Shown piece after piece: positions 1 to 64,000 of a DNA stretch of 64,000 nucleotides. Location of the stretch: NCBI GenBank assembly GCA_022711405.1, contig JAKLFC010000010.1, positions 70,349-134,348 on the forward strand. Direction: 5' to 3'. The position numbers and the translations under genes were made by a program. The first letter of the stretch is position 1. Each line of letters opens with the position of its first letter. This DNA is from Bacteroidota bacterium. GTDB taxonomy: Bacteria; Bacteroidota; Bacteroidia; Bacteroidales; JAGONC01. The notes below the pieces were generated by a model. It searched no databases. It saw only the letters and a program-made list of their open reading frames with translations, and had not been told where the DNA came from.

Positions 1-1133
1 GGATCGGAAAATGCCTGATTGTGTATGAATACCGTATCCGTTAATGCCATCAGGAAAGATTTCAGATCGGCTTTTTCTTTTGGGGTCAGTTGCACGCCAC
101 CCCTTGAAACATGATGCATCAGGGGATCAATATACGGTGACCAGACGACATGATGCGAATAAAATTCGATCACCTCATCCAGGGTTTTGTAGCGACCATC
201 GTGCATGTAGGGCGCTGTGAGGGCGATATTGCGCAGTGTTGGTGCTTTATAGGAACCCAGGTCCGATGAATTCCCGGTCACATGAGACCGGTCGCGCGGA
301 TCTTCAAATTCGCCCGTGAACAGAGAGTCCTTTCCGTTATTGTAATACAGACTGGTAGTCCAGAGCGGGTTGCCGGAACCGCCATGGCAATGAAAGCAGT
401 CGGCCCCCTCCTCGGTGGTAAAGAGGATATAGCCCGATAGCTCCGACTCGGTGAGCTGCTCCTCTCCGCGCATGTACCGGTCGAATTTGCAGTCACTGGA
501 AACCAGCGTCCTTACAAACTGGGCAATGGCCTTGCTGATGCGATCGACAGTTACTTCCTGTGATCCGAATACTTTTGCAAAAAGTTCCGGATACCCTTTG
601 ATGCTTTGTATCAATGCTTTTGTGCGGTTGGTGTCGCCGGCCATCTCATGGGGAGCAACAATGCCCATCCATACCAGGGATTCCAGGTTCTGATGGTAAG
701 GGGAGGGATTACCCCCGGAGATCAATCCGTTCCACAAATACCCATTGGAGTTCCATACCAGGTTGATCAGGGGAAGCATGGTATGGGGTGTCGGTTTTCC
801 TGATAATCCGAATGTTTTTCCGCCAGTAAAGGTGGGATGGTCAATGCCACACTCGAATGAATTGGCCTGGATATGGCAGGTGGCACAGCTCATCATCGAA
901 TCCGGATCCGTCCGCCCCGACAGGCGTCCGTCATAGAACAGGTACCTGCCCAGCTCAATCCCTTCCACCGTCATGGGATTGTCATCCGGAATATTTAATT
1001 CCGTAGGATAGAACATAGGTATGTCAAAGAAATAGGGCGTGGGATGGTGATCCACTTCCTCTTCGTGCTGGCAGGAAAGGAGGAAAAACAGGCAGCTAAT
1101 GTCGACAAGAAATATATGTAGCAGTCGGATCAT
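1..1133 (-). CDS. Di-haem cytochrome c peroxidase of the MauG/MbnH type (lipoprotein); 3' end cut by window edge
   Basis: Absent from the ORF track because it has no stop in the window. My minus-strand translation from the ATG (complement of 1131-1133) gives MIRLLHIFLVDISCLFFLLSCQHEEE... It has a lipoprotein-type signal, two CxxCH motifs (CATCH, CFHCH) and a PYMHDGR region typical of bacterial di-haem peroxidases. It lies directly downstream of the MbnP-like gene. Confidence 0.8.
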   Translation of the reverse strand, partial: MIRLLHIFLVDISCLFFLLSCQHEEEVDHHPTPYFFDIPMFYPTELNIPDDNPMTVEGIELGRYLFYDGRLSGRTDPDSMMSCATCHIQANSFECGIDHPTFTGGKTFGLSGKPTPHTMLPLINLVWNSNGYLWNGLISGGNPSPYHQNLESLVWMGIVAPHEMAGDTNRTKALIQSIKGYPELFAKVFGSQEVTVDRISKAIAQFVRTLVSSDCKFDRYMRGEEQLTESELSGYILFTTEEGADCFHCHGGSGNPLWTTSLYYNNGKDSLFTGEFEDPRDRSHVTGNSSDLGSYKAPTLRNIALTAPYMHDGRYKTLDEVIEFYSHHVVWSPYIDPLMHHVSRGGVQLTPKEKADLKSFLMALTDTVFIHNQAFSD

Positions 1134-1141
1134 AGAATAAA

Positions 1142-1216
1142 ATCAAAAAGCAAAGAGGAAAGATCAAAAATCAAAAGTTAGTTTTACTTTTTGATTTTTG
1201 CTCTTTGCTCTTTGAT
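1142..1216. repeat. Long imperfect low-complexity inverted repeat (hairpin) between the MbnP-like and peroxidase genes
   Basis: Left arm 1142-1177 (ATCAAAAAGCAAAGAGGAAAGATCAAAAATCAAAAG) is a near-perfect reverse complement of right arm 1187-1216 (CTTTTTGATTTTTGCTCTTTGCTCTTTGAT). The last ~15 codons of ORF 1171..2043 (SKSKEQKSKSKTNF) are encoded by the loop and right arm. Confidence 0.5.
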
Positions 1217-2043
1217 ATTAATACGGTGAACACCCCTTTTTTACCGTTCTCACATCCCACCCGCATGCATTCCTGGCATTGCATGATGTTGAACGGGAAT
1301 GTCGAGAGGTCGATGGTATGGGGACCGGTGAACCATTGTTCAATGTTCATACTGACGGCTACATGTACGGTATCTCCTGTTGTCATCTGAAAAGAGGAGC
1401 CCGGCAATGTCACCCGGAAGTTATTGTGTACAAATCCTGTGATGTCATTTACGTCAATCGTATCGCCGGAATAGATCTGTCCGATCCCCAGGTGAAATTC
1501 GAACGGCCTGTTCTGCGACATCCCGTCATTAAGCCATTTACCATTGAGCTTCATATAGTGATAGCCTCCCCCCAGTACATCCGGCCAGAACATATCCCGC
1601 TCGGGTGGATTCACAAACATCAGGGAAATGTTTTTCTCCTGGCTGATCCCGAACATGAATGAAACGGAGTCATAGGATCCGGCCGGGATCTTATCGAATA
1701 CCTCCCAGGTCATGGTCGAAGGGATATCATTGTCAATATAGTAAATGTCTGTCCAGTCATCGATCAGGAACCCGGAACCACCGGACTGATGCAGAATCAC
1801 ATCGGAAATGAAATACTGCACCTCGGTGATCAGGTAATGATTGCCCGCCGCATTCGTATAGATCATCGTATCGATCTGAAGAGGCTCACCTTCCACCCTG
1901 TGAAAAAATGTAAAGATGATCTTGCCATGATCTTCGGACTCAGGTTCTTCCCCATCGCATGCACACATCATGGTCAAAACCATCCATGCCATCACTACAA
2001 GCATGCTTCTCATACCCATCAAACCTCCTTCCCTCACTATCAT
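1171..2043 (-). CDS. MbnP-like periplasmic (copper-binding family) lipoprotein
   Basis: 290-aa ORF. The likely true start is MRSMLVV (around 2013), giving a signal peptide with a lipobox-like MMCACDG. Size, secreted nature and position immediately upstream of a MauG/MbnH-type di-haem peroxidase and downstream of a TonB receptor match the MbnP/MbnH pairing. The family assignment comes from context and general resemblance, not from an HMM. Confidence 0.6.
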   Translation of the reverse strand: MIVREGGLMGMRSMLVVMAWMVLTMMCACDGEEPESEDHGKIIFTFFHRVEGEPLQIDTMIYTNAAGNHYLITEVQYFISDVILHQSGGSGFLIDDWTDIYYIDNDIPSTMTWEVFDKIPAGSYDSVSFMFGISQEKNISLMFVNPPERDMFWPDVLGGGYHYMKLNGKWLNDGMSQNRPFEFHLGIGQIYSGDTIDVNDITGFVHNNFRVTLPGSSFQMTTGDTVHVAVSMNIEQWFTGPHTIDLSTFPFNIMQCQECMRVGCENGKKGVFTVLISKSKEQKSKSKTNF

Positions 2044-2048
2044 TGTAA

Positions 2049-2126
2049 CTCTCTCCTCTCTCCTTTCTCCTTTCTCCTCTCTCCTCTCTCCTCTCTCCTC
2101 TCTCCTCTCTCCTCTCTCCTCTCCCT
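2049..2126. repeat. 78-nt pure polypyrimidine tract, about 11 tandem CTCTCCT heptamers (polypurine on the coding minus strand)
   Basis: Read directly: only C and T from 2049 to 2126. The tract fills the whole intercistronic gap between the lipoprotein gene stop (2125-2127) and the MbnP-like start. A related tract in opposite orientation lies at 27631-27680. Confidence 0.95.
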
Positions 2127-2499
2127 AATATGGCACCGTCCCCGACACCACCACAAAGTTAGCGGTGTCATACAGGCTTGACGCTTCCCTGAAGATCTTT
2201 CCGTCCACCAGGATCCGTACCCTGATCTTCGAATTCACGTCATAATAGTTTGCTGAAATAAACACGATCTCTCCCGGATCCGTCTCAAAGGCATACTTCC
2301 AGACATCCGTTTCACTATCGGTCACCACTGTTTCCGAAACCAGTTTGCCGTCCGCGTTCCTGTACCGCACATCGAATCCTGAGTCAGAATCAGTTACTAC
2401 ATACGTGACAGCCACTCCTTCGACTGCCTGATCGCATGCAATCAATGAAAAAATCGTCAGAAGAAATATCATCGAAAGCTTTCTCATCGCCCAAATCAT
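2125..2499 (-). CDS. Small hypothetical lipoprotein
   Basis: 124-aa ORF with signal peptide and lipobox (LTIFSLIACDQ). It sits between the TonB receptor and the MbnP-like gene. No recognisable catalytic motif. Confidence 0.55.
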   Translation of the reverse strand: MIWAMRKLSMIFLLTIFSLIACDQAVEGVAVTYVVTDSDSGFDVRYRNADGKLVSETVVTDSETDVWKYAFETDPGEIVFISANYYDVNSKIRVRILVDGKIFREASSLYDTANFVVVSGTVPY

Positions 2500-2511
2500 A
2501 AATACTGAATA

Positions 2512-4899
2512 CTAAATACTGAATATCAAATTAATGTAAAAGTTCCTCCCCGGTTCATAGAAATCCTTCTGGGTCCCGATCAACCGCCTGTTCAGGTGTT
2601 CATAGTAGGTACTGTTGAAAAGGTTTTCCACTCCTCCCGTAATGGTAAAATGGGCGTTGTGGAAATAGGAGCAGGAGATCCCTGCGACAAAGAATCCCGG
2701 TGAGGCTGACTCATAAAATGCCTTTGAAACCTGGTTCTGCCTCGCCACAAAACGGCCCCTGAGCTTTGGGATCAGCTGCCCCTTCAGGAATTTATAGCCA
2801 ACCGTCAGCGTTGATTCAAAAGGAGGGATCTCGGCCAGCGGATCATTTTTAACGACCTCTGTTCCGGTAACCTGACCACTTTCATTGATGATGTTGCGGA
2901 CCGCTTCGTTGATACTGGCATGCGTATAAGAAGCGATGAATTGTACATACCATTGGATCTGTGACGGGGAACCATAGGAAAGCTCAAAACCCCTGAACCG
3001 GGCATAATCTGCATTATAGTACTTTTTTACACCCTTTACCCCGTTGGTGGCTGGTTTTTGCTCTGAAGGAGGGAGTATCTCTCCGGTGATGTAGTTGGTG
3101 ACGATGGAGTAGAATCCATTGATCTCAAGGCTCCCGAAACCGGGATCCTGGAAACGGCCGGTCAGGTCCGCCTGGTTGTTGGCCTCGGGTTTAAGCGAAG
3201 GATTCCCAAGGTAATCGTAATTATCGTACCCAACCGGCAGCAGGGTGATGAACCGTTCGACCATATCGGGGCTTCTTACCCCCCTGCCCAGCATCAGGCT
3301 CAACGAAAGATTATCCATCAGCCAGTAGACAAATCCCGCGCTGGCACTGAGGTTCGTGAAACGGGATTCATTCTCATCGCTGAAATAGATCGTCTTACCC
3401 ATTTTTTCCAAAACGATATCGTCCGAATTGGCATGGTTGAAATCGATGCGTGCCGAAGCGATCAGATCTAAACGGCTGAAAGCCCTGCGATATTCGGCGA
3501 ATAGACCGGCATTGCTTATCACGGCGTTGTTCCATATCTGTTCTGTGTACACTGGCATGGTCGGCTGCATGATGAGGGTTTTGACACGGTCACCGTCCTT
3601 GGTGATGTATTCGAAATCGGCACCGATGGCCAGTATGTTGTTCCCTGATTTGAATCCGCTTTCCAGCCGTCCGCCGGTATTGTAGGCCTGAACGGTCGTC
3701 ACGGCAACCACAGTATCTGAATTGGGGCGTTCCTTGTTGTCCATGGTGTGTTTCACATCGGAACGGTAAACCTTTACCGTCCATGGCAAAAACCTCTCCG
3801 AAGGAGTGTTCCACGAATAATCCAACGACATCAGCCGGGTCCTGTCTTCGCGCATATCCATCGGCAACGCGGGATAATCCACATCCTTTCCGACGGAGTA
3901 GCTGTACGAAAAGAGCAGGTTATGATCCTTTCCCGGCATAATGCCGAACTGACCCCTGATATTGTACTTTTTGTTTTCAGCATCGAACCAGTTCCCATCA
4001 CCGTCCTGGTAATCCCCATTCTGTTTGTTTGTTCCAGAGAGGCCGAAATAAACCAGTCGGTTGCCGCCGTTCAGCACCAGGTGTTCCCGGGTGCCGGAGG
4101 GATTGCTGGTGTATCCAAACAAAGCGGATCCGTCGATGGTAAATCGCTCGTTGACGGGTGGTTTTTGTGTCTGAAGGTTGATGATCCCCCCGAACGAAGG
4201 ACCGTATCGAAAGGCGTAAGGTCCTTTCAGTATTTCAAGGCTCTTAATGTCCTCAATTTCAATATGTGCAATGGCAGGATCCATCCGGTTAGGGCAACCA
4301 CCCTCGATCTTCTGGCCATTGTCGACCTGAACATTCAACTGGCTGTACTTGAATCCCCTGACCACCGGATCCAGTGTGGAGCCCCCTTTCCGGATACCCG
4401 ATACATTGGGTATCCGGCGGATATAGGTACCGATATCGGTGACAGGTGTTTGAATGATCTGTATACTGTTTACTTCTGAATGGAGGTAAGGAAGTTTTAA
4501 GGTTGATGTATCAGTTTGTGAAAATCCCGTGACCTCGATACCTTCCAGTGTTTGCATCTCCGGTGTGAGCAGGATATCGAGACTGAGGATCCCTCCTTCT
4601 GGCAGTGTGACTTTATGCGTATAGGATCTGTAACCCAGGTAACTGACCTCCAGTACACATTTACCGGGACTGATCCCTTCCAGAATGAATCTTCCCGACG
4701 GATCGGTCATGGTACCTCTTTCGTGAGATTTCAGGAATACCGAAGCACCATAGAGTGGATCCTTTGTCTCGCCATCCAGAACATATCCCTGAATAACAGA
4801 TTGCCCATAGCTATGCACAGACAAAGTCACAATGAACAGACAAACGGTGAAGCACCAGTAAATGGTCGGTTTCATATGCAAATGTAACAAGGATTTCAC
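2512..4899 (-). CDS. TonB-dependent outer-membrane receptor
   Basis: 795 aa with a signal peptide, a CarboxypepD_reg-like N-terminal segment (VIQGYVLDGETKDPLYGASVFL), a plug region and a long beta-barrel with a terminal ...NLIFSI. Confidence 0.9.
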   Translation of the reverse strand: MKSLLHLHMKPTIYWCFTVCLFIVTLSVHSYGQSVIQGYVLDGETKDPLYGASVFLKSHERGTMTDPSGRFILEGISPGKCVLEVSYLGYRSYTHKVTLPEGGILSLDILLTPEMQTLEGIEVTGFSQTDTSTLKLPYLHSEVNSIQIIQTPVTDIGTYIRRIPNVSGIRKGGSTLDPVVRGFKYSQLNVQVDNGQKIEGGCPNRMDPAIAHIEIEDIKSLEILKGPYAFRYGPSFGGIINLQTQKPPVNERFTIDGSALFGYTSNPSGTREHLVLNGGNRLVYFGLSGTNKQNGDYQDGDGNWFDAENKKYNIRGQFGIMPGKDHNLLFSYSYSVGKDVDYPALPMDMREDRTRLMSLDYSWNTPSERFLPWTVKVYRSDVKHTMDNKERPNSDTVVAVTTVQAYNTGGRLESGFKSGNNILAIGADFEYITKDGDRVKTLIMQPTMPVYTEQIWNNAVISNAGLFAEYRRAFSRLDLIASARIDFNHANSDDIVLEKMGKTIYFSDENESRFTNLSASAGFVYWLMDNLSLSLMLGRGVRSPDMVERFITLLPVGYDNYDYLGNPSLKPEANNQADLTGRFQDPGFGSLEINGFYSIVTNYITGEILPPSEQKPATNGVKGVKKYYNADYARFRGFELSYGSPSQIQWYVQFIASYTHASINEAVRNIINESGQVTGTEVVKNDPLAEIPPFESTLTVGYKFLKGQLIPKLRGRFVARQNQVSKAFYESASPGFFVAGISCSYFHNAHFTITGGVENLFNSTYYEHLNRRLIGTQKDFYEPGRNFYINLIFSI

Positions 4900-4903
4900 T
4901 GAT

Positions 4904-6094
4904 TTATTGTATCTGAATGGTTCCCAGTCCTTGTTCCAGGTCTTCGATTATGTCTTTCGCATCCTCAATGCCTACCGATAACCTGACCAGGTCGTCGGTG
5001 ATACCCGATGCAATCTTATGTTCGTGACTGACTCCTGCATGGGTCATGGATGCCGGGTGCTGGATAAGCGTTTCCACTCCCCCCAGCGAGACTGCCAGGA
5101 GCGCCAGATGTACGTTGTCCATCAGTTTTCTGCCGGCCTCATATCCTCCTTTCAATCCAAAACTCATCATGGAACCAGGTCCGGTCATCTGCTTCACTGC
5201 CAGTTCATGCTGAGGATGGGATTGGAGTCCCGGGTATTTAATCCAGGCCACTTTAGGATGCGACTGCAGAAAATCAGCGACCATCATGGCATTTTCCTGG
5301 GCACGTTCAATACGTAACGCCAGGGTCTTGACACCACGTAAGACCATGAAGGCCTGGGTGGGATCCATGTTGCATCCCATGTAAACCATCGAATGACGGA
5401 TTTTTTTATATAGTTCAGGTTTCCTGGTAACAATGACTCCGCCGACAATATCAGCATGTCCGTTGATGAATTTCGTGATGGAATGCAGGGTGACATCAGC
5501 ACCCAGATCGAGCGGTTTTTGGAGGAAAGGCGAGCTGAAGGTATTGTCGACCACCAGTACCAAATGATTCTCCCTGGCAATCCTTGCACAGCCTTCGATG
5601 TCCGTGATATCCATAGTGGGATTTGCAGGGGTCTCAATGTATACTACCTTCGTATTAGGTCGAAGTGAATTTCTGATTTCATCCAGGTTCGAAGTGTTCA
5701 CGAACGTCGCCTCGACACCGAAGCGGGAAAAATCCTGTTGCAGCACCCCTCTAACCGGGCCATAGACTGCGCCGGTACTGATGATATGGGTCCCTGCACC
5801 CAGCAATGCCATGAAAACGCTATTTATAGCTCCCATTCCAGAGCTTGTTGCAATGCCGTCGAATCCGTTTTCCAGTTCTGCAATGTTCCGTTCAAAAGCC
5901 CTGATAGTAGGATTGGCGATGCGCGTATAAATATAGCCGTCGCTTTTTCCGGAAAAACAATCCGCTCCATGCTGTGCGCTCTTGAATTTAAATGTGGATG
6001 TCTGGTAAATGGGCACAGTGGCACTGCCATACGCATCCTCAAATGCACCGGCATGAATCAGTTTGGTATTGAATCCTTTGTCGTTTATTTTCAT
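4904..6094 (-). CDS. Cys/Met-metabolism PLP-dependent enzyme (methionine gamma-lyase / cystathionine-lyase-like)
   Basis: 396 aa with YTRIANPT and SITKFINGH (PLP lysine) motifs typical of the gamma-family PLP enzymes. Confidence 0.85.
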   Translation of the reverse strand: MKINDKGFNTKLIHAGAFEDAYGSATVPIYQTSTFKFKSAQHGADCFSGKSDGYIYTRIANPTIRAFERNIAELENGFDGIATSSGMGAINSVFMALLGAGTHIISTGAVYGPVRGVLQQDFSRFGVEATFVNTSNLDEIRNSLRPNTKVVYIETPANPTMDITDIEGCARIARENHLVLVVDNTFSSPFLQKPLDLGADVTLHSITKFINGHADIVGGVIVTRKPELYKKIRHSMVYMGCNMDPTQAFMVLRGVKTLALRIERAQENAMMVADFLQSHPKVAWIKYPGLQSHPQHELAVKQMTGPGSMMSFGLKGGYEAGRKLMDNVHLALLAVSLGGVETLIQHPASMTHAGVSHEHKIASGITDDLVRLSVGIEDAKDIIEDLEQGLGTIQIQ

Positions 6095-6161
6095 TGAAAT
6101 TTTGGTTATATATTAGTTCAATACGATTATTATAGTTCAATAAAAAAGGGATACATCATCA

Positions 6162-7040
6162 TCAGATCAAATTTTTCTCCTTGAGTATGGCAGCCATAAT
6201 TTGGGTGTTATATTCACTTAATCTGGTCATGGGTGGACGTAAGGCTCCATCGATGAGTCCCATGAGCTCCAATGCTTTTTTAGCCCCCATTGGATTGGTT
6301 TCGAACCTGCAGGCTTCAAACAAGGGATAATACTCTGTATGGAGTTCCCTTGCCTTGTCATGGGTTCCATCCAGTGCATGATGGATCATCCGGGCCATGA
6401 CATCAGGTACAATGTTGCCAGCGACTGTAAAGCTGCCAGCTCCCCCAAAAGAGACCAGCGGATAAGCAGTGGTATCCTTGCCCGTAAATACCAAAAAATC
6501 GTCATTTCGGGTCAGAAATACAATCTTGGCCAAATGATCGAGCATCTTATTCCCATCTTTTGTTCCCACAATATTCGGATGTTTGGCCAGCTGTGCTGTC
6601 ATTTCCGGCGTTAATTCCACACCTGTTCGATTTTTGGAATTATGTAAAATTATGGGAATGGGGGAAGCATCTGCCAGCTGCTCAAAATACTGAATGAGAG
6701 CTGAGGCCGTGGGTAGAATAAGGTATGGGGAATAGGCAACTGCATAATCCGCACCTGTATCCGCATACATTTTTGCCCGATCGATCGATTCACGTGTTCC
6801 AGCAAGGCAGATATCCGGCATGACCGGTATTTTGCCATTGACTTCCTCCACTACAATTTTCAGAAGCCTTTGGACCTCATCATTAGTCATCAGCGAATTT
6901 TCCCCAGTGACTCCTAAGGGAGCAATCCCGTCAATATCCGAATCAACCTGTCGCCTGACAAGCTGGCGAAGATTATTTTCGTCGAGAGAATAATCGCTTT
7001 TAAAGGGAGTAACCAGTAATGTAAAAGCACCTTTTTTCAT
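6162..7040 (-). CDS. Dihydrodipicolinate synthase (DapA) family class I aldolase
   Basis: 292 aa with TPF...GVTGE N-terminal signatures and a GTKDGN Schiff-base lysine region. Confidence 0.8.
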   Translation of the reverse strand: MKKGAFTLLVTPFKSDYSLDENNLRQLVRRQVDSDIDGIAPLGVTGENSLMTNDEVQRLLKIVVEEVNGKIPVMPDICLAGTRESIDRAKMYADTGADYAVAYSPYLILPTASALIQYFEQLADASPIPIILHNSKNRTGVELTPEMTAQLAKHPNIVGTKDGNKMLDHLAKIVFLTRNDDFLVFTGKDTTAYPLVSFGGAGSFTVAGNIVPDVMARMIHHALDGTHDKARELHTEYYPLFEACRFETNPMGAKKALELMGLIDGALRPPMTRLSEYNTQIMAAILKEKNLI

Positions 7041-7079
7041 TTCATTATTAATTTGTTGGTATATATAATGCTGAATTTT

Positions 7080-7388
7080 TTATTCCATCATTGTATTTAC
7101 TGTATCCAGGTTTTGAGTCTTGTTATCATCCGGAGATGTAAACCAGTAAATAGCATTATGGGGGCATGATGACACGCAAAGTCCGCACGAATCGCATTGA
7201 TCATAGACAATAACATAGTGCACAGGATTACAGGGGACTTGCATGGTAAGGCAATAGCCGATGCATTTCGCACATGCATTGGTTGTTACTTTTTGTATGG
7301 CGGTGGTTGGACACACCGTTATGCACAGATCACATCTTTTACACTTTGATGAATCGATCACAGGGACTGTGAATGAATTCGTTTCCAT
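7080..7388 (-). CDS. 4Fe-4S dicluster ferredoxin-domain protein
   Basis: 102 aa with CKRCDLCITVCP and CDSCGLCVSSCP motifs. It overlaps the upstream ATPase gene by 31 nt. Confidence 0.8.
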   Translation of the reverse strand: METNSFTVPVIDSSKCKRCDLCITVCPTTAIQKVTTNACAKCIGYCLTMQVPCNPVHYVIVYDQCDSCGLCVSSCPHNAIYWFTSPDDNKTQNLDTVNTMME

Positions 7389-8227
7389 ATATTTCTGATC
7401 TCTTTGCTAGTTTGGGATTCGGGGGCCCACTCGGTCATGCTTTTACAGCTCACCATGGATTCCACTACAATGGGATCGAAAGGGAGTTCCCCTGCAATAG
7501 CCACATTTCTGCTTTTACAAAATATATTTATTCTGTCTCGTAAATCCGGATTGATGTCATTTTTATTGATTACGACCCAGACCTTCAGGGCAAATTTTTC
7601 TGTGATCCCCAGGGTGCGCTCCAGGTCATGAAGTGCTGAAAGGGTTGGTTCGGTGACAATCACGACCGAATCGACTCCGGTCACTGTTGAAATAACCGGG
7701 CAACCAATTCCCGGTGGCCCATCAAGCAGTATGGTTTCGATTGAATTCTCCCTGGCCACTTGTTTTGCCCGGTCGCGTAACTCATTTACCATTTTACCCG
7801 AGTTTTCCTCCCCTGCGGCCAGTCGTCCGTAAACCATGATGCCATTCCGGAAGGAGCCGGTATACATGCGGCTTTTATCGTTTTTGACCATCGAAATAGC
7901 TTCCGCGGGGCATATACGGGAACATAAAAAGCAACCGTCGCAGAAGGTTTCTGAGATTTCTACCCTCCCATCCGTGATTGAAATGGCATCGAAACGGCAG
8001 TATGTCAGACACAGGCCACAATGGGTGCACTGGGTATAGTCAATGATAGCTTTTTGACTGCCCACATATTCAAGTTCCTCATCATGCGAAGGGTTGAAAA
8101 GGATATAGAGGTTGGCGGCATCCACGTCACAATCCACCAGGACCACTTTTTGACTGAGGGTGGCAAACGCTGCAGTCAGACTTGATTTTCCTGTTCCTCC
8201 CTTACCGCTGATAACAGCTACTTGCAT
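7358..8227 (-). CDS. MinD/ParA-superfamily P-loop ATPase with inserted ferredoxin domain
   Basis: 289 aa with a deviant Walker A (GKGGTGKS) followed by two Cys-rich 4Fe-4S-like motifs (CTHCGLCLTYC, CDGCFLCSRICP). Confidence 0.85.
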   Translation of the reverse strand: MQVAVISGKGGTGKSSLTAAFATLSQKVVLVDCDVDAANLYILFNPSHDEELEYVGSQKAIIDYTQCTHCGLCLTYCRFDAISITDGRVEISETFCDGCFLCSRICPAEAISMVKNDKSRMYTGSFRNGIMVYGRLAAGEENSGKMVNELRDRAKQVARENSIETILLDGPPGIGCPVISTVTGVDSVVIVTEPTLSALHDLERTLGITEKFALKVWVVINKNDINPDLRDRINIFCKSRNVAIAGELPFDPIVVESMVSCKSMTEWAPESQTSKEIRNIWKRIHSQSL

Positions 8228-9092
8228 GATATGCTTTTATGGTATTCATCATGGCAAGCAACTGTTCCTGCCAGCTGATTGTTTTTTGAGCTATTAGTAT
8301 CCCTGAAGAATAGAGCGATGCAATCATTCTGTCGTATGGAATTTCAAGCAACAGGTCGATGTTTTCATCCCGGAGATAATTGTATACATCAAGATTTCCA
8401 ATTCCTGAGCGATTTATAATAACGCCGAAGGTTTTGTTCATTATCCGCAGGGTTTCTACCGATTGTTTCAGGTCGCTCAGGCCAAAAGGCGTAGGTTCAG
8501 TGACCAGGATGACGTAGTCGGCTGAAACAACCGTTTGAATGAATGGGCATGAAGTACCAGGAGGTGCATCCATGATCGTGATCTGATCTGTTCTGCCTTC
8601 TTTCAGGGCGGCCTTTATTACCGGGACCGGGGAAAAGATGCCAATTCCTGTACGTCCTTCAACAAGACGTGCCAGGGGATTGATCCTGTAGCTGTTCACG
8701 TTGCCAAGTAAAACGTCTTTTTCAGTAATAGCACCCTCCTTGCAGGCGATCAGGCATGCCCCGCAGCCATGACAGAGATCCTCCATGACCTGAATGATCT
8801 TAACAGGAGGTAGGATAAAAATGGCATTGTAGCTACAATACTCATGGCACTTTCCACAAAAGGTGCACCTGTCCACATCAATGAAAGGCACCTTCTGGGT
8901 GACAGGTATGGTTTTATTCAATTCTCCATTGAAGAAGATTTTTGCATTGGGCTCTTCTGCATCACAGTCAATCAGTGTTGTAGAATTTCCGTTGGTATAA
9001 AGGGAATAGAACAGGTTGGTTGCAATCAGTGTTTTACCTGTTCCACCCTTACCGCTGGCAATAGCAATTTTTATTTCTTCCGGATCAATCAT
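8202..9092 (-). CDS. MinD/ParA-superfamily P-loop ATPase with inserted ferredoxin domain (paralogue)
   Basis: 296 aa with GKGGTGKT, CTFCGKCHEYC and CHGCGACLIAC motifs. Both its ends overlap neighbouring genes. Confidence 0.85.
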   Translation of the reverse strand: MIDPEEIKIAIASGKGGTGKTLIATNLFYSLYTNGNSTTLIDCDAEEPNAKIFFNGELNKTIPVTQKVPFIDVDRCTFCGKCHEYCSYNAIFILPPVKIIQVMEDLCHGCGACLIACKEGAITEKDVLLGNVNSYRINPLARLVEGRTGIGIFSPVPVIKAALKEGRTDQITIMDAPPGTSCPFIQTVVSADYVILVTEPTPFGLSDLKQSVETLRIMNKTFGVIINRSGIGNLDVYNYLRDENIDLLLEIPYDRMIASLYSSGILIAQKTISWQEQLLAMMNTIKAYHASSCYQR

Positions 9093-9528
9093 AGTTCAGC
9101 CGCATCTGCTCTTCAGTCAGTGTTTCTTTAATGGCATTTTCCCAGAAAGGAGTGTCCCAGGAGTGAAGAGTGCTGTGTGTTACCAGGTACTTCTGAGGAA
9201 TAGGATGGGTACCGAAGATCACTTCCAGTCCAAACTTTTCCTTTATGAATTTCTCAAAATATTCCATATACGGGCAGGGAGGATATCCTACCAGAAATCC
9301 TGTGGCGAAATGAACATGCGTTACCCCATTCTTCTTCATTTCAATAAATGCTTGCTCAATATTTCCTCCCGGACAACCTCCACAGGTGGTATACCCGGCA
9401 AGTTCTGCCTCCTTGTCATTATAAACCGAGAAAGCTCCCTCCCGGTTCCGGAATGCCCTGAAGCACTTTCCTCCGGCACACATTCGGTAGCGATCACAGA
9501 TGATGATCCCGATTTTGATTTTTCCCAT
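9085..9528 (-). CDS. CGGC-domain protein
   Basis: 147 aa with CDRYRMCAGGKC and TTCGGCPG motifs characteristic of CGGC-domain proteins. Confidence 0.7.
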   Translation of the reverse strand: MGKIKIGIIICDRYRMCAGGKCFRAFRNREGAFSVYNDKEAELAGYTTCGGCPGGNIEQAFIEMKKNGVTHVHFATGFLVGYPPCPYMEYFEKFIKEKFGLEVIFGTHPIPQKYLVTHSTLHSWDTPFWENAIKETLTEEQMRLNYD

Positions 9529-9542
9529 GGTGTTTCTTCAGT

Positions 9543-9917
9543 TTAATGTCCGCATTTACCATGTTCGTGAGGATGATCATGGTCGCAATAATTGGCACTT
9601 AGGCTCAATTTATTGGCAAGAAAATCATTGACAAGATCCACAGCTGGTTTTATGGGCGCACCCACGAAAGCATTGATCTGATGTTGATTGAAAAGCATGA
9701 TCGCCTGTTGCCCCATGCCTCCGGCGATGACATCAGTAACACCGAACTGAGCAATCCAGCGTGGATACAAACCCGGTATATGTTCCGGGGGTGTGACCTC
9801 CCTAACCTCGGTAATTTTGTTATTTTCAACATTTACGATGGCAAATGCCTGGCAGTGCCCGAAATGGGGGCATAATACCCCGTTTTCCAATGGAATGGCT
9901 ATTCTTTTGTTCAACAT
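9543..9917 (-). CDS. NifB/NifX-family (dinitrogenase FeMo-cofactor-binding-like) protein
   Basis: 124 aa with a HFGHC start region and a GMG...L motif, plus a His/Cys-rich tail (CDHDHPHEHGKCGH). Confidence 0.75.
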   Translation of the reverse strand: MLNKRIAIPLENGVLCPHFGHCQAFAIVNVENNKITEVREVTPPEHIPGLYPRWIAQFGVTDVIAGGMGQQAIMLFNQHQINAFVGAPIKPAVDLVNDFLANKLSLSANYCDHDHPHEHGKCGH

Positions 9918-9931
9918 AATTTCATCATGTG

Positions 9932-10165
9932 TTAATTTCCTCCCCTGAAGCGATTTTGTCTTCCCATACCACTTCCCTTTCCTACTCTGCCGCGACCCCG
10001 TCCCAAACCTTTTCCGGCAGGGTTTTCAGGAAGATTTTCATCCTTGTTTTCATCATCGGATGACACTGACTTTTTCCGGCCCTTACCATAATTGGTACAA
10101 CGGCCCATTTTACGGCCTGACATGGGACCCTGCCCTTCGGGACCTGTACGATCAAAACCTGGCAT
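9932..10165 (-). CDS. DUF5320-type small Gly/Arg-rich protein
   Basis: 77 aa. The N-terminus MPGFDRTGPEGQGPMSGRKMGRC matches the DUF5320 signature as I recall it. The tail is low-complexity and basic. Confidence 0.65.
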   Translation of the reverse strand: MPGFDRTGPEGQGPMSGRKMGRCTNYGKGRKKSVSSDDENKDENLPENPAGKGLGRGRGRVGKGSGMGRQNRFRGGN

Positions 10166-10178
10166 AAGTACCTCCTTT

Positions 10179-10496
10179 TTAATGATTTAACATTTCTATG
10201 ATTTCATGGATTGTTTTATTCGGATTTTTTACAACAATCATTTGTATATTCAGGCTATCCAGCAATGGTTTGATTTTCATTCCAAATTCGCCCGAAATGA
10301 TCTTGCTTATATTACGGGAAGCAACCAATTGAACGGACGCCGGTCCTGCTCCTTCCTCCACTTCCCTGTTGGGATTGGGAATATACTCCATGGCCCTGCT
10401 CTCCGTATCGTATACAACAAAGTAGGCACAACGGCCGAACCGTTGATCAATCAGTGATTCAAGGGAATTCCCCTGGGATGTGATGGCAATTTTCAT
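10179..10496 (-). CDS. NifB/NifX-family cluster-binding-like protein (paralogue)
   Basis: 105 aa with MKIAITS...RFGRCAYFVVYD, typical of the NifX-like family. Confidence 0.75.
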   Translation of the reverse strand: MKIAITSQGNSLESLIDQRFGRCAYFVVYDTESRAMEYIPNPNREVEEGAGPASVQLVASRNISKIISGEFGMKIKPLLDSLNIQMIVVKNPNKTIHEIIEMLNH

Positions 10497-10516
10497 CTTG
10501 ATTAGGTATTTAATGG

Positions 10517-10975
10517 TTACATTTCGATGTTCTTTTGCGTATCATTCCAATTAAAACCTTCAACCTGCCGGCTGCCGCACAGGGGACAACGTTCCACTTT
10601 TATCATTCGTTCTGGATTATTGAAATGACACAGGCACTGCTTGCACTGATACCAGTCGCTGTCGAAATATACTTTTCCACCCTCGATGGTGATCTGTCGT
10701 CCTTCGACAAAAGCCCTGGCAATTTTTTCACGTGCCGATGCATAGATCCGTGTATAGGTCGGGCGTGAAATACCCATGACGATGGATGCATGATGATGAT
10801 TATACCCATCATAGTCACATAGTCGTAACGCTTCGTATTCCTCATATAACAGGTAAACTGGCTCAACTTTCTGGTTTTTCAAATCGGAACCGTATGGCTT
10901 GAAACCCTTGATTAGTGGAGGATTTACCACCTTTCTAATTCTTTTTAGCCGTGGTGTCATCGTTATAATGAGCAA
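10517..10975 (-). CDS. DUF134 (UPF0251) putative DNA-binding protein with C-terminal Cys motifs
   Basis: 152 aa. The likely start is MTPRLKRIRKV. It has a ...FKPYG signature, an HTH-like centre, and C-terminal CKQCLC...CPLCG motifs. Confidence 0.75.
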   Translation of the reverse strand: MLIITMTPRLKRIRKVVNPPLIKGFKPYGSDLKNQKVEPVYLLYEEYEALRLCDYDGYNHHHASIVMGISRPTYTRIYASAREKIARAFVEGRQITIEGGKVYFDSDWYQCKQCLCHFNNPERMIKVERCPLCGSRQVEGFNWNDTQKNIEM

Positions 10976-11172
10976 TAGTTCGATACAAAAATAATAAACA
11001 TTTGTTCATTATAATTAATTTTGCATCATAAAATTTTATTTATTTACATAAAGATTGCCGGGATTGAATACTAATAGGAGTACAGGTATTTGAGTTGATA
11101 AAACAAGCTTATGGAAAAAGTTAAGTAATTTTATCCCCTGAAAGATCATAAACACAAAACTGGTTCTATTCT

Positions 11173-11784
11173 GTGGATGAATCTTCCTCTCAAGAGCAAA
11201 CTACGATCCTTCGCCTGAAGAATATGACGTGCAGTTGCTGTGTCCGTATCGTCAGGCAAGAACTGGAAAAGATTGGGGTAAAGGTGAATTCGGTCAGCCT
11301 CGGCGAGGCCGATATCACCTACGATATTTCTGATCCGGGATTTGATATGATACGGAAGGTACTGGCGGAAAACGGATTTGAGCTTGCCCAGAACAGGGAA
11401 GAAGCCATTGTAGAACAAATCAAAATTGCAGTGATCGAGTTGATCCACCTGTCGAACAACAGCAACTCCATCATCCGGAACTCGGATTACCTGGTGGATA
11501 AGATCCAGCTTTCGTATCAGTACCTTTCCAATCTGTTTTCCCAGCACGAAAAAATGACGCTGGAGAAGTTCATCATCCTGCATAAGATTGAAAAGGTGAA
11601 GGAGCTGATTTCCTATGATGAGCTTACCTTAAGTGAAATTGCTTTCCAGATGGGTTACAGCAGCGTGCAGTACCTTTCGACGCAGTTCAGGAGCGTTACG
11701 GGCTTGTCGGTCACGGAATATAAAAAGGATCCGGTAAAGAACCGGATCCCGCTGGATGATCTGCTGACAAAGGATGAAGAGTAA
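11173..11784 (+). CDS. AraC-family transcription regulator with N-terminal heavy-metal-associated (HMA) domain
   Basis: 203 aa. LRLKNMTCSCCVRIVRQELEKIG is an HMA-type metal-binding loop. The C-terminus (LSEIAFQMGYSSVQYLSTQFRSVTGLSVTEY) is an AraC HTH. Confidence 0.8.
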   Translation: MDESSSQEQTTILRLKNMTCSCCVRIVRQELEKIGVKVNSVSLGEADITYDISDPGFDMIRKVLAENGFELAQNREEAIVEQIKIAVIELIHLSNNSNSIIRNSDYLVDKIQLSYQYLSNLFSQHEKMTLEKFIILHKIEKVKELISYDELTLSEIAFQMGYSSVQYLSTQFRSVTGLSVTEYKKDPVKNRIPLDDLLTKDEE

Positions 11785-11793
11785 CTCGGGTTT

Positions 11794-12576
11794 TTACAGC
11801 GTGGACAGGCACCCGCATCCTCCAAAGCCGGATTCATGTTCTGAGTTGATGATCTCGTCGAAATATTCCTGGCTGATGTACTGAGGAGTATAATCGGCAC
11901 CGCGGAAGACCAGGTTTCTGTAAAACGCACGCAGGTGATTCCTTGAGCCACGCTCCAGGTTTTCAAACACCCAGGTAATGTCCTGGTTGTCCACCACGTT
12001 TTGAAGTAAATTCTGCAAATCAAAAATGTCCATATCCTCTATGGTGGCACCTGCTGTCAGCCCGTCGATAAGGGAATTATCTGCAAGATCAGTGAGTTCA
12101 TTGTACGCTGTCTGTAACTCCTGGTTGATGAACACACCGGGTTGATGATTTTCACCGGGATCCGTCAATTCGTACTTGTCAAGGAGATATTTGACCATGG
12201 TGGTATGCTGCGTTTCACTCTTTGAGATATTATTGAAGATGGGAATCGGATAGAGTGCATATGCAAACACATATACATCCTTTGCCAGCAATTCCTCTTC
12301 ACGCATATGAAGCAATGCCTCTACTTCTTCTGCACTTAACTCCTCGAAGGGAAATGTATCAATACAATTCATTACAGATCCCATCGGGCTCTGTTCAAAA
12401 TTCCCTGTCAGGAGTATGGTTTCCTTTAATTCAGAACTCACAGCATCAGGTGTGCCCACATCAGGTGTCTTACTGCAACCCGGGATCGCCAGGCTTACGA
12501 TGATCAATGCCGGCATTACAAGAATGGAAAAAATTTTTTTCGTTTTCATGACATTTTTTTTAAAGTGATTATTCAA
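11794..12576 (-). CDS. Ferritin-like (DUF2202-type) lipoprotein with Cys-rich C-terminus
   Basis: 260 aa with a lipobox (AIPGCSK) and a duplicated ferritin-like helix pattern (EEELLAKDVY...; ...LERGSRNHLRAF). The tail is GFGGCGCLSTL. Confidence 0.65.
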   Translation of the reverse strand: MNNHFKKNVMKTKKIFSILVMPALIIVSLAIPGCSKTPDVGTPDAVSSELKETILLTGNFEQSPMGSVMNCIDTFPFEELSAEEVEALLHMREEELLAKDVYVFAYALYPIPIFNNISKSETQHTTMVKYLLDKYELTDPGENHQPGVFINQELQTAYNELTDLADNSLIDGLTAGATIEDMDIFDLQNLLQNVVDNQDITWVFENLERGSRNHLRAFYRNLVFRGADYTPQYISQEYFDEIINSEHESGFGGCGCLSTL

Positions 12577-12772
12577 AATTTAACCGTACAAAATTGGCTC
12601 GTGAATTTTAAGGAGTTGTTACAGAATCTATGAAAAGTATTATGACATTTCTGTCCGTTAAAACTGTTATAAGTGGCAGAATTCCAAAATATTAAAATAC
12701 TATAACATAATTATAGGATTATATACACCGGGCTTAGCTAACCCATCGTTATTTTGTAGAAAAAATGAATCA

Positions 12773-13564
12773 ATGAAAAAATTCATTATCATTTTATGGG
12801 CATCCCTGCTTGTTCATCAGGGTGTCTCTCAGGTAAACCTGGAAACGATATATCAGGTTTCAGGAGCGTTGACACAGCTCGAAAAATCAGGGTTCAAATA
12901 CTATGTGATGGATTGGACCAACGTTCAGTGCCGTTTATACAATATGGATCATTCGCTATGGAAGGCGGTCACTCTCACCGTTCCCACCGGCTATTACCTG
13001 TACGATATCCGTTATGTCTCGGAACATCTTTTCAATACGGATGATCTGGTGGAAATGGCCGTTACTTATTTCTATTATGAAGAAGCAGGCCAATACTATA
13101 TCTACGGCAGCAAGATCGTCAATGAACTGGGAGAAGAACTGGTGGTCATCCCAGGAGCTTCTTATTTTCAGGTATATGATGCCGGTGACTATGGCCGGAA
13201 GTTTCTTGCCTATGTCTACGATTATTCGGTTTATCCATATCCGGTTCAGACATGGGTGTACGACCTGCCTGGAGGAGAAAATTCAAACAGCGTCATGAAT
13301 CCGCCAGCTTCCATGGGATTGCCGGCTCCCTATCCTAATCCGGCCAGCTCATTCGTCGTGATAAACGTTGAATTGCCAGACAATCCGACCAATGCTGAAA
13401 TTCAGGTCATGGACCTTCAGGGAAGGATGATTAAAAGCTATCCCATCACCGTTGGGAGTAAAACCTATCAGCTGAATATCAGTATGTATCCAAAAGGCGT
13501 ATATTTGTACCGGATCGTTGCAAATCATTATTGTTCTGAAAGTTTCAAACTGATCAGACAATAA
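12773..13564 (+). CDS. Secreted protein with T9SS C-terminal sorting domain
   Basis: 263 aa with a signal peptide. The C-terminus YPNPASSFVVINV...GVYLYRIV fits the type A Por/T9SS sorting domain. Confidence 0.7.
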   Translation: MKKFIIILWASLLVHQGVSQVNLETIYQVSGALTQLEKSGFKYYVMDWTNVQCRLYNMDHSLWKAVTLTVPTGYYLYDIRYVSEHLFNTDDLVEMAVTYFYYEEAGQYYIYGSKIVNELGEELVVIPGASYFQVYDAGDYGRKFLAYVYDYSVYPYPVQTWVYDLPGGENSNSVMNPPASMGLPAPYPNPASSFVVINVELPDNPTNAEIQVMDLQGRMIKSYPITVGSKTYQLNISMYPKGVYLYRIVANHYCSESFKLIRQ

Positions 13565-13610
13565 TGGGGAAAGCGTTGCAGAAGCCAAACCACATCAATT
13601 CAACAGGAAT

Positions 13611-13859
13611 ATGAAATTAAAGGAAAACATCGCCATCAGTGATTCAGGATACCTCTTCAATCCTTCCACAGGTGAGTCTTTCGTTCTCAATCCCCTGGGT
13701 ATGGAAGTTTTACAGTTCGTGAAAAAGGGAAAATCCTTCGAAGAAATATCAAAGGAGGTCCTGACCCGGTACAGTGTGGATTCCATTACCTTCGAGAAAG
13801 ACTACCAGGATTTCATACACCAGCTCAGGCAGTATCTGTTAATCGGCAGCGATGAATAA
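13611..13859 (+). CDS. PqqD-family small protein (RRE-like peptide/adaptor-binding fold)
   Basis: 82 aa. The pattern ...GYLFNPSTGESFVLNPLGMEVLQFVKKGKSFEEISKEVLTRY... is the typical PqqD-like layout (beta-strands followed by a winged-helix). The stop overlaps the ATP-grasp start. Confidence 0.65.
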   Translation: MKLKENIAISDSGYLFNPSTGESFVLNPLGMEVLQFVKKGKSFEEISKEVLTRYSVDSITFEKDYQDFIHQLRQYLLIGSDE

Positions 13860-14898
13860 GAAAAGGGTAACGGTGGGCATCTCAGGGCTGAACGCCATCG
13901 ACAGCCCCGGGCCCGGGATGGCGGTAGCCATGGGCCTTCACGAAGCCAGATCATTGGATGTAAGGATCATTGGCCTTGCGTATGAATCGCTGGAGCCGAT
14001 GATCTACATGCACGACCTGGTCGACAGGACCTACCAGCTGCCGTATCCATCCTCCGGAAGCGATATGATCCTCTCAAGGCTTGAATACATTCAGGAGATG
14101 GAACACATCGATGTGATCATCCCCAATTTTGATGCGGAACTGTATTCTTTCATGAAGATCGAGCCCCAGCTGAAGAGAATGGGCATCCGCATGTTCCTGC
14201 CTGCTATGGAACAGTACGAGGAGCGGCATAAAGTGAATCTGTCCAAATTCGGTGAAAAATATGATATTCTTGTGCCCCATGGCAAGGCGGTCTTTGAACC
14301 CAAAGAGGTGTTCGATATCAAATCGGAGTTTACCTTTCCGCTGCTGGTAAAGGGTAAATGGTACGATGCCTATATTGCCTACAACATAGAGCAGGTGCTG
14401 ACCTGTTTCAATAAGATCAGTGCCAAATGGGGCCTGCCCGTGATCCTTCAGAAATTCGTACATGGCTCTGAGTACAATGTAACGGGACTTGGTGACGGCG
14501 CCGGTACCACGGTGGCTGCCGTGGCCATGCGCAAGCAATACATCACGGATAAGGGAAAAGCGTGGGCGGGGATCTCCATCGACGATACGTACCTTCTTGA
14601 ACTCACCCGCAAGTTTGTTACTGCAACGAAATGGCGCGGTGCCTTTGAACTGGAGATGATCAAGACCCAGGATAATAAATATTACCTGCTGGAGATCAAT
14701 CCTCGTATACCGGCATGGACATACCTTGCCGTGGGAGTCGGGCAAAACATCCCGGAAGCCCTGGTGAGGCTCGCCCTGGGGTTGAAAGTCCAGCCTTACG
14801 AATCCTATGATGTGGGAAAACTCTTCATCCGGTACTCCAAAGACATGATCGTCGACCGGGAGGAGTTTGAAAAACTCTCGATGACCGGTGAATTGTGA
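13852..14898 (+). CDS. ATP-grasp carboxylate-amine ligase
   Basis: 348 aa with the LLVKGK, ILQKFV.G.EY and ELEMI...YLLEINPR motif order of ATP-grasp enzymes. Confidence 0.8.
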   Translation: MNKKRVTVGISGLNAIDSPGPGMAVAMGLHEARSLDVRIIGLAYESLEPMIYMHDLVDRTYQLPYPSSGSDMILSRLEYIQEMEHIDVIIPNFDAELYSFMKIEPQLKRMGIRMFLPAMEQYEERHKVNLSKFGEKYDILVPHGKAVFEPKEVFDIKSEFTFPLLVKGKWYDAYIAYNIEQVLTCFNKISAKWGLPVILQKFVHGSEYNVTGLGDGAGTTVAAVAMRKQYITDKGKAWAGISIDDTYLLELTRKFVTATKWRGAFELEMIKTQDNKYYLLEINPRIPAWTYLAVGVGQNIPEALVRLALGLKVQPYESYDVGKLFIRYSKDMIVDREEFEKLSMTGEL

Positions 14899-14955
14899 TC
14901 CCACTCAACGTAACTTCAGAAAACAAAAGATAACTATACTGATAAAACTTTCAGC

Positions 14956-16302
14956 ATGGAAAAACAACGATATGAACGACCGATCCTGAAAAAACTGGAA
15001 ATGGGCATGCCCGGTAAATTCGGCGTAGCTGCCAACCTGCCTCCCACTACCCATATTGACGGGATCTCCGTAGACTCGCTGGTGGAAACCTACGGCTCAC
15101 CCGTGTTCATCCTGTCCGAGAAAACCATTCGTTCGGTTTTCAAAAGAGCAAAAAAAGCATTTACAACCCGCTATCCCAAGGTCCAGTTTGCATGGTCCTA
15201 TAAGACCAATTACCTGAATGCAGTGTGCAGGATCTATCATCAGGAGGGTTCCTGGGCTGAGGTCGTTTCAGGATTTGAATACGATAAAGCGATCGCCAAT
15301 GGAGTACAGGGACAGCACATCATTTTCAACGGCCCGGATAAATCGGCGATATACCTGGAAAAGGCCATCCGTAACGATTCCATCCTTCATATTGACCACC
15401 TGGATGAACTGTACACGATCATTGAGCTTACCGAAAAACTGGCGAAAAAGCCGAAAGTGGCCATCCGGGTGAACATGGATACTGGCATACAACCCATGTG
15501 GGACCGCTTTGGATTCAATTATGAAAACGGCCAGGCCTGGGACGCCCTCAACAAGATCATGCATTCAGGAAAACTGGATCTGGTGGGGCTTCACACCCAT
15601 ATCGGGACGTTCATCATGAGCCCGCAGGCCTATGGAGTCGCTGCCCAGAAACTTGCCGATCTTGCCATCGGGATCCGGCAGAAGTACAACCATACGATCA
15701 AATACATCGACATGGGAGGCGGCTTTGCTTCAGCCAATACCCTCAAGGGATTCTATTATCCGGGCAGCGACACCAATCCCACGTTTGATGACTATGCGGA
15801 GGCCATCACATCGGCATTGCTGAACACACAGTTCACACCGGATAATCTTCCCCTGCTGATCCTGGAGACCGGCAGGGCCCTTATCGATGAGGCCGGCTAT
15901 CTTCTTGGAACCGTCATCGCCAATAAAAGACTCTCTACCGGTAAACGGACCACGATTGTCGACATTGGCATCAACCTCCTTTTCACTTCTTTCTGGTACG
16001 AACATAAACTCACCCCCGCACGGCATTATTCACAGTACACGGAAGCAACTACGGTATATGGTCCCCTGTGCATGAATATCGACGTTATCAGGGAAAATGT
16101 CAACCTGCCGTTGCTGAACAAAGGCGACCATTTTGTCATCCATCACGTGGGGGCATACAATATGACCCAGTGGATGCAGTTTATCACCCTGCGGCCCAAG
16201 ATCGTCCTGATCGATCAGGACGGTACTGCCCACGTGATCCGCGAAAATGAAACCATGGACAATGTGATGAACATGGAACACCTTCCCGCCCATCTGAAAT
16301 GA
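14956..16302 (+). CDS. PLP-dependent decarboxylase, Orn/DAP/Arg decarboxylase (alanine-racemase fold) family
   Basis: 448 aa with FAWSYKTN (PLP lysine), HTHIGT, MGGGF and a C-terminal beta-barrel with GAYN. Confidence 0.85.
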   Translation: MEKQRYERPILKKLEMGMPGKFGVAANLPPTTHIDGISVDSLVETYGSPVFILSEKTIRSVFKRAKKAFTTRYPKVQFAWSYKTNYLNAVCRIYHQEGSWAEVVSGFEYDKAIANGVQGQHIIFNGPDKSAIYLEKAIRNDSILHIDHLDELYTIIELTEKLAKKPKVAIRVNMDTGIQPMWDRFGFNYENGQAWDALNKIMHSGKLDLVGLHTHIGTFIMSPQAYGVAAQKLADLAIGIRQKYNHTIKYIDMGGGFASANTLKGFYYPGSDTNPTFDDYAEAITSALLNTQFTPDNLPLLILETGRALIDEAGYLLGTVIANKRLSTGKRTTIVDIGINLLFTSFWYEHKLTPARHYSQYTEATTVYGPLCMNIDVIRENVNLPLLNKGDHFVIHHVGAYNMTQWMQFITLRPKIVLIDQDGTAHVIRENETMDNVMNMEHLPAHLK

Positions 16303-18506
16303 CCCGGATCATGAGCCGTATCAAAGCCCTTTTCACCAGCTTTATACGAGGCATACTCAATAGCTATGCACAGGTCTTCTTTTCTAACCACAGCCTGTTT
16401 GCCGTTTTTCTCATCCTTGTCTCTTTTTTTGATATCTATGCGGGTATTACCGGCCTGATGTCAGTGATCATATCCAATACCGCTGCTTACCTGATCGGCT
16501 TCAACCGGACTTTCATCAGAAGGGGATACTACGGATTCAATAGTCTTTTAGTTGGCCTGGGTCTGGGTATCTTCTATCAGCCCTCGGTCGAACTCTGGCT
16601 GCTTGTTTTCTTTACAAGCCTGCTGACACTTCTGCTCTCTGTCATGCTGGAGGGAGTCATAGGGAAATATTACCTGCCGTATCTCAGTGTCCCGTTCCTG
16701 CTGGGGATATGGATGGTCATGCTTGCTTCGCGCAGGTTTGAGGCACTCGACATAAGCGAACGCGGCATCTATATGTTCAATGACATGTATGCGCTGGGAG
16801 GCCTGAATCTGGTCAAAGTTTACGACTGGTTCACCCGGCTTGCACTGCCCGATTCGCTGGAGGTCTATTTCCGATCCCTGGGTGCCATCTTATTTCAATA
16901 TCATCTATTTGCAGGTATGCTGATCGCTCTCGGACTGATCATTTACTCGCGCATCGCTTTTGTGCTGTCGTTGGCCGGCTATTACCTGGCCTATATGTTC
17001 TTTCACCTGTTTGGAGGAGATTTCACCACCCTCAATTACTCTTATATCGGATTCAATTTTATTCTCACCTCCATCGCCGTCGGTGGATACTTCATTATCC
17101 CATCACGCTACTCTTACCTGTGGGTGGCCCTCCTCACCCCCCTGACCATTATTGTGATCATCAGTGCCGGAACCCTGTTCTCCATTTTTCAGCTTTCCAT
17201 TTATTCATTGCCCTTTAATGTCATCGTTCTCTTGTTCCTGTACATTCTGAGATTCCGGGAGAGAAACCTCGGATCTCCCCAGCTGGTGGTGGTGCAGCAT
17301 TTTTCCCCGGAGCGGAACCTCTATTCACACCTGAATTATTCCGGCCGGTTCAATCCTGCTTTACCCGTGAACCTATCACTGCCCGTTTTCGGAGAATGGA
17401 AGGTGACCCAGGGTCACCGGGGCGAGCATACCCATCAGCATGACTGGCAGCACGCCTGGGACCTCGAAATAGTGGATGAGGAAGGCCATGCATACAGCCG
17501 TTCAGGGAAAGAACCGGAGGATTTTTATGCCTATGGTAAACCCGTTGTCGCCCCTGCTGATGGCTGGGTGGAACAGATCCAGGATGGAATTGACGATAAC
17601 GCGGTCGGCGAGATCAACACGGTGCAGAATTGGGGAAATACGATCGTCATTCGACATACGGACTCCCTTTTTACAAAGCTCAGTCACCTCAGAAAGGGAT
17701 CGTTCAAGGTCAAAGAGGGAGAGCAGATAAAGAAGGGGGCACTGCTTGCCCAATGCGGAAATTCAGGGCGCTCACCGGTACCCCATGTTCATTTCCAGGT
17801 CCAGAATGAGCCGTACATCGGAGCTCCTACCCTGGAATATCCATTAAGCCATATTGTTCATCATGCGGAAGACAGGCAATGGCTGGTTGCCTGGGATGTC
17901 CCTGTCAAAAATGACCTTATCTCCAATATCGACCGTCATAAAGTGCTGGAAAATGCCTTTCATTTTGTTCCCGGCCAGTCGCTCCTGATGAATGTCAGCG
18001 AGCAGGGTTCCCCCATGCGTCAGGAAATGCTGGTGGTCAAAGTGGATTCTTTGAACAATCAGTATATTGAATGTGAAAGGTTTGGCGCCAGGGCTTTTTT
18101 CAGGAATGAGGACAATGTGTTCTATTTTACCGGATATTCCGGATCGAGACGGTCGGTGCTCTATTATTTTTTCCTCGCCCATTTTAAGGTGGTCAAAGGA
18201 TTCTACTGCAACATGTCCATAGAAGACCCAATCCCTGTCGATCTTTTTCATAACCGAGTCCTGTTGTTTTTCCAGGATCTGGTGGCACCTTTCTTTATTT
18301 TTATTAGTTCAATGTACACACTTTCATATACCCGCATACAGGATCAGCTGTCATCCCCTGTCATCACCCTGAATGCTGCATGCGAAGCAAGGACATTAAA
18401 ATCGTCATCCGGTCACATGGATTTCGAGACCCGGATCGATGAAAAGGGGATCAAGGAATTCAGGGTGATCAGAAAAAACCGCGTCATGGAGGTAACATGC
18501 ATCTGA
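16299..18506 (+). CDS. Fusion protein: urea-transporter-like polytopic membrane domain + M23 metallopeptidase domain + C-terminal domain of unknown function
   Basis: 735 aa. The first ~330 aa are about 10 hydrophobic helices with a urea-transporter-like N-terminus (ILNSYAQVFFS). The middle has M23 signatures (HTHQHDWQHAWD ... GNSGRSPVPHVHFQV). The start overlaps the decarboxylase stop (ATGA). Confidence 0.7.
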   Translation: MTRIMSRIKALFTSFIRGILNSYAQVFFSNHSLFAVFLILVSFFDIYAGITGLMSVIISNTAAYLIGFNRTFIRRGYYGFNSLLVGLGLGIFYQPSVELWLLVFFTSLLTLLLSVMLEGVIGKYYLPYLSVPFLLGIWMVMLASRRFEALDISERGIYMFNDMYALGGLNLVKVYDWFTRLALPDSLEVYFRSLGAILFQYHLFAGMLIALGLIIYSRIAFVLSLAGYYLAYMFFHLFGGDFTTLNYSYIGFNFILTSIAVGGYFIIPSRYSYLWVALLTPLTIIVIISAGTLFSIFQLSIYSLPFNVIVLLFLYILRFRERNLGSPQLVVVQHFSPERNLYSHLNYSGRFNPALPVNLSLPVFGEWKVTQGHRGEHTHQHDWQHAWDLEIVDEEGHAYSRSGKEPEDFYAYGKPVVAPADGWVEQIQDGIDDNAVGEINTVQNWGNTIVIRHTDSLFTKLSHLRKGSFKVKEGEQIKKGALLAQCGNSGRSPVPHVHFQVQNEPYIGAPTLEYPLSHIVHHAEDRQWLVAWDVPVKNDLISNIDRHKVLENAFHFVPGQSLLMNVSEQGSPMRQEMLVVKVDSLNNQYIECERFGARAFFRNEDNVFYFTGYSGSRRSVLYYFFLAHFKVVKGFYCNMSIEDPIPVDLFHNRVLLFFQDLVAPFFIFISSMYTLSYTRIQDQLSSPVITLNAACEARTLKSSSGHMDFETRIDEKGIKEFRVIRKNRVMEVTCI

Positions 18507-19843
18507 AGACGTTTATCATCTCCGTACTTGTTTTATCGTCTGTCTGCCTGTATGCGGAGGATCCTCCAGACTTCGTGGAGGTGGACACGACCACCTATGG
18601 GTATTACGCCAGAAAGCAATGGAATGAACTGGTCGAAGCAGGGAACAGGTATCTGAAGTATGGATTTGATTACTATTACCTCAGGATGCGGATCGGAGTG
18701 GCTCATTATGAGCTGCAGAACTATATCAGGGCAGCTGACCATTTCACACGGGCGTTGAAATTCAATGAAGGAGATACTGCTGTACTTGCTCTGTTATATT
18801 ACTCCTATCTTCAGCTCAACAGGACAGATGCTGCTGACAGGGTACTGGGTATGCTGCCTGTGGAAGAAGCCCGGAAATTCCGGTCGGGAAAGTTCAGCTT
18901 CCTGGAAATGGTCTACCTGGAGACCGGTCCACTGATCTCTTCGGGAACGTCGGACAACAGCCGGATGAACCTGGATGGAACCGATGATGTCTATGGAGAG
19001 ATCGATCACCTGATCAGAAATTCATATTACAATGGATTGGGACTTGTGACAAGGCTTGCTCCCTCCGTGAGACTGCAGCTAAGTTATATGGATCTCTTTC
19101 AGGGCAGGACTGCCCAGGTGATGACAGGCGATTCCCTGATCTTTGACAAGGATCACTCCCTTCAGCAGCACCAGTTCTACATCAGCCCATCTTTCCGCTT
19201 TGGAAAGGGATTTTCGGTGATACCTGCCTTTCATTACCTTGACATTACCTACGACCAGCTGCATGTTCAGTACAGTCAGGAAACAAAGAATTATTCGTTT
19301 GATATGGACACCGTCCATCAGAGGGATTACCTGGCGTCCCTCTGCCTGAACAAGGACCTGTCACTGGTGAGCCTGACGCTGACAGGGACGTACGCAAGGC
19401 TCAACATGTTCGATCATTACCAGGCGGAAATTGCCCTCACGTATTACCCCAGGGGAAACCTGGATTTTTATTCCCAAACCATCGGACGGTATATTCATGG
19501 AAGGGAAGACCACTTCCATTTTGCCGAAACTGCCGGGCTGAAGATCAGCAAGGGATTGTGGATGGAAGTATCGGCCACGTTCGGGGAAGCGGCCGAGTTT
19601 TTTGAAAAAAACGGGTACATTGTGTATAACCTGCCTGAGGACATGTTGTTGAAATGGGGTTTCCAGCCCTATTACCAGATCTCGGATCGGTTGCTTGTCA
19701 GTGTGAAATATGAGAACCTGTATCGGGAAAGCAGGTTTCTGCAATATGATTATGAAGAGAATTCAGGGCAGTACCTGCAGGTATATAAACCATTCACGTA
19801 TCATCAACATCTCATCATCGGAATTTTAAAATTGAACCTATGA
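18497..19843 (+). CDS. Secreted envelope protein with N-terminal TPR-like region (possible outer-membrane barrel)
   Basis: 448 aa with a signal peptide. It has TPR-like helices near the N-terminus and an alternating aromatic/polar pattern in the C-terminal two-thirds. It overlaps both neighbours. Confidence 0.45.
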   Translation: MHLKTFIISVLVLSSVCLYAEDPPDFVEVDTTTYGYYARKQWNELVEAGNRYLKYGFDYYYLRMRIGVAHYELQNYIRAADHFTRALKFNEGDTAVLALLYYSYLQLNRTDAADRVLGMLPVEEARKFRSGKFSFLEMVYLETGPLISSGTSDNSRMNLDGTDDVYGEIDHLIRNSYYNGLGLVTRLAPSVRLQLSYMDLFQGRTAQVMTGDSLIFDKDHSLQQHQFYISPSFRFGKGFSVIPAFHYLDITYDQLHVQYSQETKNYSFDMDTVHQRDYLASLCLNKDLSLVSLTLTGTYARLNMFDHYQAEIALTYYPRGNLDFYSQTIGRYIHGREDHFHFAETAGLKISKGLWMEVSATFGEAAEFFEKNGYIVYNLPEDMLLKWGFQPYYQISDRLLVSVKYENLYRESRFLQYDYEENSGQYLQVYKPFTYHQHLIIGILKLNL

Positions 19844-20463
19844 GCAATTTGCGTAAATTAACGGGACTGGTCCTGCTGGTGATCATGCTCCCGGCCATGA
19901 ACAGGGCACAGGATTACCCTGCGATGCAGCAGGCCTTTGGTACGAGCTACAGCTATGAAAACAAGGGAGAGTATGCCAAAGCCATTGAAGAACTGAAAAA
20001 GATCTATCTTGAAGATTCCTACGAAATCAACATCCGGCTGGGCTGGTTGTCGTATTTAGCCGGGGCGTTCACCGAGTCGTCGGCCTACTACGAAAGGGCC
20101 ATTGCACTGATGCCCATGTCGATCGAAGCCCGGATGGGATTTGCCCTTCCCTCATCGGCCATGGGCAACTGGACGCTCCTCATTAAACGATACGAAGAGA
20201 TCCTTTCCATTGACCCGAACCATTCCATAACGAACTACCGGCTGGCCTCCATCTATTACAACCGGAAGGAGTATCAGAAAGCCTTTATCTATCTTGAGAA
20301 AATTGCCAACCATTATCCGTATGATTATGATATTGCAATCCTGTTTGCATGGACCAATTATCAGCTCGGAAAACTGCGGGAAGCTAAGGTGTTATTCAAC
20401 AAGGCCCTTTTAATCAGACCACTGGATGGTTCTGCGCTGGAGGGACTGAAGCTGATCCAGTAA
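19840..20463 (+). CDS. Secreted TPR-repeat protein
   Basis: 207 aa with a signal peptide and repeated A..Y..A. TPR patterns. Confidence 0.65.
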   Translation: MSNLRKLTGLVLLVIMLPAMNRAQDYPAMQQAFGTSYSYENKGEYAKAIEELKKIYLEDSYEINIRLGWLSYLAGAFTESSAYYERAIALMPMSIEARMGFALPSSAMGNWTLLIKRYEEILSIDPNHSITNYRLASIYYNRKEYQKAFIYLEKIANHYPYDYDIAILFAWTNYQLGKLREAKVLFNKALLIRPLDGSALEGLKLIQ

Positions 20464-20475
20464 TCCGGTGGTATG

Positions 20476-21171
20476 TCATCCTGTAATGCTGATGCTGATC
20501 AGTTTTTCCTTATTGAGGATACTGAAATCAAGCCCTTCCACAGCCAGAATGCCGCTATCCTTGAATTCTTTGATGATCCTTATAGCACTTTCTTTGGTCA
20601 TGGCTGACAGGTCAGCAATATCCTGCCTGGAAAGCTCAGTGTGGAACGAATCGGTGCCATAGACATGGTTGGAAAGGTAGAGCAGCGTTTCTGCCAGCCT
20701 TCCCGGCATCTGCTTCATGGTCAGGGTGACCATACGGTCAAAATTTTCGATCATCTGTTTATTGATCATTCTCAGCAATTCGAAGGCAAACTGGTTGTTC
20801 CGGATGATCGTTTTATTGAACGCTTCAATATCGATCAGGCATGCATAACAATCTGTGATGGCTCTGACCGAGTAATGCAGTTTATTGTCGACAAACAGGC
20901 CAGGTCCGGACGCTATTTCAGTGGGTTTCAGGATACGCAGAATCAGCTTGCGTTTACGCAGGCCCTCGATGTAAATGTTCGCCGATCCTTTGGTAAGGCA
21001 GACAATATGTGTCAGAGGGGCTCCCTGTTTCAGAATGATCTCACCTGCGTTAAAGCTTACCTCGTGCCGGTTCGCATCCATCATGCATAGTTCATCATCA
21101 GTGAGATGATTGAACAGAGGTATCTTCCAGTGACAGGAACTGCATGATAAACGATTGATAAATTCAGGCAT
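20476..21171 (-). CDS. Crp/Fnr-family transcription regulator with N-terminal Cys cluster (FNR-like)
   Basis: 231 aa with N-terminal CSSCHWK...C, a cNMP-binding-like barrel, and a C-terminal HTH (RQDIADLSAMTKESAIRIIKEF). Confidence 0.8.
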   Translation of the reverse strand: MPEFINRLSCSSCHWKIPLFNHLTDDELCMMDANRHEVSFNAGEIILKQGAPLTHIVCLTKGSANIYIEGLRKRKLILRILKPTEIASGPGLFVDNKLHYSVRAITDCYACLIDIEAFNKTIIRNNQFAFELLRMINKQMIENFDRMVTLTMKQMPGRLAETLLYLSNHVYGTDSFHTELSRQDIADLSAMTKESAIRIIKEFKDSGILAVEGLDFSILNKEKLISISITG

Positions 21172-21233
21172 ATCGGATGATCAACTTTCTTTTACAAAGA
21201 TTATTAAATCTTCTGTAATAAATCAATAGTTTG

Positions 21234-21247
21234 TTGATATATATCAT
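21234..21247. promoter_or_regulatory. FNR/CRP-type box TTGAT-ATAT-ATCAT in the divergent promoter region
   Basis: Read directly. It matches 9 of 10 half-site positions of TTGAT-N4-ATCAA. It lies in the AT-rich 196-bp gap between the fnr-like gene and the cytochrome operon. Related ATATATCA(A/T)T words recur at about 21261 and 21283. Confidence 0.3.
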
Positions 21248-21367
21248 TATAATTATATAGATATATCAATAAATCCTTATTATATATCATTCATAACAGA
21301 TTTATATGTAAATATATTTATAGTAATATTGGTCATTATTTCAAACTTACCTTAAAATTTCTTCATT

Positions 21368-22426
21368 ATGAAAAGAAAGGGATTCTTGACATTTTTAATG
21401 TCTGCCTTTGTGGTCGCTGTTTTTGTGATGTCGGGATGTACCAAAGAAGGTCCTCCGGGCCCTGCGGGTCCCAAAGGGGAAGACGGGATCAACGGTAACG
21501 ATGGGACAGTAGGTTGCATCCAGTGCCATAATTCGGATCAGACATTAGCAGCACTCACTATGCAGTGGGAGTACTCGGTTCACGCTACAGGAGGAAATTT
21601 TGAAAGGAATACTACTTCCTGTGCGCCGTGTCATACGAGCCAGGGCTTTCTGGAACGAATGGCCGCAGGAACCCAGGTCACAGCCGAAGACATTGCCAAT
21701 CCCAATCCCCCCAATTGCTACACCTGTCATAATATTCACAAGACCTACACGGTCGATGACTGGGCTCTTACGTACGCAGATCCGATAACCCTCTGGTATC
21801 CTGCCGGAGCAGAGGCAGTGGATTATGGAAAGGGGAATATTTGCGGCAACTGCCATCAGGCAAGGATCGTCAACCCGGTACCGGTTCCCGGAAGCGGTGT
21901 TACCTACAAGTTGACGAACAGCAGGTATGGCACACACCATTCTCCTGTGGCTAACATGCTGGCAGGATTGGGTGGTTATGAAAAGGAAGACTACGATAAC
22001 TCCCCTCACGGATCACTGGTAGAGGACGGATGCGTCACCTGTCATATGGCTGATGCGTACGGCTGGCAGGCAGGAGGTCATACAACAAAAATAGAATATG
22101 ACTATCACGGTTCCATCGAAGTCAATTTTGCAGGATGTACCACCTGTCACAGCGATGAGGATAAGCTTGCAACGGAACTGGAAGAAATCCAGACGGAAAT
22201 CGCAGGCATGATCGACAACCTACGCACGATCCTCAAGGACAGGGGGTATCTGGGCGATGATGACCTTTTCCTGGCCTCCAGTGGCTCGCCCCTGAACCTG
22301 ACTGCAGATGAACTGGGTGCCTGTCTTAATTTCCAGATGGTCCTCGAAGATAAAAGCAATGGGGTTCATAATTATCAATATTCCAAGAAACTGCTTGAGG
22401 AATCCATTTCCGATTTAAGCAAATAA
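21368..22426 (+). CDS. Hexahaem c-type cytochrome lipoprotein with collagen-like Gly-X-Y linker
   Basis: 352 aa with a lipobox (MSGC) followed by GPPGPAGPKGEDGINGNDG. Six CxxCH motifs: CIQCH, CAPCH, CYTCH, CGNCH, CVTCH, CTTCH. Confidence 0.85.
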   Translation: MKRKGFLTFLMSAFVVAVFVMSGCTKEGPPGPAGPKGEDGINGNDGTVGCIQCHNSDQTLAALTMQWEYSVHATGGNFERNTTSCAPCHTSQGFLERMAAGTQVTAEDIANPNPPNCYTCHNIHKTYTVDDWALTYADPITLWYPAGAEAVDYGKGNICGNCHQARIVNPVPVPGSGVTYKLTNSRYGTHHSPVANMLAGLGGYEKEDYDNSPHGSLVEDGCVTCHMADAYGWQAGGHTTKIEYDYHGSIEVNFAGCTTCHSDEDKLATELEEIQTEIAGMIDNLRTILKDRGYLGDDDLFLASSGSPLNLTADELGACLNFQMVLEDKSNGVHNYQYSKKLLEESISDLSK

Positions 22427-22510
22427 AATTAGAAAAGAAGGAATACACATGGCTTCATCAAGCGATGCCTTCCTTTTACTATGATAGCCTTCTTTCAAAA
22501 TACCCATGCG

Positions 22511-22891
22511 ATGAAAAAAATTCTGATTGTCCCGGTGCTGATAGGACTTGGCTTGCTGCTTCTCCTTACTTCCTGTGAATATGAGTTCATTGATTCCGAA
22601 CCTGAATCCTCCGACACTGCGAACGTTTCTTTCAAAACGGATATCCTGCCCATCTTCAACACCAACGACAACTGCACATCCTGTCATAAAACAGGATTTA
22701 CTCCTCCTGATCTGACGGAGTCCAATGCGTACAACAGCATCATTTCCACCGGTCTGGTTGATCTTGCAACACCAAAGAACAGCAAGATCTACAAAGTACC
22801 CGGTTCATCCGATCACGCCTGGAAGTCCTATACACAATCACAAAGTTCCAAAGTGTTGAACTGGATCAACCAGGGTGCTCCGGACAATTAG
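22511..22891 (+). CDS. Small monohaem c-type cytochrome-domain lipoprotein
   Basis: Start chosen at MKKILIV (residue 11 of ORF 22481..22891). It has a lipobox (LLTSC) and DILPIFNTNDNCTSCH, typical of the ILPI...CxxCH cytochrome domain. Confidence 0.7.
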   Translation: MKKILIVPVLIGLGLLLLLTSCEYEFIDSEPESSDTANVSFKTDILPIFNTNDNCTSCHKTGFTPPDLTESNAYNSIISTGLVDLATPKNSKIYKVPGSSDHAWKSYTQSQSSKVLNWINQGAPDN

Positions 22892-22919
22892 CCAATTAAC
22901 GTTTAATCCTGTACAGATC

Positions 22920-23795
22920 ATGAAAAAGCTGGGCATCTATCTGATCATATCTCTTCTGATCGTCACTCTGGTCAAAGGCCAGGACTCGGTACCGGTCCAA
23001 AAGGACAAACCCATCCGGTCACCTTTTGAAAGCGGAATGCTGATTGACAATGAGACCATGGTGATCCCGACGGCAAAAACGCTTGAACTGGTCATCCAGC
23101 ATCGCTTTGGAGAAATGAGCAACGGCATGGAGGATTTTTACGGCATCTGGGCTCCCTCTAACATCCGGCTGGGTTTCAATTACAGCATACTGAATACCCT
23201 GATGGTGGGCGTTGGCACTTCCAAAGATTACCGTCTCCAGGATTTCCGTATGAAATACAATCTGCTTCAACAAACCCGTTCCGATAAAATTCCCCTGAGT
23301 ATCACCCTGTATGGCAATTTTGCCATCGATGCCCGAAATCAGGATGTATTCGAAGGGTACTCGAGTCCTTATGAGTTGATTGATCGTTTCTCCTATTTTG
23401 GTGAACTAATCCTCACCCGGAAATTTTCAGATATCTTTACGTTACAGTTATCCGGAAGTTTCTCCCATATCAACAAAGTGCCCGAAGGAATTGAACATGA
23501 TAAAATAGGTCTTTCCTTTGCAGGAAGGTTTAAAATTTCTCCGCAGTCTTCCATCCTGTTCCAGTATGACATTCCGCTTGACTGTGAAAAAATGAAAGAA
23601 AACGCAGTGCTGATGAATGTTAAGCCCAATTTTGGAGTTGCCTGGGAAATTGCCACGTCCTCTCATGCCTTCCAGATAACCCTCAGTTCAGCAAAACTTC
23701 TGAGCCGTCAGTATGATATGATCTATAATGAATATGACTGGACAGAAGGAGATATCATGCTGGGATTTAATATGACACGCCTGTGGAGCTTCTAA
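22920..23795 (+). CDS. Putative outer-membrane beta-barrel protein (DUF5777-like)
   Basis: Start chosen at MKKLGIYLI, with a signal peptide. About 290 aa with alternating-residue strands and a terminal aromatic (...MTRLWSF). Confidence 0.55.
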   Translation: MKKLGIYLIISLLIVTLVKGQDSVPVQKDKPIRSPFESGMLIDNETMVIPTAKTLELVIQHRFGEMSNGMEDFYGIWAPSNIRLGFNYSILNTLMVGVGTSKDYRLQDFRMKYNLLQQTRSDKIPLSITLYGNFAIDARNQDVFEGYSSPYELIDRFSYFGELILTRKFSDIFTLQLSGSFSHINKVPEGIEHDKIGLSFAGRFKISPQSSILFQYDIPLDCEKMKENAVLMNVKPNFGVAWEIATSSHAFQITLSSAKLLSRQYDMIYNEYDWTEGDIMLGFNMTRLWSF

Positions 23796-23848
23796 TGGGG
23801 CACTTTATTTACTAACAGAATGAATTTTTATTTTTAAATGATACGACT

Positions 23849-24274
23849 ATGAAAAACAAAAATCTTTTAACAGTGGCAGTTGTATTCCTGGGGGCACTCC
23901 TGCTGGTTGCATTCACGATTCCTCAGGATCAGAAGAAGGGTGGTCCCTGGAACATACCTGACAAGTACAAAACCATGAAGAATCCCTATACAGGGAATGC
24001 TGATTTGACCAATGTCGGTAAAATGCTCTATGCCAAACATTGCAAAAGCTGTCATGGCAACGTGGGACTTGGAGATGGCCCCAAGGCTGCGACCCTTGCC
24101 ACAAACTGCGGTGATTTATCTTCAGCCACCTGGCAGAAAGCCAACAGTGACGGTGCCCTTTATTACATGTCCATTATCGGCAGGGATGAAATGCCCAATT
24201 TCGAAAGCAAGATCCCTGAAGAAGAAGACCGCTGGGCAGTCGTTAACTTTCTCAGGACACTGACGGCCAAGTAG
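23849..24274 (+). CDS. Class I monohaem cytochrome c
   Basis: 141 aa with a signal peptide, CKSCHG, and a distal Met region (GRDEMPNF). Confidence 0.85.
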   Translation: MKNKNLLTVAVVFLGALLLVAFTIPQDQKKGGPWNIPDKYKTMKNPYTGNADLTNVGKMLYAKHCKSCHGNVGLGDGPKAATLATNCGDLSSATWQKANSDGALYYMSIIGRDEMPNFESKIPEEEDRWAVVNFLRTLTAK

Positions 24275-24313
24275 CAACGGTTAATTGACCGATTATGGTG
24301 CTTTTTCTGGCTC

Positions 24314-25414
24314 TTGCCGGATCAGGCACCTTTCCGTTTATTGTCAGAAAGCTTAAAAAGAGGAATCATAGTGAAAAGCCATTTGATTACTGGCCTGATC
24401 CTTATCATCAGTCCTGGCATTTTTGCACAGGAGCCGGGTAGCAATCCCGCCCCTAAATTTGTGTCCGAAAATATAGAATGTCTTCAGTGTCACGGCAGAA
24501 AAACGTATTTTTACCACAATGAATGGACGGATATGATGGTGAAGGAAAGGATGAATCCTTATTACATCATTGACTCGGCATTGTTCTATGCATCTAATCA
24601 CCGGAATTTTAAATGCACGGACTGTCATTCGTCTGAATATCAATCATTTCCTCATTCGGGTTTGCTGAGAATGGAGCTCGGCTATACCTGTATGGATTGT
24701 CACGGTGGAGATGAGAATTTTGCAGATTTTCAATTTGAAAGGATCGAGGAGGAATTTATCCACAGCGTCCATTCGACACGACACAGCGAAGATTTCACCT
24801 GCTGGATGTGCCATAATCCTCATACGTACCGCATCAGCGCCAGAAGGGACCTCATCCCTGATGTAGTGGCCTATGATAATGAGATTTGTCTGAGCTGCCA
24901 TGCCAACATCAATAAATTCCAGCTTTTAACGGATAAAATAAATCCCGGTATCCTGGAAAAGCATGAATGGTTACCCAATCAGAAACTGCACTTTTTAAGT
25001 GTGAGATGCATTGAATGTCATGCTGAACAGGAAAACGACATGCTGGTGGCCCATAACATAAAATCAAAGGAAGAAGCCGTCAGACTCTGCGCAAACTGCC
25101 ACTCACAGAACTCACTGCTGTTCACTTCCCTCTATAAGTACCAGCTTAAGGAGAGCCGCCGTGAAAAAGGATTCCTTGCTGCAATGGCTTTACAGTGGAG
25201 AAAAAATAACCTGATTACAGCAATGGATTCAATAGCAGAAGTCAATGATAGGAATGAATCCACCGATGGATCCGTTGCATCTGTCGTCCCGCCTTTTATC
25301 ATTGGTTCCGGAAGCAATCCCCTGATGAACCTGATCAGCCTGATCCTGTTCTTTTCGGGGCTCCTGGCAGTTATGGTCCATGTCATTTTACGTATCATCT
25401 ATAAAACAAGCTGA
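24314..25414 (+). CDS. Heptahaem c-type cytochrome with C-terminal membrane anchor
   Basis: Seven CxxCH motifs (CLQCH, CTDCH, CMDCH, CWMCH, CLSCH, CIECH, CANCH) and a hydrophobic C-terminal helix (LISLILFFSGLLAVMVHVIL). Confidence 0.8.
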   Translation: MPDQAPFRLLSESLKRGIIVKSHLITGLILIISPGIFAQEPGSNPAPKFVSENIECLQCHGRKTYFYHNEWTDMMVKERMNPYYIIDSALFYASNHRNFKCTDCHSSEYQSFPHSGLLRMELGYTCMDCHGGDENFADFQFERIEEEFIHSVHSTRHSEDFTCWMCHNPHTYRISARRDLIPDVVAYDNEICLSCHANINKFQLLTDKINPGILEKHEWLPNQKLHFLSVRCIECHAEQENDMLVAHNIKSKEEAVRLCANCHSQNSLLFTSLYKYQLKESRREKGFLAAMALQWRKNNLITAMDSIAEVNDRNESTDGSVASVVPPFIIGSGSNPLMNLISLILFFSGLLAVMVHVILRIIYKTS

Positions 25415-26036
25415 TCGGATGTCGGAGTACTATTATTTCTACCCCAAATGGCTCAGGTTATGGCATGTTTTGAACGCCCTTTTATGTCTGGCGTTGATTG
25501 TCACAGGGGTCAGCATGCAATATACCACGCATGTCAACTCGCTCATCCGTTTTGACATCGCCGTCAATATCCATAATTATTGTGGTGTTGCCCTCACGGC
25601 AACCTATTTTCTTTTCTTTGGCGGAAATCTGCTCACCAGCAATGGCAGGCATTACCTGCTGAAAAGAAAAGGGATATTCAGGGATATCATCAAGCAGTTC
25701 CATTATTATTCTCTCGGGATCTTTAAAAAACGACAACCCCCCTTCCCCTTGAACGAAAACCGGAAATTCAATCCTTTACAGCAGTTCAGCTATGTAATCA
25801 TCATGTACATCTGTATGCCTTTCATCTTTATTACCGGTTGGGCTTTACTGTTTCCCGAGGTCATTCTGGAGAAGTTTCTGGGTTTTGATGGGCTACAGAT
25901 GACTGATTTTTTTCATATCGTACTGGGCTTCATCATCACCCTTTTCCTGATCATACATATTTATTTCAGTACGATCGGGATCCGGAAATCCAATAATTTC
26001 ATCAGCATTATAACGGGCTGGCACCGCTCCCACTAA
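25380..26036 (+). CDS. Membrane b-type cytochrome (Ni/Fe-hydrogenase/FdnI-type cytochrome b family)
   Basis: 218 aa, or starting at MSEYYY around 25419. It has four hydrophobic helices, an N-terminal PKWLRLWHVLNA signature and conserved His residues in the helices. Confidence 0.7.
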   Translation: MSFYVSSIKQADRMSEYYYFYPKWLRLWHVLNALLCLALIVTGVSMQYTTHVNSLIRFDIAVNIHNYCGVALTATYFLFFGGNLLTSNGRHYLLKRKGIFRDIIKQFHYYSLGIFKKRQPPFPLNENRKFNPLQQFSYVIIMYICMPFIFITGWALLFPEVILEKFLGFDGLQMTDFFHIVLGFIITLFLIIHIYFSTIGIRKSNNFISIITGWHRSH

Positions 26037-26045
26037 GGCATGACC

Positions 26046-27572
26046 TTAATAGAGTTCCCGGTGACACTCCGAACAAAGCTTCTCTTTCCATGCCTGCCTG
26101 TTGTCGTTCAGGTGATGAAACTCGAGGGATTCACCATTGACAGAGGTTTGCATGTTATCCGGTGTCCCCTGTGAGAGGATGTGGTGGCAATTGTTGCAAT
26201 CTCTTGAAATAACGGCGCCATCACTGCTTGTATGCCGGTTATTGTGGCAGCGGAAACACCCGTCTGATTCCACATGACTGAGATGGTTGACATAAGCTTT
26301 CCAGGTCACTTTCATTTCAGGAAAGATATTCTTCCTGAATTCTCCCTGTATGCCGTTGATAGCCTGATCTACCATCTCCCCCTTACCTTCCGTGATCTCA
26401 GGGTACATCATTTCATAATAGGCCCTGACTTCACTGTCGAGGAGCAGCATGGCACTATCCTCGGTAGAGTACTCCTTGTGGTACAGCAGATCCATTGCAA
26501 GGAACTTGATGTCGGGCAATTCCCTGGGGATCTTGCCGGAAGTAAGGGCATCATTGATGAACGTGATCGGCGTGTTGTAATGATGAGAGGGCCTGTTATG
26601 GCAATCGATGCAATCCATGGTGCGAATTTCCAGTGTATCCAGCTGTCCTGTCTGCAATGGATTTTCTGAATCCTCATAAATAATTTTCTTTCCCGTTTTT
26701 TTATTGGTATACCTGACCCATGGGATGATTTCCCGATCCAGGGAAGTGGAAACATATTCAATGGTAACCTCCGGATTGATGTGCCAGTGGATACCTTCCA
26801 GAAGACCGAGCGAACTGTGTTCGGGGCCGATCTTCAGCATCAGGTTCATCGTCCATTCTGTATTGCTCCCATCGGCCAGGTAATGAACCTTTTTGACCAA
26901 CTGGTGGGCATAAAATTTCTCTGGCCAATGACATTCTTCGCAGGTTTCCCTGGCCGGACGTAAATTTTTGATGGGCGTCGGGATAGGTCGCGGATAAATA
27001 TTCAATAGGGTAGCATACACCTGGTATAATCCTGATAATTTCGATCGTACATACCAGTTCGCCCCTGTGCCTACATGACAGTCCACACATGCAACCCGCG
27101 CATGGGCGGAGTTTTGATAGGCCACATACTCTGGCTTCATCACCCTGTGACATAATGTGCCGCAGAATTTTACAGATTCAGTATAATGAAAAGCTTCATA
27201 ACTGCCCATTGCAGACAGGAGAAGAAAAAGAGTGGTGCCAATGGCAAACAGGGAAAATCCATTCCTGGTCCGTTGTTCGTTGAAATCAAAAATAGGCCAT
27301 CTTCTCACCCTGGATACCTCCCCCCGCTTATCCTTCCTGTGTTTACGGATCATGCCGATGGGAATGATGATCAGGCCAAGGACCAGAAATACAGGCAGTA
27401 CAATATAGATGACCAGACCCAGGTATGAACCGCTTTCCCTGTATATCAGGGAAATGATGAACAGAAAGATGATCATGAACAGACTGATCAATGCGATCGT
27501 GGCTCCAATGAGTGATGTCCAGTTGTAAAAGGATTTTGGGAGTTTCATTGTACCCTGTATTAATCCTTTCAA
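26046..27572 (-). CDS. Inner-membrane heptahaem cytochrome, NapC/NirT-related (ImcH-like architecture)
   Basis: 508 aa with three N-terminal TM helices. Haem motifs are CGTLCH (CX3CH), CVDCH, CEECH, CIDCH, CFRCH, CNNCH and CSECH. Confidence 0.7.
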   Translation of the reverse strand: MKGLIQGTMKLPKSFYNWTSLIGATIALISLFMIIFLFIISLIYRESGSYLGLVIYIVLPVFLVLGLIIIPIGMIRKHRKDKRGEVSRVRRWPIFDFNEQRTRNGFSLFAIGTTLFLLLSAMGSYEAFHYTESVKFCGTLCHRVMKPEYVAYQNSAHARVACVDCHVGTGANWYVRSKLSGLYQVYATLLNIYPRPIPTPIKNLRPARETCEECHWPEKFYAHQLVKKVHYLADGSNTEWTMNLMLKIGPEHSSLGLLEGIHWHINPEVTIEYVSTSLDREIIPWVRYTNKKTGKKIIYEDSENPLQTGQLDTLEIRTMDCIDCHNRPSHHYNTPITFINDALTSGKIPRELPDIKFLAMDLLYHKEYSTEDSAMLLLDSEVRAYYEMMYPEITEGKGEMVDQAINGIQGEFRKNIFPEMKVTWKAYVNHLSHVESDGCFRCHNNRHTSSDGAVISRDCNNCHHILSQGTPDNMQTSVNGESLEFHHLNDNRQAWKEKLCSECHRELY

Positions 27573-27630
27573 ATATAAAAAATAAAATATGATCGGACAA
27601 TGCGATGGATAGTTTGGAGCATGTCTAAAT

Positions 27631-27680
27631 AGAGAGGAGAGAGGAGAGAAGAGAAAGGAGAGAGGAGAGAGGAGAAAGAA
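27631..27680. repeat. 50-nt pure polypurine tract, about 7 AGAGAGG heptamers (inverted counterpart of the 2049-2126 tract)
   Basis: Read directly: only A and G from 27631 to 27680. It lies in the divergent gap between the ImcH-like gene start (27572) and the ispG start (27726). Confidence 0.95.
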
Positions 27681-27725
27681 TGGATGTTTTTAGTACTTTT
27701 AGGGCTTTGAAGATCGACGTTTTCC

Positions 27726-29399
27726 GTGAGTATAAATCCGTATCCCTTGAACGATAACAGTTCATCCCCTGTCCGCTTCATAACCAGGGTGGTGAGGGTA
27801 GGCGATGTACCGATGGGCGGAGATTATCCCGTCAGGCTCCAGTCGATGACCACCACCCCCTCGCTGGATACGGTCCGAACCGTTGAACAGGCACTCCGAA
27901 TGGTGAAAGCAGGATGTGAATACGTGAGGATCACCGCACGGAACGTAAAAGAAGCCGAAAACCTTCTATCCATTAAAATGGAGCTGAAAAGAAGGGGATG
28001 TCATGTACCTCTCATCGCCGATGTTCATTTCAATCCCTCCGTCGCGGAAACGGCTGCAAGGATCGTTGAAAAAGTCAGGATCAATCCGGGTAATTATCTT
28101 TCAGAAGACAAAGGACTGCTGCGCGCATCAGAGGCTGAGATGAAGGAACGGCTAAGGAACAGGCTCCTTCCCCTGATCAGGATATGCAAAGAGCATGGAA
28201 CCGCTCTGCGCATCGGCAGCAACCATGGTTCACTGTCAGAAAGGATCATGGCCCGGTTTGGTGACACACCCATGGGAATGGTGGAATCAGCGCTCGAATT
28301 CGCCAGGATCTGCCGTGAGGAAAATTTCAACGAACTCATCATTTCTATGAAATCCAGCAACACACGGGTGATGATCTATTCAAACCGTCTGCTGGTACAG
28401 CGCATGCTGGAAGAAGGGATGGACTATCCTGTTCATCTTGGGGTGACGGAAGCGGGAGAAGGAGAAGACGGGCGCATCAAGTCGGCCATTGGTATCGGAA
28501 CGCTCCTCAGGGAAGGGATCGGGGACACGATCCGGGTATCGCTGACAGAGGAGCCGGAGTTTGAAATTCCTGTGGCAAGGATGATACTACAGTCAGCAGC
28601 CTGTCCTGATGAGTCCCGCTGTCAGCGGGATAAACTTCGCGAAATCAGGATCAGCGGGCCTGTTGAATATAAGAGGCGGAAAGCCCTGCAGGTTGGTGAG
28701 ATCGGTGGGACAAAGGTGCCTGTTGTAGCCACCAATGAACCCATACCCGGACATGTCATTGCGGTTAAATTGGGTGAGTTGACGGACGCGATGATTTCCA
28801 GCATGAAAAACGACCCTGATGCAGTACTGATCGCTGACAGTGATGCGGATACCGGTCATTTTTTTCAAAGGTCCCTGTTCCGGCGACTGACTGAATCCCG
28901 TTGCCTGGTACCGGTCATCATCAGGATACGTTATCCACGCATGGATGAGCAGGAACTGCTGATCAGGAGCTCCATCGATGTTGGTTCACTGCTGATCGAC
29001 GGGTTGGGTGATGGAATTTGGTTGGAGGCAGAAGGACACTCCTCCGGCTATATTAACCGTTTGTCATACAGCATTCTCCAGGGGAGCCGATGCCGCTTCA
29101 CCCGGACGGAGTTCATCGCATGTCCCTCCTGCGGGCGAACGCTCTTCGATATCCAGGATACATTGCTCCGTGTAAAGGAAAGGATGGGCCATCTGAAAAA
29201 CCTTAAGATAGCCGTGATGGGATGCATCGTCAATGGCCCGGGTGAGATGGCCGATGCGGATTATGGCTATGTGGGAGCCGGACCGGGCAAGGTCACCCTG
29301 TATAAGGGCAGGAGTATCATCCGGAAAAATGTGGATGAAAAGGATGCGCTGAATGCGCTGGAGGAGCTGATACGGATAAATGGAGATTGGGAGGAATAG
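27726..29399 (+). CDS. ispG: 4-hydroxy-3-methylbut-2-en-1-yl diphosphate synthase (long, insert-domain type)
   Basis: 557 aa with VRLQSMTTT, the DVHFNP TIM-barrel region, and C-terminal 4Fe-4S ligands (CPSCGRT ... GCIVNGPGE). The start codon is GTG according to the ORF track. Confidence 0.9.
   Translation: MSINPYPLNDNSSSPVRFITRVVRVGDVPMGGDYPVRLQSMTTTPSLDTVRTVEQALRMVKAGCEYVRITARNVKEAENLLSIKMELKRRGCHVPLIADVHFNPSVAETAARIVEKVRINPGNYLSEDKGLLRASEAEMKERLRNRLLPLIRICKEHGTALRIGSNHGSLSERIMARFGDTPMGMVESALEFARICREENFNELIISMKSSNTRVMIYSNRLLVQRMLEEGMDYPVHLGVTEAGEGEDGRIKSAIGIGTLLREGIGDTIRVSLTEEPEFEIPVARMILQSAACPDESRCQRDKLREIRISGPVEYKRRKALQVGEIGGTKVPVVATNEPIPGHVIAVKLGELTDAMISSMKNDPDAVLIADSDADTGHFFQRSLFRRLTESRCLVPVIIRIRYPRMDEQELLIRSSIDVGSLLIDGLGDGIWLEAEGHSSGYINRLSYSILQGSRCRFTRTEFIACPSCGRTLFDIQDTLLRVKERMGHLKNLKIAVMGCIVNGPGEMADADYGYVGAGPGKVTLYKGRSIIRKNVDEKDALNALEELIRINGDWEE
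28599..28655 (+). repeat. 57-nt structured repeat, copy A, in frame inside ispG
   Basis: GCCTGTCCTGATGAG-tCCCGCTgtcAGCGGG-ATAAACTTCGCGAAATCAGGATCAGC. Both flanks are identical to copy B at 54179-54236. The central hairpin differs by two compensated base pairs. Confidence 0.8.
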
Positions 29400-29425
29400 A
29401 TGCCTTTTGGGATATCCGATTAAAT

Positions 29426-29491
29426 GATTAACCGATATCTGATATCTGATTTGATTTCAGATTTAAATCCTATATCAGATATCGGTTAATC
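29426..29491. terminator. Bidirectional terminator-like hairpin between convergent ispG and rlmI
   Basis: There is a perfect 20-bp inverted repeat: GATTAACCGATATCTGATAT (29426-29445) and ATATCAGATATCGGTTAATC (29472-29491). The loop itself contains ATCTGA/TCAGAT pairing. Confidence 0.7.
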
Positions 29492-29492
29492 G

Positions 29493-30680
29493 TTAATCAG
29501 ATATCTTAACGACCATCCCCTTCAGATACATCCCTTCCGGGAAATGAAGCATCACCGGATGATCCGGTGCCTGGGTGAGCCATTGTAGGATACGGGCTTC
29601 CTTACCGGCATCCAGTGCTGCGTCAGCCACGATCTTGCCAAAAAGCTCACGGGTCACCAGACCGGAACAGGAGAAGGTAATGAGGATCCCTTCGGGACGT
29701 AATAATTTGAATGCTAATAAATTGATATCTTTATATCCCCTGCCGGCCTTTTCGACCTGGCTCATGGATTCCGCAAATTTAGGCGGATCAAGGATGATCA
29801 GATCAAACGACCGCCCTTCATCACGGAACCGCCTGAGCCTTCGAAAAACATCATCTTCCATAAAGACTGCCCGGTTTGCATCCAGACCATTGATGGAGAT
29901 GGTTTGCCGGGCCAGCTGGAGTGCCTCTTCGGAGGTGTCGACGCTGGTGACCGAAACAGCTCCTCCAGCCAATGCAGCTGCCGTAAAACTTCCCGTATAG
30001 CAAAAGCAGTTCAGTACATCGGCCTCTTTGCTGTACCCTAGCACTACCTCCCTGTTGACCGTTTGATCCAGGTAAAAGCCGGTCTTGTGACCTTTCCTGA
30101 CATCTACAGGGTACGACTCGCTGCCTATCTTTACTGTTATCTGCTCAGGAGGCTCCTTGCCCCAAAGCACTCCAATCTGCTGCCTGAGGCCTTCCTTTGT
30201 CCTGACATCTGCATCCGAACGCTCAAAGATACCCTTGCACGGGATCATGGTATGCAGGATCTGCACGACGCTCTCTTTCCAGTATTCAGCTCCTGCCGAC
30301 AGGAACTGGCATACCAGGAAATCACCATATTTGTCAGCGATCAGGCCAGGCAGTCCGTCGCTTTCGGCATAGACCAGCCTGCAGGCATCCGGCAGTGCAC
30401 CACCGTAAAGCTTTTTCCTGAAGGATACTGACTTTTCAATCCGTCTGAAAAAGAACGAGTCATCGATCATATCCTGCTGGTCAAAGGTCCAGACACGGGC
30501 AGTGATCTGTGAGCCGGGAGAGATAGCTCCCCGCGCCATCCATTTTCCTGATCCTGACAGAATATCAACGGTTTGCCCGGGATTAGCACCTCCCTCTGTT
30601 CTCTGAATGGCGCCCGAAAACACCCACGGGTGACGGCGTAAAAGGGATTTTTCGCGGTCAGGTTTAAGATGAAGGGGCAT
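29493..30680 (-). CDS. rlmI: 23S rRNA m5C methyltransferase RlmI-type (PUA + class I SAM MTase)
   Basis: 395 aa with N-terminal LLRRHPWVFSGAI and a SAM-binding VLNCFCYTGSF motif. Confidence 0.8.
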   Translation of the reverse strand: MPLHLKPDREKSLLRRHPWVFSGAIQRTEGGANPGQTVDILSGSGKWMARGAISPGSQITARVWTFDQQDMIDDSFFFRRIEKSVSFRKKLYGGALPDACRLVYAESDGLPGLIADKYGDFLVCQFLSAGAEYWKESVVQILHTMIPCKGIFERSDADVRTKEGLRQQIGVLWGKEPPEQITVKIGSESYPVDVRKGHKTGFYLDQTVNREVVLGYSKEADVLNCFCYTGSFTAAALAGGAVSVTSVDTSEEALQLARQTISINGLDANRAVFMEDDVFRRLRRFRDEGRSFDLIILDPPKFAESMSQVEKAGRGYKDINLLAFKLLRPEGILITFSCSGLVTRELFGKIVADAALDAGKEARILQWLTQAPDHPVMLHFPEGMYLKGMVVKISD

Positions 30681-30862
30681 GGGGTATATTTCTTTTTAAA
30701 TTGTTAAACTGTCAAATTGTCAAATTGTTTTACTGTCAACAGCCAATTGCAAACTGCCAGCTGATGTAAATGTAGGCAAAATGTTGATTAAAAATCTGCA
30801 TATTTCATTCTACATATTTCATATTTCATACCTCATAATAATGATGTAATTTAGTCTTCCAT

Positions 30863-31675
30863 TTGACGAATATGCAGGAGCGCCACACTAACCGCCAGCA
30901 GTACTTTCAGGAGCAGGTTTACACGACCTCGCAATACGTGATCCCTTTTATCCGGGAGGTATTTCCCCCCGGCAACAACACCACCGTCCTGGAGATCGGA
31001 TGCGGGGAAGGAGGCAACCTGAAGCCATTCCTCGATATGGGCTGCCGGGTCACCGGGATCGACATTTCTGAAAGCAGGATCACCCTGGCCCGCTCATTTC
31101 TTGACGATCCGGATTATAAGGACAGGCTTGAGCTGATCGCAAACGACATATACGACGTTCATGAACCTTTCATAAAATTCGATCTGATCATCCTCAGGGA
31201 TGTGATCGAGCACATTCACAACCAGAAATGGTTCATGTCGTACCTGAAGCGTTTTCTTCGTCCCGGAGGAATGGTCTTTATTGCATTTCCGCCATGGTAC
31301 AATCCTTTTGGCGGGCACCAGCAGGTCTGCCGGAACAGGATATTGTCGAAGCTACCATACGTTCATTTGATGCCTTCGTTCTGTTATAGAAAATTGCTTA
31401 AAGCCTTCGGGGAGAATGATGCAACGATCCAGGGACTGATGGAGGTGAAGGAGACAGGTCTTTCGATTGAACGATTTGAACGGATCCTGAAACAGGATGG
31501 GTACAGGATCGTTAAAATGCAACACTACCTGATCAATCCGAACTATGAAATCAAATTCAGGATGAAACCCCGGAAACAGAACCGGCTGATCGCTGCGATC
31601 CCTTTTGTGAGCGATTTCCTGACCACATCGAGCTATTACCTCGTATCCGTCGAAATGGAATCCTGTAAACATTAA
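30863..31675 (+). CDS. Class I SAM-dependent methyltransferase
   Basis: 270 aa with VLEIGCGEGGN (motif I) and DLIILRDVIEH. Confidence 0.8.
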   Translation: MTNMQERHTNRQQYFQEQVYTTSQYVIPFIREVFPPGNNTTVLEIGCGEGGNLKPFLDMGCRVTGIDISESRITLARSFLDDPDYKDRLELIANDIYDVHEPFIKFDLIILRDVIEHIHNQKWFMSYLKRFLRPGGMVFIAFPPWYNPFGGHQQVCRNRILSKLPYVHLMPSFCYRKLLKAFGENDATIQGLMEVKETGLSIERFERILKQDGYRIVKMQHYLINPNYEIKFRMKPRKQNRLIAAIPFVSDFLTTSSYYLVSVEMESCKH

Positions 31676-31685
31676 TTATCAGTGA

Positions 31686-34265
31686 ATGAGAAAATTTGTT
31701 TTACTAATGATCATCGGGATGTTTATGATATCCTGTAATCCAAAATCTGACACGCCAGGTATGATCCGCATACAACTTGACCAGAACTGGGAATTCCGCC
31801 AGGCAGATACAGGTTCATGGATGCCTGCGACGGTGCCGGGAACCGTGCATACTGACCTTCTTGTCAACAAAGCTATTGAAGATCCCTTTTACCGGCTGAA
31901 TGAAAGGCAGTTGCAATGGATCGACAAAAAAGACTGGGAATACCGGACAGCCTTTGTGATGGATCGGACGACCCTGGCCAGGGAGAATATTGATCTTGTT
32001 TTTCAAGGACTGGATACGTATGCAGAAGTTTTCCTCAACGAAAAACAGGTCCTTCAGGCAGATAATATGTTCAGGACATGGAGGATAAGTGGTAAGGATT
32101 ATCTAAAAGAAGGAACGAACTCACTCAGGATCAGGTTCTTATCTCCAGTCAACGAAGGTCTGAAAAAGCTGCAGGCAAATGGTTATCCCCTGCCTGCTTC
32201 CAACGACCAGTCGGAGACCGGGGGCCTGGGGGATCAAAGGGTCAGTCCGTTTGTCAGGAAGGCACCGTATCATTTTGGATGGGACTGGGGCCCTCGCCTG
32301 GTAACCTCGGGCATCTGGCGCCCGATATGCCTGGAAGCATGGGATGAAGGACGGATCAGTGATCTTAATGTCCGTGCGATTAAGATCGATCCGGATCATG
32401 CAGACCTTGAAGTACAGTTCAGTGTGGTGTCGGGTAAAGGAACACGGCTGAATGCCAGGATCTATGCCGACAGCATGCTCATCCATGAAGAAGCCCTGAA
32501 CCTTATGCCGGGGGAGAATCCCGTTCGCATTCCTGTATCTATCCAGCAGCCTGAACTCTGGTGGCCCAACGGCATGGGTAACCAGAAGATCTACAGGATC
32601 AGGGTCATTGTGGGGAAAGGGAATGAAATGGCAGATGAAGCTGAGATCACCACAGGACTGAGAACCCTCAGGCTGGTGCAGGAACCGGATCCTGACGGCA
32701 GCGGAAAAAGCTTTTATTTTGAAGTCAACGGAGTACCCGTTTTTGCCAAAGGAGCGAATTACATCCCGAACGATGTGTTTCTGACCAGGGTCACTCCCGA
32801 CAGGTATGAGTACATTGTCAGGTCTGCAGCTGAGGCCCGCATGAACATGCTTCGCGTCTGGGGCGGTGGGATCTATGAGAATGATCTTTTCTATGACCTG
32901 TGCGACCGGTATGGGATCATGATATGGCAGGATTTCATGTTTGCCTGTTCGATGTACCCGGGCGATGATGCTTTTCTGGAGAGTGTCAGGCTGGAGGCCA
33001 CCGATAATGTAAAACGTCTGCGCAACCACCCCTGCATTGTGCTCTGGTGCGGGAACAATGAAATTGAGACTGCCTGGGCTGAGTGGGATGAAAACAGGGG
33101 ATGGGGATGGAAACAGCAGTACAACCACGAACAGCGATCGGCGATCTGGAAAGCATACGATACCCTGTTCCATAGGATGCTTCCTGCCATTGTGGCGGAG
33201 TATGACCCGGCGGTTCCATACTGGCATTCCTCTCCCTCGGCGGGATTCGGGCAATTGGCAGGCTATGATACAAGATCGGGTGATATGCACTACTGGGGTG
33301 TCTGGCACGGCCTGCATCCCTTCAGCGATTTCAGGACGTACCGTGCCCGTTTCATGAGCGAATACGGATTCCAGTCGTTCCCTGAATTCAGTTCAGTGAA
33401 ACGGTATACATTACCTGAGGATTACGATATCGAGTCGGAGGTGATGATGTCGCACCAGCGGAGCGGCATCGGCAACCTGCGCATACGGCAATATATGGAA
33501 CCGGATTATAAGGTCCCGAAGGATTTTGAACAATTTCTGTATGTGGGTCAGCTGCTGCAGGCGGAAGCCATTAAAATGGCCATTGAATGCCACCGGTCCG
33601 ACATGCCGTACTGCATGGGAACGCTGTACTGGCAGATCAATGATTGCTGGCCCGTGGCTTCCTGGTCGGGCATTGACTATTATGGCAGGTGGAAGGCGCT
33701 GCATTATTTCGCAAAGGAAGCCTTCAAACCCGTTACGCTGGTAATGGATGAAAAGGAAGGCAAAGTACGGGTACATATCATTTCAGACCTTCCTGAAACA
33801 CGGACACCGGAGCTGGTTATCCGGCTCATGAGCTTTGACGGGCACGAACTCTGGAAGCAATCACTCACCGTTGATGTTCCGGGCCGTTCATCTGCCATCT
33901 ACTTTGAAAAAGATATCAGCGGATTCGACACTACCCGGACGGTGCTGGCTGCATCCCTCGCAGCAGAGGGTGCCCATCTCGATGCAGGATTTCATTATTT
34001 TGCCCGGCCGAAGTACCTCAGGCTCACCCCTCCTGACATCTCGTTGGATGTGGCCGAAACAGAAAGTGCATTTGAAGTGACTCTTACCAGCAAAGCACTG
34101 GCCAGGAACGTATTTCTGGCCGCAGAAGGGTATGGCGGGCAGTTCTCCGATAATTTTTTCGATATTCTGCCCGGAGATCATGTAAAAGTGACATTCCCCA
34201 GATCCGGCAACCGGGAACAGTTTAAGGATCATATAAAGATCATGCATCTGCAGCAAACGATGTGA
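31686..34265 (+). CDS. Glycoside hydrolase family 2 beta-mannosidase
   Basis: 859 aa with a signal peptide, WEFRQ...WMPATVPGTVHTDLL, the acid/base region WCGNNE, and the nucleophile region MSEYGFQS. Confidence 0.85.
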   Translation: MRKFVLLMIIGMFMISCNPKSDTPGMIRIQLDQNWEFRQADTGSWMPATVPGTVHTDLLVNKAIEDPFYRLNERQLQWIDKKDWEYRTAFVMDRTTLARENIDLVFQGLDTYAEVFLNEKQVLQADNMFRTWRISGKDYLKEGTNSLRIRFLSPVNEGLKKLQANGYPLPASNDQSETGGLGDQRVSPFVRKAPYHFGWDWGPRLVTSGIWRPICLEAWDEGRISDLNVRAIKIDPDHADLEVQFSVVSGKGTRLNARIYADSMLIHEEALNLMPGENPVRIPVSIQQPELWWPNGMGNQKIYRIRVIVGKGNEMADEAEITTGLRTLRLVQEPDPDGSGKSFYFEVNGVPVFAKGANYIPNDVFLTRVTPDRYEYIVRSAAEARMNMLRVWGGGIYENDLFYDLCDRYGIMIWQDFMFACSMYPGDDAFLESVRLEATDNVKRLRNHPCIVLWCGNNEIETAWAEWDENRGWGWKQQYNHEQRSAIWKAYDTLFHRMLPAIVAEYDPAVPYWHSSPSAGFGQLAGYDTRSGDMHYWGVWHGLHPFSDFRTYRARFMSEYGFQSFPEFSSVKRYTLPEDYDIESEVMMSHQRSGIGNLRIRQYMEPDYKVPKDFEQFLYVGQLLQAEAIKMAIECHRSDMPYCMGTLYWQINDCWPVASWSGIDYYGRWKALHYFAKEAFKPVTLVMDEKEGKVRVHIISDLPETRTPELVIRLMSFDGHELWKQSLTVDVPGRSSAIYFEKDISGFDTTRTVLAASLAAEGAHLDAGFHYFARPKYLRLTPPDISLDVAETESAFEVTLTSKALARNVFLAAEGYGGQFSDNFFDILPGDHVKVTFPRSGNREQFKDHIKIMHLQQTM

Positions 34266-34275
34266 CAGGAAAGGA

Positions 34276-34995
34276 TCAGTATTCCTTCAATAAGGCTTTT
34301 CGCTCTTTATAGTCCGGCAGAATGGCTCCGACCCTGTTCCAGAACCTTGCCGAATGGTTCTTTTCAACGGTGTGACACAATTCATGCACCACCACATAAT
34401 CGATCACAGATTCCGGTAGCAGGATGAGCCGCCACGAAAAACAGAGCCTGTCTGCAGGGCTGCAGGATCCCCATCTGGTTCTCGCGCCGGTGACCGTGAT
34501 ACCGGTATGCCGGAAACCGTGGGTATTTGTATAGTATTGAACTCGATCGGCGAGGGTTCGGAGGGCTTCGTGGGCGTACCAGTAGGTCATAGCCCGCTCT
34601 GGGTGGGCAAGGTAACGTTCAGGAAAAAGGATATGATGGTCGTTCAAACGGATCGATTGCTCGCCGGAGGTGATCATCAGCGGATACTGTTTTCCTTTGT
34701 AACGGAACAACTCACCATCCCTGAAGGGATTCATCCGGTGGATGGTCTGTTTATGTTGCACCTGGGTCAGCTTTTTGGCGATCCAGTTCCGTTTCTGTTC
34801 AACGAGGGCTTCAATCTCGGTTATGGTTGTGTGCACCGGGGCCCTTACGACAAGGCGTGCATCGCGGGTGATGACCAGAGCGATGGTTCGCCGGCGGGAG
34901 CGGAGGATCTGGGATATGGGGATTTTCATCATGATGCAATCGCATGCAAAATTACAAATCCCATGCTTTCTACCGATATGTTGTGCCTGCGGCAC
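34276..34995 (-). CDS. YgjP-like (DUF45/M48-type) metal-dependent hydrolase
   Basis: HELCHTVEKNHSARFW is the HExxH motif. The likely true start is MMKIPIS at about 34932, so the 5' 21 codons of the tracked ORF are probably not coding. Confidence 0.75.
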   Translation of the reverse strand: MPQAQHIGRKHGICNFACDCIMMKIPISQILRSRRRTIALVITRDARLVVRAPVHTTITEIEALVEQKRNWIAKKLTQVQHKQTIHRMNPFRDGELFRYKGKQYPLMITSGEQSIRLNDHHILFPERYLAHPERAMTYWYAHEALRTLADRVQYYTNTHGFRHTGITVTGARTRWGSCSPADRLCFSWRLILLPESVIDYVVVHELCHTVEKNHSARFWNRVGAILPDYKERKALLKEY

Positions 34996-35058
34996 AAATA
35001 CTGAATGCGGAAATTGCCTTTTCTACCGATATGTTGTGCCTACGGCACAAATACTGAA
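34966..35058. promoter_or_regulatory. Two direct copies (about 40 nt each, about 52-nt period) of an element containing the palindrome TTGTGCC-N3-GGCACAA
   Basis: Copy 1 (34966-35005) is CTTTCTACCGATATGTTGTGCCTGCGGCACAAATACTGAA. Copy 2 (35018-35058) is CTTTTCTACCGATATGTTGTGCCTACGGCACAAATACTGAA. They lie in the divergent promoter region between the ygjP-like and aminotransferase genes. Confidence 0.6.
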
Positions 35059-35107
35059 CACAATTTCTTGCTACTTTCGTACAACATTATTATTTATAGC
35101 ATTCCCG

Positions 35108-36337
35108 ATGTCCCTTGATTTCGATTTTGTCCGCAGCCAGTTTCCTGCACTGGATCGCGATTGGATCTATTTCGACAATGCCGGCGGCACGCAGACAGCA
35201 CGGCAGGTAGGCGAGCGGCTTACCGAATACCTGTATCAAACCAATGTCCAGCTGGGCGCTTCCTATGAGATCTCCCGGCTGGCAGGCCGGCGTGTAAAAG
35301 AGGCTCAGGCTGCATGGGCAAATTGGATCGGTGCTGCTGAGCCGTCAGAAATCATTTTTGGTTCTTCCACTACCCAGTTGCTGCAAAACCTATCGAAATC
35401 GTTCAGCATGATGTTCACACCCGGCGACGAGGTGATCGTCACCAACTGCGATCACGAGGCCAACATAGGCCCATGGCGGTACCTGGAACGTTTCGGGATT
35501 ATCGTGAAGGAATGGAGGATCCATCCGGATGATTTCAGGCTGCATGCCGAAGACCTTCTGCCATTGCTCACCGACAGGACACGCCTGGTTGCCTTTACGC
35601 ACGTTTCGAATATCCTTGGGACGCTGAATCCTGTCAGGGAATTCACAGATCTTGTACACCGTTACGGAGCGATGGTTTGTGTGGATGGTGTAGCCTATGC
35701 ACCGCACCGTATGCTGAATGTGGCGGTTTGGGATGTTGATTTTTATGTGTTCAGCCTGTATAAGGTCTATGGTCCCCATTATTCACTGCTTTATGCAAGG
35801 AAGAAACTTCTGGAAACGTTGCCCGGCATCAACCATTTTTTCATCCATGATGATGAGATCCCGACGAAACTCCAGCCGGGATCTGTGAACTTTGAACTTA
35901 CCTGGTCCCTGACAGGGATCCTGGATTATTTCAACCTTATCGCATCACATCACATCTCAGGCCATCCAGGCGATGCCCGTATCCCGCATCCGGCTCTCTT
36001 CGATGGCCTTGCCATCCATGAAGAGGAACTATCGGCCACGATCCTGGATTTTCTTTTATCCCGGAAGGGAATCCATATCATTGGCGAGAAAACGGCCGAC
36101 AGGTCCATCCGAGTCCCCACCATCTCTTTTACCTCCGACCATATCCGCAGCGACGAGGCCGTTTCCAGGATCGATCCCCACCGGATCGGCATCCGGTACG
36201 GTGATTTTTATGCCCGCCGCCTGATCCGGGATCTTGGCCTTTCGGTGCACAACGGCGTGATCCGGGTAAGCATGGTGCATTACAATACGGTGGAGGAAGT
36301 AAAGAGGCTCATTGGGATTTTGAATGGGATTCTTTAG
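35108..36337 (+). CDS. Class V aminotransferase-fold PLP enzyme (cysteine desulfurase/SufS-like)
   Basis: Start chosen at MSLDFDFVRSQFPAL (ATG 35108). Motifs are YFDNAGGTQ, HVSNILG and FSLYKVYGPH (PLP lysine). The tracked ORF 34742.. extends spuriously into the opposite-strand gene. Confidence 0.8.
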   Translation: MSLDFDFVRSQFPALDRDWIYFDNAGGTQTARQVGERLTEYLYQTNVQLGASYEISRLAGRRVKEAQAAWANWIGAAEPSEIIFGSSTTQLLQNLSKSFSMMFTPGDEVIVTNCDHEANIGPWRYLERFGIIVKEWRIHPDDFRLHAEDLLPLLTDRTRLVAFTHVSNILGTLNPVREFTDLVHRYGAMVCVDGVAYAPHRMLNVAVWDVDFYVFSLYKVYGPHYSLLYARKKLLETLPGINHFFIHDDEIPTKLQPGSVNFELTWSLTGILDYFNLIASHHISGHPGDARIPHPALFDGLAIHEEELSATILDFLLSRKGIHIIGEKTADRSIRVPTISFTSDHIRSDEAVSRIDPHRIGIRYGDFYARRLIRDLGLSVHNGVIRVSMVHYNTVEEVKRLIGILNGIL

Positions 36338-36361
36338 TAGTAAGATGCCTGCAGCTTGAAG

Positions 36362-37696
36362 CTAATTTACCATTGTTTTCCCCATTTCCCCGCTGATCCT
36401 CAGTAGATCGGTCTCGGCTTTTTTGGCAAGAAACTGTGAAAGGAGCAGCTGATACTGCGCATCAATGTACTTTTTCTGGATTTCACGCAGGTCAATGTCA
36501 TTGATGGTTCCCAGCCGGTACTTTTCAAAGGCCACTTCAAGATTCTTTTTCGCCACATCCTGGTTGATCCGTTCGATCTGCACGATCTCCAGCTGGGTGA
36601 GGTAATCCGTGTAGAGCTTGTACAGATCATTGGCAAGGGAAAGCTCCGTGTCCTTCACCAGGTTCTCATGGGTATTGATCGTCAGCTTTGCATTATTAAC
36701 TGTACGGTTCACGTTCAGTCCGTCGAAGATGGGATAGGAGAGGGAAAATCCGACGGATGGGCCCAGGTTGTGGCTGTATTCGGCAAATCCTGTCTGTGAG
36801 TTGATCTGGTTATAACTGTAGCCTGCGTTGAAGTTAAGGCGCGGATAACGCTGCGACCGTGCGTCTTTCAATTCTAATGTACTGATATTTAAGTTATTAC
36901 GCGCAATCAGCAGATCGTTGTTCTGTTGGAGCGCCGTGGCGAGCAACTGATCGAATGGCAGCGGTCCATTGAGGTTGATCGAGTCAGTGAAGATAAAAGA
37001 GCTATCAGGATCCAGGGCCATCAGCCGGTTCAGGTCAGCCCTTGTCTGTTTAAGGGCCGATATTTCGCGGATCAGGTTGATGCTGTCGGTGTTCATATCC
37101 ACCGTAGCCTGAAGCAGTTGCATCTCGGATCCGGCTCCCAGGCCGATCTTGGCCCGGGTGATGTCCCTTCGCTCCTTTGAAAGATTGAGTGCGTCCTGCA
37201 TGACAGCGATCAGTTTCTGTTGCTGTATCACTCCGAAATAGGTCAAAACAACGGCGGATACGGTATTTTCGATGGCGATGCGCACCTCGGTCCTTCCAGA
37301 TCCCTCCAGGATCTCGAGCATATCTTTGCTGGCAAACATGCTCAGTCCATCGAAAAGGGTCCATGTCAGCTGGACGCCAGCATTCATCGACCTGTTCTTG
37401 GCATTGTCGATGTCTTTTACCGTGCCGTTGAACATCTCCTGGTGGGTGCTTGTGAACGTATTGTTCTGTGTGCCGGTGATATTTACCAGCGGGAGGAAAC
37501 CTGCATTGCCGATAGTGTTGTTGTTACCGGCGATCTGCGCATAGTTCTTCTGGATAACGATGGAGTAATTGTTTTTCAGTCCGGTTTCAATGGCCTGTAA
37601 CAGGCTCAGGGATTCCTGGGAGTTGACATTCAGCCATCCTGTGGCAGACATCAGAATGAGCAACAGGGAGATGTTAACTTTCGACCGTGGTATCAT
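36362..37696 (-). CDS. TolC-family outer-membrane efflux protein
   Basis: 444 aa with a signal peptide and a duplicated OEP coiled-coil/barrel pattern. It overlaps the RND pump gene. Confidence 0.85.
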   Translation of the reverse strand: MIPRSKVNISLLLILMSATGWLNVNSQESLSLLQAIETGLKNNYSIVIQKNYAQIAGNNNTIGNAGFLPLVNITGTQNNTFTSTHQEMFNGTVKDIDNAKNRSMNAGVQLTWTLFDGLSMFASKDMLEILEGSGRTEVRIAIENTVSAVVLTYFGVIQQQKLIAVMQDALNLSKERRDITRAKIGLGAGSEMQLLQATVDMNTDSINLIREISALKQTRADLNRLMALDPDSSFIFTDSINLNGPLPFDQLLATALQQNNDLLIARNNLNISTLELKDARSQRYPRLNFNAGYSYNQINSQTGFAEYSHNLGPSVGFSLSYPIFDGLNVNRTVNNAKLTINTHENLVKDTELSLANDLYKLYTDYLTQLEIVQIERINQDVAKKNLEVAFEKYRLGTINDIDLREIQKKYIDAQYQLLLSQFLAKKAETDLLRISGEMGKTMVN

Positions 37697-40600
37697 GATC
37701 GGCTTTCTTGAGTTTTCTTGACATATAGGTATACAGGGCAGGGATGACGAAGAGGGTCAGGATGAGCGAGAAGATCAGCCCCCCGATGATGGTGATTCCC
37801 ATGGGTACACGGCTGTGCGACGCAGCACCCAGTGAAAGGGCAATGGGCAGGGCGCCCAGTGCGGTGGCCAGACTGGTCATCAGAATGGGCCGAAGCCGGC
37901 GCGTCGCCGCATCGATCACCGCCTCGCGCAACTCCAGTCCCGCCGCTTTACGCTGGTTGGCAAACTCAACGATCAGGATACCATTCTTGGTTACGATACC
38001 TACCAGCACGATCACTCCGATCTCGCTGAAAATGTTGATCGTCTGACCGAATATCCACAGTGATAACACAGCTCCCGCCAGGGCCAGGGGTACCGTGAAC
38101 ATGATGATCAGGGGGTCGATGTAGCTTTCAAACTGCGCGGCCAGTACCAGGAAGATCAGGACCAGCGCCAGCAGGAACGCAAACAGCAAACTCTTTGAGC
38201 TGTCCTCATATTCTTTTGAGGTTCCTGTCAGGTCGGTTGAAAAAGATTCATCCAGTGTCTCCCGGGCAATGTTACGCATTTCCTGGATGCCCTGGCCAAG
38301 CGTAACTCCCCTGGCAGGCTGGGCGGATACCCTGGCTGATACATAGCGGTTGTAGCGGTACAGCTGGGGAGGATTGCTCTGCTCGGAAAGCCTGACCACG
38401 TTGTCGATCTGGATCAGCTCGTTTCGGTTGTTGCGGACGTAGATCGAACTGAGGTCGAGCGGTTCATTCCTGTTTTCCCTCGTCGCCTGACCAATCACCT
38501 GGTATTGCTTGCTGTTCATAATAAAGAAACCATACCTCTGCCCGCTGAAGTATAGCTGAAGGCTTTCGGCCACATCCCTTACATTGATGCCCAGGGCCCG
38601 TGCCCGGTCGCGGTCTATTTGCACGGCGATCTCCGGCTTGCTGAACTGCAGGTTGATATCTACCACCTCGAACACAGGACTGTTCTGGGCTTTCTCCATA
38701 AATTCAGGAATGACCTTCCTCAGCTTTTCGAAATTCGGCGACTGGATCACGAACTGGACAGGCAACCCTCCTCCACGTCCTCCCCCAATGGTTTGTTCCT
38801 GGGTGGCAAAAGAGCGGGCAAAATTGTAGCTGCGCAGAATGGGTCCCAGATCGTCCACAATTTCCTGCTGGCTGCGCTCCCGTTCGCCTGGATCCACCAG
38901 CGATACGCGTATGAATCCATTACTGGTCGAGGATGCTGAACCCCATCCGGGTGCCGTCATCACCAGCAGGGTCTCCTTTTCGGGGATCGAATCTATGATG
39001 GGCAACAGCTGCAGCATGTACTCGTCCATCAGTTCGAAGGATGTGCCTTCGGGTGCAGTACAGGTAATGGCAAAGCGGCTTTTATCTTCCAGGGGGGCAA
39101 GCTCGGAAGGGATCAGCATGCCAATGCCCAGAATGATGACTGCTGAAATGGCGATGATCACCAGTGAAATCCACCGGTGACTGATAAACCGGGTGAGGAT
39201 GCGGTTATATCCGTTGATCAGGTTATCGATCCAATGTTCTGTCCGCAGAAAGATGCCGCTGTGTTTCACATTTCTCCGGAGGAGACGTGAGCTCATCATC
39301 GGGGTAAGTGTCAGCGAGACCAGTGCCGAAACCAGAATGGTTCCGGCCACCACCACACCGAACTCACGGAATAACCTTCCCGTCAGCCCGCTCAGGAAGA
39401 TGATCGGCATGAAGACGGCTGCCAGTGTGACCGTAGTGGAAATGATGGCGAAATAGATCTCCTTTGAGCCTCTGTGGCCTGCCTCGATGGGAGGGATGCC
39501 TGATTCCACCTTATGATAGATGTTCTCCAGGACAACGATGGCATCATCCACCACCAGCCCTGTGGCAAGCACGATGGCCAGCAGGGTGAGTATGTTGATG
39601 GAGAATCCGGCGATGTACATGATAAAGAACCCGCTGATGAGGGAGATCGGGATGGCGATAACAGGAATAAGAGTGGTACGCCAGTTTCTGAGAAAGACGA
39701 ATATCACGAGCACCACAAGAGCAAAGGCGATGAGAAGGGTATCGAAGACTTCGGTGATGGCTTTGCGGATCGTTTTTGTGGTATCCAGGGCCGTTCCCTG
39801 GATGATATCGGAGGGCAGGTCCACCCTGATCTGTTCCAGCCTTTTGTATACCTCATCCGCAATGGCGATCTGGTTCGCCCCAGGCTGAGGTACGACAGCA
39901 ACCCCGACCAGCGGGATCCCGTTGTTTCCCCGCATGATGGTCCGTTCATTTTCAGGGACCAGAATTGCCTGACCGATATCGCGGAAACGGACCAGCGAGC
40001 CATTGGATTCACGGATGATCATATTGTTGAACTCTTCCGGGGTGGTGAGCCTGCCCTGGGTGCGGATGACCATTTCGGTCCGGTATCCTTCGATCCGGCC
40101 CGAAGGCAACTCCACATTTTCCCTGAGCAGTGCATTCCTCACGTCGGAAGGGGTCAGCTGATAGCTTACCAGGAGAGCCGGATCCATCATCAGTTTGATG
40201 GCATACTTCCGCTCGCCCCAGATGCGGATCTCGCTCACTCCGGGGATGGTCTGCAAACGTTCCTTGAAAACGATATTGGCAATATCCGACAGCTCCATCA
40301 AATCGCGGGCGTTGCTTTGCAGCGTCAGCAACAGGATGGGCGAAGCGTCAGCATCGGATTTGGTAATGATGGGCGGATCGCAGTCCTGGGGCAGGTTGCG
40401 GATAGCACGGGAAACACGGTCCCGGACATCATTGGCCGCTGCCTCCATGTCCACTCCCAGCTGGAATTCGACCGTGATGTTGCTGCGGCCGTCACTGCTG
40501 GTGGAAGTGAGCGACCGGATGCCGGCAACACCGTTGATGGATTCCTCCAGGGGTTCGGTGATCTGTGACTCGATCACATCGGCATTGGCACCGACATAAC

Positions 40601-40748
40601 TGGTTGAAACTGATACAACGGGCGGATCAACACTCGGGTATTCCCTCACTCCCAGAAATGTGTACCCGATCCCTCCGAAAAGAACAATGACGATCGAGAT
40701 GACACTGGCCAGAACAGGTCGCTTGATGCTTACAGAAGAGATGTTCAT
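37674..40748 (-). CDS. RND efflux transporter permease (AcrB/HAE1-type)
   Basis: 1024 aa with an N-terminal SIKRPVLASVISIVIVLFG motif and the 12-TM / two large periplasmic loop layout. Confidence 0.9.
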   Translation of the reverse strand: MNISSVSIKRPVLASVISIVIVLFGGIGYTFLGVREYPSVDPPVVSVSTSYVGANADVIESQITEPLEESINGVAGIRSLTSTSSDGRSNITVEFQLGVDMEAAANDVRDRVSRAIRNLPQDCDPPIITKSDADASPILLLTLQSNARDLMELSDIANIVFKERLQTIPGVSEIRIWGERKYAIKLMMDPALLVSYQLTPSDVRNALLRENVELPSGRIEGYRTEMVIRTQGRLTTPEEFNNMIIRESNGSLVRFRDIGQAILVPENERTIMRGNNGIPLVGVAVVPQPGANQIAIADEVYKRLEQIRVDLPSDIIQGTALDTTKTIRKAITEVFDTLLIAFALVVLVIFVFLRNWRTTLIPVIAIPISLISGFFIMYIAGFSINILTLLAIVLATGLVVDDAIVVLENIYHKVESGIPPIEAGHRGSKEIYFAIISTTVTLAAVFMPIIFLSGLTGRLFREFGVVVAGTILVSALVSLTLTPMMSSRLLRRNVKHSGIFLRTEHWIDNLINGYNRILTRFISHRWISLVIIAISAVIILGIGMLIPSELAPLEDKSRFAITCTAPEGTSFELMDEYMLQLLPIIDSIPEKETLLVMTAPGWGSASSTSNGFIRVSLVDPGERERSQQEIVDDLGPILRSYNFARSFATQEQTIGGGRGGGLPVQFVIQSPNFEKLRKVIPEFMEKAQNSPVFEVVDINLQFSKPEIAVQIDRDRARALGINVRDVAESLQLYFSGQRYGFFIMNSKQYQVIGQATRENRNEPLDLSSIYVRNNRNELIQIDNVVRLSEQSNPPQLYRYNRYVSARVSAQPARGVTLGQGIQEMRNIARETLDESFSTDLTGTSKEYEDSSKSLLFAFLLALVLIFLVLAAQFESYIDPLIIMFTVPLALAGAVLSLWIFGQTINIFSEIGVIVLVGIVTKNGILIVEFANQRKAAGLELREAVIDAATRRLRPILMTSLATALGALPIALSLGAASHSRVPMGITIIGGLIFSLILTLFVIPALYTYMSRKLKKADHDTTVES

Positions 40749-40768
40749 CGTCGGTAAAGATTATAACA

Positions 40769-41833
40769 TCAGAGGGATTCCTGAATACGGATTTTGACCT
40801 TCATGTCATTCCTTAACTGCAATAATCCGGTGGTGATCACCGTATCGCCCGGATTCAGACCATCGGTCACCTGAACTTCGTAATCCGTTCGGATTCCGGT
40901 AATCAAATACTGAGTTCTGACCTTGCCCTGCGCGCACAATAATACTTTTTCGCCTTTAATATCAGGGATTACTGCCTCGGAGGGAATGACCAGCGCATCC
41001 TGAACGGTCTGCAGGATGATCTCTACTTTGACAAAAGCGCCCGGCACCAAACTGTTCTGCGGATTGGGGCACTTCGCTCTGACGGTGAACGACCGGGTCA
41101 TCAGGTCAATCCTGGGTTCAATGGCATAGATGATCCCCTCGAATGCATTTTCCTGCCCGGCAACGGTAAAATGGATGGTAGATCCTTTTTGGATATTGCT
41201 GATGTATTTTTCAGGAACAGTAAATTCGATTTTTATAGGATCTGTTTGCTGCATACGTGCTACCACCAATGAAGGGGAAGCATATCCTCCCGTACTGACA
41301 TAACGTAATCCGATGTGACCACTGAAGGGGGCATAGATGGCAGTTTTTGCTATCTGCGACCGTACCAGCTCTATCTCTGCCTGGATGACACCCAGCTGAT
41401 TCTGCGAGATCTGGTATTCTTCCTCGGTGGCGGCCTTGATCTCCAGCAGTTTCTGTTTCCGGTAAAGATCATCCTGTGCCAGCTTTTCTTCCAGCTGCAG
41501 CTTCTTTAACTGTGCCTGCAGTTCTGAATCATCGATCTTGACCAGTAGGCTTCCTTTACCGACAAACGTCCCTTCTTCAAAAGAGATGGCCGTTACCCGT
41601 CCCGAGGTTTCCGGTCTGACCTCCACTTCCTCGTTCGCTAATAGTGAACCCGTAGAGGTTATCTTTTGCTCCAGAAGACGGGGATGGATCACAACGCCTC
41701 TCACTTCCACCGTGCGGGGCGCATAGGCAGATGATGCTGCAGGTGCAGATTTTTCTTTGCATCCTGCTGCTATCAGAATAACCCATACCGCATAAAAAAC
41801 TGGTATTATGCCACGTAAAACATTCATAATCAA
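40769..41833 (-). CDS. RND efflux periplasmic adaptor (membrane fusion protein)
   Basis: 354 aa with a lipobox-like AAGC, a coiled-coil hairpin (LQAQLKKLQLEEKLAQDDLYRKQKLL) and beta-barrel domains. Confidence 0.85.
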   Translation of the reverse strand: MIMNVLRGIIPVFYAVWVILIAAGCKEKSAPAASSAYAPRTVEVRGVVIHPRLLEQKITSTGSLLANEEVEVRPETSGRVTAISFEEGTFVGKGSLLVKIDDSELQAQLKKLQLEEKLAQDDLYRKQKLLEIKAATEEEYQISQNQLGVIQAEIELVRSQIAKTAIYAPFSGHIGLRYVSTGGYASPSLVVARMQQTDPIKIEFTVPEKYISNIQKGSTIHFTVAGQENAFEGIIYAIEPRIDLMTRSFTVRAKCPNPQNSLVPGAFVKVEIILQTVQDALVIPSEAVIPDIKGEKVLLCAQGKVRTQYLITGIRTDYEVQVTDGLNPGDTVITTGLLQLRNDMKVKIRIQESL

Positions 41834-41957
41834 TTAAATATATCTATTATTCCCGTTTTGGAAAATGCAAACGGGCCACGAAGTTAATGATTTGTACATT
41901 ATCCCTGAACAAAATTACCTATAAACTGTTATATAGATATTTAAATATGAATTTATT

Positions 41958-42662
41958 ATGAAAGCAAAAGTCATCTTAACATCATTAACACTCGTATTGA
42001 CCATGACAACACAATCTTCATTATTCAGCCAGAGTTCTCCCGCACAGAGCGGAAAACCGGCCTTTGAATTTCCGGCGCTTCCCTATAGCTATGATGCCCT
42101 GGAGCCGTTCATTGATAAAATGACCATGGAGATTCATTATACCAGGCATCACCGTGCATACTATGACAATTTTGTGAAAGCCATCACCGGAACGGAGTGG
42201 GAAAGCAAGTCATTGAACGATATTTTCGCTGGTATCAGCAAGGCTTCGGCCGTGATCCGCAACAACGGGGGAGGGTATTACAACCATATCCTTTTCTGGG
42301 AGAACATGGCCCCCCAGGGACAGGGAGGCCAGATGTCGGCGGAACTGAAAAAGGCGATCGAGTCGGCATTCGGAAGCGTGGAGGATTTTATTAGGCAGTT
42401 CAATGATGCGGCCAAAGGAAGATTCGGCAGCGGCTGGGCCTGGCTGGTGAAGGATGCACAGGGAAACCTGTTTATCAGCTCCACCCCCAACCAGGACAAT
42501 CCCCTGATGGATGTGGCCGAAAAGAAAGGAACACCCATTTTAGGACTTGACGTCTGGGAACATGCGTATTACCTGAAATATCAGAACCGCCGTCCCGATT
42601 ACATTGAAGCATTCTGGAACATTGTGAACTGGAACGCCGTGAATGAGCGGTTCGCGCAGTAA
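41958..42662 (+). CDS. Fe/Mn superoxide dismutase with N-terminal signal peptide
   Basis: 234 aa. After an approximately 30-aa signal peptide comes FEFPALPYSYDALEPFIDKMTMEIHYTRHH, and later DVWEHAYYLKYQNRR. Confidence 0.9.
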   Translation: MKAKVILTSLTLVLTMTTQSSLFSQSSPAQSGKPAFEFPALPYSYDALEPFIDKMTMEIHYTRHHRAYYDNFVKAITGTEWESKSLNDIFAGISKASAVIRNNGGGYYNHILFWENMAPQGQGGQMSAELKKAIESAFGSVEDFIRQFNDAAKGRFGSGWAWLVKDAQGNLFISSTPNQDNPLMDVAEKKGTPILGLDVWEHAYYLKYQNRRPDYIEAFWNIVNWNAVNERFAQ

Positions 42663-42681
42663 TACCCCTATCCACTTGTCC

Positions 42682-42703
42682 CCTTCCCCCATTTGGGGGA
42701 AGG
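42682..42703. terminator. Bidirectional terminator hairpin CCTTCCCCC-attt-GGGGGAAGG
   Basis: A perfect 9-bp GC-rich stem lies between the convergent sod (ends 42662) and ridA-like (ends 42712) genes. Confidence 0.75.
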
Positions 42704-42711
42704 AGAATACT

Positions 42712-43158
42712 TTATTTTACTGCAATGCAAGAGATTTCCACGTGCGCTCCTTTGGGCAGCGCCACCACCTGAATGGCTTCCCTGGCAGGTGGCGATTCCC
42801 TGAAGTATCCGCCGTATATGGAATTGATGAGCCCGTAGTTCTTGATGTCGGTCATGAAAATGGTCGCTTTGACGACATTCGGGTATGACATACCTGCTTC
42901 TTCCAGCACCGCCCCAAGGTTTGACATCACCCTGCGGATCTCGGCTTCCAGGTTAAGGGTATCCATCTGTCCTGTGGCCGGATCCAGGGGGAGCTGCCCC
43001 GAAACGTACAGTGTGCTGCCGGCAAGGATCGCCTGACTGTAGGGCCCGACGGCCTTCGGAGCATCGGGTGACATAATTACCTGTTTTTCAACACCCTGCC
43101 CGATGCCCATGATGGACAGAAAGGCCAGGAACAGAGAAAGAATGTATCTTTTCATCAT
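42712..43158 (-). CDS. RidA/YjgF/L-PSP family protein with signal peptide
   Basis: 148 aa with a signal peptide, then APKAVGPYSQAI...GQLPLDP...PAREAIQVVALPKGAHVEI. Confidence 0.85.
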   Translation of the reverse strand: MMKRYILSLFLAFLSIMGIGQGVEKQVIMSPDAPKAVGPYSQAILAGSTLYVSGQLPLDPATGQMDTLNLEAEIRRVMSNLGAVLEEAGMSYPNVVKATIFMTDIKNYGLINSIYGGYFRESPPAREAIQVVALPKGAHVEISCIAVK

Positions 43159-43173
43159 GACTATGTATGAGGA

Positions 43174-44478
43174 TTATGGTTTTTTCAAAGCCAGTTCTTC
43201 AATGGCTACCACCAGCTTGTCAAGATCCCTCAGGGTGGTATACACATGCGGGGTGACCCTTACCCCGGCTATGTTCTCCCAGATAATGCCAGTAGTATGG
43301 ATCTTATGTTTATAAAAAAGGAAGGCGTCGATGTCTTCAGGCTTATAGCCTTCAATGGAAAACAGACCGATCACGCAGGCAAATTCGGATTTGAAGGAAG
43401 TATGGATCCTGACGCCTGGGATGTCCTTCACACGGGTGGTCCAGTAATCCTTCAGGAAACGCAGCCTTTCCTCCTTGCGTCTGGTGCCTATGGCGAGGTG
43501 AAAGTCAAGCGCGCTGCCAATGGCCATTTCGGTAGCGAAGGAGCGCGTGCCCAGCCGTTCGAATTTCACGATCTGGTCGCTGAGAGGATTGTCATCCGGG
43601 CAGATCGGCCATATCTTCGGGATCTTTTCCTTGTTGACATAGAGCAATCCGGATCCGAAGGGTGCACACATCCATTTATGCAGGCTTGTGGCAAAGTAAT
43701 CACATTCGAGGTCGGGAATCCTGAAATCCAGCAGGGCAAAGGTATGCGCCCCGTCAACCAGCACTTCAATTCCTCTCTGGTGGGCTGCCTGTGCGATCTT
43801 TTTCACAGGAATGATCTGTCCGATCCAGTTGATGATATGGGTGACGTTCACCAGTTTGGTCTTACCGGTAAACTCTCGGATGTACGCATTGGCCAGCTCC
43901 TCTTCATCCTCTGAGGGCAGTTCCAGGTTCACCCATTTTAAGACGATCCCATCCCTCTTCTCAAGGACCCTGAAGGTATTGATGACGTTGGGATAGTCCT
44001 GTCTGGCAAGCACCACCTCGTCGCCGGGCTGCAGGTTTAGGCCGTAGATGATGTTGTTCATGGCTTCGGTGGTGTTCCGGTTGATGGAGATCTCTTCCGG
44101 ACCGCACCCTGCAAAGGCCGCCAGATCGGCCCGCAGGGCTTCCCGCCCCTGGTCGAGGATGCGCCACATGTAATAGGAGGGAGCTTCGTTGCAAAGCCGG
44201 TTGTACCGCTCAAAGGTATCCTGCACCACTTTTGGCTGGGGGCTTACACCACCGTTGTTGAGGTTGATGATGTTGGGAGAGGTGGTATACGCCTGTTGCA
44301 TCCAGGCCCAGAAGTCATCATCGGGCGTGTTTTCGGGAGGAAATCCCAAGATCGCCTCATTGAACCATTCCTCTCCGAATGATGTACCGGGTAGTAAAGT
44401 GGCTGCACTCATGGTAGCGGCAAGTTGTTTGACAAAAAGACGACGATTGATGGACATGGCATCATGAATTTGATTCAA
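43174..44478 (-). CDS. Class V aminotransferase-fold PLP enzyme with Tat-type signal (isopenicillin-N-epimerase-like)
   Basis: 434 aa with a twin-arginine motif (SINRRLFVKQLAATMSAATLL). SLHKWMCAP is the PLP lysine region. Confidence 0.75.
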   Translation of the reverse strand: MNQIHDAMSINRRLFVKQLAATMSAATLLPGTSFGEEWFNEAILGFPPENTPDDDFWAWMQQAYTTSPNIINLNNGGVSPQPKVVQDTFERYNRLCNEAPSYYMWRILDQGREALRADLAAFAGCGPEEISINRNTTEAMNNIIYGLNLQPGDEVVLARQDYPNVINTFRVLEKRDGIVLKWVNLELPSEDEEELANAYIREFTGKTKLVNVTHIINWIGQIIPVKKIAQAAHQRGIEVLVDGAHTFALLDFRIPDLECDYFATSLHKWMCAPFGSGLLYVNKEKIPKIWPICPDDNPLSDQIVKFERLGTRSFATEMAIGSALDFHLAIGTRRKEERLRFLKDYWTTRVKDIPGVRIHTSFKSEFACVIGLFSIEGYKPEDIDAFLFYKHKIHTTGIIWENIAGVRVTPHVYTTLRDLDKLVVAIEELALKKP

Positions 44479-44575
44479 AGATAAAAAATCATTACAGGGA
44501 GAATGTTATTTCGGTTACACCTGCAGGTAATAAAAATAGCGGTGTTAAAGGTACAGGTGTTATGTCCACTAATCA

Positions 44576-45508
44576 TCAGGTAATGAGCTTCAGATAATGA
44601 TTGATGAACTTTGTGAAGAAGTTCGTTTTCAGTAATAATTGGTTGTAGAGTGTCATACCTGCAATCGCACACAGTACTCCGAGTATTGCATCTATTACAT
44701 AGTGATGACCGGAGTAAACGGCAGCAAACCAGATACCTGCCATGAGTAGTCCAAACAGGTAATTGACCCACCCGCACCGGGCCTTCAATCCATAATAAAG
44801 TACAATCAAAGGGTAGGCACAATGTAAGGAGGGTACAGCCGCAAAAACGTTCGCATTCTTTGAGTAAATGCTGCCGAAGACCTTAAGATGAATAAGTTGA
44901 TCGAACCGGCTAAGACCGGCCGAGTTGCCTTCTGTAGTTAAATCCAGATCAAATCCGTTCCTGGCAACATACCATGGTGGAGCGGCAGGATGTATGTAAT
45001 ATATTATAAATCCCAGGAGGTTGACAAGCAGAAAGGTAAGCGAAAAATCCAGGAACATCCTGCGATCAGTATAAAATAAGTAAGCGGCAAAAGCCAGGGG
45101 TACGGGCACCCAGTTTATATAAGCAATGCCGGCTAAGAAGTCCACGAAGACATTGTGTTTCATCGCAAAGTATTCGTTTGGAGTTACTCTGATCCCGTTG
45201 AAAACAAATCCGAATAATTCTTTTTCCAGGTTATAGATTGGAGCTATATCCACCGGATTGTACTGATAATTCGGGAAAACACGCAACAGGTCGTAAATTA
45301 TGCCGTATACTACAAAAATTGCAAAGCCCAGTATAAATTTCCTGCTTTTTTTGCCGGCATAAAAACAGATATTGATTCCGAGGATAATAGCCCAGTGCTC
45401 CATCCTTAGCCCTTCAAGGAACAAAATTCCGAGAAGGTAAATGAGAGAGAAAAGGGTCAGTATGAATGAGCCTTTTGGCAGATGCTTCTTCCAATATCTT
45501 CCTATCAT
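44576..45508 (-). CDS. PAP2_C-type membrane protein, putative inositol phosphorylceramide synthase
   Basis: 310 aa and polytopic. The PSLHCAYP and YSGHHYVIDAILG motifs are the PAP2 C2/C3 boxes found in AUR1-like enzymes. It is the last gene of the inositol-lipid cluster. Confidence 0.6.
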   Translation of the reverse strand: MIGRYWKKHLPKGSFILTLFSLIYLLGILFLEGLRMEHWAIILGINICFYAGKKSRKFILGFAIFVVYGIIYDLLRVFPNYQYNPVDIAPIYNLEKELFGFVFNGIRVTPNEYFAMKHNVFVDFLAGIAYINWVPVPLAFAAYLFYTDRRMFLDFSLTFLLVNLLGFIIYYIHPAAPPWYVARNGFDLDLTTEGNSAGLSRFDQLIHLKVFGSIYSKNANVFAAVPSLHCAYPLIVLYYGLKARCGWVNYLFGLLMAGIWFAAVYSGHHYVIDAILGVLCAIAGMTLYNQLLLKTNFFTKFINHYLKLIT

Positions 45509-45606
45509 TTTATTTCATTAGTTTTCAGTGAATTACCAGCTCATGAACTCGGTGGGTGGATGGATCAGTCCCGAATAGGTCAGCGAAGACAATAAAAAAT
45601 GTTTTA

Positions 45607-46323
45607 TTAGAGATCCCGGTTTCCTTTTTCAAATTCATGTTTACAGTCTCTGAGCCTCCTGATGGCTGTAAGATTGGAAAGAATAGCCACGGCGACAAGT
45701 GGGTAGATAAAAATTGAAATGGTTTCAGCAAATTTAAAAGGGATACGATCAATGATGAGTTCCTGGTTACCCCCCGTCATATGCGATACGATACCACAGA
45801 GCAATGCTGATACTCCAATGGTCACTACTCTTTCAGGCCGTTGCATGAGTCCCCCTTTACATTCAATGCCCAGGCCCTCAGCTCTTGCCCTCACATAGCT
45901 TACCATCATCGAACCGATAAGGGCAATAAATCCCCAAAGTGAACTGATAAAATAATGGCGTGAGATCAGGAAATAGCAGATCCCAAGGAACATTATTAAT
46001 TCGCTGTAACGGTCAAGGGTTGAATCGTATAATGCTCCGAATTTGGAGCTCATTTTTCCTCTGCGAGCCAGGCGGCCATCCAGAATATCAAAGAATCCAG
46101 CGAAAAGAATAAGGCCACCACCCCATCCTAAAGTCGACAGATCCCCTTTTGTACCGTGATCAGCACCATATATTAATACGGCGGCAGCAACAATATTAAT
46201 TAAAAAGCCCATGGTAGTGATCATGTTAGGACTCACATTAAGGGCGATAAGCAGCTTCACCAGTGGTTCAATTAATTTATAGATCCATTCCTGTAAAAAT
46301 GATTTCATAAGAGCTTTTATCAA
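45607..46323 (-). CDS. CDP-alcohol phosphatidyltransferase (phosphatidylinositol-phosphate synthase-like)
   Basis: 238 aa with DILDGRLARRGKMSSKFGALYDSTLDRYSE, the D-G-x2-A-R-x8-G-x3-D-x3-D motif. Confidence 0.85.
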   Translation of the reverse strand: MIKALMKSFLQEWIYKLIEPLVKLLIALNVSPNMITTMGFLINIVAAAVLIYGADHGTKGDLSTLGWGGGLILFAGFFDILDGRLARRGKMSSKFGALYDSTLDRYSELIMFLGICYFLISRHYFISSLWGFIALIGSMMVSYVRARAEGLGIECKGGLMQRPERVVTIGVSALLCGIVSHMTGGNQELIIDRIPFKFAETISIFIYPLVAVAILSNLTAIRRLRDCKHEFEKGNRDL

Positions 46324-46331
46324 TGTATGAT

Positions 46332-46721
46332 TTACTGATTCTCACGTGTTGAATTAAAGACAAAATATTTTTGAAGCAAATAATTAAAGGATATACCAAT
46401 GATGGTCGCCGTAATAATTTTTGACCACAGGTAATTCATATGACCAAAGCTTGTAAGCAGAAAGACAAAGCAGATATTCAGCAGTATACTACCTCCCCAT
46501 ACCAGTGAATAACGTAATGCTTGTCGCCAGGGAGGTAGAAAGGTCACGCAGAAAACCCAGCGCCTGTTGAGGATAAAATTTGTAATCCCCCCCAGCACAG
46601 TGCCTGTTATTGTCCCGGTCAGATACCAAAGCCCGCAAATCTCTTTAAGAAATACTGTGATACCAAAATCAACGACTGTAGCTACTAATGATGATATCTG
46701 AGCTTTGATAAACTTGTTCAT
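46332..46721 (-). CDS. GtrA-family membrane protein
   Basis: 129 aa with four TM helices and the typical FxxVGxxxxxxNxxxxxxxVF layout. Confidence 0.75.
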   Translation of the reverse strand: MNKFIKAQISSLVATVVDFGITVFLKEICGLWYLTGTITGTVLGGITNFILNRRWVFCVTFLPPWRQALRYSLVWGGSILLNICFVFLLTSFGHMNYLWSKIITATIIGISFNYLLQKYFVFNSTRENQ

Positions 46722-46734
46722 CCTACGAGGTTGA

Positions 46735-47217
46735 CTAAAAGATCAATGTTCCGGGAATTAACCTGAAAATCACCTGGAGCAATAGATTGGTATAAATACC
46801 GGCCAGGATATCATCGGCCATAACGCCCCATCCGCCCCTGAGGCTTTCGCATTTCCTGATTCCCAGAACTTTTGTGATATCAAAGAAACGAAATAGTCCA
46901 AATCCTGTGATGAGAGGCAACCAGCCTTTCGGTACTGCGATTAAGCTGATCCACATCCCGACAAATTCATCAATTACGACCCGGGGAGGATCCTTTCCCC
47001 ATTCTGCTTCAACCTTAGTGCATCCAATGGCGCCTGCAATGGTGCATATCAGCGCCAGGGCAGTTAACATTAAGACAGGGAACCGGGTATAATGCCCGAG
47101 TAATAAGGCAGGGACCAATGCACCGATAGCGCCCATGGTACCGGGAGCAAAGGGGCTGTATCCCAATCCAAATCCGGTAACAAATAACTTCCAGGCCGGC
47201 AGATTATTCTTCTTCAT
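46735..47217 (-). CDS. PgpA-family phosphatase (phosphatidylinositol-phosphate phosphatase-like)
   Basis: 160 aa with GFGLGYSPFAPGTMGA and DDILAGIY motifs of phosphatidylglycerophosphatase A. Confidence 0.8.
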   Translation of the reverse strand: MKKNNLPAWKLFVTGFGLGYSPFAPGTMGAIGALVPALLLGHYTRFPVLMLTALALICTIAGAIGCTKVEAEWGKDPPRVVIDEFVGMWISLIAVPKGWLPLITGFGLFRFFDITKVLGIRKCESLRGGWGVMADDILAGIYTNLLLQVIFRLIPGTLIF

Positions 47218-48517
47218 AATAATCGAGACCCAGGTGCGTGATCAGGTTTTCGCCCTGAAGGTGACGCAGCGTATTCTCGAGTTTCATCAGTTGCCGGAAC
47301 AGGTCATGTATCGGTGCCAGGCCCGGCGCTGACTGTGGGGATTTGAAAAAGAAAGATAGCCATTCCTGAATGCCATACATCCCTGCGCGTTTTGCAAGGT
47401 CCAGGAGCAGCGCCAGGTCAAGGACGATGGGTGCAGCCAGGATGGAGTCGCGACAAAGGAAGTTGATTTTGATTTGCATCCTGTATCCAAGCCATCCGAA
47501 GATGTCGATGTTATCCCAGCTTTCCTTGTTGTCGCCCCGGGGCGGATAATAATTAATGCGGATTTTGTGATAAATAGAACTATAAAGATCAGGGTTCAGT
47601 TCCGGTTCAAAAATGTTGCTCAGGCTGCCGAGTTTTGAAACTTCTTTGGTTTTGAAACTTTCGGGATCATCGAGCACCTCACCGTCACGGTTTCCCAGAA
47701 TATTGGTCGAAAACCATCCATCCACGCCAAGGTTACGTGCTTTCAGGCCCGGGGCGATAACTGTTTTAAGGAGGGTTTGACCTGTTTTGAAATCTTTTCC
47801 GCCAATAGGAGTTCTGGTTTGTTTTGCCAGTTCAACCAAGGCAGGATAATCGCACGAAAGGTTAGGTGCGCCATTAGCGTACGGGATTCCCGATTTAACG
47901 GCAGCATAGGCATATATCATGCTGGGGGCAATATCGGGATGATTGTTGCGTAAACCCTCTTCCAAAGCAGCGAGAGATTGATGCACTTCCTTTTCCTGCA
48001 TGTAAACTTCAGTAGAAGCACACCAGACCATCACCAGTCTTGAACAGTTGTTCTTTCGTTTGAACTGCTCAATATCTTCGATCAATGCTTCAGCAAGGTC
48101 CATTTTGGTTGGAGCTGATTTTACATTTGTCCCGTTTAGGTTATGAACAAATTTTCTGTCAAAAACAGCTTTCATCGGAACAATAGCTGACAATTCAGGT
48201 TTAAGTTTGTCCAGCAGTTGTCGGTCGATGACGCCCGCGTTGCATGCTGCCTCATACGCATTGTCCTCAAAAATATCCCATCCGCCGAAAACAATATCAT
48301 TTATATCGGCGAGTGGAACAAAATCCTTGATTTTTGGAATACGGTTTTCGGTCCGTTTTCCAAGCCTGATAGATCCCATTTGGGTGTATGAGCCTATTGG
48401 TAACCCGATCCCCTTTTTTACGGCGAAGACACCCGAGATCATCGTCGTAGCAACAGCCCCCAGGCCAGGTAGTAAAATCCCCAGTTTTCCCTGAGGTTCT
48501 TCAATTTGGAATTCCAT
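47204..48517 (-). CDS. myo-Inositol-1-phosphate synthase
   Basis: 437 aa with GLGAVATT (NAD-binding), ...NGAPN... and the SILAAPIVLDL region typical of MIPS. Confidence 0.9.
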   Translation of the reverse strand: MEFQIEEPQGKLGILLPGLGAVATTMISGVFAVKKGIGLPIGSYTQMGSIRLGKRTENRIPKIKDFVPLADINDIVFGGWDIFEDNAYEAACNAGVIDRQLLDKLKPELSAIVPMKAVFDRKFVHNLNGTNVKSAPTKMDLAEALIEDIEQFKRKNNCSRLVMVWCASTEVYMQEKEVHQSLAALEEGLRNNHPDIAPSMIYAYAAVKSGIPYANGAPNLSCDYPALVELAKQTRTPIGGKDFKTGQTLLKTVIAPGLKARNLGVDGWFSTNILGNRDGEVLDDPESFKTKEVSKLGSLSNIFEPELNPDLYSSIYHKIRINYYPPRGDNKESWDNIDIFGWLGYRMQIKINFLCRDSILAAPIVLDLALLLDLAKRAGMYGIQEWLSFFFKSPQSAPGLAPIHDLFRQLMKLENTLRHLQGENLITHLGLDYYEEE

Positions 48518-48880
48518 TATAATTAAAGTTTAATTTTTTCATATCATTGGTATAGCAAAGTTATTGTAATAATTTACACCACCCCCGGATAAAATAATGA
48601 TTATTTTTTCCGGTGTGATGTGGATGGCAAAGTTACCCGAAAGGTTCCCCATCAGTTCCTGCACTCTGACTTTCACCTGCCTGTGAACCTTTAACGTCCT
48701 TGCCCGCATCGGGAGTGATTTCGTATACGTACTGAATCCCTTGAATGATTTTGTTGCGATAAAAGGATTTCATATAATGCCTAAGAAGTGAAAAGTTACG
48801 GCTGTTAACTATTTTTTTATGTATATTTAAAGGATTTTTCTGTTAAAGTCCAATTATGTACTTCTCTAAATCTTCTCTCC

Positions 48881-49990
48881 ATGAAACGAGTTGCCTTTTT
48901 ATTGAAAACAGGTTCACTTCTCCTGGCTGCAATGCTATTCATAGCGACTCCTGGTTGCAAAGATGACGATGAACCGGATGATAATAATAACAACACAAAA
49001 GAGCCCGAATGGAAATATGACACGCAGGAGATTCCGTACGGATCCATACCATGGGTTTCAGGAGGTCTTCTGGTGGTTTGCAGCAAGCAGAAAAATTTGG
49101 ATCTTGGAACCGTTCATTGCCTGAACTCCGCCACAGGGGCACTTTTCTGGAAAACGACGGATTCAACCGTCACCCGGACCAGCCCTGTCGTTTACGATGA
49201 TTATGTCATTTATGGCGGAATAAATGTCCACGCCCTGAATATACACGATGGCGGCAATGAATGGGACTACCAGGATGAGATCCTGAAAGTTGCCGTTTAT
49301 TCCTCACCTCTCCTTCATGACGGGTATGTCTATTTTGGTTCGACCCAGAGCATGATCAAGCTCGACGCAACCACAGGGGGGAGGTCATGGAAGAACGACG
49401 ATCAGCAGTTCTTCAATGCGGGATTGCCAGCGCCGGTATTTTCTGACGGTAAGATCTATTACGCGACGCTGTCTGGTTTTGTCTTCCAGCTGGATGCCGG
49501 TACAGGGACGATCGGGTGGCCGCTTGAGTTTGAAAATGGCCTTGACAATGCCCCGGTCGTCACCCCCAATACCATTCTGGTCGGTGTTCATGAAGCTGAT
49601 CCGGGCGAAAATTCACTTTTTTGCTATCAGCTTGACGGCTCCACCCTCAACTGGTCGCAAAAGATCGGACAGGTTCTCTGCAATATGACCCTGAATGCCG
49701 ATAAACTGTACGTGGTTGGCAATACCATGCTGTTTTGTCTTTCATCAGGGGATGGCAGTGAGATGTGGCATTACGAGATGTCGGCAGGATCCAATGGCGC
49801 ACCGGCGGTTACAGGAGGCAACGTTTATGTGGGCAACGGGAATGGACTCCTGTGCCTGGATGCTACCACCGGGAGTGTGAAATGGAGGTATGCCACCCCT
49901 GACAAGAATGGCTTTGGCGGTCCGGTGGTGAGCGGTACAAAGGTGTATGTCTCCTGTGAGGACGGATATGTCTACTGCTTTCCGTTATGA
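48881..49990 (+). CDS. PQQ-like (BamB-type) beta-propeller repeat lipoprotein
   Basis: 369 aa with a lipobox (ATPGC) and repeated G.LY/G.VY..G......L.A..TG...W blades. Confidence 0.75.
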   Translation: MKRVAFLLKTGSLLLAAMLFIATPGCKDDDEPDDNNNNTKEPEWKYDTQEIPYGSIPWVSGGLLVVCSKQKNLDLGTVHCLNSATGALFWKTTDSTVTRTSPVVYDDYVIYGGINVHALNIHDGGNEWDYQDEILKVAVYSSPLLHDGYVYFGSTQSMIKLDATTGGRSWKNDDQQFFNAGLPAPVFSDGKIYYATLSGFVFQLDAGTGTIGWPLEFENGLDNAPVVTPNTILVGVHEADPGENSLFCYQLDGSTLNWSQKIGQVLCNMTLNADKLYVVGNTMLFCLSSGDGSEMWHYEMSAGSNGAPAVTGGNVYVGNGNGLLCLDATTGSVKWRYATPDKNGFGGPVVSGTKVYVSCEDGYVYCFPL

Positions 49991-50068
49991 TCCGATCGGC
50001 CAGCCCCGGCATGTTCCCCTGACCGTGCCTTTATCAGTATTCCTTCACAGAATGAATGACCGGCTGCG

Positions 50069-50587
50069 ATGAAAGTGCTTCTGGTGATCGATATGCTCAA
50101 TGGTTTCTGCAGGAAAGGATATCCACTTTCATTACCCGATCCGACCGACAGGATCGAGAAATATATTGCTTCCCGCATTGAGCAGACCTTCAGTGAAAGA
50201 GGGAAGGTTATTTTTCTGTGTGACAATCACTTACCGACCGATCCTGAAATAAACAATCCCTATCCGCCCCACTGCATGCGGGGAACAAAGGAAGCAGAGA
50301 TCATCGATACGTTGAAACCTTATTCTGAAAAAGCGATCATCCTGCCCAAGCACACCCTGAGCATTTTTCTGAATACCGGACTGGATAAGCTGTTGAAGAA
50401 ATTCAAACCCGAAGAAGTAGAGGTGACAGGCGTATGCACCGATATTGTCGACCTGTTTGCTGTTTATGAGCTCAGGATCCGGGGTTATGACGTTTTCATC
50501 ACCGACGAGGGCGTGCTTCCCCTTGATTCAGGCAGGCAATCCAAAGAGCTCGAGTTCTTTAAATTGCGACTTGGCGCAACAACCTGA
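50069..50587 (+). CDS. Isochorismatase-family cysteine hydrolase (nicotinamidase-like), copy 1
   Basis: 172 aa with VIDMLNGF (Asp), LPKHTLS (Lys) and GVCTD (Cys). Confidence 0.8.
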   Translation: MKVLLVIDMLNGFCRKGYPLSLPDPTDRIEKYIASRIEQTFSERGKVIFLCDNHLPTDPEINNPYPPHCMRGTKEAEIIDTLKPYSEKAIILPKHTLSIFLNTGLDKLLKKFKPEEVEVTGVCTDIVDLFAVYELRIRGYDVFITDEGVLPLDSGRQSKELEFFKLRLGATT

Positions 50588-50591
50588 ACCT

Positions 50592-51113
50592 ATGAATGTC
50601 CTGATCATCATCGACATGCTGAACGGTTTCTGCCGCCCTGGTCATACCCTCTCATTACCGGTATCCACGGCGGAAATAGAAAAATATGCCGCTCAGCGGA
50701 TCGGGCAGGTCTTTGCAGAAGGCGGCAGGGTCATTTTCATCGGCGACAGCCATTCCCTGTCCGATCCCGAGATCGGCCATCCCTACAAGCCTCATTGCCT
50801 GGAGGGAACCGAGGAAGCTGAAATCGTGGATACACTGAAGCCCCTGGCGGAGAGATCCATCGTCCTGATGAAGAACACCCTGAGCATTTTCCTGAATACC
50901 GGCCTTGATAAACTGTTAAAGAAACTCAAACCAGCAGAGGTGGAGGTGATCGGTGTCTGCACCGATCTGAGCGATCTGTTTGCCCTTTTCGAACTGAAGA
51001 TCCGGGGTTATAACGTTTTTATTTCCCCCGAAGGCGTCTTATCCCTTGAGCCCGGAAAACAACGGGAGGATCTGGAGTATTTCAAAAACCGGCTTGGAGC
51101 CAGGACCATTTAA
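50592..51113 (+). CDS. Isochorismatase-family cysteine hydrolase (nicotinamidase-like), copy 2 (tandem paralogue)
   Basis: Start chosen at MNVLIIIDMLNGF (ATG 50592). It is collinear with copy 1 over its full length and shares long identical blocks (TLSIFLNTGLDKLLKK, EVEV.GVCTD). Confidence 0.8.
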   Translation: MNVLIIIDMLNGFCRPGHTLSLPVSTAEIEKYAAQRIGQVFAEGGRVIFIGDSHSLSDPEIGHPYKPHCLEGTEEAEIVDTLKPLAERSIVLMKNTLSIFLNTGLDKLLKKLKPAEVEVIGVCTDLSDLFALFELKIRGYNVFISPEGVLSLEPGKQREDLEYFKNRLGARTI

Positions 51114-51301
51114 GGTCAAAACCTGAGGATCCCGGGATATCCTCTCCGACGATCATTAAACCAACCCATACGTTCGTTTGATCCTTTCCCACGCTGGCCA
51201 AAATAAGTCATTCATGGCACAGTGGTGGCTTATATTTACTGCCTGGAATTTGGATTTTGGAATTTGTTTCCTGGAATTTGGAATTTTAAAATTTTATAGT
51301 C

Positions 51302-53350
51302 ATGAAAAAACTATTCTCCTTCACGTTCAGCTGCCTGATCGCAGCAACCCTGCAGGCCCAGGTCATCCATGTGCCTGCCGATTACCCCACGATCCAGCAG
51401 GGTATCGATGCCGCAAACCCGGGCGATACGGTTTTGGTGTCCGACGGGACCTATTACGAACAGATCAGCTTCCTGGGCAAGTCGCCGCTGATGGTGGCCA
51501 GCGAGTTCATTATGGATGCCGATGAGAGCCATATCGCCGGCACGGTCATCGACGGGAGCCAGTTGACCGATATGGACAGCGCTTCGGTGGTGTATTTCAT
51601 TTCCGGGGAGGATACCACTTCGATCCTGTGTGGTTTCACCGTCCAAAATGGACACGGGACCTATTCTCTGCTAAATATTGAAGCGAGTCGCGGTTTCACC
51701 ATAAAAAATGGTCATGGAACCCATTCTCCGGAAAATCTTGAGGCGGGTTTTGGTTTCACCTTTGGGAATAGTCGTGGAACCCATTCGCGGGAAACTCTTG
51801 ATCTCAGAAATGGAGGCGGGATCTTCATTTCCGGTGCAAGTGCCAAAATCCTTCACAACAGGATCACGCACAATAGCCTTGATTTAACGCAACCGGTGAA
51901 TGGATCGTATGCAGGAGGTGGCGGAATCGGAACACCATGGGAAGAAAGCGACCATTGGCTTATCATGGAGGATAATACGATCGACAGCAATTCCTGCGTC
52001 TCCGATGTCAATCCCGGTCAGGCATATGGAGGAGGTGTTGCCACCACATGCAATTCCAGGATTGTCAATAATATCATTACTTATAATTCCTGTAACGGAT
52101 ATTCCGGTGCTGTCGCTACCTCCGGCGGAATAGATTGTGGCCAGGACCCCACCTGGACAACCCCTGTTGTCATGATGGTCGGGTATAATACGATTTCATA
52201 TAATACGACACAATCACAGGGCAACTGGGCAAATTCGGCTGGTGTCCAGGGTGAAGGCGTACCGTTAATATTTTCACATAATGAAGTGGATTTTAATACT
52301 GCAAATTCAGGGGCGACCGTCGGCGGGGTTGGGGGACTTTTATTATATGACCCTGACCCGGGAAGCGTGGTCAGCAATAATGTGTTTAAAGGGAATGGAA
52401 CTAATGTGTATTCCGGAGGATTGGGCCTGGAAAATTCGATGACGGCTGATAATACCGTTCTTGTTGAAAACAACTACTTTATTGATAATGAGGCGAAACA
52501 TGGTGGCGCTGTTTGCGCTTTTTCTATTCCTGTAGTTCTGCAAAACAACGTTTTCAGTGGTAATCAGGCAGGGCTCCATGGTGGAGGGATCTATTTCAGT
52601 GATCAACTTGCCTTACTCTCTCCATCCATTCTGGCCAACAATAGTTTTTCAGGAAATATGGCTAACAATCTGGGAGGTGCCATTGCTATTTTTTCATCTG
52701 TCTGGTCGGAGATGGTGATCATGAATTCAATTTTCCGGGCAGACGGCGCAACGACTGGTGCCGAGATTCATGGCTCCGGAGAAATTCCCGTTGAACTGGC
52801 CCACTGCAACATTGATCCTGCTAAAATCTGGGGTACCTGGACCGATGGGGGCGGGAACATCAATGAAGATCCGCTTTTCAGGGATCCGGTATACCTGATC
52901 CCTGAAGACTGGAACAGTCCCTGTGTGGATGCCGGAATAGCTGAATATACCAGCAGTACGGGGATCCTATGCAGTGCTCCTGCTTATGATATTCTGGATA
53001 CCCCGCGGCCGAACGGAGAGGGCTATGATATGGGAGCCTACGATCAGGTGCAATATGTCGGGGTGAAGGATCATCCGGTCAGCGGTCAGCAGCTGGCGGT
53101 CAGTGTGTATCCGAATCCGGCCGGTGGAACAGTCGATTTTCGGTTGTCGATGACCGATGGCCAGAATATGACCTTGAAGATCTATGATCTGCAGGGCAGG
53201 GTAGTGGCGGTGGTGCTGGATAAAAGCCTGCCTGCCGGGGAATACCTGGTGCCGTTCGATGTTTCGGGGCTGGAGGCGGGGATCTATTTTTATCAGTTGG
53301 CGGTCGGCGGTAAGCGGTCGGCGGTCAACGGTAAGCTGGTGAAGCTTTAG
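51302..53350 (+). CDS. Secreted right-handed beta-helix (pectate-lyase-fold-like) protein with T9SS C-terminal sorting domain
   Basis: 682 aa with a signal peptide and many GGG(I/A) ... N.F..N parallel beta-helix turns. The C-terminus is VYPNPAGGTVDF...AGIYFYQL. Confidence 0.75.
   Translation: MKKLFSFTFSCLIAATLQAQVIHVPADYPTIQQGIDAANPGDTVLVSDGTYYEQISFLGKSPLMVASEFIMDADESHIAGTVIDGSQLTDMDSASVVYFISGEDTTSILCGFTVQNGHGTYSLLNIEASRGFTIKNGHGTHSPENLEAGFGFTFGNSRGTHSRETLDLRNGGGIFISGASAKILHNRITHNSLDLTQPVNGSYAGGGGIGTPWEESDHWLIMEDNTIDSNSCVSDVNPGQAYGGGVATTCNSRIVNNIITYNSCNGYSGAVATSGGIDCGQDPTWTTPVVMMVGYNTISYNTTQSQGNWANSAGVQGEGVPLIFSHNEVDFNTANSGATVGGVGGLLLYDPDPGSVVSNNVFKGNGTNVYSGGLGLENSMTADNTVLVENNYFIDNEAKHGGAVCAFSIPVVLQNNVFSGNQAGLHGGGIYFSDQLALLSPSILANNSFSGNMANNLGGAIAIFSSVWSEMVIMNSIFRADGATTGAEIHGSGEIPVELAHCNIDPAKIWGTWTDGGGNINEDPLFRDPVYLIPEDWNSPCVDAGIAEYTSSTGILCSAPAYDILDTPRPNGEGYDMGAYDQVQYVGVKDHPVSGQQLAVSVYPNPAGGTVDFRLSMTDGQNMTLKIYDLQGRVVAVVLDKSLPAGEYLVPFDVSGLEAGIYFYQLAVGGKRSAVNGKLVKL
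51632..51811 (+). repeat. 3 x 60-bp in-frame tandem repeat inside the beta-helix gene
   Basis: The units start with GGTTTCACC at 51632, 51692 and 51752. They encode three 20-aa units: GFTVQNGHGTYSLLNIEASR, GFTIKNGHGTHSPENLEAGF and GFTFGNSRGTHSRETLDLRN. Confidence 0.85.
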
Positions 53351-53368
53351 ACAATTTGACAAATTTTC

Positions 53369-54166
53369 TTGTATTTTGCTATGGACTTCACTACTTTTGA
53401 GGGAAACAATACCGAGCAGTTGATCCGGACGATCATTATCGACGACGAGTTGCATGCGCGTGAGACCCTCGCCAGGCTGGTATCACTGTATTGTCCGCAG
53501 GTCAGGATTGCAGGGGAAGCCGACGGTGTGGCCAGCGGATTGAAGATGATCCGTGAGCATCGCCCGCAGCTCGTCCTGCTGGATATCAAAATGGATGACG
53601 GAACCGGATTTGACCTTCTCCGCCTTTGCGATCCCCTCGATTTCAGGGTCATCTTCATCACTGCTTATGAGAAATATGCGGTCCAGGCGTTCCGGTTCGC
53701 AGCAGTGGATTTCCTGCTCAAACCGGTCAATCCCGAGGAACTGGCCGAAGCGGTGAAGCACGCGGAGACCCTCATCCAGGAGCACTTTGTCACCCAGCTC
53801 CAGGCGCTGGAGGAGAACCTGCGGACCGACCTCCGGCAGAAAAAGAAGATCGTGCTGCGGACGATGGACAGCATCCACCTTGTGGAGGTGCAACAAATCA
53901 CCTATTGCGAGTCGGACAGGGCCTACACCCTGGTCCACACGACTGACGGTGAAAAGATACTGATCTCCAAAACACTCCGTGAATTCGATGATATGCTTGC
54001 TGACAGCGGCTTTTACCGTGTCCATAAATCGTACCTGATCAACCTGTCGCATATCAGCCGCTTCGATAAGAAGGAGGGAGGGTATATCATGCTGAACGGC
54101 GGCGACAAGGTGCCGGTTTCGTTCCGGAAAAGGGAGGAATTGCTGGAGATGTTTGAGAAACTATGA
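53369..54166 (+). CDS. LytTR-family response regulator
   Basis: Receiver domain (IIIDDE...LLDIKMDDGTG...FITAY) plus a C-terminal LytTR DNA-binding domain (FYRVHKSYLINLSHI). Confidence 0.85.
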   Translation: MYFAMDFTTFEGNNTEQLIRTIIIDDELHARETLARLVSLYCPQVRIAGEADGVASGLKMIREHRPQLVLLDIKMDDGTGFDLLRLCDPLDFRVIFITAYEKYAVQAFRFAAVDFLLKPVNPEELAEAVKHAETLIQEHFVTQLQALEENLRTDLRQKKKIVLRTMDSIHLVEVQQITYCESDRAYTLVHTTDGEKILISKTLREFDDMLADSGFYRVHKSYLINLSHISRFDKKEGGYIMLNGGDKVPVSFRKREELLEMFEKL

Positions 54167-54178
54167 GGTCGGTCGGCG

Positions 54179-54236
54179 GCCTGTCCTGATGAGCCCCGAC
54201 TTTCGTCGGGATAAACTTCGCGAAATCAGGATCAGC
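54179..54236 (+). repeat. 58-nt structured repeat, copy B, between the response-regulator and kinase genes
   Basis: GCCTGTCCTGATGAG-cCCCGACtttcGTCGGG-ATAAACTTCGCGAAATCAGGATCAGC. See copy A at 28599-28655. Confidence 0.8.
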
Positions 54237-54328
54237 AGTCAATAGTCAACAGTCAGCAGTGTGTGCTGTAGAAAGCAGTGACGAAGGATCGGCATTCAGT
54301 AAACATTTAACAGTTCAGCCAGTTTACA

Positions 54329-56410
54329 ATGAACCGGGTATTGCTCATATTCCTTTCATGCTTGCTTAGCGGTATCTCTGACGGCCAGATCCAGAACCAT
54401 ACACGCCAGGAGGTCGTCGACAGCCTGTTCGTCTTGCTTCCGGATGTAAGCGGCACGCAGAGGGTGGATGTCCTCAACGGGCTGTCGATGGAACTTGCCC
54501 CGCGAAACTTCGATTCAAGTTTTCAATATGCGGGTGAAGCCCTTGCATTGTCCGAAAAACTGAACTATTTATTTGGTAAAGGCGTTGCTGTCTTTAATAC
54601 GGGCAACAGCCATTTTTTCAACAACGACATTAAAGACGCACTAACAAAATATCTTGAGGCCTGGAGGATCCTTGAACCATTCGAACCTGCCCGTGAAATT
54701 GGCGATCTGCTGTATCAGCTTGGCTCAATCAATGAATATGTCAGGAACACAAAAAAGGTTTTAAATTATTACAGCAGGGCGGCAAAGAATTACGGGGCCA
54801 TTGGCGATTCTGCCCGCCAGGTACTAACCTATATGACCCTTGGTGCCTCTTATTATTATAAATTCCAGGCCCTTTACGCGATTGACCCTATCCCGGAAGA
54901 AGAAGCACTGGCTATGATGGACAGCGCTATCAAGTTCAACAACGTAACAAGGGAATATTTTTTAATTCCACGGAAAGAATACCCGTGGGGAATCTCTGCA
55001 GAACATGTTTTATCCAATAACGACAATTATGATGGTTGCTATTACAGCGCTAAAGGTGATCATCAGGCTGCACGGGATCATTACCTGAGCATCTTGAAAA
55101 TAACCGAAAAGATGGCGGATACAAATTTCAGAAATGGCATGAATGGAGTGGCTTCCAGTAATTTAAGCTATGAATATTATTACTTTCTGGATAGCGAAGA
55201 TTCGGGTATGTATTACGTAAAAAAAGCAGAAGGTTTACTCAAAAATACTGACCGGTATGACCTTTATGCAGTGCCTTTATTAAATCTCGGAAATTTCTCC
55301 AGGGATCGCGGGCGGTATAAAGAGTCGGAAATGTACCTGATGAAGGCACTTAATGTCAGTGACACTTTCCTCTTAAAAGTAGGTGAAATCGACGAACCTG
55401 ACCCGAACTTCCGGCTCTGGGGTTTAACGCATATGCGGCATTTTCGGTTGGGGATACTCACATCACTGGTAGCACTTCATTCTGAGACCGGTGATTTTAA
55501 AAACGCTCTGTCTTACCAGAAAAAGCTGGAAGAAGAAAAGGAGCAGCAAACCAGGGATGAATTAACCCGGCAGATCATCGGCCTGGAAACGGATTACGAG
55601 GATGAACAGAAAAGGCAGGAGATCGCAGGAATGGCTCGTGACATTGAACTTCGGCAATTGAGACTCACCCAGGCCAGGATTCTGTTTGCCGGCATCGGGG
55701 GCTTTTTGCTCATTGCGTTTTTGATTTCTATGCTTTGGATTCAGCGCAGAAGATCCCGGTCCGACCGGAAAGCCATGGTCCTGGAGCAAAAGCTACTCCG
55801 CGCCCAGATGAACCCGCATTTCATTTTCAACTCGCTCTATAGCATCCAGAACTTCATTGTGACAGAAAAATCCGAAAAGGCCAGCATTTACCTTTCCAAA
55901 TTCGCCAGGCTGGTAAGGAACATCCTCGATAATTCCGCCGAAGAATTCGTTCCCCTGGAAAAGGAGATCAGCACCATCGAGAACTACCTCGAGCTGCAGC
56001 AGGTCAGGTTTCCCGGCAAGTTCGAATACAGGATCGATATCGCCGATGACATTGATCCGGAGATCCTGAAGATCCCGCCGATGCTGGCCCAGCCGTTCAT
56101 CGAGAACGCCATCGAGCACGGCATCCGTCACCGGGAGACGCCGGGGCACATCGGCATCCGCTTCAGCCTGAGGGATCATACGCTGATCTTCGAGGTGGAG
56201 GACGATGGCGTGGGCCGCCAGAAAGCAAGGGAGATCGAGGTAGTGATGAACCCGGAGCACCGGAGCATGGCCACTTCCCTCACCCGCGAGCGGCTGGCCA
56301 ACCTCAGCCGGAAACTGAAAACAAAGATTCCGCTGGAGATCATCGACCTGCAGAATGCCCTCGGACAGGCCAGCGGAACGATGGTAAGGTTCACCATACC
56401 CATATTCTGA
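54329..56410 (+). CDS. TPR-containing sensor histidine kinase (LytS/YehU His_kinase type)
   Basis: 693 aa with a signal peptide, TPR-like repeats and one TM helix. Downstream are LLRAQMNPHFIFNSL (His box) and an HATPase region (PPMLAQPFIENAIEHG). Confidence 0.8.
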   Translation: MNRVLLIFLSCLLSGISDGQIQNHTRQEVVDSLFVLLPDVSGTQRVDVLNGLSMELAPRNFDSSFQYAGEALALSEKLNYLFGKGVAVFNTGNSHFFNNDIKDALTKYLEAWRILEPFEPAREIGDLLYQLGSINEYVRNTKKVLNYYSRAAKNYGAIGDSARQVLTYMTLGASYYYKFQALYAIDPIPEEEALAMMDSAIKFNNVTREYFLIPRKEYPWGISAEHVLSNNDNYDGCYYSAKGDHQAARDHYLSILKITEKMADTNFRNGMNGVASSNLSYEYYYFLDSEDSGMYYVKKAEGLLKNTDRYDLYAVPLLNLGNFSRDRGRYKESEMYLMKALNVSDTFLLKVGEIDEPDPNFRLWGLTHMRHFRLGILTSLVALHSETGDFKNALSYQKKLEEEKEQQTRDELTRQIIGLETDYEDEQKRQEIAGMARDIELRQLRLTQARILFAGIGGFLLIAFLISMLWIQRRRSRSDRKAMVLEQKLLRAQMNPHFIFNSLYSIQNFIVTEKSEKASIYLSKFARLVRNILDNSAEEFVPLEKEISTIENYLELQQVRFPGKFEYRIDIADDIDPEILKIPPMLAQPFIENAIEHGIRHRETPGHIGIRFSLRDHTLIFEVEDDGVGRQKAREIEVVMNPEHRSMATSLTRERLANLSRKLKTKIPLEIIDLQNALGQASGTMVRFTIPIF

Positions 56411-56415
56411 CTCAC

Positions 56416-56979
56416 TTAACGTTCGCCAAACAACTCGGTCTGCATATTCCCCTGTTCCAGGAGCAGCAATTTCCTTTTCACATTCAGGCCGCCTGCATAT
56501 CCCGTCAATTCCCCGTTTGCTCCAAGGATCCTGTGACAGGGGATGAAGATGGAGAGTGCATTGGCACCATTGGCAGAGGCCACGGCCCTGAGGGCATCAG
56601 GCCTTCCCACCAGCCGGGCCAGTTCCGTGTAACTCAGGGTTTTTCCGTAGGGGATCTGCAGCAACTGATCCCAGACCTGTACCTGAAAGTCCGTTCCGGA
56701 CATCAGCAGAGGAAGACTGAAATCTTTGAGTACACCGCTGAAATACTCATGCAGTTGTACTTTGCTTTGCGCAATAACCGTCGAAGAGCCCTGAAGGTAT
56801 TCCGTCCCCAGCTTTTCCCTGACGCGTTTGTCAATGGTCTTCCTCATTTTCCTGTGCGCCCAGTCACAGAGACACAGACGCTCCCCGTACGAGCCCAGCA
56901 GAAGCATTCCGAAGGGTGATCTGAACTGGTCAAGAATGATTTTTTCCATCTTCTGAGAAACTGGATATTGTCCATTCAT
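56416..56979 (-). CDS. ogt: Methylated-DNA-protein-cysteine methyltransferase
   Basis: 187 aa with the IPCHRILG active site preceded by YGKTLSYTELA. Confidence 0.9.
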   Translation of the reverse strand: MNGQYPVSQKMEKIILDQFRSPFGMLLLGSYGERLCLCDWAHRKMRKTIDKRVREKLGTEYLQGSSTVIAQSKVQLHEYFSGVLKDFSLPLLMSGTDFQVQVWDQLLQIPYGKTLSYTELARLVGRPDALRAVASANGANALSIFIPCHRILGANGELTGYAGGLNVKRKLLLLEQGNMQTELFGER

Positions 56980-56986
56980 TCCGCCA

Positions 56987-57307
56987 CTACATCAATCCCT
57001 GTTGCCTGAGGTCAAAAATCACCTCCGACATAGTGGCCTTTCCTGCTTTACGAAGAATATTCCTGCGATGGGTGTTAACCGTATTCAGGCTGAGGAATCA
57101 CATTTCAGCGACCCTTTCACTGTTGAGGCCTTTTGCGGGCATTCGGATGATATCAAACGCCATCATCAGGCGATCATTCGGATCGATCCCTGTAAATCCC
57201 TCTGGTCCATACGTTTCAATACATTTCAGGAACAAATCGTAATTAGGAGGATGATTCATTGAAGATTCAGTCTGATACTTTTCCGGAGTAAAATTATCAT
57301 TATTCAA
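56987..57307 (-). pseudogene. Decayed LuxR-type HTH regulator interrupted by an in-frame TGA
   Basis: The 69-aa ORF 57098..57307 ends ...AKGLNSERVAEM-TGA. The same frame continues FLSLNTVNTHRRNILRKAGKATMSEVIFDLRQQGLM-TAG. Joined, this is a canonical LuxR C-terminal HTH (..AKGL.S.EIAE.LF.S.NTV.THR.NI..K). The TGA sits where a Leu (TTA) is expected. The N-terminal sensor part is also missing. Confidence 0.55.
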
Positions 57308-57424
57308 CCGAAAAATACGTAGGATTTAGTATTTTTAACCCTGTCAAGGCATTCGAATGACAAATTTCATAGAAGCTTTTGATTTTGAGGGAATTGGAAC
57401 TCACTTACAAAATCTAATTTCAAC

Positions 57425-58792
57425 ATGTCCACAATCTTAACTCCTCTGACATCAAGGGCTGACCGGTATGCATCAGGCAAAAGACTGCGTCAGTCATGTC
57501 CCCGCAATTCACATTCAGCGTGGAAACCGCCGGCTGACCGGCCTGATCCGGTCCAGCTGGTGCTGTCGGCTGGTGAGGGGCGCCTTCAAGAGCTACTTCC
57601 TCTGCGTCACGGGCGAATGGCTCAATCCCCATTCACCTTTTACCGGGGATCCGCTCTCAATATGGCCTCCGACCTGGCGGCCACCCCCAGCACAGGTATT
57701 CGTGTGCAGTGCTGTGGCGATGCGCATCTGATGAACTTTGGCGGTTTTGCCACACCTGAACGAAACGTGATTTTCTCGATCAACGACCTGGATGAAACCC
57801 TGCCTGCGCCCTGGGAATGGGACATCAAACGCCTGGCTGCCAGTTTTATGCTGGCCTGTCGTGATAATGGCCTGAGTGAATCCGTGGCCAGGGAGGTTGT
57901 CCTTGCCTGTATCAGATCATACCGAGAACATATGGCCGGATTCGGCGAAATGAAAACCCTGGAATTATGGTACTATTGTCTGGATAGTGATATGCTGATC
58001 TCCTCCATAAAGGATCCCAGGATGCGCAAGAGGGGGATCCAGCGTTTGGCAAAGGAGCGGGGACGCAGTGTGGCAGAAGATATCTTTCCCAAACTTACGC
58101 AGGCTTCCGGTGAATCGCATATCATAAAAGATCAGCTGCCTGAAATTTTTCACGCAGAAGGCCATCAGCCGGGGGAAATCGATGAGGTGGTCAGTGAGGC
58201 CTTCGACCGTTACAAAGAAAGTCTTTTGCCTGCGTATCAGAGCCTGCTGGACCGGTTCGTGATGAGGGATGCTGCCATTAAGGTGGTGGGAATCGGCAGT
58301 GTGGGTACTATGTGCTGGGTGTTGCTTTTCCTGGCCGGAGAAGGAGACCCTTTCTTTCTCCAGGTCAAGGAAGCACGCTCCTCGGTGCTGGAACCGTATG
58401 CAGGTAAGAGCCTGTTCTCCAATCATGGCCAGCGAGTTGTGAACGGTCAGCGGCTCATGCAGCCCTATAGTGATCCCTTTCTTGGCTGGACACAGGGAAG
58501 ATTCGGGCGACACTTCTTTATCCGGCAGCTGCGTGACATTAAAATTTCGATGCGCGTGGAAACCTTCGGTAAGCCGGAAATGCTGATTTATGCCGACTGG
58601 TGCGGCCATGCGCTGGCACTGTCCCACGCCCGCTCGGGAGATGCTGTTTTACTCAGCGGTTACATGGGTAAAAGCGATGCATTCGACCAGGCACTCGCTG
58701 CCTTTTCGAAAGCTTATGCCGATCAGACCGAACGCGATCATGCCCTTCTTAAACAGGCGATAAAAAATGGGAAAGTAGAAGCTGTCATCTAA
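57425..58792 (+). CDS. DUF2252-family protein
   Basis: 455 aa with GKRLRQSCPRNSH...LLPLRHGRMAQSPFTFYRG... and INDLDET, matching the DUF2252 signature as I recall it. Confidence 0.7.
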   Translation: MSTILTPLTSRADRYASGKRLRQSCPRNSHSAWKPPADRPDPVQLVLSAGEGRLQELLPLRHGRMAQSPFTFYRGSALNMASDLAATPSTGIRVQCCGDAHLMNFGGFATPERNVIFSINDLDETLPAPWEWDIKRLAASFMLACRDNGLSESVAREVVLACIRSYREHMAGFGEMKTLELWYYCLDSDMLISSIKDPRMRKRGIQRLAKERGRSVAEDIFPKLTQASGESHIIKDQLPEIFHAEGHQPGEIDEVVSEAFDRYKESLLPAYQSLLDRFVMRDAAIKVVGIGSVGTMCWVLLFLAGEGDPFFLQVKEARSSVLEPYAGKSLFSNHGQRVVNGQRLMQPYSDPFLGWTQGRFGRHFFIRQLRDIKISMRVETFGKPEMLIYADWCGHALALSHARSGDAVLLSGYMGKSDAFDQALAAFSKAYADQTERDHALLKQAIKNGKVEAVI

Positions 58793-58853
58793 TGATCTAC
58801 CAGGAAGACATGCATTCAATGTCAGGATGGTGTTTTACTCAGGTCACTTCGGC

Positions 58854-59987
58854 TTATTTTTCCGCTTCGGCCGGCTCCACATTCACCACCTCGTACATGT
58901 CCTTTCCATCCACCTTTACAGGCTGGTAATAGGTTTCACCCAGTTTTACGTAGGTCACATCCCCGATCCTGACCTCTTCTCCTCCTTCAGGCAGGTTCTC
59001 TACAACCGTTCCGGCGGTTGGGGGCACGACGGTGTAGCCATCTTCCGTTTTTTCATAATACGTTCCACCATAGTAATAATTATTGGTGGTCTCATTCACC
59101 ACCACGGACTGGGATCCTTCGGGCAGAACCTGAATGGTGGCTCCGGGTGGAGCCTCCACCACTGTATAACCACCATCGCTTTTAATATAATAAATCCCTG
59201 AATCATAGTAGTATTGTTGCTGTTCCACGCTGACAACAATGGCTGTCACCGCCAGTGCAGCAACAAAAAATCCCCAGGGATGATAGACCGGTCCCCAGTA
59301 ATACGGATGATAGGGATGATAATAATATGGGTGGAAACAGTTATAATGGTATCCGCCGTATGCATAGGGAGGCCTGGGATAGGGCGCAACCGGACGCCTC
59401 ACGTAATAATTGTCCCGGTCCACATTGATGTTGACATCCCTGCTGTTGTCAATGTTTATATTGCCCACATTGGTTCTGTCACCTGTGGAGACATTGGTTC
59501 TGTCACCTGTGGAGACATTGTTTCTGTCTCTTGTGGAGACATTGGTTCTGTCACCTGTGGAGACATTGTTTCTGTCTCTTGTGGAGACATTGGTCCTATC
59601 ACTTGTGGAGACATTGGTCCTGTCAGCGGAGGAAATGTTTTTTCTGTCCGCCGTCGAGACAGATGCCTTATTACGCGAGGCAGAAGACTGATTGCCGCCG
59701 TTGATCGATCGGTTTGCGGTACGATCGGAGGTACCCGCAGAGACAGAACGGTTCTGTGTTGGGGTCTGGCGGCTCTGTGTGCTTGACGCGCGGCTGTAGC
59801 TGGATGAGGAGCGGCTGTAGGAAGAAGAGGATGGACGGCTGTAGGAAGAAGGGGAAGGGCGGCTCATGCCACCGCCGCCACCACCATGTGAAAATCTTTG
59901 TGCATCAAGGATCAGGGGCCAGAGAAAAGCAATGGCAAAGAGGAGCAGTACAGTTGTCACCTGGAATAAACGGAACCTGGTTATCAT
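58854..59987 (-). CDS. Membrane/secreted low-complexity repeat protein with Tyr-rich C-terminal domain
   Basis: 377 aa with an N-terminal hydrophobic segment, a Ser/Tyr/Arg-rich region and about 8 copies of an 8-aa unit (VSTGDRTN). These are followed by a Pro/Tyr/His-rich stretch, a TM helix and YY..G.YY repeats. Confidence 0.6.
   Translation of the reverse strand: MITRFRLFQVTTVLLLFAIAFLWPLILDAQRFSHGGGGGGMSRPSPSSYSRPSSSSYSRSSSSYSRASSTQSRQTPTQNRSVSAGTSDRTANRSINGGNQSSASRNKASVSTADRKNISSADRTNVSTSDRTNVSTRDRNNVSTGDRTNVSTRDRNNVSTGDRTNVSTGDRTNVGNINIDNSRDVNINVDRDNYYVRRPVAPYPRPPYAYGGYHYNCFHPYYYHPYHPYYWGPVYHPWGFFVAALAVTAIVVSVEQQQYYYDSGIYYIKSDGGYTVVEAPPGATIQVLPEGSQSVVVNETTNNYYYGGTYYEKTEDGYTVVPPTAGTVVENLPEGGEEVRIGDVTYVKLGETYYQPVKVDGKDMYEVVNVEPAEAEK
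59467..59658. repeat. About 8 x 24-bp tandem repeat (ACATTGGTTCTGTCACCTGTGGAG and variants), in frame within the 58854..59987 gene
   Basis: Read directly. Units begin at 59467, 59491, 59515, 59539, 59563, 59587, 59611 and 59635. Two unit variants alternate. Confidence 0.85.
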
Positions 59988-60011
59988 GGTCTAAATTTGT
60001 TATGAAGGTTT

Positions 60012-60740
60012 TTATTTGAATCTGGGCAATATGGATACCTCCCGGGTTGCAGGCGGGGGAGTGAATTCAAACACTGAGGCCGGGATTGCCGGATTAAGCT
60101 GCCAGTTGCTGAATGCGGCTTCATATTGCCTGTTCCCTTCCTTTTTATACAGAATGACGAATTTTTGAGGCAGGGTAAATGCATCGGCCGAAAACCACAT
60201 CTGAACACTGACGACAGGATTGGAAGACAGTATATGAAAATATTCCTGACCGAATACCTTCTTTTTCCCAAGGAATACAACGGTATCAAAGTTAGCCAGG
60301 ATGTCATCCGTAAAGGTCGGGTAAAAGAAATCCGCAGCCGGGAACTCAATGCCATAATTCTTGTTGATGGTGTCGATCATGTCGATCAGGTTATCCGGTG
60401 CTATGATGGTGGCAAAATTATTCTCGTCGAAGGAGTATGTGATGGCCTGCCACCCGTTATACCAGAATCCCCGGTGACCTTTGTCTCCCTGGGTCTTTAT
60501 ATACATTTTGTCCGGACCGCCCAGGTAAACCTCATCCGTCCAGGTCTGTTTTATCTGGCCGAAATCCGGATCATTGACATCCATGGAGGTGTTCAGCGTG
60601 AAACTGCATGAAGTCAGGTCACCGATAACGGAAGCCATCCGGTCGATGATCATGACCGCGACGGTATCAACCCGCAGTTCCTGCGCGGGGGCTGACAAGT
60701 ACAGGGCAAGCCCGGTGAAAAACAATAGGACTTTTTTCAT
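60012..60740 (-). CDS. DUF2092/LolA-like periplasmic protein
   Basis: 242 aa with a signal peptide. The pattern ...YLGGPDKMYIKTQGDKGHRGFWYNG... and the C-terminal ...F.F.PP... fit the LolA-like DUF2092 fold family. Confidence 0.6.
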   Translation of the reverse strand: MKKVLLFFTGLALYLSAPAQELRVDTVAVMIIDRMASVIGDLTSCSFTLNTSMDVNDPDFGQIKQTWTDEVYLGGPDKMYIKTQGDKGHRGFWYNGWQAITYSFDENNFATIIAPDNLIDMIDTINKNYGIEFPAADFFYPTFTDDILANFDTVVFLGKKKVFGQEYFHILSSNPVVSVQMWFSADAFTLPQKFVILYKKEGNRQYEAAFSNWQLNPAIPASVFEFTPPPATREVSILPRFK

Positions 60741-60946
60741 GATGAAATGATCATTTTGTACAAAAATAATTAAAAAATGACACCATTCTGATTGGTGTTA
60801 TGTTGCATAAAACGGATGAACTGACCACCCGATTTCCGGAGCAAATTGACCGGCCTGTTTTTTCCTCATTTTCCTGGATTTTATCTTCCATCAGACGGGT
60901 ATACAAATATACAATTCCTCCTTGTTTTTCTTATCCATTTCCAATT

Positions 60947-61216
60947 TCAGGATAGTTGTTGTTTGCGCAATGACTCTCCAGCCAATTCAATGCGATGAGC
61001 ATTGTGAACGATACGAAAGAGCAACTCCAATGCGGAATCGCTCATACCCAGGATCTCTTCCAGAGATCTGTCCGTTGCAATAAACTCCCGGATAAACCGC
61101 TTGACCGTGTTGCGGCTCGCCCCGGTTTTCCTGCTGATCATTGACTTGCTAACACCCCCGGTGTATGCCTGCAAAATCTGTATTACTTTACTCCTAATGG
61201 TTAATTTGTCAGGCAT
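60947..61216 (-). mobile_element. Fragment of an IS21-family-like transposase (N-terminal HTH only)
   Basis: The 89-aa ORF reads ...IQILQAYTGGVSKSMISRKTGASRNTVKRFIREF..., resembling the IstA N-terminal HTH. No catalytic domain follows. Confidence 0.45.
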
Positions 61217-61405
61217 AAATGATTAAATGAGTTTGCGTTAAGCATACCAACATGAAGCATTTATGCTTTCTGAAGAGAAGATCGAATCAAAGAAAAGAGG
61301 TGGTCAGTTTATCCGGTTTTTCCAATGTGTATTTTTTATGTATCTTGCAGATAAAATCCTATCATCTCAGGCACAAGCGGGAAAAAGATAGTTAAACATA
61401 AAGTC

Positions 61406-62446
61406 ATGAAGAGAATAAGAATATACCTTTTTTCGATTATCGTTACAATATCTGCAAATGCGTTTTCACAACATATTGAAGTTGCAAAACTTGATTCTGC
61501 CATCACTTTTGCTGACAAATTAATTGAAACCGATCCCAGGGAGTTCTTTAAAAATGTGGAAAGTTTTATCGTCTGGTCCCAGGGTAATATTATATCAGAA
61601 AAGTATTATCATGGGTATAAAGACACCTTGCATCATACTCAGTCGCAAACCAAAAGCATTGTCTCTTTGTTGATGGGAATTGCCATTGATAAAGGATTTA
61701 TAAAAAGCGAAAATGTGCCTGTATTCTCATATTTTCCAGAGTATTTTAATGCAGACGACAAATTAAAATATTCCCTAACCATAAGGGACTTACTTACCAT
61801 GTCGGCTGGTTTCGAATGGGAAGAGATGATTCCTTCCAATGATCCCAGAAACGATAATATGAACATGTATAACAGTGGAAATTATTTGCATTATGCACTT
61901 ACACGACCCATGGCAATTAAACCTGGCGGCCAATTTAAATACAACAGCGGGTGTCCGGTAATTATAGCCGGGATCATTGAAAAAGCAACACATCAGCCTT
62001 TGGATAAATTTGCCGAAATGTATTTATTCGGGCCATTAAATATTAAGGATTATTATTGGTTAAAAGACAGCACCGGATTTTGCCATGCCGGGGGTGGATT
62101 GTACCTGAAGCCTGTGGATATGCTTAAACTCGGTGTTTTAGTTCAAAATAAAGGCAAATGGGAAGACAAACAAGTTATTTCTGAACAATGGATAACCAAG
62201 ATGACACAAGCTTATTTTGTTACATCATTTGACAATTCAGGTTATGGCTTCTTTTGGTGGATAAAAGAAATTCACACTAAGAATGGTAATATCACAAAAA
62301 TGATCAGCGCTGAAGGTGCCGGAGGGCAAAAATTGTACCTTTTCATGGATTATGAACTTATCATTGCCTTTACTGAGCATAATTATAATACTCCCCAGGT
62401 AAGCCCAATATTCATTAAACAATCAATATTGCCGATTTTACAATAA
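61406..62446 (+). CDS. Serine hydrolase / beta-lactamase-family protein
   Basis: 346 aa with a signal peptide and an S-x-x-K motif (SQTKSIVSLLMGIAIDKG). The gene is visibly more AT-rich than the bulk of the window. Confidence 0.8.
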   Translation: MKRIRIYLFSIIVTISANAFSQHIEVAKLDSAITFADKLIETDPREFFKNVESFIVWSQGNIISEKYYHGYKDTLHHTQSQTKSIVSLLMGIAIDKGFIKSENVPVFSYFPEYFNADDKLKYSLTIRDLLTMSAGFEWEEMIPSNDPRNDNMNMYNSGNYLHYALTRPMAIKPGGQFKYNSGCPVIIAGIIEKATHQPLDKFAEMYLFGPLNIKDYYWLKDSTGFCHAGGGLYLKPVDMLKLGVLVQNKGKWEDKQVISEQWITKMTQAYFVTSFDNSGYGFFWWIKEIHTKNGNITKMISAEGAGGQKLYLFMDYELIIAFTEHNYNTPQVSPIFIKQSILPILQ

Positions 62447-62510
62447 GTATATAATTAAACGGAGTAAAGAAGAAATTACAGGGCCACAACGGACGAGGCT
62501 GTAGCGCATA

Positions 62511-62786
62511 ATGGCGGTGGGTAGCGTGCGGTTGACCAGGCCCTTTTTTATTCCATGTTTGCGAAGAAGCCGGGGCACCGCACCAAACAAGGTCGCTTAT
62601 GCGATGGTTGGGATGAGTCAGCCCGACCACAATACCATCAATCGCTTTCGTTCGGATCGCCTCAGGGATGTGCTCAAAGAGATTTTTTCACAAGTGGTCC
62701 TTCTGCTGGTGGAAAACGGATTGATTAACTTAAAGCAAGTCTACCTGGACGGTAACAAGATCGAGGCAGTAAATCCTTTACTATAA
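62511..62786 (+). pseudogene. Internal fragment of an IS1182/IS5-type transposase gene
   Basis: ...MSQPDHNTINRFRSDRLRDVLKEIFSQVVLLLVENGLINLKQVYLDGNKIEA... matches the conserved central region of IS1182-family transposases. It lacks the N-terminus and the DDE C-terminus and is cut after KIEA. Confidence 0.6.
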
Positions 62787-62999
62787 TGAACAGCAAGATT
62801 GCTTTTATTGCCCCATGGGACAAAAGATGGTCAAGGTGGATTTAGAGACGGTTATAAGTCGACTTTATTCCTGAAATTACCAGTTATGGCGGAGCAACCT
62901 AGGGAAGCGGACTGAGGCCTGAGGGCTGTGCCCGAAGGACCGAGGGAGCTTTCCAGTTGCGGAGCCATAACGCGGCCATGCGGCCGGGGAGCAAAAAAG

Positions 63000-63035
63000 G
63001 AGGCTGCCTCGAATTATGAGACAGCCTCTTTTTTT
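63000..63035 (+). terminator. Rho-independent terminator (GAGGCTG...CAGCCTC + T7)
   Basis: A 7-bp stem (63000-63006 / 63022-63028) plus an inner CTC/GAG pairing is followed by seven T residues (63029-63035). Confidence 0.7.
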
Positions 63036-63328
63036 AACTTTCGTTGACAGTTCGTTGACACCAAGTTGACAAAAATAAGACAGGCTAAAAAGAAAGCCAC
63101 TGGATTACAGTGGCTTATAAGAATTAAGGGTACCCGGAGCCGGACTTACTATTATTTAAATCAGGTTAAATGATGTTTCGTTAAGATACTAATAATCAAT
63201 ACTAATTAATTATGCACATTACCCTGTTTAAATTCGGTTAAATAAAATTTAATAACTTTCTGGGTACTCATTCAGGATACTCAGTATTATTTTATAGGTT
63301 TGCTTCTCATCCGTTATTGCACAAAAAG

Positions 63329-64000
63329 ATGATTGCAAATGTACATTTTTACCTGAAGCCGGGAAAACCGAACAAGAAAGGTGAAAAACCCATTGTCATG
63401 CGAATTACCTACAACAATCAGCGTTCGGTTATTCATATTGGCTTCATGATTAAACCAAAATACTGGGCGAAGAATCAATTGGTTTTACCAAATCCGGCGC
63501 ACGAACCGGATAATTTTCACCAGATAATAAACAAGAGAATTAAGACCTATCGGAAAATAGCCGAAGACACTATCAGTAATGCGATTGAAAATGGAATTTC
63601 GCTTTCTGATGCCTACCTGAAGAACCAGATCAAGAATGTGGGTCAAATGGAGTCAGGCAAAAAAACATTTTTCACTGCCATGCAAGAATATATAGATTCA
63701 AGTAAATCGACCAAGGCAGAAAGAACTATAAAGGGCTATACAACCACCAAGACATTCTTGAAGGATTTTGAAGATGCTACCGGATTTAACATTGACTTCA
63801 ATACGATCAATTTAACGTTTTATGATAAGCTGAGAAATTATGCCTTTTTAGAGAGGGAAATACTTGATAATTATTTCGCAAAAATAATTTCTACCCTGAA
63901 ATCATTTATGAATTGGGCAGGGGACAGGGGTTATCATAAAAACCAGTTCTATTCTAAATTCAAAGCAACTGAAAAGGAAAATGAGGTAATATTTCTGACT
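63329..64000 (+). CDS. Tyrosine recombinase/integrase, Bacteroidota type (N-terminal arm-binding + SAM-like domains); 3' end cut by window edge
   Basis: Not in the ORF track because there is no stop in the window. My translation from ATG 63329 is MIANVHFYLKPGKPNKKGEKPIVMRITYNNQRSVIHIGFMIKPKYW...TIKGYTTTKTFLKDFE...FYDKLRNYAF...LKSFMNWAGDRGY... This is the standard N-terminal layout of Bacteroidota mobile-element integrases. Confidence 0.8.
   Translation, partial: MIANVHFYLKPGKPNKKGEKPIVMRITYNNQRSVIHIGFMIKPKYWAKNQLVLPNPAHEPDNFHQIINKRIKTYRKIAEDTISNAIENGISLSDAYLKNQIKNVGQMESGKKTFFTAMQEYIDSSKSTKAERTIKGYTTTKTFLKDFEDATGFNIDFNTINLTFYDKLRNYAFLEREILDNYFAKIISTLKSFMNWAGDRGYHKNQFYSKFKATEKENEVIFLT

Follow-up and report, generated by a model that had tools for sequence, protein, structure and literature searches.

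The 64-kb stretch of Bacteroidales DNA analysed here (the window) carries at positions 20476-27572 the genes of a Crp/FNR regulator and of seven secreted or membrane proteins with together 22 haem c motifs, to which we ascribe, with about even confidence, the role of an anaerobically induced respiratory branch that delivers electrons of the menaquinol pool to the outer membrane. Its one-haem lipoprotein, 12-stranded barrel and stalked six-haem lipoprotein appear to constitute an outer-membrane unit that has not been described before.

Gene cluster and probable anaerobic control

All eight genes were located as listed in Table 1, in agreement with the seven-component inventory of the first-pass annotation, and the motif count reproduces its 22 haem sites including one of the CX3CH type (CGTLCH). 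A CSSCH sequence in the cytoplasmic regulator was rejected as a haem site and is not part of the 22. The ImcH-like gene had been described as divergently oriented; it is in fact convergent with the cytochrome b gene, tail to tail.

Table 1. Features of the cluster in window coordinates. The starts of the seven-haem cytochrome, cytochrome b and ImcH-like genes were revised according to gene callers and homologue alignments.
Feature	Position	Strand	Haem c motifs	Remarks
Crp/FNR-family regulator	20476..21171	-		231 aa; cNMP_binding and HTH_Crp_2 domains (Pfam profile search)
FNR/CRP-type box TTGATATATATCAT	21234..21247	.		one mismatch to TTGAT-N4-ATCAA
Six-haem lipoprotein	21368..22426	+	6 (CxxCH)	Gly-X-Y stalk; OcwA-like candidate terminal reductase
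Small one-haem lipoprotein	22511..22891	+	1 (CTSCH)	divergent class-I-like cytochrome c; obligate partner of the barrel
DUF5777 outer-membrane barrel	22920..23795	+		12 strands; probable N-terminal plug
Class I one-haem cytochrome c	23849..24274	+	1	periplasmic carrier (putative)
CbcA-like seven-haem cytochrome	24371..25414 (ORF from 24314)	+	7 (CxxCH)	C-terminal membrane helix
CbcB-like cytochrome b	25419..26036 (ORF from 25380)	+		four helices; dihaem
ImcH-family seven-haem protein	26046..27548 (ORF to 27572)	-	7 (CGTLCH, 6 CxxCH)	500 aa; putative inner-membrane quinol oxidase

The best NCBIfam matches of the regulator are CRP, FnrL, FixK and Fnr, every one below its cut-off. Among 69 homologues C10 is kept in at least 80% and C13 and C111 in at least 95%, with a spacing that resembles C20, C23 and C122 of E. 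coli FNR. The box is positioned about 134 bp ahead of the first cytochrome gene. Within the window alone such boxes occur at chance level (3 matches versus 4.8 expected), and its significance derives from the comparison across related loci: with at most one mismatch it is found upstream of the first gene in 61 of 76, at about -100 to -180 and in 23 cases perfectly, whereas 200 shuffles gave 3.8 on average and never more than 10. The regulator itself is present at 49 of the 60 related Bacteroidales loci with sufficient flanking sequence on which all co-occurrence counts out of 60 are based. The proposed FNR linkage stands. Upon anoxia, we infer, the regulator would bind the box by virtue of an Fe-S sensor and switch the operon on.

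Two putative routes out of the quinol pool

The seven-haem cytochrome, which like 69 of 74 homologues has seven CxxCH motifs, ends in a hydrophobic helix with a His kept in at least 95%. Only 4 bp downstream starts the gene of a cytochrome b with four helices and conserved His residues within them, which matches Ni_hydr_CYTB (PF01292, 87 bits) and, below the cut-off of 204, the thiosulfate reductase cytochrome b PhsC (159 bits). By description, the pair corresponds to the published CbcA/CbcB (CbcBA) of Geobacter. It had been taken for a split CbcL, which does not hold, since CbcL consists of nine haems fused to a six-helix b domain; in a further 12 loci, a true CbcL-like fusion with 19 haems lies in the vicinity of the cluster. 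Homologues of cbcBA in Prolixibacter, Marinilabiliales and Labilibaculum have already been noted in the published work on CbcBA.

In the ImcH-like protein, three N-terminal hydrophobic helices precede the haem motifs, whose spacing of 24/49/110/118/20/41 is close to the 24/49/106/117/20/38 of Geobacter GSU3259. Residues E124, H134, K170, Q176 and Y185 correspond to E127, H137, K173, Q179 and Y188 of the latter, and profile searches with the 508-aa product of the listed ORF retrieved the N-terminal region of NapC/NirT as well as similarity to NrfH. Judged by its sequence, the 500-aa protein agrees with ImcH in everything that was compared, as had been suggested from its architecture. The Cbc and ImcH assignments rest on architecture and key residues, and by analogy to Geobacter both modules would act as alternative quinol oxidases feeding the periplasm.

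The bc pair is present at 56/60 loci and the ImcH-like gene at 30/60, in 27 of these on the strand of the barrel gene; at least one inner-membrane quinol-oxidase module is found at 59/60. In several loci (e.g. L020, L054, L067) ImcH takes the place of the bc pair directly after the barrel or cytochrome c gene. With bc pair, ImcH and CbcL-like fusions occurring at these loci, all three quinol-oxidase classes of Geobacter extracellular respiration are genetically coupled to the outer-membrane unit.

The outer-membrane unit

In the small lipoprotein a conserved lipobox is followed by C-[EQ]-Y-[DE]-[FWY]-[IV], and a haem motif is universal in the family (CX2CH in 61/80, CX4CH in 19/80), which corroborates the predicted monohaem lipoprotein; in the homologue alignments, the lipobox cysteines of the lipoproteins are invariant or almost so. 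Its relatives give sub-threshold matches only, to Cytochrome_CBB3, PccH and PSCyt1. The barrel likewise conforms to prediction, matching DUF5777 (PF19089) with 235 bits versus a cut-off of 23. Its AlphaFold2 model (pLDDT 87, pTM 0.80) has 12 strands, all of them amphipathic, with conserved polar residues facing the lumen. An invariant Q21 follows directly upon the signal peptide, the C-terminus reads W-x-F, and His61, His183 and His249 are invariant family-wide. The conserved N-terminal segment probably forms a plug in this model. Foldseek lists FapF, a COG4313 channel, OmpG, NanC and KdgM as top matches.

The two genes are adjacent in 60/60 related loci and in 80/80 loci altogether, and the small-lipoprotein family also adjoins distant DUF5777 barrels. 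The six-haem lipoprotein is present at 56/60 loci, so that the cluster is indeed conserved as a unit; among its carriers is Carboxylicivirga mesophila JCM 18290. In P0372, the DUF5777 barrel bears at its N-terminus, as a fusion with no internal signal peptide, a domain homologous to the class I cytochrome; in outer-membrane barrels, this end usually faces the periplasm.

A sheath of the Mtr/Pcc type is excluded, as a probably plugged barrel with no more than 12 strands cannot enclose a multihaem cytochrome in the manner of MtrB, and an MtrA-like partner is absent from the cluster. The "porin-cytochrome-style conduit" of the first-pass annotation is hence retained with respect to function but not to construction; in its logic, the outer-membrane part comes closest to the fused cytochrome-porin Cyc2, here split into two genes. 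Moreover, the plugged barrel of the model offers no obvious electron path, which counts against the respiratory reading: haem domains at its two mouths would be too distant for direct tunnelling, barring insertion into the lumen or a bridging cofactor. The barrel might instead assemble, anchor or display the lipoprotein cytochromes, with electrons passing only among soluble and lipid-anchored cytochromes. Variants of this quite improbable explanation are a linker threaded as in RcsF-OmpA/C/F, export similar to Slam or FapF, or, in other clades, a lipophilic cofactor handled with YceI. It is in line with FapF, a plugged polypeptide secretion barrel, as best structural match, with the resemblance to COG4313, a channel for hydrophobic molecules, with the long conserved extended linkers right after the lipidated Cys of both lipoproteins (Pro/acidic-rich in the small, Gly-X-Y in the six-haem one) and with the conserved C-E-Y-D-F-I at the N-terminus of the small one. 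Distant clades further combine the small haem lipoprotein and the barrel with YceI, of polyisoprenoid-binding fold. This three-gene module is widespread, occurring in 42-44 of 51 distant loci, and multihaem or quinol-oxidase homologues were found in 0 of 80 loci scanned; thus its basic role need not be electron export. However, a folded holo-cytochrome cannot pass a 12-stranded barrel, the cytochrome c-barrel fusion suggests redox coupling over mere transport, and the three invariant His, together with the many invariant charged residues of the lumen, speak for binding of a ligand or metal instead of a passive anchor.

In the six-haem lipoprotein, the lipobox Cys24 is invariant among 52 homologues and followed by T-K-E-G, and a Gly-X-Y stalk of 6-11 triplets with Gly invariant at each third position is present in 52/52, confirming the proposed hexahaem lipoprotein on a Gly-X-Y linker. 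Of its designation as a lipid-anchored surface-type cytochrome the lipid anchor stands, while C-T-K-E-G matches the Bacteroidota export signal only in part; in a published surface-export test, K plus one acidic residue proved insufficient. Surface exposure of either lipoprotein is putative. The top PDB profile match is OcwA (6i5b, E 2.6e-12), followed by NrfA, and Foldseek ranks OcwA (E 3.5e-5, TM 0.42-0.46) before octahaem nitrite reductases, OmhA (6qvm) and NrfA; the Pfam MtrC/MtrF domain II/IV is matched with 47.8 bits. The protein belongs to the NrfA/ONR/OcwA superfamily with OcwA as nearest solved relative by profile and fold. OcwA is a cell-surface terminal reductase of Fe(III) and electrodes, and OmhA an S-layer cytochrome. 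The six-haem lipoprotein may itself be the terminal reductase, and the earlier statement that the cluster lacks such a subunit is upheld only for linked molybdoenzymes or NrfA-type reductases: none recurs in the flanks of the related loci, where ResB/CcsA and additional cytochromes do. Neither a consistently linked soluble-substrate reductase, nor a non-barrel product of 22920..23795, nor a lack of conservation of the cluster was found.

The superfamily membership also suits a periplasm-facing six-haem reductase on the inner leaflet of the outer membrane that respires or detoxifies a soluble small molecule, with ImcH and CbcBA as quinol dehydrogenases, as NrfH is for NrfA, and the barrel as substrate or product channel. 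We regard this as unlikely, although homologues are automatically annotated as "nitrite reductase cytochrome c552 subunit", ImcH is related to NapC/NirT/NrfH, the barrel lumen is conserved, polar and charged like that of a specific channel, and the export signal is incomplete. OcwA turns over both nitrite and hydroxylamine in vitro, and its His-His motifs lie above haems with an open site; the invariant His190-His191 of the six-haem protein recalls this distal-pocket motif at the level of the residue pair. However, nitrite turnover by OcwA is very slow (kcat 1 per minute). In the profile alignment haems 1-2 correspond to NrfA haems 2-3 and haems 5-6 to NrfA haems 4-5, and in place of the CXXCK segment of the NrfA catalytic haem 1 the lipoprotein, which is devoid of CXXCK motifs, has its lipobox and stalk. 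Its six invariant non-motif His (72, 124, 190, 214, 238 and 334) are sufficient in number to give all six haems, or most of them, bis-His ligation. In the related Marinilabiliales, Labilibaculum strains with cytochromes annotated as "NrfHA" show no nitrite reduction; what they reduce while fermenting is Fe(III) and Mn(IV). The one-haem lipoprotein-barrel pairing, the cytochrome-barrel fusion and the long conserved stalk would also remain unexplained.

Direction of electron flow

The class I cytochrome c, present at 42/60 loci, matches Cytochrome_CBB3 and Cytochrom_C above cut-off, in accordance with its first description; CKSCH and Met115 are kept in at least 95%, indicating His/Met ligation. 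Such cytochromes are usually high-potential and typical of Fe(II)-oxidation chains, and this one would fit poorly with the reduction of low-potential iron oxides and would also suit inward flow. Electrons from extracellular Fe(II), Fe(0), a cathode, reduced humics or another donor could then enter through a Cyc2-like cytochrome and barrel. The class I cytochrome would pass them on to a terminal oxidase or reductase or else, by way of the ImcH and Cbc modules, uphill to quinone. The pairing of a one-haem cytochrome with a barrel, and their fusion in P0372, follow the Cyc2 cytochrome-porin design. The likeness is one of design, and the Cyc2 barrel is predicted to have more than 12 strands. The weak matches of small-lipoprotein relatives to PccH, a cytochrome by which Geobacter is linked with the uptake of electrons from electrodes, and the frequency of the small-cytochrome-barrel module beyond anaerobic Bacteroidales, with no quinol oxidases nearby, point the same way. 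CbcL/MtoC-type proteins are published from Fe(II) oxidisers as well. Nevertheless, inward flow is very unlikely: the ImcH homologues published so far stem only from Fe(III) reducers and none from oxidisers, FNR-type anaerobic control in a fermentative Bacteroidales host leaves no obvious high-potential sink, and the six-haem protein resembles outward-facing reductases.

In the outward respiratory branch that we propose, the class I cytochrome would ferry electrons delivered by the quinol oxidases to the outer membrane, where the one-haem lipoprotein and the plugged barrel would relay them onward to the six-haem OcwA-like lipoprotein. As terminal reductase, the latter would hand them to an acceptor outside the cell or close to the outer membrane; Fe(III), Mn(IV), humics, electrodes and partner cells are candidates.

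Organization, regulation and conservation of the cluster

The cluster comprises eight genes within 20476-27572 of the window, the domain assignments of which are confirmed by Pfam and NCBIfam. Six of them are located on the plus strand with intergenic gaps of 4-96 bp, and an AT-rich spacer of 196 bp separates the first of these from the regulator gene. By motif count the cytochromes harbor 6+1+1+7+7 haem attachment sites, exactly the total of 22 claimed in the first-pass annotation. The DNA of the cluster is also present on a 139-kb JGI metagenome contig, and type IX secretion tails, which are markers of Bacteroidota, are found nearby.

Genes of the cluster and occurrence of its components in the 60 related loci with enough flanking sequence
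Product	Coordinates	Strand	Remarks	Loci with component
Crp/FNR regulator	20476-21171	-	231 aa	49/60
Six-haem lipoprotein	21368-22426	+		56/60
One-haem (small) lipoprotein	22511-22891	+		
DUF5777 barrel	22920-23795	+	291 aa, PF19089	
Class I cytochrome c	23849-24274	+		42/60
Seven-haem cytochrome	24371-25414	+		56/60 (as pair with cytochrome b)
Cytochrome b	25419-26036	+		56/60 (as pair with seven-haem cytochrome)
Seven-haem membrane cytochrome, ImcH-like	26046-27548	-	500 aa, convergent with cytochrome b	30/60 (27 of them co-oriented with the barrel)
At least one inner-membrane module				59/60

Consensus scans of the window for promoters and terminators yield background level only, and its single FNR-like box is not above chance by itself. 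It is the comparison of 76 loci, and not the window alone, that supports the box: TTGAT-N4-ATCAA with at most one mismatch is located 5' of the first gene in 61 of them (23 perfect), while shuffles of the same upstream regions contain 3.8 boxes on average and 10 at most. In the regulator family Cys10, Cys13 and Cys111 are kept, with a spacing like that of Cys20, Cys23 and Cys122 of FNR. The third N-terminal cysteine is not conserved among the homologues, Cys58 is conserved in at least 50%, and every NCBIfam match lies far below its cut-off. The cysteines that are kept point to a metal or Fe-S site similar to that of FNR, but with unusual ligands. From these sequence comparisons, FNR-type anaerobic control appears well supported at the operator, whereas at the sensor we infer it only. 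The CSSCH sequence in the N-terminus of the regulator resembles a motif for haem c attachment, although the protein is cytoplasmic. Of this sequence the homologues keep just the CxxC portion, together with Cys111.

A profile of the barrel was scanned against one genome per GTDB species and yielded at least 523 confirmed barrel loci. The best 80 of these derive nearly all from Bacteroidales, with Lentimicrobiaceae, Prolixibacteraceae, Carboxylicivirga, Mariniphaga, Maribellus and Saccharicrinis among the taxa, and they include a cultured strain bearing the cluster, Carboxylicivirga mesophila JCM 18290 (NZ_JAGUCN010000006.1, about 15.6-21.2 kb). The small lipoprotein is located immediately 5' of the barrel in all 80 gene maps, and the counts for the remaining components depict a gene set that is conserved as a unit. 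In several gene maps the pair of seven-haem cytochrome and cytochrome b (bc pair) is directly replaced by ImcH. Otherwise, recurrent flanking genes encode ResB/CcsA haem attachment proteins, a four-haem cytochrome and a histidine kinase. Neither a molybdoenzyme nor NrfA recurs among the neighbours of the related loci, so that a consistent linkage to a reductase of soluble substrates is not observed.

TPR genes 5' of the cluster were considered as members of the system and rejected, being found in 1 of 60 loci. Just upstream of the cluster, an overlapping plus-strand gene run (13611-20463) encodes a PqqD-like peptide chaperone, an ATP-grasp protein (PF15632), an Orn/DAP-type decarboxylase, a 735-residue urea-transporter-like protein fused to an M23 peptidase, a 448-residue TPR protein with a long C-terminal region lacking assignment, and a 207-residue TPR protein with a weak TPR_Slam match. 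This run looks like a separate operon, possibly for peptide modification or export, and it accompanies the cytochrome genes in 1 of 60 loci. A complete Bacteroidales-type cluster is furthermore found on SABY01000023.1 (locus L055), deposited as a 'Clostridia bacterium' MAG; this label is probably a binning error and not a sign of transfer to a monoderm.

Predicted quinol oxidases of the inner membrane

The ImcH-like protein agrees with ImcH (GSU3259), the inner-membrane seven-haem menaquinol oxidase of Geobacter sulfurreducens, in every published characteristic that was compared here, namely architecture, motifs and residues, and its initial assignment is thereby upheld. Both share a NapC/NirT/NrfH-like core. 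The 500-residue form contains three hydrophobic segments before residue 120 (the membrane helices of GSU3259 span residues 13-35, 45-67 and 100-122), the CX3CH motif CGTLCH beside helix 3 and six CX2CH motifs, where ImcH is described by a CX3CH motif by the membrane domain, six CX2CH motifs and a length of about 495-519 residues. The haem motifs are spaced by 24/49/110/118/20/41 residues as compared to 24/49/106/117/20/38 in GSU3259 and 24/49/110/117/20/41 in a Draconibacterium homologue; Draconibacterium sediminis was listed as a Bacteroidetes ImcH homologue already in 2018. Among 36 homologues, the six CxxCH motifs are present in 32 and the CX3CH motif in 35. Glu124, His134, Lys170, Gln176 and Tyr185 correspond, with a constant offset of -3, to the quinol-site residues Glu127, His137, Lys173, Gln179 and Tyr188 of GSU3259, and the first four are each at least 95% conserved in the 36 homologues. 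The family placement rests on these published motif positions and residues. A further mark of the ImcH family is a physiological one, the dependence of high-potential extracellular acceptor reduction on it. In the homologue search with the window protein, the best 120 of at least 7999 homologue matches are all metagenome or MAG relatives of 59-99% identity. Unlike its G. sulfurreducens counterpart, the gene is linked to an outer-membrane cytochrome-barrel operon, and no trihaem partners of the Geobacter Ppc type are seen with it.

In the bc pair, the c subunit carries seven CxxCH motifs and a C-terminal helix, LISLILFFSGLLAVMVHVILRII, with a histidine conserved in at least 95%. The cytochrome b gene starts 4 bp past that of the c subunit, and its product (PF01292, 87 bits; PhsC model, 159 bits) displays four hydrophobic helices with conserved histidines. 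PDB searches gave weak generic cytochrome matches only for the c subunit and no match for cytochrome b. The first-pass annotation regarded the pair as a split CbcL, which has to be abandoned: CbcL has nine haems and six helices, the pair seven haems and four helices in two genes, and according to Joshi et al. the b domains of CbcB and CbcL are without sequence homology. CbcL, MtrH and MtoC do resemble the pair in that a periplasmic multihaem c domain is coupled to a dihaem b quinol site. However, in these proteins the c domain is fused to a six-helix b domain in one polypeptide, and the window pair is not fused.

As judged from published description and architecture, the pair instead matches the CbcA/CbcB type. 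Common to both are a seven-haem c subunit with a single C-terminal, histidine-bearing helix, an adjacent four-helix dihaem b subunit that is thiosulfate-reductase-like, and the gene order c then b. CbcBA (GSU0593/0594, Cbc5) is the bc-type quinol oxidase of G. sulfurreducens for low-potential acceptors, and homologues from Prolixibacter, Marinilabiliales and Labilibaculum were already mentioned in the CbcBA paper. In contrast to CbcBA, the window pair sits in an operon with outer-membrane components. Moreover, CbcBA in Geobacter is regulated by sigma-54/BccR, whereas the window pair is accompanied by the Crp/FNR regulator and the conserved FNR box, which is a regulatory and not a structural difference.

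In 12 Bacteroidales genomes (loci L015, L028, L032, L035, L043, L045, L059, L068, L070, L075, L084 and L086) a cytochrome of about 930 residues, with 19 CxxCH motifs and a fused b-type membrane domain (C-terminal multi-helix region), is encoded within a few kb of the cluster. Its architecture is that of the CbcL/MtoC-type Bacteroidetes entry in the table of Zhong and Shi. In the chain proposed here, menaquinol would give up its electrons to an acceptor located at the outer membrane or outside it.

Predicted components of the outer membrane

The DUF5777 protein matches its Pfam model over the entire length (235 bits; residues 36-289 cover all model positions, 1-247 of 247), and the AF2 model depicts a 12-stranded barrel (pLDDT 87, pTM 0.80), in line with the barrel predicted in the first-pass annotation. 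Long loops are found on one side and short turns on the other, and in all strands a hydrophobic face alternates with a conserved polar one. Invariant positions are Gln21, which follows the signal peptide, and the W-x-F at the C-terminus. Foldseek matched the structures of FapF, the COG4313 channel, OmpG, NanC and KdgM. Residues 31-53 form a conserved, confidently placed segment before strand 1, which by comparison with FapF and COG4313 is probably a plug. His61, His183 and His249 (HRFG, HxN and GGHxFQ motifs) vary little or not at all even in very divergent DUF5777 proteins, and many charged residues of the lumen accompany them. Their conservation hints at a bound metal or cofactor.

With the Mtr/Pcc systems (MtrCAB, OmaB-OmbB-OmcB, ExtABCD) the cluster shares its parts list: an inner-membrane quinol oxidase, a periplasmic carrier, an outer-membrane barrel and a lipid-anchored multihaem cytochrome. 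To this extent the initial description as a porin-cytochrome-style conduit stands, while in construction it fails. Mtr/Pcc barrels have 20-26 strands, and one of 12 strands is too narrow to house a multihaem cytochrome in the manner of MtrB. Neither the Pfam MtrB_PioB model nor the fold search revealed homology to MtrB/PioB, and the cluster contains no gene for an MtrA-like or OmaB-like periplasmic multihaem insert. A sheath of the Mtr/Pcc type is thus ruled out by 12 strands in 291 residues and by the FapF, COG4313, NanC and KdgM folds. Barrel size and plug also speak against an outward flow of electrons.

The small lipoprotein always contains a haem site, either CX2CH or CX4CH. Its lipidated N-terminus, C-[EQ]-Y-[DE]-[FWY]-[IV], is followed by a Pro/acidic linker, and its relatives give class-I-like matches at sub-threshold level only. 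The DUF5777 family comprises 1798 clusters at 50% identity, and 30 diverse members proved too divergent when aligned for scanning, so that a narrower alignment was used for a distant clade (metagenome loci L091-L170). There, as in locus L089 (5005-6951), a small haem lipoprotein, a YceI-like protein of the polyisoprenoid-binding type and the barrel occur in this order in 42-44 of the 51 distant loci whose upstream sequence extends to 1.3 kb or more. Homologues of multihaem cytochromes, cytochrome b, ImcH or Crp were absent within 3.5 kb in all 80 distant loci scanned. Since the distant clade has the cytochrome-barrel pair without respiratory genes, the pair is read as the old and general unit, to which the multihaem and quinol-oxidase genes were added in the clade of the window.

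The existence of this module without respiratory partners is a further argument against outward flow, and the adjoining polyisoprenoid-binding protein accords with a barrel whose sole role would be to anchor, to display or to supply a lipophilic cofactor. Such a restricted role is considered improbable.

In one protein of the family, P0372 (locus L087, 5457-7947), a class I cytochrome c is genuinely fused to the N-terminus of the barrel. An internal signal peptide is lacking, and a gene for a small haem lipoprotein adjoins. P0372 is also flanked by a Reeler-domain protein that bears both a type IX secretion tail and a CxxCH motif; close relatives of P0372 were not found in JGI metagenomes. With its cytochrome in front of the barrel, P0372 has the fused design of Cyc2, the cytochrome-porin of Fe(II)-oxidising bacteria, whereas the window encodes lipoprotein and barrel in two genes. 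Like Cyc2, the unit combines one c-type haem with a barrel too small for a multihaem wire, a likeness in design. The Cyc2 porin has about 16 strands, as compared to 12 here. Unlike Cyc2, the window unit belongs to a chain whose quinol oxidases are those typical of reducers. A Cyc2-like inward flow of electrons is considered quite improbable.

The lipobox cysteine of the six-haem lipoprotein is kept in 52 of 52 aligned homologues and followed by T-K-E-G in nearly all; 6-11 Gly-X-Y triplets, present in all 52, run straight into the first haem motif. A PDB profile search gave OcwA (6I5B, residues 378-496, E 2.6e-12) ahead of NrfA (E 6e-7). OcwA is also the best Foldseek match of the AF2 model (pLDDT 80; E 3.5e-5, TM 0.42-0.46), before octahaem nitrite reductases, OmhA (an S-layer cytochrome) and NrfA. 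OcwA, the nine-haem cell-surface terminal reductase of Thermincola potens, belongs to the NrfA/ONR family with an NrfA-like haem core, and reduces nitrite very slowly. In common with OcwA, the six-haem protein has the NrfA-type C-terminal haem pair and three-helix bundle (helices 264-291, 313-328 and 336-351) and CXXCH at all sites without any CXXCK. It differs from OcwA in having six haems instead of nine and in being a lipoprotein on a collagen-like stalk in a diderm host.

In an alignment with NrfA that is weak in the N-terminal part, haems 1-2 and 5-6 are placed on haems 2-3 and 4-5 of NrfA, respectively, with lipobox and stalk in place of the catalytic CXXCK segment (haem 1). An NrfA-type nitrite reductase with a CXXCK haem is rejected, as both this segment and CXXCK are absent. 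Mostly bis-His haems are feasible because the six non-motif histidines that are invariant among the homologues suffice. The invariant pair His190-His191, 31 residues ahead of the fifth haem motif, recalls the His-His motifs over the two open-site haems of OcwA, and a substrate-binding haem is conceivable by this analogy; the HMMER alignments did not reach that region. PF22113 (MtrC/MtrF domain II/IV) matches once above threshold (residues 47-130, 47.8 bits). Membership in the MtrC/OmcA decahaem group, which requires two pentahaem and two beta-barrel domains, is excluded by six haems, the single PF22113 domain and a fold search leading to NrfA/OcwA and not to MtrC.

LES-dependent surface lipoproteins of Bacteroidota follow the published rule C-X-K-(D/E)2-X after the lipidated cysteine. 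At this position C-T-K-E-G of the six-haem protein offers a single acidic residue, and C-E-Y-E-F-I-D of the small lipoprotein is acidic but without lysine. This incomplete export signal likewise counts against outward flow, and it would be compatible with a periplasmic reductase of a soluble substrate, as would the kinship with nitrite reductases. In view of the absence of CXXCK, we consider this rather unlikely.

Proposed electron flow and implications for Bacteroidales

An outward flow of electrons from menaquinol to an outer-membrane or more distant acceptor is favoured because all three Geobacter-type quinol oxidases are coupled genetically to the outer-membrane unit, because the terminal protein is OcwA-like and the operon under FNR control, and because related Marinilabiliales reduce metals; the latter possess cytochromes annotated as 'NrfHA' yet do not reduce nitrite. 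The class I carrier, on the other hand, is of the His/Met type, which suggests a high potential and argues against this direction. On balance, outward flow is given an even chance. What is shown are the genes of the cluster and their conservation, the family placements from architecture and residues, the operator and the fold class of the barrel; the flow direction, the acceptor, the whereabouts of the lipoproteins and the passage of electrons at the barrel are inferred.

More tentatively, the small lipoprotein and the plugged DUF5777 barrel may represent a new, widespread split cytochrome-porin across the outer membrane of Bacteroidota, which in anaerobic Bacteroidales would be connected both to quinol oxidases of the Geobacter type and to an OcwA-like surface cytochrome, possibly a trimer, on its collagen-like stalk. 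The barrel would be bridged by the small cytochrome, by a cofactor bound to it or by the three histidines that are invariant in the family, and the unit would be ancient, occurring also with YceI in aerobic relatives.

Homologues of ImcH and CbcBA in Bacteroidetes have been reported, and a Lentimicrobium genome is known to contain a 'giant' porin-cytochrome cluster of another kind. Our literature search found no paper describing the present operon and none mentioning DUF5777 or PF19089, to which a context is assigned here for the first time. The outer-membrane part is without described counterpart among extracellular or outer-membrane electron conduits. A crossing of the outer membrane unlike the Mtr/Pcc sheath bears on the recognition of electroactive organisms in metagenomes, as searches built on Mtr- or Geobacter-type porins would be expected to miss the DUF5777-type unit.

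In anaerobic digesters, sediments and bioelectrochemical systems, Bacteroidales such as Lentimicrobiaceae, Prolixibacteraceae and Marinilabiliaceae are abundant members that are usually regarded as fermenters. For some Bacteroidales relatives, the operon provides a concrete, conserved candidate pathway of Fe(III)/Mn(IV) reduction, which is directly testable given the cultured Carboxylicivirga strains among the at least 523 matches. If the split cytochrome-porin reading is true, it would imply genuine extracellular respiration in abundant 'fermentative' Bacteroidales of digesters and sediments.

Follow-up and report, generated by a model that had tools for sequence, protein, structure and literature searches.

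A low-copy structured repeat nested in heptamer arrays and carried in frame by ispG in Lentimicrobiaceae-like Bacteroidota

Introduction

The Rickettsia palindromic elements (RPEs), reportedly described by Ogata et al. in 2000, are said to be palindromic repeats lying in frame within protein genes, housekeeping genes included. RPEs are ~100-150 bp long, are alphaproteobacterial, number tens of copies per genome and are not known to be tied to microsatellite arrays. REP, BIME and REPIN sequences are small imperfect palindromes, mostly intergenic, which can affect mRNA stability and which have RAYT transposases. The cyanobacterial small dispersed repeats (SDRs) of Elhai et al. in 2008 are reportedly 21-27 nt long, mobile, hairpin-capable and nested in short repeats. 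SDRs are nearly all intergenic and are also reported to nest in tandem heptamers; such heptamers (the STRR heptanucleotide repeats) are abundant and unexplained in cyanobacterial genomes.

Heptamer over-representation has been reviewed (PMC4692102) and an insertion of SDR5 in HIP1 has been mentioned (PMC5861425), while REPs are recognised as 20-40-bp palindromes, one end of which carries a GTAG or CGTC tag (PMC3733652). Here, a structured repeat of 57-58 nt is described from a 64,000-nt stretch of Bacteroidota DNA (the window) and from related genomes. An initial annotation had pointed out two copies, one of them inside ispG, and had likened the latter to RPEs.

Results

The window holds two copies on the + strand, A and B, with an identical 15-nt 5' flank (GCCTGTCCTGATGAG) and an identical 26-nt 3' flank (ATAAACTTCGCGAAATCAGGATCAGC), as first annotated. 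Each flank is found exactly twice in the window, where the chance expectation for the 26-mer is 0.00. Copy B starts 12 nt past the stop codon of a LytTR response regulator gene and ends 93 nt ahead of a histidine-kinase ATG. The features are:

27726-29399, + strand: ispG (GcpE) ORF, 557 aa, host of copy A; Pfam GcpE/IspG, E 3e-122
28588-28598, + strand: heptamer array remnant ACAGTCAGCAG, directly upstream of copy A; 2-9 units in orthologues
28599-28655, + strand: copy A, long form with A-type hairpin, ispG linker codons for aa 292-310; 82 bits with covariance model R1
28599-28610, + strand: copy A 5' arm GCCTGTCCTGAT, partner of 28644-28655 in helices P0/P1
28611-28613, + strand: copy A GAG, 5' half of the conserved purine internal loop (tandem G.A); with the preceding CTGAT it reads CUGAUGAG
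28614-28630, + strand: copy A apical hairpin P2, UCCCGCU-GUC-AGCGGGA (7 bp)
28631-28643, + strand: copy A invariant unpaired segment UAAACUUCGCGAA, including the palindrome UUCGCGAA and CGAA, the other half of the purine loop
28644-28655, + strand: copy A 3' arm ATCAGGATCAGC, its terminus similar to a heptamer unit
53295-53329, + strand: element-free array of the same heptamer family (GGTCGGC), within the 3' end of a Por_Secre_tail ORF
54166-54178, + strand: heptamer-like units GGTCGGTCGGCGG, flanking copy B 5'
54179-54236, + strand: copy B, long form with B-type hairpin CCCGAC-UUUC-GUCGGG; 90 bits with model R1
54237-54260, + strand: heptamer array AGTCAAT AGTCAAC AGTCAGC AGT, flanking copy B 3'

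The arms GCCTGTCCTGAT and ATCAGGATCAGC constitute a terminal inverted repeat with 10/12 positions complementary, and the pairing first proposed for them (9 Watson-Crick pairs and 1 G-U, or G-T in DNA) was reproduced. The resulting basal helix, from the imperfect 12-nt inverted repeat GCCUGUCCUGAU / AUCAGGAUCAGC, closes the conserved purine loop 5'-GAG/CGAA-3', in which sheared G.A pairs can form in tandem and stack on a G-C pair. Above this loop the apical module is variable. Long forms have a hairpin of 6-7 bp followed by the invariant unpaired AUAAACUUCG; short forms, found in relatives, keep the arms and the GAG/CGAA loop, with the apical hairpin replaced by a UGARA loop. The predicted sense-strand RNA is more stable than shuffled controls (z -2.6 to -3.9), whereas the antisense strand departs less from its controls (z -1.7 to -1.8), and the majority of wobble pairs fall on the sense strand when the sequences are read by eye. 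The short forms fold no better than shuffled sequence (z -1.7, -0.2 and +0.6).

Between copies A and B, P2 contains two doubly compensated pairs, as originally claimed. MAFFT misaligned the A-type and B-type hairpins, and a structure-consistent alignment was made by N-padding of the 3-nt loop; in P2 of the alignment 95% of cells are paired, compared with 19-47% when the partner columns are slid. A third P2 pair changed on both sides comes from the orthologous ispG copy of a relative, L017, and in the short form L030 CUCCG/CGGGG takes the place of CCUGA/UCAGG, giving three doubly compensated pairs in P1. The early proposal that selection acts on structure thus gains a compensatory pair, but the covariation rests on few independent substitutions, L027 has an uncompensated C/U mismatch in P2, and paired changes could arise without selection via template switching in quasi-palindromes.

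At all three sites where it occurs, the element lies inside arrays of (R)GTCRRC heptamers and has the same polarity as the array. Arrays of this family are rare (~8 loci in 295 kb), and the element's arms resemble both the heptamer units and their reverse complements. This nesting, including the nature of the ispG linker as an array, was absent from the initial annotation. The genomes studied are in general full of 7-8-nt tandem repeats.

Copy A lies wholly within the ispG ORF, in frame as described before, and its translation is AACPDESRCQRDKLREIRISG. The first Pfam GcpE/IspG stretch of this ORF stops at residue 293, and the linker that follows (~aa 289-312) is hypervariable in length and sequence among 20 orthologues and is itself built from a heptamer array. 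In an AlphaFold model residues 294-308 have pLDDT < 50, a disordered segment that matches the element-encoded peptide exactly. This supports the view that the ~19-aa segment is extra sequence specific to the lineage, in a linker that is hypervariable and disordered. More distant IspG proteins have neither the array nor the element, and 7/7 orthologous ispG ORFs examined are intact. In L017, whose IspG is 80% identical, the same element is read in a different frame: its ispG has 8 additional nt upstream and 7 additional nt downstream of the element, both inside arrays, and because of these indels it encodes VLMSSAISGINFAKSGSA instead of the CPDESRCQRDKLREIRIS of the window. Given this change of frame, it is, judging from these ORFs, the nucleotides of the element and not the peptide that are conserved in ispG.

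Apart from the variable hairpin, copy A and its L017 orthologue differ by 1 change in 41 bases, while the four-fold-degenerate sites of the two ispG genes have 65% identity (binomial P 7e-7 for the non-hairpin bases). This comparison shows conservation of the element at ispG beyond neutral expectation, and the arms are retained there in some form across the clade down to ~60% IspG identity. The ispG linker carries the long form in the window and L017, short or short-like forms in L019 and L023, and diverged forms in L020 and L022, with the conserved loop bases lost from the ispG copy in the MAG to which L020 and L002 belong. The other two sites are unrelated: the response regulator-histidine kinase (RR-HK) spacer, where the element was seen in the window, and the spacer between a DUF5063 gene and a 149-aa gene, where it occurs in L001, L002, L010 and L027. 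The same 57-58-mer is thus present at three unrelated loci in at least five genomes, at every site in sense orientation to a nearby gene. Empty sites also exist: the ispG of L021 has the heptamer array and no element, and the L025 spacer orthologous to the copy B site has the array alone.

Copy B differs from the DUF5063-site copies of other genomes at 1/58 nt, a near-identity that we read as a probable sign of recent copying. At the DUF5063 site the entire ~285-nt spacer of L001 matches that of L002 at ~100% identity, and the L027 spacer is near-identical, so that constraint specific to the element is there inseparable from recent lateral replacement.

Copies beyond the window in related MAGs confirm a real dispersed repeat, but it is not abundant. 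A scan of genome contigs with an exact 23-base pattern, which diverged copies fall outside, gave 1 match in each of two whole MAGs. Model R1 recovered the short forms (E 1.6e-5 and 0.005) and found no additional copies in ~295 kb of related DNA; its weak matches (window 18798-18829 and 60534-60575, L001 7579, L027 13064) had E >= 1 and were taken as chance. The pattern gave 0 matches in viral contigs and 14 in metagenome contigs, of which L010 alone is real and 13 are chance pattern matches; BLAST against plasmids and phages gave partial matches only (E 0.6). The element is on this evidence a low-copy dispersed structured repeat of Lentimicrobiaceae-like Bacteroidota. The analogy with in-frame RPE insertion accordingly stands for the peptide, which is not conserved, is read in another frame in L017 and appears to be tolerated as a passenger, and does not extend to copy number, which is low where RPEs, REPs and MITEs are abundant.

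Rfam searches of the whole window at gathering thresholds returned no hammerhead and no match to the element, and, with E allowed up to 10, searches of both copies and the L002 spacer returned noise alone (CC0196 and mir-278, E > 1). K-turn and box C/D readings of UGAUGA were rejected by inspection, as a 3-nt bulge and a CUGA D box are both missing. An interpretation of the two direct copies as attL/attR of the 25.6-kb island between them was also rejected: gene order downstream of ispG is syntenic across all relatives, and the hairpins of copies A and B differ.

Discussion

With slightly more confidence than doubt, the element is interpreted as a structured passenger akin to REPs, MITEs and RPEs, moving between heptamer arrays, constrained at the nucleic-acid level and with a putative function. 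Its spread or loss would proceed through the repeated flanking heptamers, by candidate routes that include ectopic gene conversion between the arrays of different loci, slipped-strand deletion or a trans-acting enzyme. In ispG, array and element make up part of the disordered linker that joins the TIM-barrel domain to the inserted domain and are simply translated, in whichever stop-free frame the indels of the neighbouring array set, and because of this the peptide would be a tolerated passenger. Selection would act on the nucleotides, that is on the helices and on the unpaired GAG/CGAA and AUAAACUUCGCGAA; if so, a folded single strand should be recognised by something, more likely sense RNA than DNA. 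Among the observations that count against a passenger, the low copy number is atypical for selfish repeats, and strong conservation at orthologous loci is more readily matched by a host function than by a mere passenger role.

These same observations favour a cis-acting RNA motif with a host function, in which the helix and tandem G.A platform would present an invariant single-stranded AUAAACUUCGCGAA to a protein or sRNA and so regulate, process or stabilise the mRNAs of ispG, the RR-HK operon and the 149-aa gene, dispersal being incidental. The unpaired bases at the orthologous ispG site are conserved far above the neutral rate, the arms persist there to ~60% IspG identity, a conserved base with an exchangeable apical module (long or short) is typical of functional RNAs, and few copies suit a regulon better than a selfish repeat. 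The sense orientation at every site also agrees with such a motif, although between divergent genes being sense to one is trivial. We nevertheless consider it unlikely, if far from implausible, as Rfam has no match, no common function is evident among the three host genes, the orthologous sites of the close relatives L021 and L025 are without the element, and the ispG copy in the L020/L002 MAG is without the loop bases. A neutral by-product, an unselected quasi-palindrome that formed by chance inside a heptamer array, has no means of its own to move and went through one or two duplications by segmental recombination, would account for the few copies and for the likeness of the arms to heptamer units and their reverse complements in genomes filled with 7-8-nt tandem repeats, and template switching can yield its compensatory changes. 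The orthologous-locus conservation far above the neutral rate, the recurrence of the 57-58-mer at unrelated loci of several genomes and the persistence of arms and loop across a family-level clade make this improbable.

A hammerhead catalytic core in the invariant unpaired bases, which the initial annotation did not mention, offers a further reading. The long form contains a complete core, CUGAUGAG...CGAAA, with C3-A9, the G10.1-C11.1 pair, G12-A14 and A15.1 all present and the hairpin in the place of stem II; the pattern CTGATGAG-N(8-30)-CGAAA matches both window copies and 6/6 long forms, against 0.06 expected per window and within an element picked for other reasons. Position 10.2/11.2 is U.G or C-G, and the flanks are rich in GUC and AUC triplets. 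The element could on this basis be a self- or trans-cleaving ribozyme with a CUGAUGA-G...C-GAAA core and an elaborated stem II, with stems I and III made with flanking heptamers, a second molecule or a dimer; some known hammerheads have a tiny stem III and work as dimers (PMC3088659). Against it, the Rfam hammerhead models give no match on 200-nt slices with E relaxed to 10, and by inspection there is no cis stem I, while in the best type I arrangement stem III would have 2 bp and 1.1-2.1 would be an A/C mismatch; cis hammerheads of types I and III were rejected by inspection, and stems I/III and a defined cis cleavage site are absent. Every minimum-free-energy fold pairs the whole of CUGAU with AUCAG, the L030 short form has UCUCCGCGAG for UCCUGAUGAG with compensation on the 3' strand, so that these "core" bases behave as helix, and L019 has C at the A15.1 position. 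The search for a trans-substrate was at chance level (ATCCTGATHGACAGG, 10 matches versus 6.1 expected, all with at least 2 mismatches), and that candidate was rejected; nor is there an obvious rationale for cleaving the mRNA of an essential gene in mid-ORF. A hammerhead-type ribozyme is therefore very improbable, and the long form is probably not a ribozyme. It also serves as a caution for motif searches, which can meet a perfect hammerhead core in a sequence whose behaviour is not that of a hammerhead.

A broader conjecture, which we hold to be doubtful, is that the helix and tandem G.A platform with its exchangeable apical domain would constitute an undescribed functional RNA class of Bacteroidota, kept by purifying selection even where it overlaps the codons of an essential gene. 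The long form of this class might then be a hammerhead-derived or conformationally gated ribozyme, dimeric or trans-acting, or else a docking site for a protein or sRNA through which host transcripts are processed or regulated.

For the preferred interpretation as a structured passenger, the finding of such a repeat in an essential enzyme gene, with the same nucleotides used in two frames in related species, points to the nucleic acid, and not the peptide, as the target of selection. The finding also ties a hairpin repeat to heptanucleotide microsatellites, which are over-represented in bacteria and unexplained. This link suggests that spread could be transposase-free, by gene conversion from one array to another, and that protein linkers can be built from arrays.

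Among known systems, hammerheads (Rfam RF00163, RF00008 and RF02275-7) share with the element the full core CUGAUGA...GAAA and the G10.1-C11.1 closing pair, but not stems I/III or a defined cis cleavage site, and here the 5' half of the core is held in P1. Like MITEs such as Correia and Nezha, the element has 12-nt terminal inverted repeats (10/12 complementary) and no coding capacity, shows presence/absence at orthologous sites (L021 ispG, L025 RR-HK) and is occasionally inserted in frame in an ORF; unlike them, it is low in copy number and, at 57 nt, below the usual size. No transposase, target-site duplication or autonomous parent element could be linked to the element, and the fetched DNA contained no IS with these ends; the 7-nt tandem repeats that flank the element would mask a target-site duplication.

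With REP, BIME and REPIN sequences the element shares a small imperfect palindrome, a predicted single-strand hairpin and a structure kept by compensatory changes; it differs in that, by inspection, neither the foot of P2 nor that of the arms bears a GTAG/CGTC tag, and in being neither high-copy nor paired in REPIN doublets. A REP/RAYT relationship was rejected, as the flanks of the sole Y1_Tnp seen (L020, 17197-17562) are without the element; tblastn found no Y1_Tnp homologue in the window or in the genome fragments L001-L023. SDRs are likewise very small hairpin repeats nested in other repeats, and the nesting in heptamers observed here is a candidate further parallel; they belong to a different phylum and have a different sequence, the present element is ~2x their size and one of its sites is inside a gene.

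The comparison with RPEs concerns features and not sequence. Here, there are 1-2 detectable copies per genome or window (exact pattern in two whole MAGs, R1 in 295 kb) in place of the high copy number of RPEs, all lie inside heptamer arrays, and the length is 57-58 nt. As with RPEs, the element is a short palindromic repeat dispersed over non-homologous loci, three in this case, which sits in frame in an intact protein gene as a tolerated surface or linker peptide, with the nucleotide structure conserved and the peptide not; for Bacteroidota it would be the first case of the RPE kind.

Two copies of one structured repeat

The two copies of the element in the window have identical flanks, 15 nt on the 5' side and 26 nt on the 3' side, each with exactly two matches in the window (chance expectation for the 26-mer, 0.00). 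As the initial annotation had described, the central hairpins differ in sequence with their pairing preserved, the flanks pair with each other at 10 of 12 positions (nine Watson-Crick pairs and one G-U) and one copy lies wholly inside the ispG reading frame. The features are:

27726..29399: open reading frame of GcpE/IspG (Pfam E 3e-122; first Pfam stretch up to residue 293)
28599-28655: copy A, in the ispG linker
54179-54236: copy B, starting 12 nt past the stop codon of a LytTR response regulator gene and ending 93 nt ahead of a TPR histidine-kinase gene

Against dinucleotide shuffles, four copies gave fold z-scores of -2.6 to -3.9 as sense RNA and of only -1.7 to -1.8 as antisense. Read on the minus strand, the element leaves one frame free of stops (…ADPDFAKFIP…; 54087-54242 and 28593-28868 of the window), and gene callers have used this frame to lengthen the N-terminus of a DUF5063 protein (P0244, 215 aa), an annotation artefact.

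Copies in related genomes

An exact-pattern scan (CCTGATGAG-N8-30-TTCGCGAAATCAGG) of MAG contigs returned one copy each in Bacteroidales JAQUQD01 (locus L001) and Lentimicrobiaceae JAGONC01 (L002), while viral contigs held no match to the pattern and metagenome contigs held 14, one of them genuine (L010) and 13 expected by chance. The chance matches L009 and L014 include a 10-bp perfect inverted repeat (CTCAGCTGAT…ATCAGCTGAG) surrounding CTGATGAG…CGAAATCAG, probably a coincidence made by the search pattern. Orthologous-locus retrieval found the element in ispG of a relative at 80% amino-acid and 83% DNA identity (L017), a fourth lineage carries it at the DUF5063 site (L027/L028), and truncated or diverged relatives occur at L019, L020, L022, L023, L029 and L030. 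A covariance model trained on five distinct long forms and run over 295 kb found six long-form copies at 80-90 bits and recovered two short forms (L019, E 1.6e-5; L030, E 0.005), with no other credible match in that sequence. The family is thus genuine but of low copy number: the further copies that the initial annotation called for do exist in related genomes, in small numbers.

Nesting in heptamer arrays

Tandem (R)GTCRRC units flank the element at all sites, as in these two:

L002: AGTCGGC AGTCAAC AGTTGGC AGTCGGC / element / AGTCAGC
Window copy B: GGTCGGTCGGCG / element / AGTCAAT AGTCAAC AGTCAGC

Arrays of this family are scarce (about 8 loci in 295 kb), and all three element sites are among them. 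Element polarity relative to the heptamer strand is constant, including at L029, where array and element are jointly inverted. Orthologous sites can also be empty: the L021 ispG linker is pure (GTCGGCR)n, and the L025 response regulator-histidine kinase spacer reads AGTCAAC AGTCGGC AGTCGGA AGTCGGC AGTCAAT, both with the element absent. Copy B is identical at 57 of 58 positions to copies at the DUF5063 site of other genomes, which points to copying of the element from array to array fairly recently.

The DUF5063 gene is separated by a spacer of about 285 nt from a 149-aa gene whose family is unknown. Repeat copy number apart, this spacer is ~100% identical between L001 (~4380-4660) and L002 (~2350-2640) and near-identical over the 238 nt read at L027 (9863-10100), while the genes on either side match at only 40-54% of their four-fold sites. 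The L030 DUF5063 protein is nearer to that of L002 (82%), yet its spacer is different and holds a short form. This discordance speaks less for plain vertical conservation of the spacer than for its mobility or lateral replacement, the alternative being very strong constraint. Relatives also contain another palindromic dispersed repeat that is rich in GC, CCCCACCCCTGCACCC…GGGGAGGGGACGGGGG (L026 5257-5340, L027 6248-6263, L030/L031 ~9800-9900); one copy directly follows a LytTR response-regulator gene and another lies in a DUF5063 spacer. Its sole partial match in the window, with 2 mismatches (63915-63930), is unlike the repeat.

The window overall has an unusual wealth of period-7/8 tandem repeats. 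Those of unrelated sequence occupy intergenic regions (1139-1216, 2049-2123, 2499-2531, 27631-27675, 30698-30830, 51244-51286 and 54232-54260), with units such as AAAATCA, CTCTCTC (x10.7), AATACTG, AGAGAGG (x6, immediately ahead of ispG), AAATTGTC and TGGAATT; the habit is genome-wide and extends to relatives, for example AATTTAAC/AATAGAAC in L002. GGTCRGC-family arrays at 53077-53090 and 53295-53329 are translated (…AVGGKRSAVNGKLVKL) in the 3' end of a Por_Secre_tail ORF (51302..53350), and the element is absent from both. Longer tandem repeats (59467-59648, 59790-59864 and 51632-51786; 24/72-nt units x6.6, 24-nt x3.3 and 60-nt x2.6) are probably coding repeats of surface proteins.

The peptide in IspG

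Across 20 aligned IspG orthologues, what follows ...EIPVARMILQ is hypervariable, both in sequence and in length, and several linkers are translated heptamers, such as SRQSAVSSWQLAVNSRQSAVSS in the orthologue P0007. Array and element are confined to the clade at least ~60% identical to the window protein, and the ~19-aa segment is extra sequence specific to this lineage. In L017 an 8-nt indel in the upstream array shifts the frame and a 7-nt indel downstream restores it, and the full element is translated as VLMSSAISGINFAKSGSAVSS rather than the CPDESRCQRDKLREIRIS of the window; by inspection, the third sense frame contains a TAA. An AlphaFold2 model of IspG (mean pLDDT 83, pTM 0.85) falls below pLDDT 50 at residues 294-308, within the stretch that the element encodes (aa 292-310). 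It follows that this peptide is a linker, disordered and under no constraint. The outcome that would have refuted the reading of the initial annotation, relatives with the same peptide and no hairpin, was not seen.

Conserved core and nucleotide-level constraint

The forms of the element, from 5' to 3', are:

Long form: arm GCCUGUCCUGAU, GAG, P2 (apical) hairpin, UAAACUUCGCGAA, arm AUCAGGAUCAGC
Short form L019: GCCUGUCCUGA-UGAGUGAGACGAAC-UCGGGAUCAGC
Short form L030: GCUUGUCUCCG-CGAGUGAAACGAAA-CGGGGAUCAGC
Short form L029: GCCUGUCC-AGAGGAACGCAGUGACGAG-GGAUCGGC

Short forms retain the arms and the GAG...CGAA bases and exchange the apex; what is conserved is thus a basal helix (P1) closing a 5'-GAG/CGA(A)-3' loop, with an exchangeable apical module. 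Tandem sheared G.A pairs on a G-C pair are possible within the loop. In L030, three consecutive P1 pairs differ from the long form in both partners (U-A to C-G, G-C to C-G and A-U to G-C), and a pair is gained where other forms have a mismatch. In L020 the hairpin of the diverged ispG copy is longer (-42 kcal/mol, z -2.9) and has lost the GAG/CGAA loop bases, with a P2-like apex, UCCCGC-CAAG-GCGGGA, still present; the same MAG has an intact long form at its DUF5063 site (L002). This linker (L020 10775-10880, MAG JAGONC01) includes (GCGAA)3.

Between the window and L017, four-fold-degenerate ispG sites are 65% identical, against a single difference in 41 non-hairpin bases of the element (binomial P 7e-7). 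Such strong conservation, unpaired bases included, indicates that the folded strand is recognised by something; RNA is the likelier level of action, because the fold z-scores and the wobble pairs read from the sequences favour the sense strand. Covariation, which the initial annotation took as selection on structure, is supported in part: a C-G to U-A double change in the L017 hairpin and the two differences between A-type and B-type hairpins make three P2 pairs changed on both sides, and 95% of paired cells across the structure are complementary, against 19-47% with partner columns slid. However, independent events are few, in L027 a G to U change goes uncompensated and makes a C/U mismatch, and template switching in quasi-palindromes can yield paired changes without selection.

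Function and origin

The reading with the best support makes the element a small structured repeat of REP/MITE/RPE-like type that has RGTCRRC microsatellites as its niche. With heptamers at either end, it could be copied by ectopic gene conversion from array to array and deleted by slipped mispairing of the flanking repeats, both without a dedicated transposase. On this reading the ispG copy is a passenger, translated as part of a disordered linker that consists of array DNA itself. The main rival is a host function as a regulatory, processing or stabilising RNA motif, which the conservation of unpaired bases would fit and which is compatible with the passenger reading.

The long form contains CUGAUGA-G...C-GAA-A, which spells out the whole hammerhead core including the G10.1-C11.1 pair, with P2 in the place of stem II. 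The hammerhead reading is unlikely: Rfam hammerhead models were unmatched in 200-nt slices even at E up to 10; by inspection a cis stem I is absent, stem III would have 2 bp and 1.1-2.1 would be an A/C mismatch; CUGAU pairs with AUCAG in every minimum-free-energy fold; core bases covary as a helix in L030, and L019 is without A15.1. A search for trans substrates gave matches at chance level. There is a small probability that the element is a ribozyme of dimeric or gated type; PMC3088659 discusses hammerheads that work as dimers. If the G.A platform or the hammerhead-like core were functional, the element would gain weight.

Comparison with known systems

No description of an element of this kind in Bacteroidota came up, in line with the initial annotation, and a full-text literature search on intergenic tandem repeats of Lentimicrobium gave nothing. 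Against the RPE, REP and MITE families the element fails defining tests, namely copy number, a GTAG/CGTC tag and, in the loci searched, a RAYT; a target-site duplication is not recognisable either, though the flanking 7-nt repeats would hide one. The proposed likeness to Rickettsia palindromic elements (RPEs) thus fails on copy number but holds in that the element is in frame and tolerated, and with REPs and MITEs it shares a hairpin with inverted-repeat arms. Cyanobacterial SDRs, which may also nest in heptamers, would offer a parallel to its placement.
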